A DNA stretch of 63,022 bases, counting the filler, from Guillardia theta CCMP2712 (lineage: Eukaryota; Protista; Cryptophyta), in NCBI RefSeq assembly GCF_000315625.1. It is 7 parts of 7 records of this genome, joined end to end, with 100 filler letters (N's around TTAATTAATTAA, not from the genome) between each part and the next. Parts side by side here need not be neighbours in the genome. Positions count along the whole stretch, not along the records: positions 1 to 21,665 come from NW_005434623.1; 6 more parts are not named here. One strand, written 5' to 3'. This document shows positions 1 to 63,022 of this stretch, one piece after another (within the stretch, counting starts at the first letter, position 1; each line of letters starts with the position of its first letter). Position numbers and translations under genes: made by a program. Below the pieces are notes generated by a model. That model saw only the letters and a program-made list of their open reading frames with translations. It was not told the origin of the DNA and ran no database searches.

Positions 1-365
1 CACTTAACGATGAGTTACGGGTCGTGGGCGCGCTTTTCTTCGAGCCAGAAGATCAGCGGACGTCGCGCTGAGCCCTGCTCGATTTTCCGCGAGCTTCATC
101 CCAATTGGCGGACCGGCGCATCCTTTGGCATGGCACGCCCGCCCAGATTTCGCACGCGGCGACCCTCGTGATCCAGATAATGGCGTCCCCCGTCGTCCTC
201 CACGCGCACCTTGCCGTTGGGCGGAAGGTGGAAGGTTTTGTTGTGCGAGCCGTACTCTTCCGCCGCCTGGGCCATGAGCCCGACGTTCGGGACCGAGCCC
301 ATCGTCCGCGGTTTGAAGGCGCCGTGCTTTTTACAGAACTCAATGGTGGCGTGGTAAACGCCCGC
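1..365 (-). pseudogene. icd: Fragment of monomeric NADP-dependent isocitrate dehydrogenase, frameshifted; probably a chimeric or low-quality sequence
   Basis: Minus strand reads [45 protein letters not shown], the monomeric IDH signature. It then breaks into frameshifted pieces (EIW..., KDAPVR...). It joins abruptly at ~366 to a pyrimidine-rich (minus-strand) intron of the PDZ gene. Confidence 0.8.
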
Positions 366-430
366 TTTTCTGGAGGGAGGGAGGGAGGGAGGGAAGGGGA
401 AGAGGGAAGATTAGAGGAAAGACGATACGC

Positions 431-3235
431 ACAGTTGAGAACGACTGTGAGGGAGGGATCTCCCTGCGTCGCACTAGGTTGACAGTGTATCTCGATGTTG
501 CAACCTTGGATTCCTCTAGCCTCACAGAGACTACCGAGCCTTCTCTCCCCTGCAACATCCAGGCAGGATGTCAGACACTTTTTCAGCTCCTCAGGTGCCT
601 TCCCACCTCGAGAAGTTTGGCGACGTCCTCGAGGGACTTGCCTGAGACTGCAGGAAGAATGAGTGGGAAAGGGCGATGAAAGAGGAGGATGAGAGAGGGA
701 GAGATAGACGGAAGGGAGGAAGAGGAGAAGAGAACGAAGGAGTAGAACAGTCAGGAAGATGGACGGAGGAGTCTATCTTCAAAGATCCACGAGAGGCATG
801 GGTAGGTGATATGAAGACTTGAGAAGAGACAAGACATGAGAAGCAGAACATTGGAAGCGACGGACATAGGAAAGGGCTGGAGGGCAGGCTGTTGACAACG
901 GGAGGGAACGAGAAGAGATAGTTAGTGAAGTATCACCACTAGTCCCATCAATTTCAATCAGGATGTCTCCTGGTGTTATCTTGGTGCCGTCACACGAGCT
1001 GCCTGGCTTGATGCGATGAACGCGGAAGAATCCAGTCCAGTAGGAGCCCTGAAGGAGCGAGGATCAAAAAAAGGCACCAGGAAGAAAATGGGAGAGATGG
1101 AAGGCGCAGGAGGGGAGAGGATGGTTGGAAGGAAGACAGGGAGGACAAGAGAGGTGATGGAGGAGGAGTGGTGGGCAGGAGATGAAGAGGAGGAAGAGGA
1201 GGAGCTGAGACAGTTCTTTCCTTCAACTCGTAGTCAAGCACAAGTCCGATGTTTGCCTTCTTGACCCAGCGGTCGAGTATCGACTTCTCCTCTACTCCCT
1301 TCCTAGTGAGGAGTGGAAGACGCAACAGCAGGAGGAGAAGCAGGTGAACGAGGAATGGCAGGGGTGGGAGGAGGAGCCGAGATGGAGAAGGAAGGGGAAC
1401 GGAGACAGGAGGATCAAGGATGGGGTGGGGGGGGGGGGGGGGGGGGAGTAGAAGGAAGGTTTGTCAAGGAACCTGGATCTGCTTTCTTGGCCGGACGAGT
1501 TCTTGTGTTATCCACGATAGCAACCGCAGCATCGTTGAGCTGTTTAAAGATCATCAGAGAGAAAGTTCGAAAGAAGGCAGAAAGAGATGTCATGAACTCG
1601 GAGAGAATCGCGAGAAGAAGGAGAAAGATCGCAAAGGAGCAGCATGCCACACGTTTTTTAAGATGCAAGAAGCAAGGTCATTCCTCAAAGAGAGCGCTGG
1701 AGCATTACAAGAGACGAAAGGGGAGGAGGCAGGGACAGGCAACAAGACTCACATCGGTTAAAACTTGTTGAAGGTCAACTTCAGGCAGTATCTGCTCACT
1801 CTTGCGTTAGCTCTCACCGTCTACCCGGTCCCCTGATCTCTTCCATCTTTTCTCTTCAACCTCGTCTCCCCAAATTCCCCCAACCCCTCCTCCCTCCCAA
1901 CGGCTTCTTCCCCTACACCCCTCCTCCTAGCCTGCCTCCCAGCTCCTCCCAGCATCACCGCAACGTCGTGGTTCGACAACATCGACCAGAACCCACTGCT
2001 GGCTTCTGAAGTCTTTGACCCGCAGTTCTCCAGCAAGGACGGGGTCACCGCCTGCACACCAGCAGGTCAGCCGCGTTTGACAACCAGTTGTCAAAGTCTC
2101 ACTTTCATCTCTAGTCGACCCTCCTGATAGATAGGGGTAACGTAGCGAAAAGTTCCCGACTCGCTGACCTGCGTCAAGCAAGTTTGACTGGTTTGCGGCT
2201 ATTCAGACAATGGGACCTGACAGAACTCTCCTTCCGCTGCTCTGTGAACGAACCTATGGGTAAGAAGCAGCATCAGTTGCGAAAAGCAAAGGTTGGAAGG
2301 TGGAGGAGGTGAGAGAGATAGAAGGAGGAAGAGGGAAAGAAGAAGATGGGAATGGGTGGAAGGAATGATCCTGGCGATAATGGAACACGTGTGGGGAAGG
2401 GAACACGATGAAAAAGTGAACAAACATCCACAACTCTTCTCCTACATCGTTGCTCTCACCTCTTCCCCCCTGATCCTTCCCCGACGAATATTCCTTCATT
2501 CAGACTGCTGAACAGCTGCGAGTTCCGCTTCATCTGCAGCGTCTCGTCACCTCAAGCACACCAGTCGCCATCGGCGCAAGGCACCTGCTTGCCGTGCTGG
2601 ATGTAAAATAACATCTCGTCACTCTCTGAGATCTCGCTGAAGAAGCATTCCAGATGATCTGAGCGCGAGCGCGGCAGGTCAGAGAGAGCCAGCAGCAGCG
2701 TCGGCACCAGTACCAGCAACATGCTCGGGGTACGGCTGAAGAGATCCATCACTTGCTTGATAGAACCAGGTTCCTCGCTACGTCATCATCGTCAACGAGA
2801 GCATGTCGACAGTCGCGCACTTACAAGGATCTTGCGCGAGGATCCATCGATGTCGTTCCGCTGTGTCCTGTCCGGAATGCACTGCGGGGGAGGAGCGTCA
2901 ACTGAGCAACAATAGCAACAATATGACAAAGGCACCGCCGGTAAAAGTCCAGCACCGAACGTCACCTGCACAAATCTCAGCGAGGATGAAGGATGTGCCC
3001 TGGATGTTGGACAGACCTCCTCCTGTTCCTGCTGGTACGCGGTCTCGAGAGCACAGTTCTCCAAGAGGTTGAACGGGGCCCACTTTCCCTTCCTCCTCCT
3101 CTTCATCATGGAAGGCTCGAGGAAGTAGAACCATTGCACTCCGTTGAGATCTCGCTGGGTGGTGAGCTGTGCTTGTCGTCAGCCGAGGGGGGCAGGCTGG
3201 ACTCTAGATGGTCAGCGTACCTTCTTGTTCTTCAT
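431..3235 (-). CDS. Multi-exon protein with an N-terminal WWE-like domain and a PDZ domain (may be two genes; 3' end lost)
   Basis: WWE-like exons: VQWFYFLEP...KWAPFNLLENCALETAYQQ (~3020-3140) and DRTQRNDIDGSSRKIL (~2820-2875). PDZ exons: ANIGLVLDYELKE (~1220-1260), GFFRVHRIKPGSSCDGTKITPGDILIEIDGTS (~937-1048), VSGKSLEDVAKLLE (~608-648) and GREGSVVSVRLEE (~431-550). Boundaries approximate. Confidence 0.55.
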
Positions 3236-3714
3236 TGGCACAGCATCACAGAATCTGGAGAGCAGCGTTATGTTCAGATGAATGCGGGGACACTCGCTGA
3301 GAGACGCATAGAGTAACAAGCACCAACTAACTGTTATCTGTTCTCTCTCCTGGTGGAGATGATATCATGTCGCTGTTTCAATCGGATAGCATCATTCATC
3401 ATATCCAGCACTAACTTTGCCACAGGACTCTAACACAGTCTGCCTGCCGCTCCCCCCACAACATCGACTGCTTCCTGATCTTGTTGATCCTAATTCACTC
3501 TATAGTCATCGTCGTCGTCGTCGTCATTCATCATCGTCTTCCTTTCTTCTTGTTCTTCTTGTTCTTCTTTTTCTTCTTCAATTCTGGCACTACAGCTGCC
3601 TTCCACCATTTCCCAACCCTTCGCTATTGTTTTTTTTGTAGTTTTTTCTTGTGTAAAAGCATGAAACGGACGTCAAATCCTATCTGCTACCAGAGTACCC
3701 CTCTATCACTAGGT

Positions 3715-6105
3715 CAAAAGGACCCCTCCTGCATCCGAAGGTGTTTGTGGTGCGAGGGCGAAATGGGCGCCGGAGCCTCTTCGAAGTCGAACAGAAAGAA
3801 GGGAGAGATCGACAGGATGGTAGGAGGAAGAGACATGCTCCTCCTCACATGACTTGGGCATGCGGCAGGTTACCATGGCGCGATCCAGCATGACAAGAAG
3901 TCAAAAAAGGGCCTCAGCCGCCCTTGCTAAGATCAGTGACATGGGGCAAGAGCAATGTCTGGAGATGGCAGAGCAGGGGTAAGTTTGTTATGAACTTGCT
4001 GCGTCTGCTGGCGGAGATGTCAGCAGTGGTGTGTTCTGTTAACACAGCTTGTTATCTTAGTGTTATCGCCGTCACTGTTGGAAACCTTTCGGAGAGCAAA
4101 AGTAACAGCTTCACTGAGCCATCTCCTTGCCCGCTGAGAACCCCTGCAATCATCGTCTTCCTCCTCTTCCAATCTCGTTTTTCTGCAATCACTCCTCTGC
4201 TACATCCCTGCTCCTCGTTCTTACCCCTGTTCCTCGTCTCCTGACTCGTCCTTACATCCGCTGCTAGATGCTTCTGTTCGCCTCAACTCTGCCAAGATCC
4301 TTAAGAACCTCTCCAAGTACCCTGCAAACTACGCACAGCTGATCGAGGCAGGGCGTCCTCCTCCTACCGTGTGGGAGGGGAGAAGGGGGCTGATCCGTAC
4401 GGCAGGAAGGGGCTGCAAGGACAATGGTCGAGTTGTTCCGCCACAAGAAGCCTCGGGACCTCCATCTTGAGCTCGTACATGGAGTGAACGAGTGTGAGGG
4501 AGGGAGCAGGAGGAAGAGGAAAAAAAAAAAGGGTGGGGGGGAGCGGAGAAAGGAGAATGGAGGAGGGAGGAGGGAGGAGGGAGAAGGGAGAAAGCGTCTG
4601 GTGGCTGAACCTCCTTCCAGTAGCGCAAGCAGTCGAGTCCCGACCTCAGCTGGTAGAGTCTGTTCCTCATCTCATCAAGTTCGTCCAGGTCTCCGACCTC
4701 GAACGGCAGGTCAAAGTCGAGAAGAGGAGGGGGTGTAGGGGGAGGAGGAGGAGGAGGAAGAAGAGGAGGAAATGATGCGGAAACGCAGATGCTGGGGCTG
4801 TCGGCCATAGGAAGGATCGCAGGCAGGGGCAGCGGGTGGTGGGAAGTGCAGAGCGAGTGATTTGTCTTTGCTTACAGAGCATGACGAATGTCAGTTCAAG
4901 ATCATGAAGATGGGGGGGATGCACCTTGCGTTCCAATATGTAAGTACAGGAGTAGCAATTCAGATTGAGGCGAGGAATAGAAAGAGACAAGGACAGGGAC
5001 ATGTAAAAGAGCAGAACAAGGAGAAGGAGAATGAAAGAAGAAGTATACAAGGGGAAAGTGTAGGATGAACAGAAAAGGTGGATGGAATTTGAACTCACAA
5101 GACGTTTCTCGTGGTGCCAGGTGCAATCGGAGTTCCACACGTACAAACACAAAAGTTTAGCCATGAAGATTTTGGCTGAGATATCCGCAGCGATGTAATC
5201 ATTGTTTTCTTGAGGACTCAGCTGTTTCATTCGTCTCGAGCAGCCTTGATGGCAGTTTGCAGAGCATGCCACAAGTACGTCTTTGGGTATGAGGACAAGC
5301 AAGGAATTCACATCATCTCAAGGTTGAAGATACAGTGGATGTTGTCATACGATTGATAGCAGCAACGTTACAGGCTGTGCCGCATCAAAGATGAAGAGAT
5401 GGTTCCTTTTTGCGCTCGAACGGTGGAGCGATTGGTTGTTGAAGAAAAGAATGTGATGCTAGCCGAAGGAGGCCTTGTAGGTGAAGTGAAGTTTTGAGCC
5501 ATGGCAGGCAAAGGCGTTTGTAGAGGAGGGCGTGCTGAAGGAATTTCAATGGATGGTACACTCAGCTTTGACGTCATTTGGAATCTCCTTTGTCTCGTGT
5601 TTCTGCTTTGACAAGCTGTTTCTTGCAAATTCCGATCCTTCACTTCACTTTGATCTCTTCTCTTGATACGTTCCTTGTACTCTCAATCCTTTCTGATATC
5701 TCCAAATCAGCTCTCTCATCAGACCCCGACTGTCATCCTGGGAGGTGAGAACATAAGAACATTTCCTGCGCATCTTCCTACGAGTCCTCCACATCTTCTT
5801 CCCCTCCTCCTTCGCCTTCTCACGTGCCTCCTGTGACAGCTCTCGAAGCTCTTGGCGCCATTGCACGATTCCCGCCAGTAAGCAACAGAGCAAAGGAGGA
5901 AGAGGATGTAGAAGTCTGATAGCACAAGAAAGCATTCAGGGCAACCTAGAATGACAGGGAGGAGGAGCAGGGGGATGGGCAAGGGCGGTGGTGGTAGTTC
6001 AAGGTTAGAGCAAAATTGGAGCTGAGCTGACAGGATCCTTGCTGCAGCTGCAGCGGGTGATCGTGGAATGGAAATTTCTTCCTCTAGGTACTTGGCCTTG
6101 CTCAA
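3715..6105 (-). CDS. Hypothetical multi-exon protein(s), no recognisable domain
   Basis: Coding-like exons flanked by splice signals, e.g. VGDLDELDEMRNRLYQLRSGLDCLRYWKE (~4610-4700) and VLGEVLKDLGRVEANRSI. Exon structure unresolved. Confidence 0.3.
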
Positions 6106-6648
6106 TTCCAGCAGAGGAGTGACGTGCGCTCAGTTTGCCCGCTGACCTCCAACCCGCACGAGGCACTTCGGATCGCTGCTGTCAGGGTACGACGTCGAAA
6201 TGAACATCCCCTCCCTCCCTCCCTCCCTCGGCCACATACCTCCCTCCTTCCATCCCTCTCTGTCTTTCTCCCTCCCTCCCTCCCGCCCTCCCTCCCTCCC
6301 TTTTCCCTCCCTCTCTCCTCCCTCCTCATTCCCTTCTCATTTCCTCCTCATTCCCTTCTCATTTCCTCGACATTTCCTTGAAGATTGCCTTATTTTTGTT
6401 TCAACGTCTTTCTCTTGTCATTTCCTTACCCCTCATGTCAGAACCCTCTTCTCCCTGACTATCCTTGACAGCTCCTAGCGCTGCTTGCACAACATCCGCA
6501 GAACAAGTAGGATGTGTTGAACTCAACTGTTAATCGCCTCAACCTCAGAATTTCATCCCAAGACATGCAGGGCAAATGTCCTCTCACTCCACATCTTTGA
6601 CAATTCATTCATCCGATTTCTATTCCTCTCTTACCTTTGTTGATCAAG

Positions 6649-7762
6649 GGCAAGAATTATCTACAATGGCGGTCATGAAGTGCTGCTGTATCATGGAGAG
6701 CATTCACCGTATCCGGATGTAAGTGGATGTACAACGAAATCTTGCCTCTTGTGCTCTCCTGTGCGTCTTCCCTCTTCTCATCTTTCGCTTTCTCTGCATC
6801 AGGTAAAGGAGCTGGCGAAATATGCCGCAGCGGATCTTCTCAATCTGGTGAGTTCAAAAACAAAATTTGTTTTCAAGATGAAACGCATAATCAAAGTCTT
6901 TCTCACATAACATCCATACAACATAACGACCTTCGTACAAAATGCCAACATTCCTTCATTCACTTAAATCAACATGCTCTGACAACGTGTCTAACAACTG
7001 CTTACATGCCACCTGCAGCCTGAAGCCCGCCTCAACAAGACCCTCCATCGAGCAGCTCACAGGTTCAGGGACAATGCTCGCAATGCTCTTGATGTGAGTA
7101 CTGTGAAGCAACTCATGGCAACTCTACCTCCTGTCCCTTCCCCCCGCTCCCTTCCCTTGACTCCTCCACTCACACCCATCCCTTTCTTTCCTTTTCTTTC
7201 CTTTTCTTTCCTTTTCTTTCCTTTTCTTTCCTTCTTTTCCTTTCCCTTTCCATTTCCTTGTCTGCCTTTCCCTCCCCTCTCCTCTCCTTTCCTCTCTACA
7301 GTTCCCTTCCCTTCCCTTCCCTTCCCTTTGATTCCATTCCATTCTCCTTTTCTGTCCTTCCCACCCTTCCTCTCCCCACTTTCCCCTCTCCACCCTTTCG
7401 CTCTCTCCTTTCCTGATCCCCTTGGGTTGGTTCACTGTCTCTCCATCAACTGAACCAACTCTCCTCTCATCAACTTTCTCATCTCTTCCACCTCCTTCTC
7501 GTTCATCTTTGCTTCCATCGCCCGCTTGCTGTTCGTTTGCTTGCTTGCTCACTCGTTACAGGACCTCGAGGAGAGGATGTCAACGAGCAGTCAAAAGGTT
7601 TTTCTCAGTCCTCACTTCCCCCCTCCTCTGCCGCTCCTTCACACCTTCCCCTTCGTCTGCTGTTCCTTTCTCCTGTCCCATCCTCGCATGATGTCAGATG
7701 TTGTTTCATCTGAACCAGCGCAGGATCGTGGCAAGGAGCTCGTTGCAAAGATCCTCAAGCAG
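6649..7762 (+). CDS. Hypothetical spliced protein
   Basis: Exons bounded by AG/GT: RIIYNGGHEVLLYHGEHSPYPD | VKELAKYAAADLLNL | PEARLNKTLHRAAHRFRDNARNALD | DLEERMSTSSQK | ...DRGKELVAKILKQ. Confidence 0.4.
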
Positions 7763-8946
7763 GTTTTCTTCGATGTTTCCTCCGCTTGCACTGAATGTTC
7801 AATGCACAGCAAGGGGAGGAAGAGGAATCTTCAGATGATGACAAGTAAAGGGATAAGAGATAGTGAGAGGGAGGCAGAGGATGGGTAGAGGTGGAGATGG
7901 GGTTGTAAAATGTGTACATGAATGTGAATGAAATCAGTTTTGTTGAGAGCGTGGGGGACAGAGGCATCGAAAACAACTAGCAAGAAAACAAGATGGTTGG
8001 AAAACAAAGTAGCAAACACACGAACATTACGAGAATGAGACCTTGGGAAAGGACGAGGACTATTACACAGGAAGAAAAACTCTCAGGTGAGTGGAGGGGA
8101 GGGAGTAGGAGCTCAAAACTGGAGGGAGTGGCAAGCTACCAAAACTTTTACGATAGTCTAAGTCAAACAGCTACGGCTGCCATCCATCTCATCTACAAGT
8201 ATTTACATCAAAGGGCAGGAGAAACTTGACAATGTCATGACGTAACAGAGTTCAGCCCCTTGTCGAAGGCAAGCATGTACCCATCCTTGCACTTGATCCA
8301 ACGGCCTGATCGCTGTTTTACCTGCACAGCTCACGTCACAGCCGTTGCCACGTCATCGTTCCACCCTCACTTGAGGTGCAAGCTCATCATGATCCCAGGA
8401 AGACTCCGGAAAATCTGCTGTGAGGGTCAGCTCAGGCGAGAAGATGGTAGGAGAGGCAGAGAGGTAGAATGAGAGTGAGTATTGGTGTTCGGGTGGAGGT
8501 GCATGAGATGGAACAAGGGAGCAGGATTGCTGTTGTGTATCGCTCTTGTTGTGTTTGCAAGACCTGTCACGCTCGTTTTGGTAGTCATCTGAGAAAGTGC
8601 CGTGGCTGGCCTGGATTGCAAAGTTTTCTGCAAGGACAAGCCATCTGTCAGAACTCATCCTTACATTTTCCCTTTTCTCTCTATATTCACCCCCTCACCT
8701 CCCCTTGCTACCTCTTNNNNNNNNNNNNNNNNNNNNNNNNNNNNNNNNNNNNNNNNNNNNNNNNNNNNNNNNNNNNNNNNNNNNNNNNNNNNNNNNNNNN
8801 NNNNNNNNNNNNNNNNTCGACCCTTGGGCCTCCTCTACTACCAACACCACCACCACCACCACCACCACCACCACCACCTCCTCCTCCTCCTCCTCCTCCA
8901 CCACCACCACCAACAACAACACCTCCACATCCTCCTCCTCCTTTAC

Positions 8947-11330
8947 CTGAACTCGCGTGCTGCGAGTCTGCAACCTCTTGACGAGACACTCGGACTTGAA
9001 CAGACGCGGCTGATCCCCGCGCGTCTCCTTCGACGGCTCGTTGTCCACCCGATTTCCTGAGCGGGCGAGCACAGAACGATATGCCGCCATGGCTGAGAAC
9101 AGATCGGTTAGCTGCGCTCACAGCATTTCGCCTCCTCAGCCTCCTCCTACTCTCCTGCCTCCTGTGGGTTTTGCATCCTCCTACAGTGACACCCATCCCG
9201 TTCCCCTCCCCCCTCGCATCTCTTTTCCAACTGCTCAATCCCTCTATCCTTCGATCTGCAATCTCCCCTTCCTCCTTTTTCCTGCCTCCTGCCCTCCAGG
9301 GATCCAGCAGCACCTGTAGCAGACCCTGCAGCGAGGATGTTGGCCGTATCCCTCCTGATCACCATGTCCTGCAGCTCTCTCGATAGGGAGGGTCGAGACT
9401 CGAGGAGTTTGACCACTGCCGACCTCGTCACCTCTGCCAGCAGCGCCTTGTCTGAGGCCACCACACAGGTTGCGCTTCTGGGCTTGCCGAGCACCAGAGA
9501 CATCTCGCCCATCACTGCTCCCTCTGGAAGCTTTGCGACTTCCTTCTGCATGGCGTCAGGTCCTGCCAGACGCATAGAAGTCATGTAGAAGCAGCCACAA
9601 GGGAGGTGGGAGGAAATGGAGGGGAGAAGATGGAGGAGACGAGCAAGGAGAAGAACAAAAAGGGAAGAAGAGAGGGTCAGAGGGAGCGGACAAGCCGGAG
9701 AAGGGAGGATGTCAGTGAACACGTATAAACGAAGCAACAGGAAGAGCAGCTAGGGAGGGGGCAAGGGAGATGAGCAGGAGGAGGAGCAAGAGGATGAGTG
9801 AGAGAAGGACCTTTCCCAAACGTGACGACGACACTGAGCTGGCCCTCGATGATGATGAACATTGAATGACCTTCATCGCCCTGGTTGACAATGACTGTCC
9901 CCTTGAGATACTTCCTGCATACACAGACGTTCCTTCCGTCGGCGTCCTTGCCTTCGACCAGGTTCTCTTTCTCGGCCTTGGATAGCAGCTGCAGGAAAGG
10001 ATTGTTGCTCCGGTTCATGATTTCCATCAGCTTCTCCATCATCTCGTCGGAAGGTGAAGTTATCAGCTCGTCATATGCCGACTTGAAAATGATCTCAAAC
10101 CCGTCCAGATCGAGCAGCCTGGGGAAATCCGAGCGCTGGGGAGTTCTGATCAAGTCTTCGAGCATGCGAGTAGCGTGCCAGTCAGGAGGGTTCAGACCAA
10201 GATCCTGCAAGGCTCTTGTCACGTCCTCTATCCTCATTACCCCGTGCGCCGTCTTCCAGTCGTGATGGTGGAAGGCGTATTTCTTAAAGACGACGGGGAT
10301 GTCCTGAAAGACTTTTCCATTGCGAAGGCGCGAGTTTTTGTGCTGCTTCTGGTTGATGACCAGAGCAAACTTTCCCTGCTTCTGCTGCTCCCATATCATG
10401 TGCTTTGAATCACTCTCCTTGCTCTTCTGGGCAAGGTGGAGCTTCCATGCAAGCTGCATCGACCGTTTCTCCTCGATCAGCCTTGAGATCGCGTCATACC
10501 ATCGATCCCTCTCAACATGGTCATCGTGTCCCATCACTACAGGATACGTTACCCACGACCGTCCAACAGACGTCGAGACCTTGTCCTCAAAAGAGAACTG
10601 AACAGTGATGGTATAAAGAATGAGCCTTTGCCCTGTCTTGGGGTCCATGTCAACAGTAGAGATAGTGGGCCCTTTGATAATCTCCGTCTCTGCCTGGATG
10701 AATCCGATGCTGCCACAGCTCAATCAGCCGGATAAACACCAAGTTAAACAGCCTTGTACCTCTTCATCCCCGGAGCAAACCTGCTCTCGTCGTCTGCAAG
10801 ATCCCGTGCTTTCGTGCGATAGCGGAACTCGCAGGTGTGTAAGCATAGCTCGAACTGGCGAAGGTGCCAGTCGCTGATCTGCTCCCCGAGCAGAGGCTCC
10901 TCAGCATCCTCCGGCGTCAGCGATCGGCGCAAGGAATTACTCCTCTTCTTCATCTTGCTCAGCACCAGGCGGTTCGATTTCAGCGGGTTCCTTTCTATCT
11001 TTGACATTAGAGGGTTCGAAATGCCTGGCTCAGGTTTGAACAGACGGTAGAGTTGCCCTCGCACGCTGTTCATCCTGTTGTTCCTCCTTACACTCGCAGT
11101 CTTGCTGGTATGCTTGCCTGTAAAGCACTTGAGCCTCCTCCTCGTCCTGCAGGGGCAACGAGCTGAATCCGCACTTTGCTCAGTCTGTCATGTACGTTCT
11201 TTGATCAGGATTTCTTATCTCGCCCACAAAGATTCAGCTGCAACTCCGTCACTTGATGATGTTCTCTGAGCAAGCTCTACCTTGCGTCTCCTCCTCCTCC
11301 TCCCTGCTCTTCCATCTTCCTTGATCCTCT
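8947..11330 (-). CDS. PH domain + degenerate EF-hand pair + cyclic-nucleotide-binding (cNMP) domain protein
   Basis: PH-like: RGQLYRL...WHLRQFELCLHTCEFRYR...HDDHVERDRWYDAISRLIE. EF-like: VFKKY...MRIEDVTRALQDLG...LDLDGFE. cNMP: KGTVIVNQGDEGHSMFIIIEGQLSVV | LPEGAVMGEMSLVLGKPRSATCVV. Ends approximate. Confidence 0.75.
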
Positions 11331-12575
11331 CCAAACGTCAGCATTGAGCTACCTCGAAAACCATGCCATAATGCGTTGCCCCCTTGCAATAGAATATTGC
11401 AAGGATATGTTCTTTATACGTTGTACGTCGCCTGAAATATCGAATTCAGCTCTTGCATATCCGAAGCATTTGTAGTATATTGGAGAATATATAGAATCAC
11501 TTTCGAAAGTTCTCCAGGCGCGAAATTTGATTCTTTTTTTTTTCCTGGTCAAACTTGATTGCCGCCCAACATGGCATCGGAGTCGCGAAGGTAGCTGTGC
11601 GAGCCATGCTGCGATGTGATGCGAATGCAAGAAGAGGAGAGGGATCGAGGTGGAGAGGATCAAGTCGATACAGCAGGAGAGCACTGGGCGGCAGCAACAA
11701 GCAGAAGCAGGAGAAGAGAAGTAGTAGAATAGGGGTGGAGCACATAGCATCTAGAGAGATGAAGATAAAGTAAGATTGTGGATGATACTCTTCGTCCATC
11801 GAAGTAAAGGCGTAATGAATGAGTCTCCCAAGGCTGTATCCAATGTTTGCCCCAAGGAAGAAGGGATCCAACCATCAGGTCACACTTACCAACGACGGGA
11901 AGGTAATCAGTTGACTTCCTGTGGTCTACTCAACCTCTATTCCACAAGGGAGTGCGATTCAGCTGCGGCGGTGGAGGAGGAGGACTTGCTATCTGCCCAG
12001 AACCCGTAATGGAAGCTGGGCAAAGTAAGCTAACCCTGATTGTTCTCTCGTTTACCCACGATTGCTGACAAGAATGTTTGACATTCAAACGGGTCAGCTT
12101 TCTTCGAGCTTGAACTGGAATGCCTCCAGCTTTCCTTGTACGGGGGAGTGAACAGCATAGGACTGATCCGATATCAGCAGAGGTCAAGGTTCGCTGAGCA
12201 GAGTGGAAAGAGTAGTCTGCTGCCAGAGCCAACCAACTTCGGGGAGGACGAGGCCGCTCACTGGCTGGGGTCGTTCAAGGACAGTTGGGGCATGACGATG
12301 GATGGATGTGTCTACGGCGACGGGAAGCTCTTGAGGTCTGAAGACAAGATGCAGGGCTGTTGTTTGACAAGGGTGGTAGTCAAGGCAAGCTGGCCAGTGC
12401 GATCAAGGTCGGAGATAGGATAGGGATATCTCTAGATACTGAAAAAGGGGACCCTCTGCTGCTGGAGTGAGTGAGGACGACGATAGGGTAAGTGAGAGTG
12501 TGATGGAGATACTGGCAGATCAGGAGCAGAAGACATCTCATCGATCGGATTCATGTCGGTTCACTTCACACACAA

Positions 12576-13263
12576 TGGGGCTATCATCCCGGGGAGTTCC
12601 TTCCGGAAGATACCGAGGAACGAGGAGGTTTGTTCTGTGTTCCTACCTCCTGACTATCGTCCTCCAGCGGGGTGGTGTTTGCCGTCAGCGCAATGGAGTC
12701 AGAGTTCCAGGTCGAACATGCCTTTCTCATATCTTCAGGGCTGTTCGTCGTCATGACAGTCATGGTGGTCGTCCGATAGTCGACATGACTGTTGTGACAG
12801 ATCAACATCTGCCGATTCTCATCCCTCGAAGTCAGGGCTATCGAGAACTCCGAGAGGTTGGAGCCACGTCAGCGGCTGCTGTTGTGCATTTCCCTCACTC
12901 TGACTGCCTCAAGGCATGAGATGGCAGCATGTCGAGCCCTTTCCGAGGTAAGCTGTTCTCGTTTCCTGCGTCATCGATGTCAGGGCGATAGCAGGCCAAC
13001 TACGACGAGGCTCTTCGACAGATTGCGCAAGCGCTGGCTGAGTGCGGGTAAGTACCGCCGGCGCATTTTGCGCAGCATGACTGTGAGAGCGCGTGTCCAG
13101 TGATGGAGGCAGCATCGGCATGGAGAGGATAGAAGACTTGAAGCGGCAAGAGCGTGAGATCCAGAAAGCAAAGGACAACACGGACGACATCGCCAGGGCA
13201 GACGACTTGTATGAGGCGGTGAACGTGCTCATCGTTACGGCAGAGGAGCTCCTGACAAAGTAG
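12576..13263 (+). CDS. Small multi-exon hypothetical protein (helical C-terminus) pointing toward the repeat array
   Basis: Last exons splice in frame: ANYDEALRQIAQALAEC | gtaagt...ccag | GDGGSIGMERIEDLKRQEREIQKAKDNTDDIARADDLYEAVNVLIVTAEELLTK-stop (TAG 13261-13263). The 5' exons and start are uncertain. Confidence 0.5.
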
Positions 13264-13604
13264 ACAGGCGATGGTGTCGATCGACGAATCGAACTTCGTG
13301 GAGGCATCTGAATTGCTTCATGAGGCGAGGAAGATCTATATTGCCGTGGGCCCACCAGCAGCCGACAAGGTGACTTGGAGCTTGAAGAGGGAGAGTTAGT
13401 GCCTTCTGAAGCCCCTTCAGCTGCGGCAGCTGAGAATGCTTCTTGCAACCACTGTGAGAAGCTTGAGGAAATAGCAGACAACGGCTGTTATGCGCTCACG
13501 TATGTAAGGAAGGATGCTCGAGTTATGTGAATTAAAGTTATGGATGTTCAAGTTACATTGTAGATGCATCACATTCATGGTGAAGGTCGTGACATGGGCG
13601 TAGA

Positions 13605-15545
13605 GTTTCGTCCGGCAACAGTCCCAAACGTTGCCACTGTTATCGAGCAAGGTATCCACAAACCTCACGGTTTGCCCGGCAACAATTCCAATCGTCGTCT
13701 TTTACGGTGTTCTACCCGCAGCCAGCAGGTAGATGTGTCACGACGATCGCCCGATACAATCTCAATCGTTGTGACTTGAAGCTGGTCGACGTGGCTGTCC
13801 ACAACCTCTTGGTGTCGTCATTTTCCCGAGCAACATTGTTAACCGTTGCATCTGCAACCCTCAGCAATTTCCGCCCGGACCGCAACAATCTCAATCGACG
13901 CTGCCTCGCTCCTCTCCGGTTGAAACTGCTTTACTGGTCAGGCAACAATCTCAACCGGTGCAGTCTACAGGAGCAGCGCATCATCATGGCAAGTTGTTGA
14001 CTGGCAACAATCTCAATCGCTGATTTCCGCGCCCTCACTGGTCTGCCTCTAGATGTATCGGAAATCGCCTGGCAACAATGTCAACCGCTGCCTGTATGAC
14101 CGCGGCATTCACGGTCTACCACGAATATAAATTTAATGTATCTTAATTTCGCCTGGCAACAATCTCAATCGTTGTCTTTACTGCAGTACAACGGTCTAGT
14201 TGGTTCGCAGCTACAAGTGTTTCTTTCATTGCATGACAACAATCTCGGTCGTTGACTTTGCAGCAGTCTCCGGATGTGTGTATCTTTTGAACTTGACTGG
14301 CAACAACTCAATCGCCGACACACCTGCTTGCTTGTAAGCACAAGGGTCTGCCGCAGGATGTATCTAATGAGATGCTGTCTGTACTACCATAACCTAAGAA
14401 TGCACCTCAGTTTCGTCTGGCAACAATCTCAATCGTTGTCTTCTGCAGAGAGTCTCTGACAGGAACATTTAATTGTTGGCACAGCCAACAATCTCGACCA
14501 TTAACGTGTACTTGCTGCATGTCGATGCCCAGCAACAATCTTAAACGACGTGTTCTTCCAGTCCTTTCCGCGAATCCCATGTCAGGCTGTCGATTTGTAT
14601 CTAATCGACTAGCAACAATCTCAACCGATGCTTTTCGTAGACCCCTGCCGTGCGTTACCAAGGTTTAATTTAACCGCAACTATCTCAACCGTCGTCTTTC
14701 TACTACCGAAACCATCACGCACATGCATCTTTTGCCTAGCAACTATCTCAATCGTCGTCTTTCTTCTCGCCCAAGACCTCTAGTCAGGTATCGACCAGCA
14801 ACAATCCCGACCGTTGAGTTGTCTTTGATCCGCATCGTCGTCGTCATGTCCCGGTGACTTGCGGGCTTAAGCTTGCCCGCAACAATCTCGATCGTCGTCT
14901 TTTTCCCACGGCGCATCACTTTGTATCCTACTTGCCGGGCAACAATCTCAACCGTTGCTCTTGTACCGCGTTGCGCTACTTGCAAGAGTTTTGTCTAGCA
15001 ACAATCTCAACCGTTGTCTTTGAAACCCCTTGCAAATCGCCCCGCAACAATCCCAACCGGTGTCTTGTCTATACTGTGTCTATACCCTACCTCTTGAGCC
15101 TTTTTGTATCAAGAGCAACAATGCTAATCGTTGTCTTCTACTCTGATGCCTAGCAACAATCTCAATCGTCGTGTTTGCAAGTGGAGGGCCACAAGCTTTA
15201 AGTTTACCCGCAACAATCGCAATCGTCGTCTTGCTCTCTCTGAAGATTTAAGTTTACCCACAACAATCTCAAACGTTGTCTTTTTGCAGATTATTCTGAG
15301 GTGAGCTTGGATGATTTAGCTGTATCCGTACTTTTGCCCAGCAACAATCTCGATCGACGTCTGTTAGTTCTTTTCTGAGGCAAGCTTGTTTCTGGTACCA
15401 TTTCACGGCACCGCCGTTTCGTATCCACTTTTGCCTAGCAACAATCTGATGCGTTGTATTTTGGTTATTTTCGAGCCTTGTGGCGGGCCTTAATGCTTTG
15501 TGTTCACGGCAAACTTCGCCTAGCAACAATCTCAAGCGCTGCTAG
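13605..15545 (-). repeat. CRISPR-like interspaced array: 29 copies of hairpin motif GCAACAATCTCAAYCGTYG(TCTT) (+ strand) with variable spacers
   Basis: Motif starts counted by hand at 13615, 13679, 13753, 13830, 13882, 13942, 14004, 14072, 14156, 14236, 14300, 14420, 14485, 14532, 14612, 14676, 14739, 14798, 14879, 14939, 14998, 15044, 15115, 15153, 15210, 15260, 15341, 15438 and 15523. Period 38-120 bp, median ~64. No consistent reading frame. Strand is inferred from hairpin pairing. Not called CRISPR because no cas gene is visible and the host is eukaryotic. Confidence 0.9.
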
Positions 15546-15549
15546 TTTT

Positions 15550-16990
15550 ACGAGAGTCATGATTCCGAACTCCGAATCACCGTGGCACCCCGGCCCGCGC
15601 CGGGCCCGGGCGGCTCGGACGCGGGCCCCGTGCGGAGTGCCGGGGCCGCTGACTCACTGTCAGCAGGCCGGGCCCTGACAGGCTCGGACTGAGAATGGGC
15701 CCGCCGGGGGAGCACCGTCCGGGTGACGGACCGTGGCACCGTCACGGTGTCATGATGGCCCCGCGGCCCGGGCCCTCCCGGACTGATCAGGAGTCCGCTC
15801 AGTCCGATCCGGGCCCGGCCGGCGGCCGGGGTGACCGTAGTACGCCGGGTCCGGGAAACGGGCTTCCGACTCCGCCGACTCAGTCGTTCGGAAGATCCCG
15901 GGGCGCCGCGCGCCGCTGCCCGGCCGCCAGGGCCCAAGTTCACTGCCAAGCCTCACGGCATGTGCTTGAAGTACCGTACCGCCGCCCGTATCATGTGACA
16001 GTGTCCGATCAGTGACTGTGCTGGTAGGATTCGGCGGGGCGGCGAACCGTTCAACGGAACTTCGAACTTAGTTCCGAACCGTAACCGTCGGCCGCCCGGA
16101 CCGTGCCGCCGTACCGGGGTCACCCGGCTGCTGAGTCCGCCGCCGAGTGACAGTACGGTGCATCCCCCGGCGGGAGTACACAGCGGCCCTGAGCCTCAGG
16201 GTCAAGGCTTCAAAGCCTGAGTGCCAACTTGAACCGGCGGATCGGACTGCCAGTCCAAGTCCCGGATCGGATCAATCACACTGCAGGCTGGCACACTTGG
16301 ACACTGACATGAAAGCCGCACTGCAGCACTGTCACTTGAAGGGCCCGGGCCAGCCTGGCAGGCTACACTAGTAAGCCACACGGTGGCACTGCGGCAGTGT
16401 ACTACGGTCGGACCCACGGCCCGGATCGTCGCCGAACCGGCCCGGGCCGGGAGGCTGCCGCATTGCGGCAGGGCCATGCCGCACTGAGTGCACTGGCAGC
16501 CTAGGCCCGGCAGTCACCGGATCGGAATCGGAGGCCCGGCCCGCGAGTCAATCACTCCGACTGTCAGGCACGCGCCGCGCCGGGCCAGGCATCAGTGGCC
16601 TCAAACCGGCGGCGTACCGTACGGTACCCGGTGACCGTACTACCCGGCGTACGGCGCCGGTACTACCGTACCGTACGGTACTACCGGGCGCTACACGGTG
16701 AGCCAGTACAGTGACAGTACGGTACGGTACTACGGAACTACGGTACTACCGTACCGTACCGTAGAACACCGTCTGGCCGCCGGCCGCCCGGGCGGCCGGC
16801 GCAGTGGGACCCGGTACGTGACCGTCGGACTCAGTGACTGTCCAAATGATTCGCCGGTGACTCAGGGGCTGGCCGTGACGGTCACGCGGCTTTACTGAAC
16901 GGTCAGGCTACTGTGGATACTACTAGTGACTTAAGTATTCCCGAACACCGCCGCCTGCAGTCAAATCGGAGCTCGGCGTGTACCGGGCTC
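15550..16990. other. GC-rich non-coding mosaic of short palindromic words
   Basis: Dense GGCC, CCGG, CCCGGG, GGGCCC, GTAC, CCGTACGG, CAGTG/CACTG and GAGTC/GACTC. It lacks the GA microsatellites and exon/intron pattern of the rest of the window, and its ORFs are only compositional (G/P/R/A/T-rich). Confidence 0.7.
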
Positions 16991-17117
16991 TAAGTATGGT
17001 ACACCATTCAGCTCCCTGAGCCTCTGACAGACCTTTATGTAGTCAACACTGAGAGCAGCCGCAAGAAGCAGAAGAGGGGTGCGACTCTTTGAGCCTTGAA
17101 ATCGGAAGTTGTCTCAG

Positions 17118-19156
17118 TTACGATCCGAAACAACGGGACTCCGGGGATATCTGTCGAAAGGTAATCAGGCGCTGCACCAGGGTATGAACCGCTTTCAACA
17201 AGGCAATCTTACCCTTGGAACGCTGTGGATGGTCTTGAAGTTCCACCTGAGGACACTGAAGCTGTTTCAACCACCACCTGAAGCTTGTTCTTGAACTCGT
17301 CAGGCATCTCGTTGCTGAAAGGCTCCCATGAACTTTCGCAGATGCCCTTGACTGGCTTCGCGGCAAATCTGCTAACAGATGAGCTTACAGCACAACGCTC
17401 CAGGAGCAACTTACGGAGCCACGTCGTGCTTCACGATTCTAATCTCAGGCGCAGACCTGGAACAGAGGGTCAAACCATCCCGCAAGATAGCATGAATGAT
17501 AGCTTACGGATAAACAAAGTTTGCCATGTCCTGCTTCTTGACCGTGCCATCAACGGAGCCCTCAACCACACCGACTGGAAATGAGTTCCGCGAGTTCAAC
17601 CATTGTCTCAAGGCAAGGCCGTCAAAGAAGACAACAAGAAGCTGAGAAAGCAAGACACGATTCAGACCAAGAACAAATAAAATCTGCAAATTTGCACAAT
17701 GCACCTCGAGCAGGCAGTAGATCACGAAGAGAGAAAGTTCGTCCAGGAGGTGGTACACCTTGGCTTCCTCAAGGAGGTTGAAGATCACCACTACCAACGT
17801 AGCTAGCGACGAGAGGAACAGAAAGACATTCTTCTCCTTTGCAGAGACAGTCAATGCAGCAACTGCGAACACATTAAACAAACATGTAAGAACAAGAGGC
17901 TTGGTACCCGAATACATAGTCCCCAGAACGATGAATGCATAGAGAGGGGCTCTGTTTTTCATGTAAGATGTCGAAATGGAGGCAAAGATAATTCAGCACC
18001 TTTCAAAACTGTTCTGGAGGTGTTCTCCTTTCCAAATGTCTGACGCAACCTGACAGTTTTCTCAGTTATCGAGGTCGAGACGGAAACAAAGAAGGCTATA
18101 CCTGCAAGACAAGCTCGGCAAAGATCAAGAGCAGTGAAATCACTGTGACGGCTCTCTGACCACCATCGTCAACAAGAATTGAAGGACTGGATGGTTACTC
18201 ACATTCATGTATCCATGAATGCTGCAGTGCGCGAACTTGAGGAGAACGGCCAAGGGGAAGTAAAGCCCGTACAGAGTGAACATAAGGGACAAGCAAAAGG
18301 TTCCCCGAGCATGAAAAGGGTCCACGAAGAAGAAAAGAGCTCTTGCAACGATCAAGGTCCACAACGCCACTAGCGCAACCATGCCGAGCTTTGGTTTGCT
18401 GTCTCTGGGGATGTAGCTGGTCGGCAGACCAGCACACAAGAGGCAGAGGGTGTAGAGGAGGCCAAACGCTATCCCGGCGTTCTTGACTTCATCGACTGAG
18501 ACGTGCGGCCTCTTGTTGCCTGCAGGCCCGTTGAACGGCTGAGGGACAGACCCTGATGCAGATGACTGCGGCGCGAAGACGGTGAGGTCGATCATGGATG
18601 CTGTTGGCAATCCCTCCTTGACCAGCAAAGGCGCCAAATTTTCCGCAGAAATTTTCTTGGACAGATCAAGAGCAGTCTGTTCATCACCTACGTGAACGGC
18701 ACAGTCAAGAGTCGTCGTCTGAGTCGACGACTGCAGGAGCCGACGGGCGCTCCTCGGCTGCACGACGTTGACAACGATATCCTGCGCTTGCACCCCTGTG
18801 AGCAGACTCATCGCAGCGATGAAGCTACTTTGTCGCGAGCTATCGAACTGAGAAGGATCGGCCTGCATGCTCCATGTTGTCTTGACCCTCCAAGCCACGG
18901 ACAGTGGAGGGCGCTCAGGTGCCGAGCTTCCACTACCCTTGGTGGGCGGCGGTGGAGGGTTGCTGCTTCCAGGAGGTTGGCAGTTGCTTCCAGGTTGGCA
19001 TGGAGGGCTAGAATCTCCCATACCGGGATGATGATGATCTTCCTCTCCTCCTGGTCCTTCGTTGTCGTCGCTCTCTCCATTGGAAAACGAGGGCGCGGCA
19101 ACAAGCAGCACTACGAGAAAGAGAAGATAGCTCAATCTGGTGAAGGAGCACTTCAT
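17118..19156 (-). CDS. Membrane protein: signal peptide, Pro-rich linker, RRLL/SEA-like ectodomain, multi-pass TM region, spliced cytoplasmic tail
   Basis: ORF 18140-19156 starts MKCSFTRLSYLLFLVVLLVAAPSFS, contains RSARRLLQ and several TM helices (GIAFGLLYTLCLLC; ALWTLIVARALFFFVDPFH). Further TM exons at 17500-17960 and short 3' exons to ~17118. Confidence 0.6.
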
Positions 19157-19911
19157 GGTGAATCTTTTCCGATCAAAGTAGGCAAGTCAGCGTCAAGAGG
19201 ATGGGATCACGAGACAGGAATGATGGTGAAGGAGGAGCGTGTGGATGGACAGGAGGAAGTTGGGACGGTAGGAGGACCGAGCAAGATACAAAGGATGCAC
19301 CTGAGGGATGAGGGAGTGTTATAGGTTCCCGGAACGATTGGGGGTGGGGCACGGTGGGTGAAAGGATGCAGAGAAGATAAGGTAGGGTACTCTGAATTTC
19401 GTCAGTACCGGTCTATTTGAGGGAATAATGCCAGGTACTACAAAAGTCATCTTGGAAATGACGAATGCAAAAGTCACCTTGATCAGCTGGGGGGGTGGGG
19501 GTGGTGTGATGGAGTCCCTGCCTCCGTTTATGGAATCACTCTGACTCTATATCCATTCTTGAAATATTGGTACAAATTTTGTACGACAAATTGACATTAT
19601 TTATTTTGATAATTGTACCATGAAATTTTAATATTGTGACAAAACTTCATCACACAGTACAGATTTGCAGAATATAGATACAAAACGCTATCTACCAACA
19701 AGTCATCAGTACCAGGAAACAAGGGAACCAGGGCTTCTTTTAAAAATCCCATTGCCACCCTTGACTCTTGAGTTGTGCGTCCGACTAGTGAGCCCGGGTC
19801 CGGGCCGGGCCCGCCGGTCAGCAAGCAGCCTGCGGCGGGCTCAGTACTTGTACGGTGCCCTTAGTCTTTTACTCAAAGTTAAGTTAAATCCTTGCTGTTC
19901 AGGCGGCCGCA

Positions 19912-21498
19912 ATGCGGCGTTGGCTTGCATTGCTGCTTGCTGCCATGGTAGGACAGCCCGCTGGAGCTGGAGCAGGAGCAGAAGCCAGGTCATATCTAGC
20001 TGGAGCTGGAGCTGGAGCCAGGTCATATCTAGGTGCTATGGATTGCTTTGCACATCCTCCAAACCTTCTGCCGCTGCTTAGTCGCACGGATATTGATGCA
20101 GAAAAGCAGGCTTGTTTCCGCCTTGACGTGATGAGGAGAGCAGCGTGCAGAACATGGAAGAGCGGGCGATATGCGTGGTTTTCGTTCTTCCCATGCAAGA
20201 AGGACACGTCGCTGGTAATGCCAGCAACACTTTACACCAGCTTCGAGGTGGATGTAGAATGCGCACTCAATGCCCAGACGAAGCTGGTGCAGGAGGCAAA
20301 GAGTGCTAAGGACCTGTGGAGGATCGTCTCATCTCTGCAGGATGACTTCCCTAATGTGCCCGACGAGCTCATGTTCTCGACACTGTGTGCTTGCAGGTCC
20401 GTCGGCGAGTGGAGGAGGTGCATAACACTTCTGCGGAGCCTGCGCAAGGCTGTCTACTCGTACGGGCACTCGGAAGAGATGTACCTGTCCTGCGTGTCGG
20501 TTGCTATCGGGGCATGCGCAAGATGGGGAGCTGCGCAGGAGGCGTGGGAGCTGGTGGATATGCTAGAAGAGCATGTGGGGCACAACATCTCCCTCAGCGC
20601 CCTCTGCAGACTTTGGATGATGGAGAACGCAGCAGTGGAAGGGAAGAGCGGAGGAGGGAGGAAGGTGAAGAAGAGGGAGGACAACCGGGAGAGAGTTGCC
20701 CTCCTTGTCTTCAAGTTCATTCAGCCTAGTGTCATCAGCCTGCTGTTCGGCCATCCTGGGCCAGCCTGGCATGTCAGCGGCGAGGAAAAGGGCTCGAGGT
20801 CCTCGAAGCTGGAGCTGAGAAGGAGGCAGAAGGGATCCGCACATGACAAGGGGGTCCTGAGCTCCATAGTAAACATGCTGGAGGATGCCGAGAAGAGAGG
20901 ATACGTCGATCTGCACGGGCTCAGCGTGGTGGAGGCGAAGCTAGGGGTGGAGGTGATTCTCAGGACAGGGAAGGAGAACGCTGCGGTCATCAGCAACGTC
21001 GGTCGGAATTTTGCCGTGGTGCTAGCAAGGCAAGAGAGACAGCAGGAGGGAGAGGGACGGGGAGAGGGAGCTAGGGAGGAGGAGCGAACCGAGCAGGAGG
21101 GAGGGAGGGAGGAGGGAGAAGAGAGAGGAGAGGAGAAAGGAAGAGGAGAGGAGAAAGGAAGTGGAGAGGAGAAAGGAAGTGGGGAGAGCTATCTCCTGGT
21201 GGTAACGGGTAAAGGGCTTCACTCGGTGGGAGGAGCGCCGCTGATCAAGCCTGCTGTGATGAGCCTGGCACGAGAGCTCAGCATGAAGTGCGAGGAGGTG
21301 CGGGGAGAACTCAGGTTGCCTCCTTCTCTCATGGTGAGGGTGGGGGGAAGAGAAGGACAAACATTGTACAGTGTTGTATTGCAAGGAAAGTTTGATGTGC
21401 TTTTCCTCCCCTCCCTCCCCCAGGGGAGATTGATGTGCTTTTCCTCCCCCCACCCCCCCCCCCTCTCTTGGGAGTCCCCGATGTCTATTATATCCTAA
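19912..21498 (+). CDS. PPR-like repeat + C-terminal Smr (MutS2-like) domain protein
   Basis: Smr motifs VDLHGLSVVEAK and LLVVTGKGLHSVGGAPLIKPAV. PPR-like helices FSTLCACRSVGEWRRCITLL and SVAIGACARWGAAQEAWELVDML. The ORF probably includes intronic stretches. Confidence 0.75.
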   Translation: MRRWLALLLAAMVGQPAGAGAGAEARSYLAGAGAGARSYLGAMDCFAHPPNLLPLLSRTDIDAEKQACFRLDVMRRAACRTWKSGRYAWFSFFPCKKDTSLVMPATLYTSFEVDVECALNAQTKLVQEAKSAKDLWRIVSSLQDDFPNVPDELMFSTLCACRSVGEWRRCITLLRSLRKAVYSYGHSEEMYLSCVSVAIGACARWGAAQEAWELVDMLEEHVGHNISLSALCRLWMMENAAVEGKSGGGRKVKKREDNRERVALLVFKFIQPSVISLLFGHPGPAWHVSGEEKGSRSSKLELRRRQKGSAHDKGVLSSIVNMLEDAEKRGYVDLHGLSVVEAKLGVEVILRTGKENAAVISNVGRNFAVVLARQERQQEGEGRGEGAREEERTEQEGGREEGEERGEEKGRGEEKGSGEEKGSGESYLLVVTGKGLHSVGGAPLIKPAVMSLARELSMKCEEVRGELRLPPSLMVRVGGREGQTLYSVVLQGKFDVLFLPSLPQGRLMCFSSPHPPPLSWESPMSIIS

Positions 21499-21665
21499 CC
21501 CTCCACTCTCTTCCCTTCCAGGCATCTCAGTGTGCGAACTAACTGATCTCCAAGTTATTCTTGAGAATGGTATCGGCTACTATGATGATCGGAATGAAGT
21601 ACCGATCGTCGACTCCCTACCATGCAACGTGTCGGGATCTCAGACGCGACGCTCCAGAAGAGGTC

Positions 21666-21765
21666 NNNNNNNNNNNNNNNNNNNNNNNNNNNNNNNNNNN
21701 NNNNNNNNNTTAATTAATTAANNNNNNNNNNNNNNNNNNNNNNNNNNNNNNNNNNNNNNNNNNNN
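21666..21765. other. Artificial scaffold linker N-TTAATTAATTAA-N (also at 40936-41035, 49968-50067, 55659-55758, 59334-59433, 60482-60581)
   Basis: The identical 12-mer, with stops in all six frames, sits in the middle of six 100-bp N blocks. Confidence 0.95.
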
Positions 21766-21799
21766 CTTGGAGTTGCTCATGGCTGAGAGTAAGATTCAG

Positions 21800-23449
<1,650 letters not shown>

Positions 23450-23468
23450 GTGAGCAGTGCAGACAAAA

Positions 23469-23469
<1 letters not shown>

Positions 23470-23512
<43 letters not shown>

Positions 23513-23666
23513 GGCTGCTGCTGCTGCTGCTGCTGCGGCTGCCGCCGCCGCCGCCGCCGCTGCCGCTGCCGCTGCCGCTGCCGCTGCCGCTGCCGCTGCC
23601 GCTGCCGCTGCCGCTGCCGCTGCCGCTGCCGCAGCCGCCGCCGCTGCCGCTGCCGCTGCCGCTGCC
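23470..23666. repeat. (GCT)n/(GCCGCT)n microsatellite running into an N gap
   Basis: Directly visible. Confidence 0.9.
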
Positions 23667-24487
23667 NNNNNNNNNNNNNNNNNNNNNNNNNNNNNNNNNN
23701 NNNNNNNNNNNNNNNNNNNNNNNNNNNNNNNNNNNNNNNNNNNNNNNNNNNNNNNNNNNNNNNNNNNNNNNNNNNNNNNNNNNNNNNNNNNNNNNNNNNN
23801 NNNNNNNNNNNNNNNNNNNNNNNNNNNNNNNNNNNNNNNNNNNNNNNNNNNNNNNNNNNNNNNNNNNNNNNNNNNNNNNNNNNNNNNNNNNNNNNNNNNN
23901 NNNNNNNNNNNNNNNNNNNNNNNNNNNNNNNNNNNNNNNNNNNNNNNNNNNNNNNNNNNNNNNNNNNNNNNNNNNNNNNNNNNNNNNNNNNNNNNNNNNN
24001 NNNNNNNNNNNNNNNNNNNNNNNNNNNNNNNNNNNNNNNNNNNNNNNNNNNNNNNNNNNNNNNNNNNNNNNNNNNNNNNNNNNNNNNNNNNNNNNNNNNN
24101 NNNNNNNNNNNNNNNNNNNNNNNNNNNNNNNNNNNNNNNNNNNNNNNNNNNNNNNNNNNNNNNNNNNNNNNNNNNNNNNNNNNNNNNNNNNNNNNNNNNN
24201 NNNNNNNNNNNNNNNNNNNNNNNNNNNNNNNNNNNNNNNNNNNNNNNNNNNNNNNNNNNNNNNNNNNNNNNNNNNNNNNNNNNNNNNNNNNNNNNNNNNN
24301 NNNNNNNNNNNNNNNNNNNNNNNNNNNNNNNNNNNNNNNNNNNNNNNNNNNNNNNNNNNNNNNNNNNNNNNNNNNNNNNNNNNNNNNNNNNNNNNNNNNN
24401 NNNNNNNNNNNNNNNNNNNNNNNNNNNNNNNNNNNNNNNNNNNNNNNNNNNNNNNNNNNNNNNNNNNNNNNNNNNNNNNNNNNCTTA

Positions 24488-25798
24488 AGCGCCGTCAGAC
24501 TCCAACGAGCTCTCCGACGAAGACCTGCGAATCCATTAGATGCTGCTGCTTCTCTTCTTGCTTGACTTGCTGCTGCTCCTCTTCTTGCTCGACTTGCTGC
24601 TGCTCCTCTTCTTGCTCGACTTGCTGCTGCTCCTCTTCTTGCTTGACTTGCTGCTGCTCCTCTTCTTGCTTGACTTGCTGCTGCTCCTCTTCTTGCTTGA
24701 CTTGCTGCTGCTCCTCTTCTTGCTTGACTTGCTGCTGCTCCTCTTCTTGCTTGACTTGCTGCTGCTCCTCTTCTTGCTCGACTTGCTGCTGCTCCTCTTC
24801 TTGCTTGACTTGCTGCTGCTCCTCTTCTTGCTTGACTTGCTGCTGCTCCTCTTCTTGCTCGACTTGCTGCTGCTCCTCTTCTTGCTCGACTTGCTGCTGC
24901 TCCTCCTGCTACTGCCCCCCCCCTCCTCCTTTTTCCTTCAACTCCCCAGCTCACTCACTCGTTGGCATCAAAGGCTCGCAGACGCGGGAGATTTCTACCC
25001 ATCAAGTCCTGCGATGAAGAGAAGCTTGAGGAGGTAGCGGAGGCAGGAGGGAGGAGGTAGCGGAGGCAGGAGGCAGGAGGGAGAGAGAGGAGGAGAAGAC
25101 AAACCTGATGCGGGCGAGGGAATGTGGCGTGGCTGAGCTGCCATGCTCGATAAGCGGCAGCATAATCCTGGTGAGGGTGAAGGAGGTCTAAGTCGGTCAG
25201 TGTCCTCTCCCTCCCCTTCTCCTCTTTCATCGCTCCCGTCCTCTTTCTCGTCTTGCTCTTCTCTCCCTCTTTGGCTCGCAGCTGTTTGTTTCCCCTGCCT
25301 TCCTTCAGCTTGCCCTCGCTCTTGTTTCCCCTGCCTTCCTTCAGCTTGCCCTCGCTCTTGCTCCCCTTCCTCGCTTGACGCAGGAGCTGGTCGGGAGGAC
25401 GGAGAGAGAAGGAGAGGATCTCGTCGCCCTCCTCTTCCTCGCTCTCGATGTCTGACTCCTCGTCGTGCGGAGTGTCGAAGAAGGAAGGGGAGGCAGGTAG
25501 AGGCTGAGGGGCAGCGAGGAGAGAGGAGGCTGCAGGTCTCTTCCCCTTCACGTTCTTCCCTGGTCGTTTCCTCCTCTTCAACTTGGTCTGCAAGTCTCGA
25601 GGAGCAGCAAGAGCGAGGGGCTCCTCCTCCTCCTCCTCCTCCTCCTTCTCCTTCTCTTGTAACTCAGCACGCACATTCGACTTGCACGAGATCTCGATCG
25701 GCTTCGACGAGCTGCTGGAGTCTTGCGGAGGCGGAAGGGATCGAGGAGGGAGAAGCTGCTGGCCCCTTGTCCTGTACGTCTCATCCACACGTAAAGGT

Positions 25799-25833
<35 letters not shown>

Positions 25834-28431
25834 AACTTCCCCTGGTTCCGTACACATCTGCCTCCTCCTCCTCCTCCTCCTCCTGTCTTCCACTCCTCGT
25901 GGTTGTGCCGACTCTTCCTGCAGACTCGCCCTCTCCTCACTTGCATTAGTGTCAAGTTGTTGCGTTTCGAGCTGTTCCGGAGAGGGCGTACGGTTATCCT
26001 CCTCCTCCTCCTCTCCCTCCTCCAGTTCCTCGTCCTCGTCCTCGTCCTCGCCCTCCTTCACTTGCTCATCCTCCTCCTCTTTGTGCATGTTCATGACTGC
26101 CAATCGCTTCAGCGACTCCACCAGCATGGTGACCTGCTCGGAGTCCGAGTAGGAGGCGATGCTCTCGCAGATGCTCCTCCCGATCCCCTTGAGCTCCTCG
26201 CGCGAGAAGAATCTTCCTCGGCACCTCCCCAACGTCCCTCCTAGGAATGAGACCTCCAGCGTGTAAGACCCCAGGATCCCCAGCTCTCGATGCGCCACCA
26301 CCCGGGCACATCCCTCACGTCCTCTGCTCACGTTGAAGGAGCAGGAGCTGAAGTTGAAACCGTCGCAGCTCTGAGCGACGAGGGCGGGGAACACACGGAC
26401 ATCGAAGGAGGAGGGATCAAGCGGCTCCTCCTCTCTCTCCTCCTTCGTCTTCCCGCTCTTGGTGTCGCAGCCGTAGACGAAGCAGTCGAGCTGACGGGAG
26501 TGAGCGTGGAGGTCGATGAAAAGGATGGCGGGACGTCCCTCGTCCTTGAGGCTCTTCAGCAGCTCCTTGGCTGCTGCGATCTCAGGGCAGGTGACCCGAC
26601 GAGGCTCCTCCCAGCAGCGGTTCATGTCCTCCCCGTCTAGCGACGTCCGGCAGTTGCCGGCCATCACTCCGTCGACATTCATCATCGGGACGAGCTTGAA
26701 CACGTGCTGCCGCCGCAGCGACTTCGCCTTCTCTTCCTCGCTCGTCAGAAACTCCAGCAGCCCGTGCATCACCCAGCTCGCCGGCGTCTCCCCTGGGTGA
26801 ACGCGAGAGGAGATGAAGATCGTCGTCCTCTTTGCTGCCTCCCCCTCGGGCTCTGTGATGCTCACCAGCGGGCACTCGCGCTGACCGACCGAGCGACAGA
26901 GGGAGGAGCGAGTGACGTAGCGCCCGGAGGAGCTGCTCTTCTCGAGGAGGGAGAGGAACCTCGTTAGGTCGGAGGAGGAGTATGGGTAAGAGTGAGCGAC
27001 GAAGAAGCAGTCGTTGTCCATCGGGGAGGAGAGCGTGAAGGTCAGCGTGTGCAGGCCCCTCCCGCTTCTGCTTCTGTTCACCGACGAGCGGTAGTAAGCC
27101 ACCTCCTCTCCCGCGTGGTGCCAGCCAGCTCCCTCTTTGTGCAGGAGCTTGACGGACAGGACGACGGGCTTGAGCCCGTAGTTGAAGAGGGAGTCATGCT
27201 TGCGCATGTTGATGATGTTGAGCTTGTACCTCACCCCTCGCTCCATCCCTGACATGCGGAAGTAGAACCACTGAACGTGCCTCCGCGTCTTGGTGTCCGT
27301 CGAGAGCAGCAGGTCATACTCGTGCTCCCCCACCTGCACAGCTCGCCGCAGGTTCCCGCACTCAAAGTCGGAGGAGAAGACGAGGCACTTCCAGTTGATG
27401 AGAGCAGGGAGAGGAGGCTGACACTCTGACGAGTCGGGGGAAGTGACGTCCTTGTTGAAGACGATGCGGGCGGGGAAGCTGGAGGAGGAGACGGTTCCCT
27501 CCATGATCCTCTTGTACTCCTTCTCTGCCATGTCTCTGCATCTCCTCTCCTTCTCTGCGCTGCTCACTTCCTCATACCGCTCGTCCCTCGTCAGCTCGTG
27601 GTCCTTCCTCTCCCCATGGATCGCCCAGGAAGGGCCCAGCTCGTGTATGTTCACCAGCAGCAGCGGCTCTCTGACCTTCACCTGACCGTAGAGCGAGCTC
27701 TTCTTCTCTCTCCTGCTCGCTTCCATTTGAGCTCCACCCAACAACCCAGCTGACCCGTGGAGGGGAAGCAGCAGCCCTCCCTGCCCCTCCCTCCGCGAGT
27801 TCTTCCTCTTCCTCTCCTCGTCGCTCCCGCTCTCCCGACTTGGCACTCGCGATCCCACCAAACACCCTCCTGAGCTCCATCGCAGCCCGTCGACCATGTT
27901 GGTGGAGAAGCTAAGGCGGGGGGCGACCATCTTCGAGTCCGAGTTGGCGAAGCGACCGCTGCTGTCCCCGTCCCCTCCCTCTCTCGCCGTCAGGGACTTA
28001 CTACCCCCGCTCCCTCCCGAGAACTTCAACGTGGAGATGCGCATGGGAAGGAAGCTCTGACCTCCTCGAGTCTCCAGCATGGGAGAGCTCTTGGAGCTGA
28101 CCTGCTGCGCCTGCTTTCCATGCACGGTTGAGACGAAGGAGCTGCTCTCCTCCGAGTCTCTACCCGCCCCCAGCATGCGAGGATGGAGGCTCCTGTCCTT
28201 GTCTCGGATGATTTGAGCTCTCTTGCGGACCGACTCGCTTGCTCGCAGCATGGCAGCAGTCAGGCGAGGCGAGGCTCCTCCCCTGCTCTCTTCTGCCCCT
28301 AGAAGGTACGAAGCTGAGCCGTCCCCGACCTTCGGCGCTTGGCCATCATGGCAGGGACGTGATATGACGGGAGGAAGCGAATGGCAGGACAGGTCCTCTG
28401 ACCTCGAAAGGAGCAGGTCCATGATGCCCAT
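24488..28431 (-). CDS. Cytosolic carboxypeptidase (CCP/Nna1/AGBL, M14 peptidase; tubulin deglutamylase family)
   Basis: 1158-aa ORF with FSSDFECGNL, QWFYF, RVHPGETPASW (zinc HxxE), MNVDGVMAGNCRTSLDGEDMNR, DLHAHS and YTLEVSF. The C-terminus probably continues after an intron into EEEQQQV(K/E)Q repeats. Confidence 0.92.
24540..24905 (-). repeat. 27-bp tandem repeat (~13 copies), probably coding EEEQQQV(K/E)Q on the minus strand
   Basis: Unit CTCTTCTTGCT(T/C)GACTTGCTGCTGCTC; period divisible by 3. Confidence 0.85.
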
Positions 28432-28674
28432 GCTGGTTGATCAAAGTTCGTTCATGTATGTCTCAGAAGCTTCCTTCATATCTCCCACTCAATTCCCTGT
28501 GTGAAACCATGAGGGTTTGAACACAAGATCTGTTTCTCGCTTGCATAACTTCATTGCTGCACTAGCATCCTTCCCTTCGCCACTTGCCTTATTCTCCCTT
28601 TCCTCTCTCGTCCTCTCGTCCTCTCAGTTCTTTGAATTCTCCCCACTTCAACACTTGTGCCATCTGTTCTTCCC

Positions 28675-28845
28675 TTCTCATCTCATCTCATCTCATCTCA
28701 TCTCATCTCATCTCATCTCATCTCATCTCATCTCATCTCATCTCATCTCATCTCATCTCATCTCATCTCATCTCATCTCATCTCATCTCATCTCATCGCA
28801 TCTCATCTCATCTCATCGCATCTCATCTCATCTCATCTCATCTCT
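28675..28845. repeat. (TCTCA)n pentanucleotide microsatellite
   Basis: About 33 near-perfect copies. Confidence 0.95.
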
Positions 28846-29829
28846 CTTCTTCTCAATTCTCTTCTTCATCACTTTTGACTTGTCGTTACCATGGCGTTGA
28901 ATAAAAACGCCATTCATAGGACAATCAGCGAGGGTCGTCCAAAAAGGGTCCTTCAAAAAGTGGGTAGGGGTACTCTCAAGTACCCTCCCTTGAGATAATT
29001 ACAAGTGGTCATAAGAGGGTGGGGTACAATACTGACTACTGGTCTGGGGCAAACTGGGTACATAACGAAGTGGGTGGGTGGTACGGATGGACCCGCTTGG
29101 ACGCTTTTATCATTACCGGTCACTTGAAGCCTAAGGAGGAGGGTAGGGTGGGTATTACTGGGTGGGGATCACTGATCAGATAACCCCACCTACAATGAGC
29201 CCGTGAAACAGGTCAAATGGAGGGGTAGATGTACGGTTTATGGGAGGTGTGGAGACTGATAACCCTACCCCACCCTCATTCAGGCTTTGAAGGGGGTGCA
29301 TTTCTAGCTATACTGCCAGGTGCTGCCCGGAAACAGAAAAAATCTCTTACAGTAAAATTAGGGGTAGTACCATGGAAGTGAGGGGGTGGGGGTCATAAAT
29401 ACTACAGCTAGAGCAGTGCAGGAAAATGTACGGGGCCGCAGTGGAGGAGAGGAGGGAGAGGAAGAGGAGGAAGAGGAGGACGAGGATGGGATCTAGAAGG
29501 GATACAGGGAGCAGGGAAGGTAAGGGTTTGATAGATGAGAAGTAGAAGCGAAGGAGTGAGGCAATGCAAGTGGAAGTGGAGGACTTTGCTGAGCTTTCGA
29601 AGGATACAGAGGTGGATCAGGCGAGCAGGCAGTTGGGAGGAGAGGAGGCGTTGAGAAGTGTTTTGCATGATGAGGGATAGAAGGAGGTAAAGAGAGAGGA
29701 GGGAGGGATTCTTCCGGAGTCTTTGGTCGAGGTGCTGGAGGGGGGCATTGGGCATGTAACGCGATGAGGTCAGCAGGGAGCTAACGGTGTTGGTTGGCAG
29801 TCTTGATGGAGAGGTGAGAGGCTCCAAGG

Positions 29830-31443
29830 ATGTCCCAACACGAAAACTTCATTGCCGACACCCTCCTCAGCTTCCATGACATCTCGTGGAAGACTGAAGA
29901 TGGCAAGGTTCCCTCCCTCCTCCTCCTCTCGCGTTTCTGACCGTATCCTAGAGCATCCTTCACGGTGTCAGCGGAGTCGTTCAAGCAGGAAAGGTGATGG
30001 CGATCATGGGTGCCTCAGGGAGCGGCAAAACAACGCTCCTCCAGATCCTTGCGGGTCAACGGCAGCAGGTGGGTCGAACTCTCTTCACCCTCTGCTCCCG
30101 CTCCTGCTCCCGCTCCTCCTCCTCCTCCCGTACTTGTGCTCGTTGACATACCAAACAGAGCGAAGGAGCTGTCCGCATCAATGGCGAGGACATGAATCGA
30201 GCCATGAAGCGATACCTGGGGATGGTGCCACAAGAGGTGAGTGCTGCTGCTGCTCCTCCTCCTCCTCCTCGTCACATGCCTCCAGGATGTGCTGCTGCCT
30301 ACAGTGACAGTGGAGGAAGCGATCTCCTTCTCTGCCGCCATCCGCATGCCGTCGAACGTGTCAGGTGGCGGGTGGGAGGAGAGGGACGTCGGAGGTGACA
30401 GAGGAGGCAGAGGAGGAGAGGAAGCAGCTGGTGGAGCAGCAGGTGGCGGACCTGGGCCTTCAGAGCATCCGATCGTCGCGCATCGGTGAGCTAGCGGCAT
30501 CTGCTGCCATGCGAGTGAGAGGAGGGCAGGGGACCCGAGGAGGAGGAAGGGAATCAGCGGAGGAGAGAAGAAGAGGGTCAGGTATGCTCCATCACTCTTC
30601 GTTGCTCCGTCCCCATGCTGCCCTCCCTTATCTTGCTGTAAACTGCTGCTGCTGCTTCTCTCCCTCTTCCTCCTCGTGATTGTGTTTCTGCTGCTGCTTC
30701 TACTCGCTCACCTCTTGTGGTCCCCAGCATTGCGATGGAAATGGTTCACAGACCGCGAGTGCTGCTGCTGGATGAGCCGACCTCAGGGTGAGAAGTAGGA
30801 GAGATGAAATGTTTCGAAGAGGAGACGCCAGGCCTAGGAAGGGAGAAAGCGAGGAAGGGAGGAGGAGACGGGAGGAAAACACAGGAAGAGGAAGAGGGAG
30901 GAAGGGAGAAGGAGGACGATTGAGGTCAGGAAATCATTTTGTTGATTTTCTTCAAAAGTCTTGATTCAGCAGCAACTCATCAAATGCTGAAACTCCTCCA
31001 AGACCTCGCAAGGCAACTTTCTGCTCGTTCTGCTCGCTCTTCTCCTCTTCTGGTTTTGCTCTAGCTATCTGAATCAGCTTCTCCTTCAGATCGTCCAACG
31101 TCGCTGTCGCCTTCACCATCCATCAGCCTTCCTCCCGCGACTTTCATCTCTTCGACAAACTTCTTCTCCTCTCAGAGGGCAGGACCGCCTACTACGGCTC
31201 TGCTCGCGGGGCTCTCGCTCATTTCGAAGGTAAGGCATCTGCTGCTGCTGCTCCTCCTCCTCCTCCTCCTCTTTGCTGATCTTGTCACAGCTGTTGGTCA
31301 TGCATGTCCTGAGTTCACAAACCCTGCGGAGTTTTTTCTTGACCTTCTCTCTGGCTTCGACGTCGGTGAGTCAGAAACTCAACAAAACTTTCTGGGTGAA
31401 TGAAAATGATAATGATGAAGATGGAGATTGAGATGGAGATTGA

Positions 31444-31482
<39 letters not shown>

Positions 31483-31520
31483 GAAGAAGAAGAAGAAGAA
31501 GAAGAAGAAGATGATGATGA

Positions 31521-31555
<35 letters not shown>

Positions 31556-32324
31556 TGATGAAGAAGAAGAAGAAGAAGAAGAAGAAGAAGAAGAAGAAGA
31601 AGAAGAAGATGATGATGATGAAGAAGAAGAACAACATGAAGAAGAAGAAGAAGAAGAAGATGATGATGATGATGAAGATGATCTTAGGCTTTGTTTCGCT
31701 GTATGACTGTCGACTCCTTCGACAGGATTGGAGGGCAAGGAGAAAATCATCAGCAGCTTTGAAAAGTCTGACGCACACAGAGGTCAAAGAACAATGCTTC
31801 TTCTCCTCAATTCTCTCTTCCCCTTTCCCCTCCTCTTCATGTGACCTCTTGACGGCTGGCTAGTGTTGGAGGAGGAGCTCGAGCAAGCAGAGGAGCAGAG
31901 GAGCCGAGCGCTTCAGAGAGCCTCCAGCAGTGCTGACAAGAGAAAATTCCTAGCCAACGAGGAGAACTTCGCTACCACCTTCACCGAACAATTCGTTCTC
32001 CTCTTCAGGTCCCTGCCTGCCTGCCTTTCGCTGCTCCTCCTGCTCCTCCTGCTCCTCCTGCTCCTCTCCTTTTCTTGCCTTATCTGCCTCACTGTCCACT
32101 ACAGACGTGCCTGGATCAACTCGACTCGCAACCCTGTTTCTGCTGTAAGTCTGACACCCTCTGCCCTCACATCATCTGAGATCCTCTGCTCTCCTCTCCC
32201 TCGCTCTCCTCCTCCTCTCAATCGTATTCGTCTCACTTACTCGTCTCAGCGAGCTGCGTTTGGAAGGAGTGTGACCATGGGTCTTCTGGTTGGGTTTCTT
32301 TATCGGGGGGTTCAATTTACACAG
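29830..32324 (+). CDS. ABC transporter subfamily G (White-like), 3' part lost at a gap
   Basis: [21 protein letters not shown] | ILHGVSG...[11 protein letters not shown] (Walker A) | VPQE | [11 protein letters not shown] | GISGGEKKR | LLLDEPTSG | LDS | TIHQPS...[10 protein letters not shown] | NPAEFFLD | QFVLLF | [11 protein letters not shown]. Confidence 0.92.
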
Positions 32325-32621
32325 GTGACAAGGAGGAGGAGCAGGAGGAGGAGGAGGAGGAGGAGGAGGAGGAGGTTGATTGTATTTTTTTTTAGGCTTT
32401 CTAGTTCAAGATNNNNNNNNNNNNNNNNNNNNNNNNNNNNNNNNNNNNNNNNNNNNNNNNNNNNNNNNNNNNNNNNNNNNNNNNNNNNNNNNNNNNNNNN
32501 NNNNNNNNNNNNAGTGCATTGAAATAAAAAACAAGAAATTTGAGGTTTAAAATGAGGCGGAAGGGGAGGGGGAAGAGAGCCACAAAGGAGGGAGAGGGGG
32601 GAGGGGGGAGGGTACCTGGCT

Positions 32622-32887
32622 TCCCTGCGAGAGAGCAAGGTTTCCTCTCGAAGGGCTGACGGGATGTTCAACATCCAAGGGGGAAAGCTTGCCAACATCC
32701 AAGGAGAGAACACCCCTACTTTCTTCAGCCAAGAGACGGGTACTCCTGTCTCCTTCCTCGAAGGTATACAAGGATCATTCTCGTCAGAACTAAGTGGTCT
32801 TCTTCCCCTTTCGTTTGGCAAGCTTCCCCCTTGGATGTTGAACATCCCGTCAGCCCTTCGAGCAGAAACCTTGCTCTCTCGCAGGGA
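32622..32887. repeat. Inverted repeat, ~74-bp arms (32622-32695 and 32815-32887), ~119-bp spacer
   Basis: The arms are reverse complements apart from 2 substitutions and 1 indel. Confidence 0.85.
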
Positions 32888-33231
32888 CGAGAATCCGTTC
32901 CTATGACGGTAGGGCTTCCAACGGGTTAAGCTACGAGTACACGGTTCCTGCTACAATGACTCTAGGTTGGGGGAGGGGGAGGAGGAGGGGGAGGAGGTGG
33001 AGGGGGAGGAGGAGGGGGAGGAGAAGGAGGAGGAGGAGGTGGTGGTGTTGGTGGTGGTGGTGGTAGCGGAAGTGGAGGAGTCGGCAAAGGGGTGAGTGGA
33101 AGGAAGAGAATGACCCCCAAAGGCTTGAGGGAGAGCAAGAAGATGGTGCGAGAGACGGGAGTTGAGAATGGGACGAGATTGAGGACAAACAAGTTTTAAT
33201 GTCAGAAAGGAGGAGGGGTAGCGCTTCTGCT

Positions 33232-35259
33232 TCACTCCATGTTGCGCTGTCGGGGAGCGCATGTGATGACCTCGTCCACTCTGATGATCATCTCGGCAGC
33301 CTCAGCAGCAGACACCAAAGACTGGTAGAGACGTCAGGGAGGGGACGAGAGGGGAGGGGACGGGAGAGGGGAGATATAAGAAAAGAGAGGAGGGGAGGAG
33401 ATGGGAGAGGGGAGGAGAGGAGAGGAGAGGAGAGGAGAGGAGAGGAGAGGAGAAGCGAGGTGAAGGGGAGGAGAGTAGAAGCTCAGTCGCACTCACCTGG
33501 CACTTGACGCGGAAACTTTCGGTGATCCCGAGCTCCTTCATATCCCCGATGGTTCCTCTCTCCATGTCGAGACCATGCGATGAGTGACCCTTGTTGTGCG
33601 CTGCCCTCAACTGCGTCACGAGCTCCGTGCTGTCGTAACCTCCATTCTCAGCGATGGTCTTGGGGAGGGACCTCAGCGCCTTGGCGAACGCCTCGATGGC
33701 GAGGGACTTCTTGCCTGGCGTCTGCTTAGCCACAGCATCGACAGCCTCGGCCATGAGCACTTCGCTGCATCCTCCTCCGTAGATCGCTCGGGGGTCCTGG
33801 ACGATGGTCTTCAACACGCAGAGAGCATCATGCAGCGATCTTTCAGCCTCGTCTAGGATGTGCGAGCTCGCCCCGCGCAGGACGATAGTGCAGGCCTCCC
33901 CAGCACGGCAGCCGTTGAATTGAATGAGTTTGTCTTCGCCGATCATGATCTCCTCAATCAGCTCACATTCGCCCAACTTGATGAGTTCAGGGTGATCGAA
34001 GGTCGAAGCAATCTCTCCGCCAAGCACTGCAGAGAGTCTTTCGATTCCATCAAAATCAGCGTGTTCGATTGCCATGACGCCCCTGTCCGCAAAGTATTGC
34101 TCAGGCTTGTTGTAAATCAATTGGCGATTGATAAAGACGTTGCAACCACACGCCATGATTTTGTCGCATTTTGCCACCATCTTTGCTGCTTCCGCTTGCT
34201 CAATCTCTGCAACCTTGCTGAGAGAATCAACCTTCACCTTGGCTCCATAAATCTTGATCTTGTCAGTGTCCATAGGAGTGTTCGCAATCAAAATCTTGGC
34301 ATTCTCAACACGCTTCGGCTGTCCAACCCCAATCTTCTTGTCTAGAATAAAGCCTGGTGCAAGAAACGAATCCCGCATAGATCCTCCAGCCTTCTTGAGG
34401 ATTTGAATGTTTTCTAGGTTTCCTGAACCCTTCAACCTGAGGACCGCGTCCACGCAAATCTCTGCGAAGTGATCGTGTGCGACGTGCACAATTTTCGAGC
34501 TGAGGGTTGTCTTGGCAACTTTGAGCAGATATTCGCGGAACATTTTCTGGTCTGCACTGATATCGAACGCAGCCCCCTCGAGGGCTTTTCTAGCCGCACT
34601 CAAAGCAAGGCGCCATCCTGATTGAAAGTGAGTTCGATGCTTCTTCGCAGAGACGGGCATGCGAACCTTCAACGATGATCTGCGAATGGATTCTCTGACT
34701 CAAAAGAGGATCGGCCTCTGCGAGCAGAGCCCCTGCAAGGATGCAAACAGTAGTCGTACCATCCCCCACCTCATCGTCCTGCGCCACGTGATTAACAGTT
34801 GGTTCACAACAGTAGCTGTCAGCAACCTGCGTCTTTGAGATGTCAACCAGAATTTTAGCAGCAGGGTTATCGAGAGTGAGCTTCTTCAAGATAGTCGCTC
34901 CATCGTTTGTCACAGTGATGTCGCCGGACTGAGACTGCAAGATTTTGTCCTGTGGACGAGAACCGATTAACGGAATGATCCGCAAGACGAGGTCTGTTTT
35001 ACCATTCCGCGCGGACCGAGCGTGCTCTTGACAATGTCAGAGACAGCCATCGCACCGATAATGATGGACAGCTTGGCATCCTATTGCCCAGTCAATAAGA
35101 ACAACCTGCACATCGATCCTCGTGTAACCTGTCCCTTGAACTCTTGAGCCCCTTGCCCCAGCACTGAAGGACCAGCCTAGACCACAATAAGTCAACCTTC
35201 ACGCAACAATGCCGAGATAATCCATCATCAAATAACCACGTGACATGGGCGCTGGCCAT
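33232..35259 (-). CDS. CCT2: T-complex protein 1 subunit beta (chaperonin CCT2)
   Basis: KSTLGPRGM | DKILQ...[10 protein letters not shown] | DDEVGDGTT | large exon with [39 protein letters not shown] and [12 protein letters not shown] | [23 protein letters not shown]...stop (33232-33234). Start approximate. Confidence 0.95.
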
Positions 35260-37234
35260 AGGGCGAACCTCCAGCACAAGGATGCAACAAATCGAACGAT
35301 AGGTAGAAGTTTGACAAGAAAGTGTTGAGAACACAGGAGGGAGAAGAATCAACATCATGTTGAGCATGTAGATGAAAATGTAGATGAAAATGTGGATGTG
35401 GATGTGGATGGGGATGGGGATGGGGAAAGGATGCCTGAAGGTGACAAGACAAACGCATGGCCGACGATGAAGGCTATGAGGACTTCCAAGGGTGAATGAG
35501 AGGATGAAAGTCGATGAGACAAGCAAAAGAAGTGGAACATGTGAGTTTGAGTGGATGTGCAGGACATCAGCGACAACATGGAGTAGTTAAGTGATGGAAA
35601 TGGTGAACAGAGCGGAGGGGAAAGATGGGAGCGGGAGAGGAAAGAGAACAGAATGCAAGGACGAGCCGGACAAGCAGCAAAGCCTGATGAAACTAGCAAG
35701 TCAAAGGACCTGATAAGGTTAGAGTGTAGAGGCAGCAGCAGCAACAGCAGCGCCATCACCATCACCATCACCATCACCAGCCTCTGCTAGCTACCTGCAT
35801 TGTCGGCTAGTTTGGCGGGAAACTTCTCGCACTCAATTTTACTTAATTTCTTTTTAGAATCACCCCACCCCTTGTCAGGTCATGGGACCCTGGTATCGAG
35901 TACCCCCAAACAATAAATTAATACACCCTACCCATACTTATCCTAAACATGAAGTTTCCCAACCACCCCTAGTGATAGTACCCCTACCCGTACAGAACTT
36001 CCCAAGGGGTATATCACCCCATTTTTCAATAGCCTACACGGACCCCTCCTTTTGCCCCTCGCGCTTGAAAAAACACTATATTTTTAGATATAAATGCAGT
36101 ACAAATCTTGAATTATCCTGGTACCTTTTGTTTTAGTAAACAGACATCTTATAGTTTATAGTTATATCATGAAAGTTTAGTTACTATCAAAATTTTAATA
36201 TTTAGTATATTATTGATAAAAATAAATAATTTTATAGAAGATATCCGTACCCTGAGCAGTACAACATATTTGTACCACTCTTTGAATTTCATATCCCCAG
36301 ATATTTGTTTGTAACTTTACCTTGATCTTTTCAAATTTTTCACAAAGTCAAACAAACTTACTGCATAGATTTCAGCTTGCACAGTTAAATATGTTTTAAA
36401 CTTTAAATGTATAGTAGGAGAGGCGCGAGGAATGCCGCCGCTGCCTCTCGCTATCTCCCACCCGTCCTTCCCTCCAACATGCATATGCGGATAGCTCTCT
36501 CATCTACTCTCTCTGTCTCTTCCTGCATCCAACTCTTCTTGCCCGTCTTCCATGCTTGCCTGCATGCTCATCCTTTCGCCATCCCTTTACATGTCTTCTC
36601 TACACTCCGCACGCCCCTCACTCCCATCGCCTATTCTTCTCCCTAGCCTCTCCTCTTCTCCTCTCTCTCCATCCTGATCAACTCCAATTGCTCCAACTCT
36701 CCCTCTCCCTCCCCTTCAATCCCCTTAGGTCTTCTCTCTTCCCACTCCTCCCCCACCCCATCCCTTCTCTTCGTCCATTGTACTTTTTTCATCCTCTCTA
36801 CACCTCTTCAATGATCCCGACATTTCGTTTCCCTTGCTCTCATCGTTTTACTTCCCACCTCCTCTCTTGTCTCGTCCCTCTCGTCAACTCGACGGAGAGC
36901 TCCACTTCACCTTTTCATGCGCGTGCAGACGACTGAAAGATCTGAGGAAGGGAACGAGGCAACTTCGAGTTTCGTGTTGTTCTGATAGCTCCCCTTTGAG
37001 CTGTAGAAGAATGTCATGTACATGGCTACGACTTTTTGATCGACCCTTACCTTGCCTGCATGAGAGACTGATGAGATTTCGACAGGATCTGAGTTTAGTT
37101 TCCCTCCGGGTTTCATCAAGGATTTGAACAGCCAAGCTTGAGCGCGCTTTCTTTTGAAAGCGCTATCTGAGAATCTGTTAGCGCCTTGTGAGCCTCTAGT
37201 CGTGAACATTCAGAGGCATCGGGGAACCTTCAAG

Positions 37235-38535
37235 ATGGAAGATCTAGACCGTCAGATAGCATCCGTGATGGATTGCAACCCATTACAAGAAGACGAAGTG
37301 GTTCGGCTGTGCGAGAAGGTGAGGACCGACTTGTCTCGAAGCTCATGAGCTGAGTGTACTGCAGACTAAGGAGATACTTCAAGGAGACCAGAACGTTCCC
37401 AACATAGCTGCACCAGTCACTGTATGCCTTTTGCTTTGTACTCCATCAAATCGGTTCGACTTACCATCTTCAAGGTTGTCGGTGATATCCATGGACAATT
37501 CTACGACTTGCTGGAGCTTTTTAGAATCGGTGGGCGTGCTCCTGACACCAATTATCTTTTCATGGTTTGAACTAGTGCGTGGGGTGAGTTGGAGTTGAGA
37601 CTTGGTGCAGGGGGACTATGTTGATCGAGGATATTATTCTGTTGAATGCGTCACCTTAGTAGTTCTCTTGAAGCTGCGATATCCCAACAGGGTTACCATT
37701 CTACGTGGCAACCACGAATCAAGACAAATCACTCAGGTCCGTCGTGTCTAGTCAACGTGCCTGGTCTGATGATCAGACAGGTGTACGGTTTCTATGATGA
37801 ATGCGTTCGAAAGTACGGCAGTGCGAATGTGTGGAAATGTTTCACGGATCTGTTCGACTTCCTTCCACTCGCGGCTACTATTGACAAGCAACTCTTTTGC
37901 CCCCATGGCGGCTTGTCGCCCTCCTTGGACACAGTGGCGCAGATGCAGCAGGTGAGCTGATGAAACTCTTGGTCGACGTGTCTCATCGCTGGCGCAGCTC
38001 GAGAGGTTCCAAGAGATTCCGCATGAGGGCCCCATCTGCGACCTCATGTGGAGCGACCCGGACGACCGCGTTGGGTGGGGAATCAGCCCGCGAGGAGCAG
38101 GTTACACATTCGGACAGGTAGTGTCATGGTCGTTGTGTCACCCTTGAGCTCAGAAGGGCATGCAGGATGTGTCGGAGCATTTCAATCACATCAACGGCTT
38201 CGAGTTCATTGTGCGAGCACATCAGCTGGTGAGAGCGGCGCAAGCTTATCAGCATGTGTTGAGCTTCTGTTCAGGTCATGGAGGGATACAACTGGTCGCA
38301 CGAGAACGCAGTGGTAACTCTCTTCAGCGCTCCCAACTACTGCTACCGATGCGGAAACCAGGCCGCGATCATGGAGGTGAGGAGACGGGAGGCTGCGTCG
38401 CTGCCTGTGACCCTCATGCAGGTTGACGAACACATGCATACCAAGTTCATCCAGTTCGACCCGGCGCCGAGGAGAGGCGGGCCCAACTCAAAGGAGGTGA
38501 CAGTGAGCAGACAAGCGCCTGAGTACTTCCTGTGA
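37235..38535 (+). CDS. PPP2CA: Ser/Thr protein phosphatase, PP2A-family catalytic subunit
   Basis: Nine exons with [56 protein letters not shown] and [14 protein letters not shown], ending APEYFL. PP2A versus PP4 subtype not resolved by a search. Confidence 0.9.
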
Positions 38536-38695
38536 GGCGGGCGAGGGGAAAAGGGAAAAGGGTCAGGGAAGAGGGAGAAGGAGAAGGAGAAGGAGGGGAT
38601 GGGATAGCGTGTAAGATACGGGGAATCTACTTCTTGTATAAGGGGAATGAAAGCCCATGGCGGGGGAATCGGTGACGGGGCTGCTTGTGATTTCT

Positions 38696-39552
38696 TCAGG
38701 GCTGGAGCTCGGCCTCCTGCAAGTAGTTGACGGCAGCCCGATACTCGAGAGCAGACGAGAAGCTGCTGTTGCTCTCCAGCTCGAAGGGAGGCAGCCAGTA
38801 CTTGCAAGTGACCATGCCATGGTCGGAGAGGTTGAAGGATGGATCCCATTCGCCACTCTTGGAAACAAGTCAGCCGTGGACAGGAAGGATGGAGCTCCAG
38901 GGAGGAGAGAGGAGAGCAGGTAGAGCAGGCACCTCGAGTATGCTGGGATGGATCTTCGCTTCTACCAGCCTCAAGTCACTCCCTTGCTTCTCCTCCATCC
39001 CCTCCTGCTGTCAGTCAGCTGGTCGACCAAGACGCTTTTCAGCAGAGCATGCGCACCGCCGGGTACATGGACTTGAAACCCTCGGCCCGCTCCTGACAGA
39101 AGAAGTGAGACCACCAGGAAGCCGAGAGAGCGAAGGACGAGGAGTAGAGGTCAGAAGGAGAAGGACGAGGAGTAGAGGTCAGAAGGAGTAGGAGGACGAG
39201 GAGTAGAGGTCAGAAGGAGTAGAAGGACGAAGAGTAGAGGTCAGAAGGAGTAGAAGGACGAGGAGTAGAGGTCAGAAGGAGTAGAAGGACGAGGAGTCGA
39301 GGTCAGAAGGAGTAGGAGCAGGAAGGGTCGGAAGGTTCACCGTGCCAGTGAAGATCTGGTTGACTTCATCCTTCCACCTGCCAACTGTTGAGCTTCTCCC
39401 TCTTCCCCTCCCCTCCTCCACCAGCGAGCGAAGACCTCCGAGTCGATGTAGCTGCTCCACGTCAGCACGAGCAAGGGGCGAAGGGGGGGGGGAGGGATGA
39501 GAAGAGTGAGGAGCGGCAGGAGCAGAAGCAGAGCAGGAGGAGCAGGAGCACT

Positions 39553-39603
<51 letters not shown>

Positions 39604-40890
39604 AGCATGCAGTGAGCTCACCCCGTGCTGTTGGCGTCGAGATGTTTGAACACTTGTCGTATCATGTCTNNNNNNNNNNNNNNNNNNNNNNNNNNNNNNN
39701 NNNNNNNNNNNNNNNNNNNNNNNNNNNNNNNNNNNNNNNNNNNNNNNNNNNNNNNNNNNNNNNNNNNNNACCAGAAAATGTTCCGCGAATATCTGCTCAA
39801 AGTTGCCAAGACAACCCTCAGCTCGAAAATTGTGCACGTCGCACACGATCACTTCGCAGAGATTTGCGTGGACGCGGTCCTCAGGTTGAAGGGTTCAGGA
39901 AACCTAGAAAACATTCAAATCCTCAAGAAGGCTGGAGGATCTATGCGGGATTCGTTTCTTGCACCAGGCTTTATTCTAGACAAGAAGATTGGGGTTGGAC
40001 AGCCGAAGCGTGTTGAGAATGCCAAGATTTTGATTGCGAACACTCCTATGGACACTGACAAGATCAAGATTTATGGAGCCAAGGTGAAGGTTGATTCTCT
40101 CAGCAAGGTTGCAGAGATTGAGCAAGCGGAAGCAGCAAAGATGGTGGCAAAATGCGACAAAATCATGGCGTGTGGTTGCAACGTCTTTATCAATCGCCAC
40201 ATCAGCCCCGAAAGCTTTCCATACTTTGCGGACAGGGGCGTCATGGCAATCGAACACGGCGATTCCGATGGAATCCAACGACTTTTTCTAGTACCTGCCG
40301 CCCCTCCCCCTCCTCCTCCTCCATCCCTTCCTCCCTCCTTCTCCATCCCCTTCGGCTCTTCTCCCTCCACCTCCCGCACTCTCACCAGGTCGAAGAGCTT
40401 GAAGACGTCTGCCTCGTGCAAGAGAGCGTCGTTGTCAACATACAGCCTGTGAAGTCATCAGAAGGGGCGGGAGAAACGTAAGAAGAGGGAAAACAAAGGT
40501 GGTAGAAGGAGCAAGAGAGGAGCAGCAGAAGCAGCAGGGAGAGGAGCAGGAGCAGGAGGAGCGGCCGCAGGTTTGAGTTTAGGGTGCAGGCTCAAGCTTG
40601 TGACCTGTCAGGTCCTGCCAGCAAGTTTCTTATCTGAGCGTCACTCAACCCGCTCGCAACCTCCTCGAATCCTAAATTGTTGAGCGCCAGCCTGGGAAAA
40701 GAGATGAGCGTTTGAAGAGGAGGAGGAGGAGGAGGAGGAGGAGGAGGAAGTAGGAGGAGGAGGAGGGAGGAAGAGGAAGTAGGAGGAGGAGGAGGAGGAG
40801 GAGGAGGAGGAAGTAGGAGGACCTGAAGTATTCTGAGTTCATTCTCCACTCATGTCTGGAGGCATCGTAGAGCACAGAGCTCTGAAAAAC
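38696..40890 (-). CDS. EF-hand-containing endonuclease/exonuclease/phosphatase (EEP) family protein, C-terminal part (plant At1g02270-like)
   Basis: Exons [24 protein letters not shown] | [19 protein letters not shown] | [16 protein letters not shown] (EF-hand) | [12 protein letters not shown] | [20 protein letters not shown] (EEP SDH motif); stop at 38696-38698. Confidence 0.65.
39130..39315. repeat. ~31-bp intronic tandem repeat (~6 copies)
   Basis: Unit approximately GGACGAGGAGTAGAGGTCAGAAGGAGTAGAA. Confidence 0.8.
39770..40290 (+). pseudogene. CCT2: Second, partial copy of the CCT2 large exon in inverted orientation; probable misassembly
   Basis: Matches the reverse complement of ~34050-34551 ([10 protein letters not shown]...VFINR), then degrades ([13 protein letters not shown]...[10 protein letters not shown]). 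It starts right after an N gap and interrupts the EEP gene. Confidence 0.85.
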
Positions 40891-41504
40891 TCTTACAAGA
40901 CGATCGAAGAAAAGGGGAGCAAGGAAGACGAAGGGNNNNNNNNNNNNNNNNNNNNNNNNNNNNNNNNNNNNNNNNNNNNTTAATTAATTAANNNNNNNNN
41001 NNNNNNNNNNNNNNNNNNNNNNNNNNNNNNNNNNNCAGAGCGTGTTCGTGCTGCTAGGGGCAAGAGCTGGCGGTGAGACGAGCGTCGAGTAGGGGGCTGA
41101 AGCTTTCTCAGCTTGTCGGGCAATGTTGCGGTCAACCTTGATTGTACTTGATAGAAGCGCATCTTGCTCTCTACCTCTCAGCTCTTCTCGTCCTCCACCC
41201 CCATGTCTGTCTATGCGGGCTAGTGCTCGCTTCTGCTCTACGGCGCAAGCCGACAGCCCAGCTGAGCATGGCAAGACGCCATGCAACATCCGATGCGAGC
41301 TCGGGGAGAGAGGGCATGACGACGTCGCTGCTACAGGCGAGGAGGCAGCGGAGGGGATCAAGGACGGAAGGAGGAGAGAAGCGGAGGGGAGGGAGGGGAG
41401 GAGGAGACTTGTATCATGTGAGAGAAGCTTGAGCAAGGTTGGCTCTTACCTTCCCTCTTCTCCTCTGCCGTTCCCTCCTCCCTCCCCTCCTCTCTCCCTC
41501 CAGC

Positions 41505-41960
41505 TCATCAGACGCGAGGAGATGGCCGGGGAAGGAGGTTGACCAGACGCGAGGGGAAAGAGAGGGGTGGGTGGGGCCCCTGGGGTCAGGGGTGAGCCGG
41601 GGAGGGTGGGGGGTCGTGCGAGAGCGTCAGAGTAGGGGGTGATGTAGGGGAGGAAGTTGACCAGACGCGAGGGGAAAGAGAGGGGTGGGTGCGGACAAGG
41701 AGGGTCGGGGGGTCATGAGAGAGCGTCAGAGTAGGGGGTGATGTAGGGGAGGAAGTTGACCACACGCGAGGGGAAGAGAGGGGTGGGTACGGACAAGGAG
41801 GGGTGTGTGTGTGGGGGGGGGGGTCATGCGAGAGCGTCATAGTAGGGGTGATGTAGGGGAGGAAGTTAACCAGACGCGACGGGAAGAGAGGGGTGGGTAC
41901 GGACAAGGAGGGGTGGGGGTCATGGGAGAGCGTCAGAGTAGGGGTGATGTAGGGAGGAAG
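41505..41960. repeat. ~100-118-bp G-rich minisatellite (about 4 copies)
   Basis: Unit containing GAAGTTGACCAGACGCGAGGGGAA...GAGAGCGTCAGAGTAGGGGGTGATGTAGGGGA recurs at ~41535, 41653, 41752 and 41862. Confidence 0.85.
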
Positions 41961-42132
41961 TATGATAGAGAGAAGATAAGAGAGGAACTTGAACAAGGAG
42001 AGACAAGCTTGCCCGCCGGCTTTTGATCACCACAAGATGATACTTGAACCGTAAAGATCTTGTAACCAGAGATTGCTGTCGCGAGGGTGGAACATCCGTT
42101 TCAAGGCATTTGAAGAGGTTGTGCGGTCTTAT

Positions 42133-42657
42133 CTTGCTCGCCGATGCACAAGTGAGCTTGCTCACCGATCCACAAGTGAGCTTGCTCACCGATCCACAAG
42201 TGAGCTTGCTCACCGATGCACAAGTGAGCTTGCTCACCGATGCACAAGTGAGCTTGCTCGCCGATGCACAAGTGAGCTTGCTCACCGATGCACAAGTGAG
42301 CTTGCTCACCGATGCACAAGTGAGCTTGCTCACCGATGCACAAGTGAGCTTGCTCACCGATGCACAAGTGAGCTTGCTCGCCGATGCACAAGTGAGCTTG
42401 CTCACCGATGCACAAGTGAGCTTGCTCACCGATGCACAAGTGAGCTTGCTCGCCGATGCACAAGTGAGCTTGCTCACCGATGCACAAGTGAGCTTGCTCA
42501 CCGATGCACAAGTGAGCTTGCTCGCCGATGCACAAGTGAGCTTGCTCACCGATGCACAAGTGAGCTTGCTCACCGATCCACAAGTGAGCTCGCTCACCGA
42601 TGCACAAGTGAGCTTGCTCACCGATGCACAAGTGAGCTTGCTCACCGATCCACAAGT
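42133..42657. repeat. 24-bp tandem repeat (~22 copies) with internal inverted repeat GTGAGC-TT-GCTCAC
   Basis: Unit CTTGCTC(A/G)CCGAT(G/C)CACAAGTGAG. Confidence 0.95.
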
Positions 42658-45600
42658 AGCTCCGGCAGTCTCTCATGTGTAAGGCTAGCCACCAGTAGCT
42701 CTGTGACATCAACACGTCCCTCGATCGCAGTCTCCTGGGAGTTGCTGATTTGATCCTACTCAAAGCTGACGATCAAGAGACTTGAAATAACAGTCAGACT
42801 CGGAATCGACTAGCAGCTCCCAGTGTTTTCCGGCAACTTCATGTCCGGTCCGCAGTGTAGCTGATATCCGACCGACCAATCTGGCTGGGGAGAGGCTTGT
42901 TGTTCCTAGAGTGCATCCGAAGATCGATCAAACAGATTGTGGCTGGGATACTAGTGATAGGGCTGACTTGAAACAACTTGCGGCTAGAGAGAGAGCCTGT
43001 TTGAAGAGAAGAGTCATCCGAATGTGTGTAACGAGACTTGATGGGATTGCATGAGTTTGCAGCAGAAACGAAAAAAACACCAACAAAGAGAAACTGCAGA
43101 AGACATTATGACTGACCAGACATGAGATCAACATGGTTGGGCATGTATACGAGGCTTGTGACTCCTGGGTCATGACGGATCGAAATCAAGCTTGTTCCAA
43201 GTGCACCGACGTTGTGTGACGCACGGAAGTCTCGAGTCTGATTTTGAAATCAGACCCGAGAATTTCAAAGTCTTTGAGACTTTGAAACTCATTCCAGTGT
43301 CACACAACTCCGCAAGCTCCGAGCGACTGTGTGCAAGAGCCGCCGCTTCGTAAACAGTCCTCCGAGTGTACCGGCAGACACTCGCCAACCTACTTGGCTC
43401 AACGCCGAGGACCGAGCTCAGGAGTACCCGTAGTCAGGTCAGACTGTTAGGCTAGATAGCACCCGGATGTGTAGACAGGTCATAGGCTACTAGGATGTCT
43501 CGCGAGGTCTTCTCTGGCAAGGGATCGAGTGAGACCGGGTTACCCGTTAATGAAAGTTGGCGTGTATGGACTATGGTGGAGGGGTGGCTTCGGCCCTGTG
43601 GTGGGGGAGGGGGTGGTGCTGAGGAATGGATCTGGTCTTGTGCTGACCGCTGACGTGGCTATCAAAGACCACCATCAGAAGCATGACGACTGAGTCGCTA
43701 TCGTTCCTCTCTCATGGACGCGATTCCAACCCCCCCGATGTGTTCATCCATCCTCCCCTTGGACAAGACAAGGCCTCCAACCTCTTCCTCCTGAATGATC
43801 ACTTGCTTTCCTTTCTCTCCTCCCATGCATCTCTCCCTCGCACCCATCACGCCATCTTGCTGTAGAGTCACTTTACTCGGACTCTTGTTTGTCTTGGCAA
43901 CACCTTCTTCCACTCTCCCGCGTGAGACGCTGTCATCGGTCACCTGACGCCGCGCGTCGACCCGAGACGAAGAGACAAGTTGGTTCGTGCCGAGCATCGT
44001 CTGTCCCAAGAGTCATCGTGTGCTGATCAGGGGGTTCTCAGCTGCTCGCGGCTCTGATCTCATTACTGCTCCTCGGGTCACTGAGCACTCGCTCACACAG
44101 TGTGTAACTCCGGATCTTGAATGTTTGATCGATCAGAGTTCGTTTCACTCTACTGCGTCTCACAACATTCAGTAACGAGGAGAACAACATTTAGTTGAGT
44201 CAAGAAGGAACAGTCATGTTGCCTATTTGGCCTCTTGTCTTGTCTAGTGACATCTAGTCATCATGGATGGAGATGAAGCTTGTTGCTAGGGGATCACTCG
44301 AGCGCTCTTAGACGCATGACCGTGACACGAGCAGCCCGGCCTCGGAGAAGCCTCCAGCTCACTCACAACCCCTGGTCTTGACCCCTCCCAGGTCTGCTCC
44401 GAGGCCCTCGCCAGCTGACCCCTGCATTCAAGGGTGGATCGAGCTCAGGAGTACCGGTAGTCAGCCGAGACTATCAGAGCTCATACCCCGGGCCCGGGGT
44501 TGTAGTCAGTGTAGATAGAGCAGTGAGCTTGTAGGCTTGCTCGCGAGGCTGCTCTGAGCAAGAGCCTGGGCTCAGTGAGACGGCGGGGAGGTATGGCGAT
44601 GTGGAGACGAGGAGGAGAGTCAGTCCGGGTTCTTGGCCACACGGCCCTCGACCATCGCAGTAGATGACTAAGTTAGTCAATCCTCTCAACGGTTTTCATC
44701 GGTAGCAGTCCGCCTCGGAACCGTTGCTCATCAGTTAGCGTCCACCCCTTACGCTGACTGGCGGAAACCTGGAGCTTCTTGGGGTGGGGTAGGGCAGTGC
44801 AAAATACATCAACAGGTAGGGTAGGCTGGCGTCACCCACCCGTACCTGATACGCATAAACCATGGGATTGAAGAGGGTGATATACGACTAGGGTTGGGCT
44901 CCATGTAGGGGGGTGGTTGGGCGGGAAATATGGCAGGAGGATGAAGGGGGAGAGCGGGAGGAGAGAGGGAGAGAGGATGGAAGGAGCTTGAGGGAGGATG
45001 ACGACAAGCTTGTCATGTCGCTAGTGTGTGAGAGATGTCTTGTAGCTGCTGCAGAGAGAAGGAGACGTGACAACCGACAGAAGAAAGGAGAAGAGAGGAG
45101 GGCAAAGAAACGGCTGAAGGAAGGGATGAAATATGAAGAATACCAAGAGGAGCGAGGAAACCTTCTCTGTGCTTGATTAATGTGTTTTCGGCATTCTTGA
45201 TCCCTCTCTTGCTGTGTCAAGGAAGGATGGAGAAGCTTGCTCTCTTGATCTCCTTATTTCTTTCTTTCTCCTTGCCTTCTCTTCCCTCGCTGTCTTTTTT
45301 TCATCTCTCTCTCTACGAACAGTCACTGAAAGGGAGAAAGGAGACGGCGTGGGAGAAGGAGGCAGAGTCGGAAGCAGGGCAGAAACTCGAGAGAGAATAA
45401 GACATGCATGGATAAGTGAGCAAGAGAGGGGAAGTCAGAATGAGTGATAGGTCTTATGATGAAGAATAGACGGCACTTGTTGAGGTGAATACTTGATAAG
45501 CTCTGAAAGAGCAGGCGACTGATACGCTCTTGGTGTTGCAGTTGCAGGCAGTAGGATCAGAGTGTATAGACAAAAAGCCTCAGGTGTACATCACAAAGCT

Positions 45601-45772
45601 GTGCTGTTCTGTAATCCGATCGTTGTGGTGTAAACCGAACCACAAACAGAGGAAGATCCAAGATAGAGAGACGTAAAAAGAGGGAGGGAGAGAGTGGTGG
45701 AGGACAGAGGATATCTGAAGCCGGCTGATGCAAGCTCCTGTAGCAGGTATCTCCCTGGGCTGAGAAAGGGAC

Positions 45773-48700
45773 ATGAGTTGCTTCCCCTGCTTCTCGTCCA
45801 AAGTGAAGCCCGAGGAGGGTCGTGATGACTCGCTACTCCAGCAGAGGTTGGAAGAAGCGACAAGAAGGATCTCAGAGCTCGAGGCTGAGCTGAGAAAGCA
45901 GACTGTCAAAGATCCCCCAGCCCCTCAAGGAGACGTAGAGACCATTCCGTCAAGCATCTCCAGCCCTAGGACTCGGCCATCAAACAAGACAGACATCGAG
46001 ATCAAATCTCAAATCAGCCATCCCACGGCTCATCCACCAGCTAGTACCCAGCAGACGACCAGCTGGACTATCCCCGACGACATCAGCTCTGACCTCAAGA
46101 AGCTCTTTCAGACCCCTCAAGACTCCGAGGAATACAAAACGATTCTCAACAACCTCCGCATGGCTCTCGGCGTCGACGCGTCGGCCCTCAGCCCTGACAA
46201 GCTCTCGTACGACGACTACGAGGTCAGAGTCGCAAGAGAGTGGGAGCTCGAGCGCAAGGCCAGCAGCCTCGGCGACCTCAACATCCTCCGAGTCATGGCG
46301 GAGTGCATCCCCGGCGGGAGCGCGGCGAGTCCTCTTGCGGGGCTACAGGGGATGACGGAGAGCGCTCTATCGGCTCTATGGCAGACGGCGATAGGGAGGA
46401 GGCTCGAGGAGGCGCTGAGGAGGCCGGCGGAGGCAGGAGGGCGGGCGGGAGGAGACGGTCCGACGTCGCACAACAGCAAGTATGCGGAGGTACGCGAGGC
46501 CGTGTACGGGAAGATCGAGGAGTACTACGGGGGGCTGATGGAGCGGATCGGGCTACCTCAGACGGAGCTGATGAAGGCGATAGAGGAGGAGCACTGCAAG
46601 GGCAAGGACGCGGAGGAAGCGTTCACGACGAGCAACTACGGGATCACGACGACAGCCAAGGAGGAGTGGCTCAACGTCACAGACCCGGAGAGGAGGCGGA
46701 GGCTGTCGGACGGGACGCGGGTGATCCGAGGGATGGAGGAGCTGAAGGGGCTGGACACGGCGATCAAGGCGAAGCTGCAGGAGGCGGAGCTGATCGCGCT
46801 GCAGCTCTACACAGGTAAGAGAGAGAGATAGCGAGAGAGAGGGAGAAGGAGCATGGGGGAGGAGAGAGGAGCAAGAGAGCGTGAGATGGCTGACAAGAGG
46901 CTTGCCATGACAGGGCCGATGTACTTCAAGTACAACTCTGTTCTTCGAGCTCCCAACGAGCTCCTCCGAGACTCCAACAAGGTCCCCAACAAGTACACGA
47001 CGACCATCCACTGCATCGTCAGCGGCATCGTGAAGCTGTCTCGTCACACGCCTCTGCCGGAGGGGCTGCGGGTGTGGAGGGGGCTGAAGGGGATGAGGCT
47101 GCCGGAGAGCTTCCTCAACGAGGACGAGCTCGGGGTGTCCGGAGGAGTCGAGTACGGGCTGCTGAGCACGACGACAGAGGTCAGGACGGCGATGCAGTAC
47201 GCCGGGGAGGAGGGAGAGTCGATCGTGTTCGAGATCAGCTGCGGGGCGATCGACCGGGGGGCGAGCTTGACGTTTGTGTCTCAGTATCCGGGGGAGGGGG
47301 AGATGCTGTATCCGCCGCTGTCGTACCTGGAGGTGGTGAAGACGCCGCGGTACAGGGAGGTAGAGGGGAGGCAGGTGAAGGTGCTGGAGCTGAAGATCAA
47401 CGCGAACACGATGAGCTTGACGATCGAGGACTTTGTGGGGAAGAGGAAGCAGCTGTACGTAGGGCTGATGGAGAACCTGGCGAGGGAGGTAGAGCGAGAC
47501 GTGAGGGGGTGGGAAGGGAGGATCCAGGAGCGGCTCAGGACAGCAACACTCGACTCTTTCTACAAGATCCATCGTGGTCTTGTACAATCGATCGTGAGGG
47601 AGTGCTGGGGGCTGGTGGAGGCGAGCAGGGCGAGGGAGTCGGGCTGGTACAACGACGAGTCAAACTACAAGGAGGTGATCGAGCTGTCGAACCGAGTCAA
47701 GGACATGGCGATCAACAAGCTCAGGCACTGGATCGAAGACACTCAGGGAGACCAGAAATGTGAAGCCCTGATAGGCGAGCCGATGCAGTCAGTGTACTGG
47801 AAGACGATGGCGGGTCTGATGTACGAGATCAGCTCGCGGACTCCAGCAGGCGATGACGGCAGACGAGAGCAGAGCAAGAGGCTGTGCGGGATGTACGGCT
47901 TGTCGATGTCAAGGTCGGGCCAGCACGGGGAGCCGCCGACAGTGACGGCGGTGGTACGAGGACAGGGGGAGCTGATCGGGCTGCTGAAGGCAACCGGATG
48001 CGACATGGACGAGCGGACGGAGGACGGGAGGACAGGGCTGCATGTAGCGGGGATGCTGGGGAGGGCGGGGAGCGTGAGGGAGCTGATCGAGGCAGGAGCA
48101 GAGGTAGGAGCGAAGGACGTAGAAAGGAAGACGTTGGTACACTGGGCGGCAGAGTATGGGCACATGGAGGTGCTGAAGACGGTAGAGGAAGAATGCGGGA
48201 AAGAGACTCTGAGGACCTTGATGATGGAGAAGGACGAGCTCGGCGTTACATGCGCGCATGAGGCGAGTGGGAGAGGGCACTTGGAGGTGCTGCGGTATGT
48301 TGTAGCGACATGCGGGGAGGAGCTGCTGAGGGAGAAGGACATGAACGGCAGGACATTCGCGCACATGGCGAGTGCTGAAGGGCACTTGGAGGTGCTGCGG
48401 TATGTTGTAGAGACATGCGGGGAGGAGGTGCTGAGGGAGAAGGACAAGTACGGCCAGACATGCGCACATGCAGCGATTGAGGGAGGGCGGTTGGAGGTAG
48501 TGCGGTATATTGCAGAGACATGCGGGGAGGAGGTGCTGAGGGAGAAGGACAAGTACGGCCAGACATGCGCGCACTTGGCGATTGAGGGAGGGCACTTGGA
48601 GGTAGTGCGGTATGTTGTAGAGACATGCGGGGAGGAGCTGCTGAGGGAGAAGGACGTGTACGGCAAGACATGCGCACATGCGGCGAGTCTCAGAGGGCAC

Positions 48701-48943
48701 TTGGAGGTGCTGCGGTATGTTGTAGAGACATGCGGGGAGGAGGTGCTGAGGGAGAAGAACAATGACGGCTGGACATGCGCGCACATGGCGAGTGAGGGAG
48801 GGGACTTGGAGGTGCTGCGGTATGTTGTAGAGACATGCGGGAAGAAGGTGCTGAGGGAGAAGGACAAGCACGGCTGGACTTGTTTCACCATGACTCCTAA
48901 CTCAGATGTCAAGGATTATCTTAGAGGTTTAGGTATCGACTAG
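45773..48943 (+). CDS. R-S-E clade mono-ADP-ribosyltransferase (ART) fused to C-terminal ankyrin repeats, ~1023 aa, one intron (46815-46913)
   Basis: Splicing gives LIALQLYTGPMYFKYNSVLR. ART motifs are RVWRG, LLSTTT and SQYPGEGEMLYPP (ExE). About 8 ankyrin repeats follow, the last six being near-identical 35-aa (105-bp) units. Confidence 0.88.
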
Positions 48944-50067
48944 TCTCAGACTGAGCCAACAAGCTGCAGCCATAGATATCGCTCTCATACCTATCAGAGC
49001 CCTAGTAAAAGCGAGCTCACCTCAGACTGGACCTACCCCAGCTAGGGGACAGCACTCAAGGCTAGTCTCAGCCTTGATCGTCAACAAAGTCAGTCAAACG
49101 ACTCTCAAAGCGCTTGATGCATACAAGGACTAGATGTGCTCGGGAGGATGACCCCTGGTGGCTGAGAGAGACTCGCAAGTACGGGTGGCTTCCCTCACTG
49201 CTGGTAGGACGAGGAGCAGAGGCTTGCGAGGAGCGAGAGCTGGCACGAGGCGAGTGAGCTCGAGCAGCAAGGAGCAGTAGCGCTAGTCCTTCCCTCAGGC
49301 TGTACGAGGATGAGCCTCTTGAGGTACAAGGGGCTGCTGTCTGCTGCTGGAGTCTAGCTGGCTGGTCTGGCATCGCCAGTACAGCAGACATCACTGCACT
49401 TGACCTCTGAGCGACGCAGCGGAGGAGCCGTGAGCACTCGCTGTCAGCGTCAGCAGCCCGTGAGGCTTCGGGGGGGGAGACAAGGAGGAGGAGGAGGGAA
49501 GAGAAGGGAGGGAGAGCCGAGAGCCAAGAGAGGAGAAGCGAAGCCAGCATCCTCATGACTTGCCAGCCTCAGCACCCGCTGTCGCACATGCCTCCCCAGC
49601 AGGTGACCGAGCAGTACCAAGTTGGCAGCAAGAACCTGCTCCGAGGCTCGCAAGGTACTCGATTTTACTGTGGCCCTGTTTCAATGCCGGAATACAAGTT
49701 GTCGCTGACTCTGTACGGTAGATGGTACGGTGGCGACACGGGCAACGGTTTATAACGGTCGATCAGTCGGTACGGTAAGTTCCGAGTCTCCCCCCCCTTG
49801 TGTCTATCAGCAGCATCAAGTTTGAGAGAGGACAAGTGGGCGACGCCGAGGGATCTCCGAGGCTGTTGGAAGTTAAGTTAAAATCAGTACGAGGAAAATC
49901 AGTTAAGTTAAACACTCAGGACGAGGATCTCCGAGGCTGGTGGAAGCAGAATGAACATACGAATAAANNNNNNNNNNNNNNNNNNNNNNNNNNNNNNNNN
50001 NNNNNNNNNNNTTAATTAATTAANNNNNNNNNNNNNNNNNNNNNNNNNNNNNNNNNNNNNNNNNNNN

Positions 50068-50525
50068 TCTCTCACATGGTTGGTATCAGGACTCTCTCCA
50101 TCATGGATATCGACCATGTTCCCATCCATGTCAAGTCAGAGATCCAGCAGGTACGCTGTTTAACCCTCTTCTTTGGGCCTTCCTCCTCTTGCTCCTCCCC
50201 CCTCCCCCTCCCCCCCGTTCTTTGACCTTGTCCTCGTCGTCCTATCGCCCCCGTGCCCGTGCCCGTGCCCGTGCCCGTCCCCGTCCTCGTGCTCGTCCCC
50301 GTCCTCGTCCTCGTCCTCGTGCATGTGCTCGTGCTCGTCCTTCGAATCTCCAATCCTCTTCTCGATCGCTCTTCTGCTCCTGCCCAGCTCACTCTCCATC
50401 AGTTCTTCGAGCTGTACAAGTCCCTGGAGGCCAAACCCGGGAAGCCCAAGTGGGTGAAGATCCGCTCGTGGGGAGACCGAGTAAGAGAGGAGGGAGCGAT
50501 GGAGCTAGTGCTGACACTTGTTCTT

Positions 50526-50570
<45 letters not shown>

Positions 50571-50685
50571 CGCTCCTGCTCCTGCTTTTCTTGGTTAGGA
50601 ACAAGCTCTCAAGGAGCTTAAGGACTCCATCGACCTCTACGAGAAGTCGATGGCAAGAAATTCGTTCCTCCGTTGCCTGCACTTT

Positions 50686-50732
<47 letters not shown>

Positions 50733-51003
50733 GTCATCGTTCTCGTGCTTGTCCTCGTGCTCGTGCTCGTGCTCGTGCTCGTCCTTGCTCTCTTCATTCT
50801 ACTGCAATCTCTCCTCGTTCTGTTCCATCTCCCTCCTGCTCTCTCCAGTGGCTCCTCTGATGTCGAGCAGGACAAGGATTCCACAAAAGATGAACCTCTT
50901 CCTCCTGTTGGTAACGTTTACGAGCTCACCCCCGAACTCTGCAGCCTGCGGGAGGGAGCTCCTAGAGGTCAGTTGATGGTGGTGGTGGTGGTGGTGGTGG
51001 TGG

Positions 51004-51050
<47 letters not shown>

Positions 51051-51126
51051 ATGGAGATGATGATGGAGGAGATGGAGATGATGATGATGATGATGATGAT
51101 GCTGATGATGATGCTGATGATGATGC

Positions 51127-51220
<94 letters not shown>

Positions 51221-51895
51221 ATGGAGATGGAGATGGAGATAAAGATGGAGATGCATGTGCTAGAGACGAAGATTGAGATGATGATGATAATGACGACGAT
51301 GATGATAATAATTGTGTTTTGTTCTTGATTTTTGTCTGTTTACTTTGCTTCAGGTGTCTGCTCTGCCTACGTAGAGGTGAAGAAAGGAGACGCAAACAAG
51401 TACGAATGGGACAAGGACACAGGTAGGCGAGGGTCGAAGGAGGCGCTGTTAGTATTAGAGTGCCAAGAGAGAAAATCAAGACCATGGAGGGGGGAGATGA
51501 TAACACAATGGTGTACAGGTTTCCTTACACTTGATCGAGTGCTCCATAGCTCGATTTTCTATCCTGGTAAGAACGAGAAGTTGTGGAGTAGGAGGAGTAG
51601 GAGGAGTAGGAGGAGAGAAGCAAAGTGAAGAAATCGATCCTTCACAAGAAACAAGACCAGAAAGGATCAGGACAGAATGGAGGAGGAAGAGCGAGAGGGA
51701 GAGAGGCACAGGGAGGAGGAACGAAGGGAGGCAGGTAGGTAAAGAGGTATGGAGAAGAGAAGTAGCGACATTTGAGTTTGTTCTCTTTCTCTTATTCTTG
51801 ATCTATAGGTGATTACGGTTTCATCCCACGCACTCTTTGCGGCGATGGCGACCCAATCGACGTTGTCGTGAGTGACTTTATGATGATGATGGTGG

Positions 51896-51926
<31 letters not shown>

Positions 51927-52129
51927 GGTGGTGGTGGTGGTGATGATGATGATGCTGGTGGTGGTGGTGATGGTGATGGTGATGATGATGATGCTGGTGG
52001 TGGTGCTTGGCTGTNNNNNNNNNNNNNNNNNNNNNNNNNNNNNNNNNNNNNNNNNNNNNNNNNNNNNNNNNNNNNNNNNNNNNNNNNNNNNNNNNNNNNN
52101 NNNNNNNNNNNNNNNNNNNNNNNNNNNNN

Positions 52130-52212
<83 letters not shown>

Positions 52213-52258
52213 ATGATGATGATATGATGATATGATGATTGCGATGATGATGATGATG

Positions 52259-52306
<48 letters not shown>

Positions 52307-53501
52307 ATGATGATGATGATGGAGATGATGATGATGACGATGGAGATAATGATGATGATCGAATTGAAGATAATGATGTCGTTGTTGCATGCCGCTTCTT
52401 GTATTGTTTCTCCTTCACTTGTGTTCGTATGATTCTTTTGCATTATGTTATCTCATTCTTTCTTCAGATTCTCTCCAACTTTTCTCTCACTCCAGGAGTT
52501 CTTTGCGACGTTCGCGTGGTGAGTCTCCTCCTCTTCCTCTACCTCTACCTCTACCTCTACCTCTACCTCTACATCTGCCCTGCCCTGCCCTGCCCTGCCC
52601 TGCCCTGCCCTGCCCTGCCCTGCCCTGCCCTGCCCTGCCCTGTCCTGTCCTGCTTCTTTCTTGTTCTCATGAACGTTTCAGGTCGGCGCTCTTGACATGG
52701 CGGATGAGAAGGGCGAAGATCAAAAGCTGCTCGCAGTTGTTGACTCGGATCCTCGGTATGATGAGAATGATGACGATGATGATGATGAATATTATGCAAT
52801 GATGGAGATGGAGATGGAGATGGAGATGGAGATGGAGATGGAGATGGAGATGGAGATGGAGATGGAGATGGAGATGGAGATGGAGATGATTGGAGATGGT
52901 GGTGATGACGGAGATGATGATGGAGATGATGATGACGATGATGATGGTGGTGGTGGTAAAATCATCTCAATCTCTTCTGTTTTCCTCTTTTCGTTTCTCA
53001 CTCTGTTGCAGTTGGAATGAGATTCAAGACCTTGGGGATGTTGAGGAGCACATCAAGAGGGAGATTGCTCAGGTCTATTGCTGGTGGTGGTGGTGCTGGT
53101 GGTGGTGCTGGTGGTGCTGGTGCTGGTGCTGGTGCTGCTGGTGCTGGTGGTGGTGGTGGTGGAGATGCTGCTGCTGCTGCTGCTGCTGCCTTTACCCTCC
53201 TGCTCCTTATGCTCTTTCAACGCCTCCTGCTGCTGCTTCTGCTGCTTCTGCCGTTTCCTTCCTCATCTTGTCTTCTATCCTTATTCTTCCTTCTTTCTGC
53301 TCTTCTGCAGTTGTTCTCTTGTTTCTTGTCTTTGTCTTGTCTTACATTCACTTCAGTTCTTTGAGACGTACAAGGAGCTGGAGAACAAGCCGGCCATCGT
53401 CAGCCCCTTGTGCAGGTGCATGCTGTTAATGCTGCTTATGAAAATGATGATTATGGAGATTATGGAGAGTATTATTGTGATGATGATGAAGATGATGAAG
53501 A

Positions 53502-53538
<37 letters not shown>

Positions 53539-54781
53539 ACTTGAGATGACGATGATGATGATAATTGAGATGGAGATGATGGAAATGATGATGGAAATGA
53601 TTATGATGATGATAGAGATGATGATGATGATGACGATAATCATTTCTTTCGTCTTTGTTATTGCTGTCATTGATGATAATTGTACTGATGATACGATCCG
53701 ACGTTTTTTCTTTTCTCATTCACTCGTAATTCAGCCCGCAAGTTCGTCCTGGAGAGGCTCCGCTTGCTCCTCCTCTTGGATGTATGACCTCTCCTCCCCT
53801 CTCCTCTCCTCCCCTCTCCTCCCCTCCCCTCTCCTCCCCTCTCCACCCCTCTCCTCCCCACTCCTTCTCTCTTCTTGCCCTCCACTCTTCTCCTCTCTCC
53901 TCCCCTCTCTTCCACTCCTCATCTCTTCTCCGCTCTTCTCCTCTCTTTTCCTCTCTCCCACACAATCCTCCTTTCCTCCTCCTTTCCCTCTCTCCTCTCT
54001 TCTTCTCCACTCTCCCTCCTCATCTCTTCTCCTCTCGTGCTCCTTCTCTCTCCTCTTTTCCTCTCTCGTCCTCTCTTGTCCTCTCGTTCTCCTCCTCGCT
54101 CCTCCTCTCTCCTCATCTCTTCTTCTCACGCTCTGTCAGCTTTCCATCCTCGCAAGAAGACCAAGTTCGCCATCATTAAGGGCTGGGTGGACAAGGCTGG
54201 AGCTCTCAAGGTGAGAAATTGAAGGCAAAGACTGAAGGGAAGAAGAGGAAAAGGAGGAGAAGGAAAATGAGAGAGAGGAGAGGAGAAGGACGGGAAGAGG
54301 AGGAGAAGAGAGGAGAAATAAAGGAGGGGAGGAATAGCAGCAGCAAGACAGGAAGGGGCAGGAGCAGGAGCTGAGAGAAGAAAGGAGGAGCCGGAGGGAG
54401 AGGTTGAGCAGCAAGAGGATTGGAGGACGGGGAGGAGGCGGGAGGGAGGAGGATGAGGCTGACTTGTCTTGCAGCTGTTGGAGGCTGCTCAAGCTGCTTT
54501 CATGTCGACGGGAACGATCGGTAAGGAGAGATACATGAGAAGCAGAGGAGAAAGATGCAGAGGAGGGAGGAGGAGGAGGAGGGGGGGAGGAGGGGAGGGG
54601 GAGGGAGGGAGGAAAACTAGGAGAAGGAGGAGGAAAAGGAGGAGAAAGACGAAGAGGAGGCAGTGGTGGTGGTAGTGGTGATTGGAGGAGAAGGAGGAGG
54701 AACAAGAAAAGAAACAGGTGCAGAGGAGGACCAGGGATAGGACCAGAAGGAAGACATGGAAGAAAACAAGAAAGAGAGGGA

Positions 54782-54839
<58 letters not shown>

Positions 54840-55471
54840 AGGATAAGGACGAGGACGAGGACGGGGACGAGGACGAGGACGAGGAGCAGGTTGCTTCCCC
54901 AAGATGAAGAGACTTCACATCGGTGACAGCGCTCCTACTGTTTGTCACGCGATAGTGAGAGCACCGAGGTAAGGAGGAGAAAGAGGAGGGAGTAGGAGGA
55001 GTAGGAGGAGTAGGAGGAGCAGGAGGAGCAGGAGGAGCAGGAGGAGCAGGAGGAGCAGGAGCAGGAGCAGGAGCAGGAAGTGGCGGAGGAGGGAAACATT
55101 TCGTGTAAGCGTGGTCTGATTTTTCTCGCAGGAACACCAACGTCAAGTACGATGTTCTGCCCAAGACAGGACTGTTGAAGGCAGACAAGGTGAGGGAGGA
55201 GGAGGAGGAAGTCGTGGTAGTAGTGGAGAGGAGGAGCAGCAGAAGCGAGAGGACAAGGGAGGAGGAGTAGAAGGAGGAGTAGGAGAAGTTCGAGGAAGAG
55301 AAGATGCTGTTGGCGATTGTGGCGTTGAGAAGAGAGAGAGTAGAAGAGTGGATGGAGGAAGGACATGGGGAGGGGAAAGGAGCTGAACGTTGTTCTCAAG
55401 GTTCTTCATTCTGCTGTTGTTTACCCGGGAGATTTTTGCTCCCTTCCTCAAACACTCGCTGAAGATGGCAG
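50068..55471 (+). CDS. ppa: Family I soluble inorganic pyrophosphatase with at least three tandem PPase domains (both ends truncated by linkers)
   Basis: Domain 1 tail: EIQQ | FFELYKSLE...WVKIRSWGD. Domain 2 complete: YVEVKKGDANKYEWDKDT | GFLTLDRVLHSSIFYP | GDYGFIPRTLCGDGDPIDVV | ...DMADEKGEDQKLLAV | FFETYKELE. Domain 3 start: HIGDSAPTVCHAIVRAPR | NTNVKYDVLPKTGLLKADK | VLHSAVVYPGDFCSLPQTLAEDG. Confidence 0.88.
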
Positions 55472-55758
55472 GTACTGCTGCTGCTGCTGCTGCTCCTCCT
55501 CCTCCTCCTCCTCCTCCCTCCCTCCCTCTCTCCCTCCCTCCCTCTCTCTCTCCCTCCCTCCCGGACACAAGGGGGGAGCAACGGCTCCTTACATGTGCCT
55601 CGTCCATTTTTACCAGCCGCAGCTTCAGGCCCACACGCCCATCATACAGGAGAGAGCTNNNNNNNNNNNNNNNNNNNNNNNNNNNNNNNNNNNNNNNNNN
55701 NNTTAATTAATTAANNNNNNNNNNNNNNNNNNNNNNNNNNNNNNNNNNNNNNNNNNNN

Positions 55759-56232
55759 TCTTCACAATCTAGCCTTCTTCTCTTGTGGCGACATTGTTCA
55801 TCTTCACAATCTAGCCTTCTTCTCCTGTGGCGACATTGTTCATCTTCACAACAATCTAGCCTTCTTCTCTTGTGGCTACATTGTTCATCTTGTGTCTGGC
55901 AGCCCTTACAGTTACAACTTCCTGCATTGGCTCCTCACCCTGTTGTGCTCACATATTTCACCTGCTTCCCCTCTCCTCTCCTCTCGTGCAAGATCTTCTT
56001 CTCTCCGGTCAGATCTGCTCCTCGCAGTCTCTTGCTTTCCTTCTTTCCGTCTCTTTCCTTCTCTTCATTCTCTCTGTGATACCTTTATCCCTTTCTCACC
56101 CTCTCTTAAAACATCCTATCTTGTAAACATCTTAAACATCCTATCTTGTCAACATCTTAAACATCCTATCTTGTAAACATGTCAAACATCTTATCTTTTA
56201 AACATCTTAAACATCCTATCTTGTAAACATCT
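55759..56232. repeat. Two short tandem repeats: ~42-45-bp unit x3 (55759-55890) and TAAACATCCTATCTTG-type unit x5 (56107-56232)
   Basis: Directly visible. Confidence 0.75.
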
Positions 56233-57657
56233 CTCGTTGTCTACTGCTTGTTCATATTTCCTTTTTCTCACCCTCTCTCTCTCTCTCCCTTCCCTTGTCT
56301 TTCTCTCTTCTCTCGTTGCTCTCTCTTTGCTTCTTCCTGTCGAGCTGCTTCTCTTCCAGGCTCAGCTGTCAGCAGAGAGAGAAAGACGAGACGGGGGAAG
56401 AGGGAGAAGAGGAGAGGGACGAGACAAGTGAAGAACAGAAGAGCGTACCGTCAGAGGAAGCGCAGGGGACGCAAGGGAGAGGAGAGGGGATAAAAAGAAA
56501 AGAAGAGCGAAGGAGAGGAGANNNNNNNNNNNNNNNNNNNNNNNNNNNNNNNNNNNNNNNNNNNNNNNNNNNNNNNNNNNNNNNNNNNNNNNNNNNNNNN
56601 NNNNNNNNNNNNNNNNNNNNNNNNNNNNNNNNNNNNNNNNNNNNNNNNNNNNNNNNNNNNNNNNNNNNNNNNNNNNNNNNNNNNNNNNNNNNNNNNNNNN
56701 NNNNNNNNNNNNNNNNNNNNNNNNNNNNNNNNNNNNNNNNNNNNNNNNNNNNNNNNNNNNNNNNNNNNNNNNNNNNNNNNNNNNNNNNNNNNNNNNNNNN
56801 NNNNNNNNNNNNNNNNNNNNNNNNNNNNNNNNNNNNNNNNNNNNNNNNNNNNNNNNNNNNNNNNNNNNNNNNNNNNNNNNNNNNNNNNNNNNNNNNNNNN
56901 NNNNNNNNNNNNNNNNNNNNNNNNNNNNNNNNNNNNNNNNNNNNNNNNNNNNNNNNNNNNNNNNNNNNNNNNNNNNNNNNNNNNNNNNNNNNNNNNNNNN
57001 NNNNNNNNNNNNNNNNNNNNNNNNNNNNNNNNNNNNNNNNNNNNNNNNNNNNNNNNNNNNNNNNNNNNNNNNNNNNNNNNNNNNNNNNNNNNNNNNNNNN
57101 NNNNNNNNNNNNNNNNNNNNNNNNNNNNNNNNNNNNNNNNNNNNNNNNNNNNNNNNNNNNNNNNNNNNNNNNNNNNNNNNNNNNNNNNNNNNNNNNNNNN
57201 NNNNNNNNNNNNNNNNNNNNNNNNNNNNNNNNNNNNNNNNNNNNNNNNNNNNNNNNNNNNNNNNNNNNNNNNNNNNNNNNNNNNNNNNNNNNNNNNNNNN
57301 NNNNNNNNNNNNNNNNNNNNNNNNNNNNNNNNNNNNNNNNNNNNNNNNNNNNNNNNNNNNNNNNNNNNNNNNNNNNNNNNNNNNNNNNNNNNNNNNNNNN
57401 NNNNNNNNNNNNNNNNNNNNNNNNNNNNNNNNNNNNNNNNNNNNNNNNNNNNNNNNNNNNNNNNNNNNNNNNNNCCGGCCCGGTGCTTCAGCTACTCCCG
57501 TCCCGGGCCCGAGGAGGGACTCCGGTGAGTAGAGGAAGAGAGCTGCGGGGCTGTACAAGACATGTGCTATCCGAGTCATACGGCAGTAGATGCCTCACTA
57601 GTGCAAGCACAAGCGATGAGAGGCCTAGACCAGTCTCCTCGCATGTCTCCCTAGTCA

Positions 57658-59333
57658 CTAGTAGATCCTGCACATGCTCGTCCCGCTCGAGCGACACATC
57701 GGGCATGACCTAGACGTCGCTGCCTCCTTGCAGTCCCCGCACAGACACTTGTGACCGCAGGGGACCAGCGCCCATTCAGCTCTTCGATCCATGCAGACGA
57801 CGCATGGCTGCCCGCGCTCTCCGACGGCATCATCGTATCGCTGCTGAAGCTTCTTCCGCAGCTCGCTGAAGCTCGGCCGCTCCTTGATCTTCTCCCGCCA
57901 GCACTCTCGCATGATCGCATACACTGCTGGAGGGCATGCAGCAGGAGCCGCTAGTCGCTCCCCGTCCACAACCTTGGGTCCTACAAGCTCATCGTCGGTG
58001 ATGGCCCAGTAAGGGACTTTGCCGTAAGTCCAGACCTCCCACAGCGTCACCCCGAACGCCCACACGTCGCTCTTCTCCGAGTAGCGATGTCTCAGCAAGC
58101 TCTCCGGCGCCATCCATCGCGCCCGTCCAGCCCTCGAGCCTGCCGAGCTCTCGCTCCCTACCCGACTCACTCCGTCACCGCGCCAGCCCATGATCCATCG
58201 CCCGTAGTCGGCTACCTTGACCCTCACCCCGAGGTGATCCTGCCCTTGCAGACTCCAGACAAGCACGCTCCTCGCCGCCAGCTCCCGGTGTACAACATCG
58301 TGCAGCGACAGCTGCTCCATCCCGTCGCAGATCTGCCTCGCCACCTCCAGCTGCACCAGCTCGCCCATCGTCTCCTCCTCCTCCGCGAAGCTGTGCAAGG
58401 TCCTCTCGAGAGAGCCCTGGCAAGCGTACTCAGTCACCAGGCAGTAGTCGCCAGAGCTTGGCTCGACGGTGACGGCAAGGAGGCCAAGCAGGCTGCGGTG
58501 ACGGCCCAGCTGGTGCCAGGTCTTGACCTCCTGCTCGAGAGCTTGTCTGCTGGCAGTGTCTCCGCTGCCTCGGATACGTAGATGGCCACGTCAGCGGTGC
58601 TGGCGTGCGGCTGCAGCCAGCGAGCCTTGTAGACGAGCTTGGAGGAGCCTGAGCCGACCTGACGACTGTCGACCAGGCTGTCGTAGTCCACCGATGGCAC
58701 GCTGCCCAGCTGGAGACGAGAGGATCACATCAGTCATCGACCCTCATACAGACACAAACAGGACCTGAGCAACAGCGCCCTGCTGGTTGTCGACGTCAGA
58801 CGCCTGCTGCTCCGCGTCTCTCTGCTGGCGCTGGTGCTTGCGCTTACGCTTCTTCGTCTTGTCGCTTCTACACCTCTCATGTCGCTCGATCCCCTCCTGC
58901 GCGGGCTTGACGCTGCCTTGCAGTGCCGCTGACAGAAGCTCCCCGCTCCATAGCCGCCGCATCCAGCCCTCTATCTTGCTCGCCAACTCCTCGTCCTGCC
59001 TCTCTCGCGCTGCCTCCGCAGCTGTTCGTCCCAGCGAGTCTCGCAGCTGCCCGAGCTCTCCGCCCCCGACCTCCAGCAGCCTCTCACAGACAGACCAGAC
59101 GCCTCGCGCCGCCGCCACGTGCAGCGCCGAGCCATCGGACTCCGTGACACACTTGATAGACACGCTGGTCACCGAATCACTATGACCTTGTAGACCACTA
59201 TGAGCTCGTTCACCTAAATCAAGACAAGCCTTCTGCGTCATGCTTCCCAGGTCCCACACCCTCAAGGTACTCATCCCACTCCCGCTGACAGCCGTCTTGC
59301 CGTCCTCGCTTATCGCCACGCTCGTCACCCAAC
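57658..59333 (-). CDS. WD40 + ankyrin + tyrosine-kinase-like pseudokinase + C3HC4 RING protein, 5'-truncated, 1-nt frameshift near 58580
   Basis: WD40: VTSVAISEDGKTAVSGS...LRVWDL...GHSDSVTSV. ANK: SALHVAAARG...RDSLGRTA. Kinase: VGSGSSKLVYKA, HRELAARSVL, KVADYG, RWMAPE, SDVWAFGVTLWE, CW...ERPSF. RING: CVVCMD...LVPCGHKCLCGDC...CPMCR. Confidence 0.85.
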
Positions 59334-59905
59334 NNNNNNNNNNNNNNNNNNNNNNNNNNNNNNNNNNNNNNNNNNNNTTAATTAATTAANNNNNNNNNNN
59401 NNNNNNNNNNNNNNNNNNNNNNNNNNNNNNNNNGAAGGAACAGGGAGAAGGAGGGCAACTTGGGATGGAGAAGGCGATGAGACAGGGAGGGAGAGTGAGC
59501 GATGGAGACGGAAGGGGAGGGCGGGGAGGGAGTGGGCGCTGAGTTGGAGCAGCTGGTAGTGGTGAAGGAGTGAAGGAGAAGAGATGTCGGCGAGGCCTCT
59601 ATGTAACAGTTTGAGCAGGTGTTACCTGAGTTGGGTAAACGATCAGCATGCTGGGAGAAGATGTCACATACGAGGTGAGATGAAGGGAGAAGAGGCCAGA
59701 GAAGCGGCGGTGATAGGTTGGTGGTGGTGGTGGTGCTGTTGTTGTTGATGATGATGACTATCATGGTGGTGATGGTGATGATAATGATGATGATAATGAT
59801 GATGATGAGGAGGAGGAGGAGGAGATGGAGAGGTAAATGAGGCGGAGAGAAGAATGAGGAGGTGGGAGGAAAAGATATGATTTTACTCACTGATTCGACT
59901 TCTCA

Positions 59906-60360
59906 GGCCATCACGGATCCTGGTGCGCCGCCGAGTGTCGCACCATCATGGCTGAGGAGGAGGAGAGTGTTGGTTGCTGTAGTGCTTTCCTTCCTCTTCC
60001 TCGGCATCATCTCTACCCTCTGGTCGAATAGTACAGGTTTCTCAATCTTTTCCTCCCCTTCCTTGTCCTCTGCCTCCCTGCCCTTTCTCACGCCCTGCCT
60101 CCTCGTCCTACACGTCTCCTCCTCTCTCCCTCCTCTCTCTCCTCCTCATCCTGAGTCGACATGCGCAGCTTCTCCAAAGAAACCATCGATTAGCCACGGA
60201 ACGAACCAATTGGCGGTGAGTAGAGGAGGACGAGGAAGAGGACGAGGACGAGGAGGAGTGAAGGTTTTAGCAGACATTCGGAGATGAAACTCAGATCATC
60301 TTTCCTTATCCCTCGCAGACCTCCCTGACGAGTATCGTGATTTGCAACTATGCCGGAGAG
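59906..60360 (+). CDS. Hypothetical type II membrane protein, partial
   Basis: Exon WLRRRRVLVAVVLSFLFLGIISTLWSNST followed by further short spliced exons. Confidence 0.4.
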
Positions 60361-60581
60361 GTAATGGAGAGTAGAGGCAGGAGGAAGGGAGAGGGAGAAT
60401 GCGATAGTAATGGGAAGCAGGATTACTGGTATCAGGGGAAGGAAACTGGGAAGGAGATTCACATTCCTTCGGTGAAGATGGNNNNNNNNNNNNNNNNNNN
60501 NNNNNNNNNNNNNNNNNNNNNNNNNTTAATTAATTAANNNNNNNNNNNNNNNNNNNNNNNNNNNNNNNNNNNNNNNNNNNN

Positions 60582-60703
<122 letters not shown>

Positions 60704-60737
60704 GCTGGTGATGGTGATGATGATAGTGAGATGGCTT

Positions 60738-61175
60738 ACCCAGATCTCCAAGCTCTGTCACACTTGGCAAGTTCGTGCTGCAATCCACGTGTAAGAAAAG
60801 ATAACAACGTTATCCGGAATCACCACCACCACCAACACGTCTACCTGCTCCTCCTCCTCCTCCTCCTCCTCCTCGTCTACAACACCTGCTCATGCTCCTG
60901 CTCCTGCTCCTCCTCTTTTAAGCGTCACTATAACAATGCTTCCCCTCCAACTTCTTGTCCTCTTCTTCCCTCTCCCTCCCTCTACCCCTTCCTCGTCTTT
61001 CTCTCCCTCCCACTTTCTCCTTTTGTCTCCTTCCTCCAGTAAGTTTCTCTCCTCCCCTCCCGCGTCTGCTCACTTGACGTCGATGCGAGCAGGTTGACTC
61101 CCGGGGCCGCACAGGATCTGGAATGCGATTGAGGGACGATGAGAGGATCGAGAAGAGAATGAAGGTGACAGGGAG

Positions 61176-61230
<55 letters not shown>

Positions 61231-62810
61231 GAGGAGGAGGAGGAGGAGGAGGAGGAGGAGGAGAAGGACAATAGAGGAAGGAGGAGGAGTTAAGGACAAG
61301 ACGGAGGAGGCGGATGAGGGGTAGGTGGTGGTGGTGTAGGAGGAGGAGGAAGGAAGAGAACGGGTGGGTGGGAGAAGGTAGATGGCTCTGGCACTTACCG
61401 ACACGTTCTTTCCTATCTCTATTGGCTCATTTGACGGGGACGTCTGACCAAAGGGGACGGACGGGTAGAGGCCGCAGGAGGGCTCGGCGGTACAAGACCA
61501 CCTGGAGCCTGTCAAACTTGACAGGCCGACGTCAATGGATGACCTGCCGAACGGAAGTCCGTTGGCGGTTGTCAACTTTGACATCTTGGTACACTGCCAG
61601 TGGGGCTCCACCTGGCAGTTGTAACAGCCGTCTCCAGCCACGCTGTTCCCGTCCTCGCACTGCTCTGAGCCCACAAGGATGAGGTCGCCGCAGATGGACT
61701 TGCAGGAGCTGCGCTGGCCGGCCGCTTGCTGGCAGAAGAACCCTGTCTCGATCTTGCAGCTGCGGCGGAGGAGAGGACGGAGGAGGAGGAGGAAGAGGAG
61801 GAGGAGGACGGAGGAGGAGGAGAGGAGAACGGAGGAGGAGGAGGAGGAAGGGATAGGAGGGGGTAGAAGAGGAGTAAAGTCGTCAATGACTATCGTGCCG
61901 CCAGCGTTGATTTTCTCACCTCGCCGAGCAGCCGTCCCCGTCCTTGGAGTTCCCGTCGTCACACGCTTCTCCCGGATCGATCGCACCATTGCCGCAAGTA
62001 CTTTCAGTGGCCACTGGAGCCTGCTGGGCGATTTGCCCGACATATTTGGGCCCTTCCTGGATGACAGATTTGACACCCTGGATTCCTCGTTTTCTCAGCT
62101 CTTTGTCAAAAGTTCCGTCCTGGTAGGAGGGTCAGCACAAGACGGTGACGGCGGCTAAGGAGGGGAGGGGGGAAGGGGAAGAAACTAGACTGCGTCTCAA
62201 GACTCCTGAGGGCCGGGCCGGCAAGTGCACATCAGAGACTGTCATGGGGGGCTCCTGGAAATTGAGCTACACGCAGAGCAGGCTCGAACCTGGAAGACAG
62301 TCCTGATGCTCTTGAGCAGGGACGATGGGTCGTCTCGGGGTGCCAGGATGACCTTGAAGGTCATCGACGTTGCTAGGGAGGAACGCAGCCCGTCCTCCTC
62401 TCCCTCCCCTCCCTCCCCGCCTCCACTAGCCTCTCCAGCAGCTGCGAGCAGCGACCTTCGGACGTTGACTTCTTTGTGGGATGTGCAGATAACCCTGACA
62501 AGCTCGTGAGACGTTGGGAGGACGTCGCACCGGCCCACCTCCAAGTCTCGACGCTGATCGCGTTGGATAGCGAGACTTCGACCTGGTTGAGTTTCGCTGA
62601 GTTTCCTCCTGTCTGCGTGTCCCTGTGCGGCGGCCAGTCAGTGCTCGGATCGCCTCTCCTCCTCGTCTCCTACGTTAGGGTAGCGTCCCATAGCCCGTAG
62701 AGCAGGGCGGTAAGCGTGATGTAGGAATCTGTCAGGTGAGAGTGAGGAGGAGGAGGTTAAGGGTTTTGAGTTGGTGACCTTGAGCAAATTGCTGGGTAGC
62801 TGTATCTGAT
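60738..62810 (-). CDS. Cell-surface/secreted protein with Myxococcus-type Cys-rich (DUF4215-like) repeats, partial
   Basis: [27 protein letters not shown] (~61920-62000) | [10 protein letters not shown]...[30 protein letters not shown]. An upstream exon carries a RRSLL linker motif. Confidence 0.75.
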
Positions 62811-63022
62811 GAAGGGAGGTGAGCCAAGGAAATAAAGTTGGAGAAGGGGAGGAGGAGAACGGAGGAAGAGCAAGGAGGAAGAACAGAGGAGGGAGGAGGA
62901 GGGAGAGGAGGGAAGGAAAAGAGGGAGGAGAGAGGAGGTGACAACAGAGGAAGGAGGTCAAGGAGGAAAAAGAGGAAAAGATAAGGAGGGAGGGGTAGGG
63001 AGCGAGGAGGCAGGAGGGAGGA

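Follow-up and report, generated by a model that had tools for sequence, protein, structure and literature searches.

In Guillardia theta an array of 29 co-oriented units lies between two genes (13606..15546, minus strand) of the window studied here, the window being the whole stretch of DNA analysed (63,022 nucleotides). The array is a real feature and probably a functional one. The explanation that we prefer, to which a probability of roughly 0.4 can be given, is that an old tandem amplification has been kept as a multivalent, protein-binding module of minus-strand non-coding RNA.

Organization of the Array

Read on the minus strand, each unit is composed of an A-rich lead (AAAGA), a core of 18 nt (CRACGRT-TGAG-ATTGTTG), the stretch CYRGGCAA and a variable spacer; when the flanks of the core are counted, about 30 nt are repeated. 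The 29 cores occupy 13616..15541 on the minus strand, and their plus-strand start positions are 13616, 13680, 13754, 13831, 13883, 13943, 14005, 14073, 14157, 14237, 14301, 14421, 14486, 14533, 14613, 14677, 14740, 14799, 14880, 14940, 14999, 15045, 15116, 15154, 15211, 15261, 15342, 15439 and 15524. A scan for the core allowing up to three mismatches gave 28 ungapped copies, all on one strand and within 13616-15541, and none elsewhere in the 63-kb window; the 29th copy, at 14301, carries a 1-nt deletion. A covariance model, which was built from the same 29 copies that it recovers, returned exactly those 29 (21.8-47.4 bits), with 11.4 bits for the next-best match in the window. Both searches uphold the 29 copies in a single orientation reported in the original prediction. 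The 28 periods range from 38 to 120 nt with a median of 64, the values already given, and only 8 of them are divisible by 3, in agreement with the statement that they are not consistently multiples of three.

Tandem Repeats Finder gave no row inside the array at a score of 40, which is consistent with the region having been described as lacking microsatellites. The mean pairwise identity was 0.80 in the core, 0.51 in the 8 nt on one side, 0.48 in the 5 nt on the other side and 0.25 in the distal spacer. The motif is thus conserved far beyond its spacers, as had been claimed against a decaying satellite; given these values and the lack of a Tandem Repeats Finder row, the array does not have the pattern of an ordinary minisatellite, in which the units are alike over their full length and decay evenly. 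Within the core, pairwise identity on the minus strand reached 94% in the 3′ arm, 73% in the 5′ arm and 70% in the loop. With respect to the ends, the first four copies are indeed degenerate (2.5 mismatches per copy), but so are the last four (2.0, against 1.25 in the middle), and no gradient of degeneracy runs along the array (rho −0.11, p 0.57), so that the one-sided trailer proposed earlier does not stand.

Genomic Context

The window is nuclear DNA of a eukaryote, rich in microsatellites and containing short introns of the GT-AG type. One ORF (9680-10723) is 86% identical to a protein of Hanusia phi, the sole match among 1276 candidates, which places the organism close to Hanusia. The array sits between converging genes. 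On one side, a spliced, expressed gene for a predicted membrane protein is found on the minus strand (16900..19156), and its introns 17151-17212 and 17369-17414 are skipped in contigs of runs X6 and X8. Its product is predicted to be a proline-rich, multi-pass membrane protein with a signal peptide, and gave no Pfam, homologue or Atlas match. The array lies on the same strand, 1.4-3.3 kb past the usual 3′ end of this gene. On the other side, a small multi-exon gene model on the plus strand (12921..13474), drawn by eye and with no depth in X21, X6 or X8, converges on the array. A GC-rich, palindrome-rich non-coding block of 1.4 kb, with no strand assigned (15550..16950), adjoins the array; it shows no CpG depletion (observed/expected 1.06, against 0.68 in the window), and an ORF within it had no Atlas match. 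A 140-nt twin of this block was seen at 19740-19880 between two divergent genes, and in run X7, a freshwater metagenome, depth was absent over the large block.

Out of 237 stop-to-stop ORFs listed, 13 were compared with Pfam, with no match to Cas, Nop-domain (Tas), transposase or viral families, and 12 were submitted to PADLOC, which found no Cas and matched only the cyclic-nucleotide-binding domain of a neighbour. The claim that no cas gene is nearby is borne out among these ORFs. In addition, Rfam gave no match in the array and two outside it (E 0.46 and 0.8), both under the gathering score, and ARAGORN found 0 tRNAs; no model of a known RNA family (snoRNA, miRNA, snRNA or tRNA) therefore matches the array. 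The covariance-model scan found no isolated core beside any other gene in the window. A sigma-70 promoter scan (5 vs. 2.4) was judged irrelevant. Two further repeats of the window were recorded: an ORF on the plus strand (46832-48940) that encodes ankyrin repeats in tandem units of 105 bp and whose N-terminal part gave a weak, sub-cut-off match to ADP-ribosyltransferases (E 0.0047), and a 24-bp tandem repeat at 42133-42661 (22 copies, 96% matches) in which several frames are open.

Spacers and a Second Conserved Box

The spacers are 20-102 nt long, a five-fold spread (CV 0.33). They had been described as mostly unique, which must be corrected: 13 of the 378 spacer pairs align at z > 3, such as those after copies 14073 and 14421, and a second box, GATAC, is common to 11 of the 28 spacers. 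This box is found on the minus strand (13650..15430), from 5 to 23 nt past the core and once at 56 nt. Shuffled spacers contained it 1.5 times on average and at most 7 times in 5000 trials, and the best of any 5-mer reached a maximum of 9 in 1000. Against the rest of the window, the best spacer matches were of 13 nt (E 0.03), which is chance level.

Folding of the Minus Strand and Possible Transcription

The repeats had been called hairpins, and this is correct for one strand. As minus-strand RNA the core (CRACGRU-UGAG-AUUGUUG) forms a stem which needs G-U pairs, with a mean folding energy of −2.0 kcal/mol, whereas the plus strand has no stem (−0.1 kcal/mol). The stem is weak: evaluated within the surrounding sequence, it has a probability above 0.5 for 7 of the 28 copies. 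Folded as DNA, the core averages −0.5 kcal/mol, which makes the earlier option of single-stranded DNA hairpins acting as recombination sites a weak one. On the minus strand 91% of 202 cells are paired, with a U opposite each of the two R positions and opposite the fixed G. No compensatory change was found in the seven pairs, and covariation was at shuffle level (254/500). Changes from A to G account for 22 of the 33 changes at three variable A positions; since a similar share (17/27) was found among the X7 differences overall, this excess may reflect mutation bias and is weakened as a sign of pairing. The contrast between core sites where wobble is tolerated and those where it is not is weak (p 0.09).

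When cores and flanks were left unshuffled, the minus strand of the array folded better than its shuffles (z −2.7; 1/120), and the plus strand less clearly so (z −1.4; 6-8/120). Likewise, stems of at least seven pairs with G-U allowed numbered 11 in the minus-strand spacers, against 4.6 expected (1/300), and 6 on the plus strand, against 7.8. It must be noted that six thresholds were tried and that the minus-strand excess is gone at six pairs (15 vs. 14.3). A conserved second hairpin starting from CYRG found no support, as its value (0.53) was close to that of own-spacer shuffles (0.52; 38/100) and exceeded the swap control only (0.43; 0/100).

Runs X6 and X8 were taken as RNA by guess, and their contigs give neither strand nor level. 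Both contain the spliced neighbour (16900-19156). In X6, five pieces cover 13866-16196 at depths of 2.6-10.7, one of them (14643-15598) being gapless; the gene contig reaches 16178, and depth is nil over 12000-13839. In X8, a single array contig was found (14658-14925, depth 2.7), and the gene contig stops at 16926. The X6 gene contig extends 750 nt further 3′ than that of X8. The depth over the array is far under that of the neighbour-gene contig (1368 in X6 and 166 in X8). These data suggest some RNA over the array, and plain read-through would give the same picture. In run X21, of whose raw reads some 6 in 100 were sampled and 70 aligned, depth was found on the 3′ end of the neighbour gene (16784-17500), and 19 reads stop at 15356, inside a core, with about 20 aligned letters each on average. 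Given that X21 records average 39 letters and that 25 of the 70 aligned reads are only 90-95% alike, this pile probably consists of chance matches of short mates, a discrete small-RNA end being the less likely reading.

A Probable Array of Protein-Docking Sites

Selection on the core is a fairly firm conclusion, and each unit is likely to be a protein-docking site, which would be the reason why core and GATAC are conserved. Of the options offered in the original prediction, a cluster of protein-binding sites fits best, and the evidence leans to RNA as the substrate. In favor of the RNA module are the pairing of the minus-strand stem, the overfolding and the excess of long stems on that strand only, the cover by X6 and X8 and the conservation of core over spacer. 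Against it are the lack of compensatory pairs, the weakness of the stem, the dependence of the stem excess on the threshold, the low, read-through-like RNA depth and, in the adjoining GC-rich block, an overfolding that affects both strands (z −7.2 and −6.1 against shuffles).

In the RNA explanation, the array would go back to a unit some 60-80 nt in length that was amplified head to tail long ago, which we infer because the spacers are kin. The spacers would have decayed to background and changed in length, with core and GATAC kept, and units would be gained or lost whole by unequal exchange at the cores, of which one case was observed. The minus-strand non-coding RNA could function multivalently, as a scaffold or a decoy, the reader of its sites presumably being a protein. 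It might arise when transcription of the neighbouring minus-strand gene reads through, or else be initiated within the GC-rich block. The information would then reside in the number of identical sites and not in the spacer sequences.

Arrangements of this kind are known. Sponge RNAs of the CsrB/RsmZ type are bacterial RNAs of a few hundred nt that present many small stem-loops of one motif, with GGA loops, and titrate one protein; the array would share the many small one-motif stem-loops, and differs in having no Rfam match. Most similar in layout is the A-repeat of XIST, which also consists of short conserved repeats with looser linkers; it acts by multivalent protein binding, and a GAUAC within it is the likely contact of SPEN (PMC10870365). 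That 5-mer is the second box of the array, a correspondence which should be taken as a lead only. The A-repeat has 8.5 repeats and U-rich linkers, against 29 repeats and A-rich linkers here, and belongs to an abundant lncRNA, whereas the RNA considered here is putative (PMC10870365); homology is not claimed.

Possible Binding Sites in DNA

Close behind the RNA module, and possible though somewhat less probable, ranks a cluster of about 29 sites for a DNA-binding protein, forming a boundary, an enhancer, an origin or a centromere-linked element, in which the hairpin would be only the shadow of a dyad-symmetric site, strong in one half and weak in the other. Several observations are in its favor. 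All but one of the seven consensus pairs are of the Watson-Crick type, which a dyad would also show; conservation of the 3′ arm goes beyond what pairing requires, and the fixed G-U pair shows no change from U to C. The array has a CpG observed/expected of 1.09 (0.87 for the spacers), compared with 0.68 for the window, and the RNA signal is low. Moreover, an overlapping dyad, TTGC-N3-GCAA, is perfect in 5 of the 29 units and present with at most one mismatch in 16 of 29, counts that carry no chance control. It is similar to X-boxes validated in human, for instance GTTTCC CT GGCAAC (PMC5838959), and the start of the plus-strand unit, YGCC-YR-GCAAC (e.g., 13606-13620), looks like an X-box with one strong half; unlike in RFX X-box clusters, conservation runs here 14 nt past the box.

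On the other hand, the wobble-compatible departures and the excess of spacer folding all favor one strand, the periods show no helical phasing (Rayleigh p 0.71), and no single site stands beside other genes of the window. With regard to RFX, the factor of the X-box, a EukProt survey lists three matches in 539 taxa outside opisthokonts and amoebozoans, with no cryptophyte among them (bioRxiv 10.1101/2022.11.11.515474), and Chu et al. (PMC2873420) did not find RFX in plants or green algae.

Comparison Between Strains

Two sequences from relatives allowed the cores to be compared with the spacers. Run X7 includes the two flanks, at a likeness of 92-100%, together with portions of the array, and its spacers are the same and in the same order, altered by substitutions and small indels. 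In the aligned pieces, 0 of 102 core nt differ against 18 of 243 spacer nt (p 0.002). If two stretches that had been reported as replaced are matched to window spacers by eye and included, the figures become 2/123 and 34/297 (p 0.0004). The flanks differ by about 8% (28/339), similarly to the spacers. One X7 contig lacks a unit of 64 nt (14628..14691, no strand assigned): compared by eye, it joins 14627 to 14716, skipping 88 letters with 24 letters in between, and since the net 64 equals the period from 14613 to 14677, one whole unit is missing. The strains in X7 are mixed, and by eye a part of the spacer letters has no counterpart among the spacers of the window, which implies that the sample contains additional units or loci. 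The second sequence, P0002 (an 841-base ENA contig seen via a chance ORF), represents units 14880-15261 in a second strain. Its cores are not protected (3/144 differences, against 4/303 in spacers; p 0.69), in a comparison that shows amino-acid-changing differences only. Two of the core changes are in the loop and one, in the stem, breaks a G-U pair; the spacer changes are two substitutions and two indels. Pooling X7 and P0002, 5/267 core and 36/600 spacer positions differ (p 0.008). Conservation of the core between strains is thus supported in one of two comparisons, and the unprotected cores of P0002 must be counted against the RNA module.

These comparisons bear on a third explanation, in which the array would be a functionless, neutral minisatellite with its cores homogenised by unequal exchange or conversion. 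The kinship of the spacers, the ends being more degenerate than the middle, the different unit number in X7 and the unprotected cores of P0002, where one change is the variant found in the next copy, are all in keeping with it. We nevertheless consider it unlikely, given that the spacers are at background identity while the core remains at 0.80 and its 3′ arm at 0.94, that the pooled strain differences avoid the cores, and that GATAC persists at shifting distances.

Wider searches returned no second array. A pattern scan of viral contigs gave 0 loci, and another scan of viral contigs gave four, each a single weak match. In metagenome contigs (61 of 64 parts) at least 119 pattern loci were found, none an array by profile; among the matches listed, weak hits numbered at most three and scored about 19 bits, whereas true copies score 15-48, 39 of the loci being available with about 300 bases a side. 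Prokaryote genomes gave one locus, in a Holosporales bin, where a repeat present twice lies within a coding frame, and no array. The Holosporales contig L124 (595-2160) contains, by eye, tandem ORFs with a signal peptide and apparent Myb-type repeats, each preceded by a repeated upstream block; they are unrelated to the array.

Improbable Alternatives: Mobile Elements, Guide Arrays and Coding Repeats

Baculovirus hr regions and herpesvirus origin repeats are built of repeated imperfect dyads with variable spacers, and in hr regions and the EBV oriP family of repeats such arrays act as origin or enhancer through one protein. The present array has a similar layout, and could be the relic of a mobile element or virus, either as subterminal transposase sites or as a viral origin of repeated dyads. 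This is improbable, more so than the neutral minisatellite, even though Polinton-like viruses have been reported in cryptophyte genomes (PMC12220804). The locus is nuclear and intergenic, with no viral gene found nearby and no transposase or viral match in the ORFs scanned; there is no long terminal inverted repeat in 12500-16500, the viral contigs scanned have no array, and X7 contains the flanks and the array both.

Equally improbable is a CRISPR- or TIGR-like precursor, cut at the cores into small RNAs with variable guide parts. In its most developed form, which we hold to be just as doubtful, the minus-strand array would be cut at the UGAG-loop hairpins into RNAs of 40-120 nt, each with a shared protein-binding handle (core plus GAUAC) and a variable guide, in a cryptophyte repeat-spacer system unrelated to CRISPR. 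The layout of repeat and spacer, the single orientation, the stem on one strand and the partial cover by probable RNA contigs would agree with such a precursor, as would the X7 spacer letters without a match in the window and the 19 reads stopping at 15356, although these are probably chance matches.

CRISPR arrays have near-uniform spacers, unrelated to each other and acquired from outside, an intact leader and a degenerate trailer, and cas genes at the locus. What the present array has in common with them is the short, co-oriented direct repeat with a dyad and variable DNA between copies. The original reading fails on the remaining points: the spacer lengths are spread five-fold, the spacers are kin, those of X7 drift at about the rate of the flanks instead of being replaced, no polar trailer exists and no effector gene was found, with neither Cas nor Nop-domain matches in the ORFs scanned and no Rfam family. 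In the relatives the spacers are kept in order, with ordinary drift and a single whole-unit difference, and a blastn search against phages and plasmids gave no match at E 1 and no array. The array is no evidence for a eukaryotic CRISPR. TIGR arrays share the tandem succession of box, variable, box, variable, but they have two alternating repeats of 8-12 nt, fixed spacers of 9-12 nt, units of 36 nt and an adjacent Nop-domain gene (PMC12045711); here the periods are of 38-120 nt, 11 of the 28 units carry the second box, at distances of 5-56 nt, and no Nop-domain (Tas) match to Pfam was found in the 13 ORFs scanned.

A decayed coding repeat (T-T-I/V-E-I-V-A on the minus strand) or a series of microexons, the least probable explanation of all and largely refuted, would account for the two R positions as one synonymous and one conservative codon change, and for the pyrimidine run followed by AG with which some units close on the plus strand, but the four-fold third positions are fixed (G 28/28, T 27/28) where first positions vary, only 8 of 28 periods keep the frame, the X6 contig over 14643-15598 is gapless, and protein searches returned either a chance ORF of the same array or nothing. 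The microexon variant was rejected in its own right: by eye, AG precedes 11 of the 29 cores, and there is no donor consensus and no joint in X6.

Novelty and Significance

No description of the array was found in the literature searched on cryptophytes, Guillardia theta or CRISPR-like eukaryotic arrays, a coverage that leaves aside most subscription journals; a report on nucleomorph small RNAs (PMC6461891), which gives 32.3 million reads for G. theta, is related work. The original statement that this is not a described eukaryotic element holds, in that no family, paper or relative beyond the species group was found. The sequence element looks undescribed, and its architecture is of a known kind.

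Within the searches made, almost nothing is known about non-coding regulatory elements in cryptophyte nuclei. The identities at stake for the array include an lncRNA similar to the XIST A-repeat, a marker of a centromere or boundary, and a precursor of small RNAs. In this regard, 29 sites under apparent constraint may serve as a bait for finding the protein that binds them.
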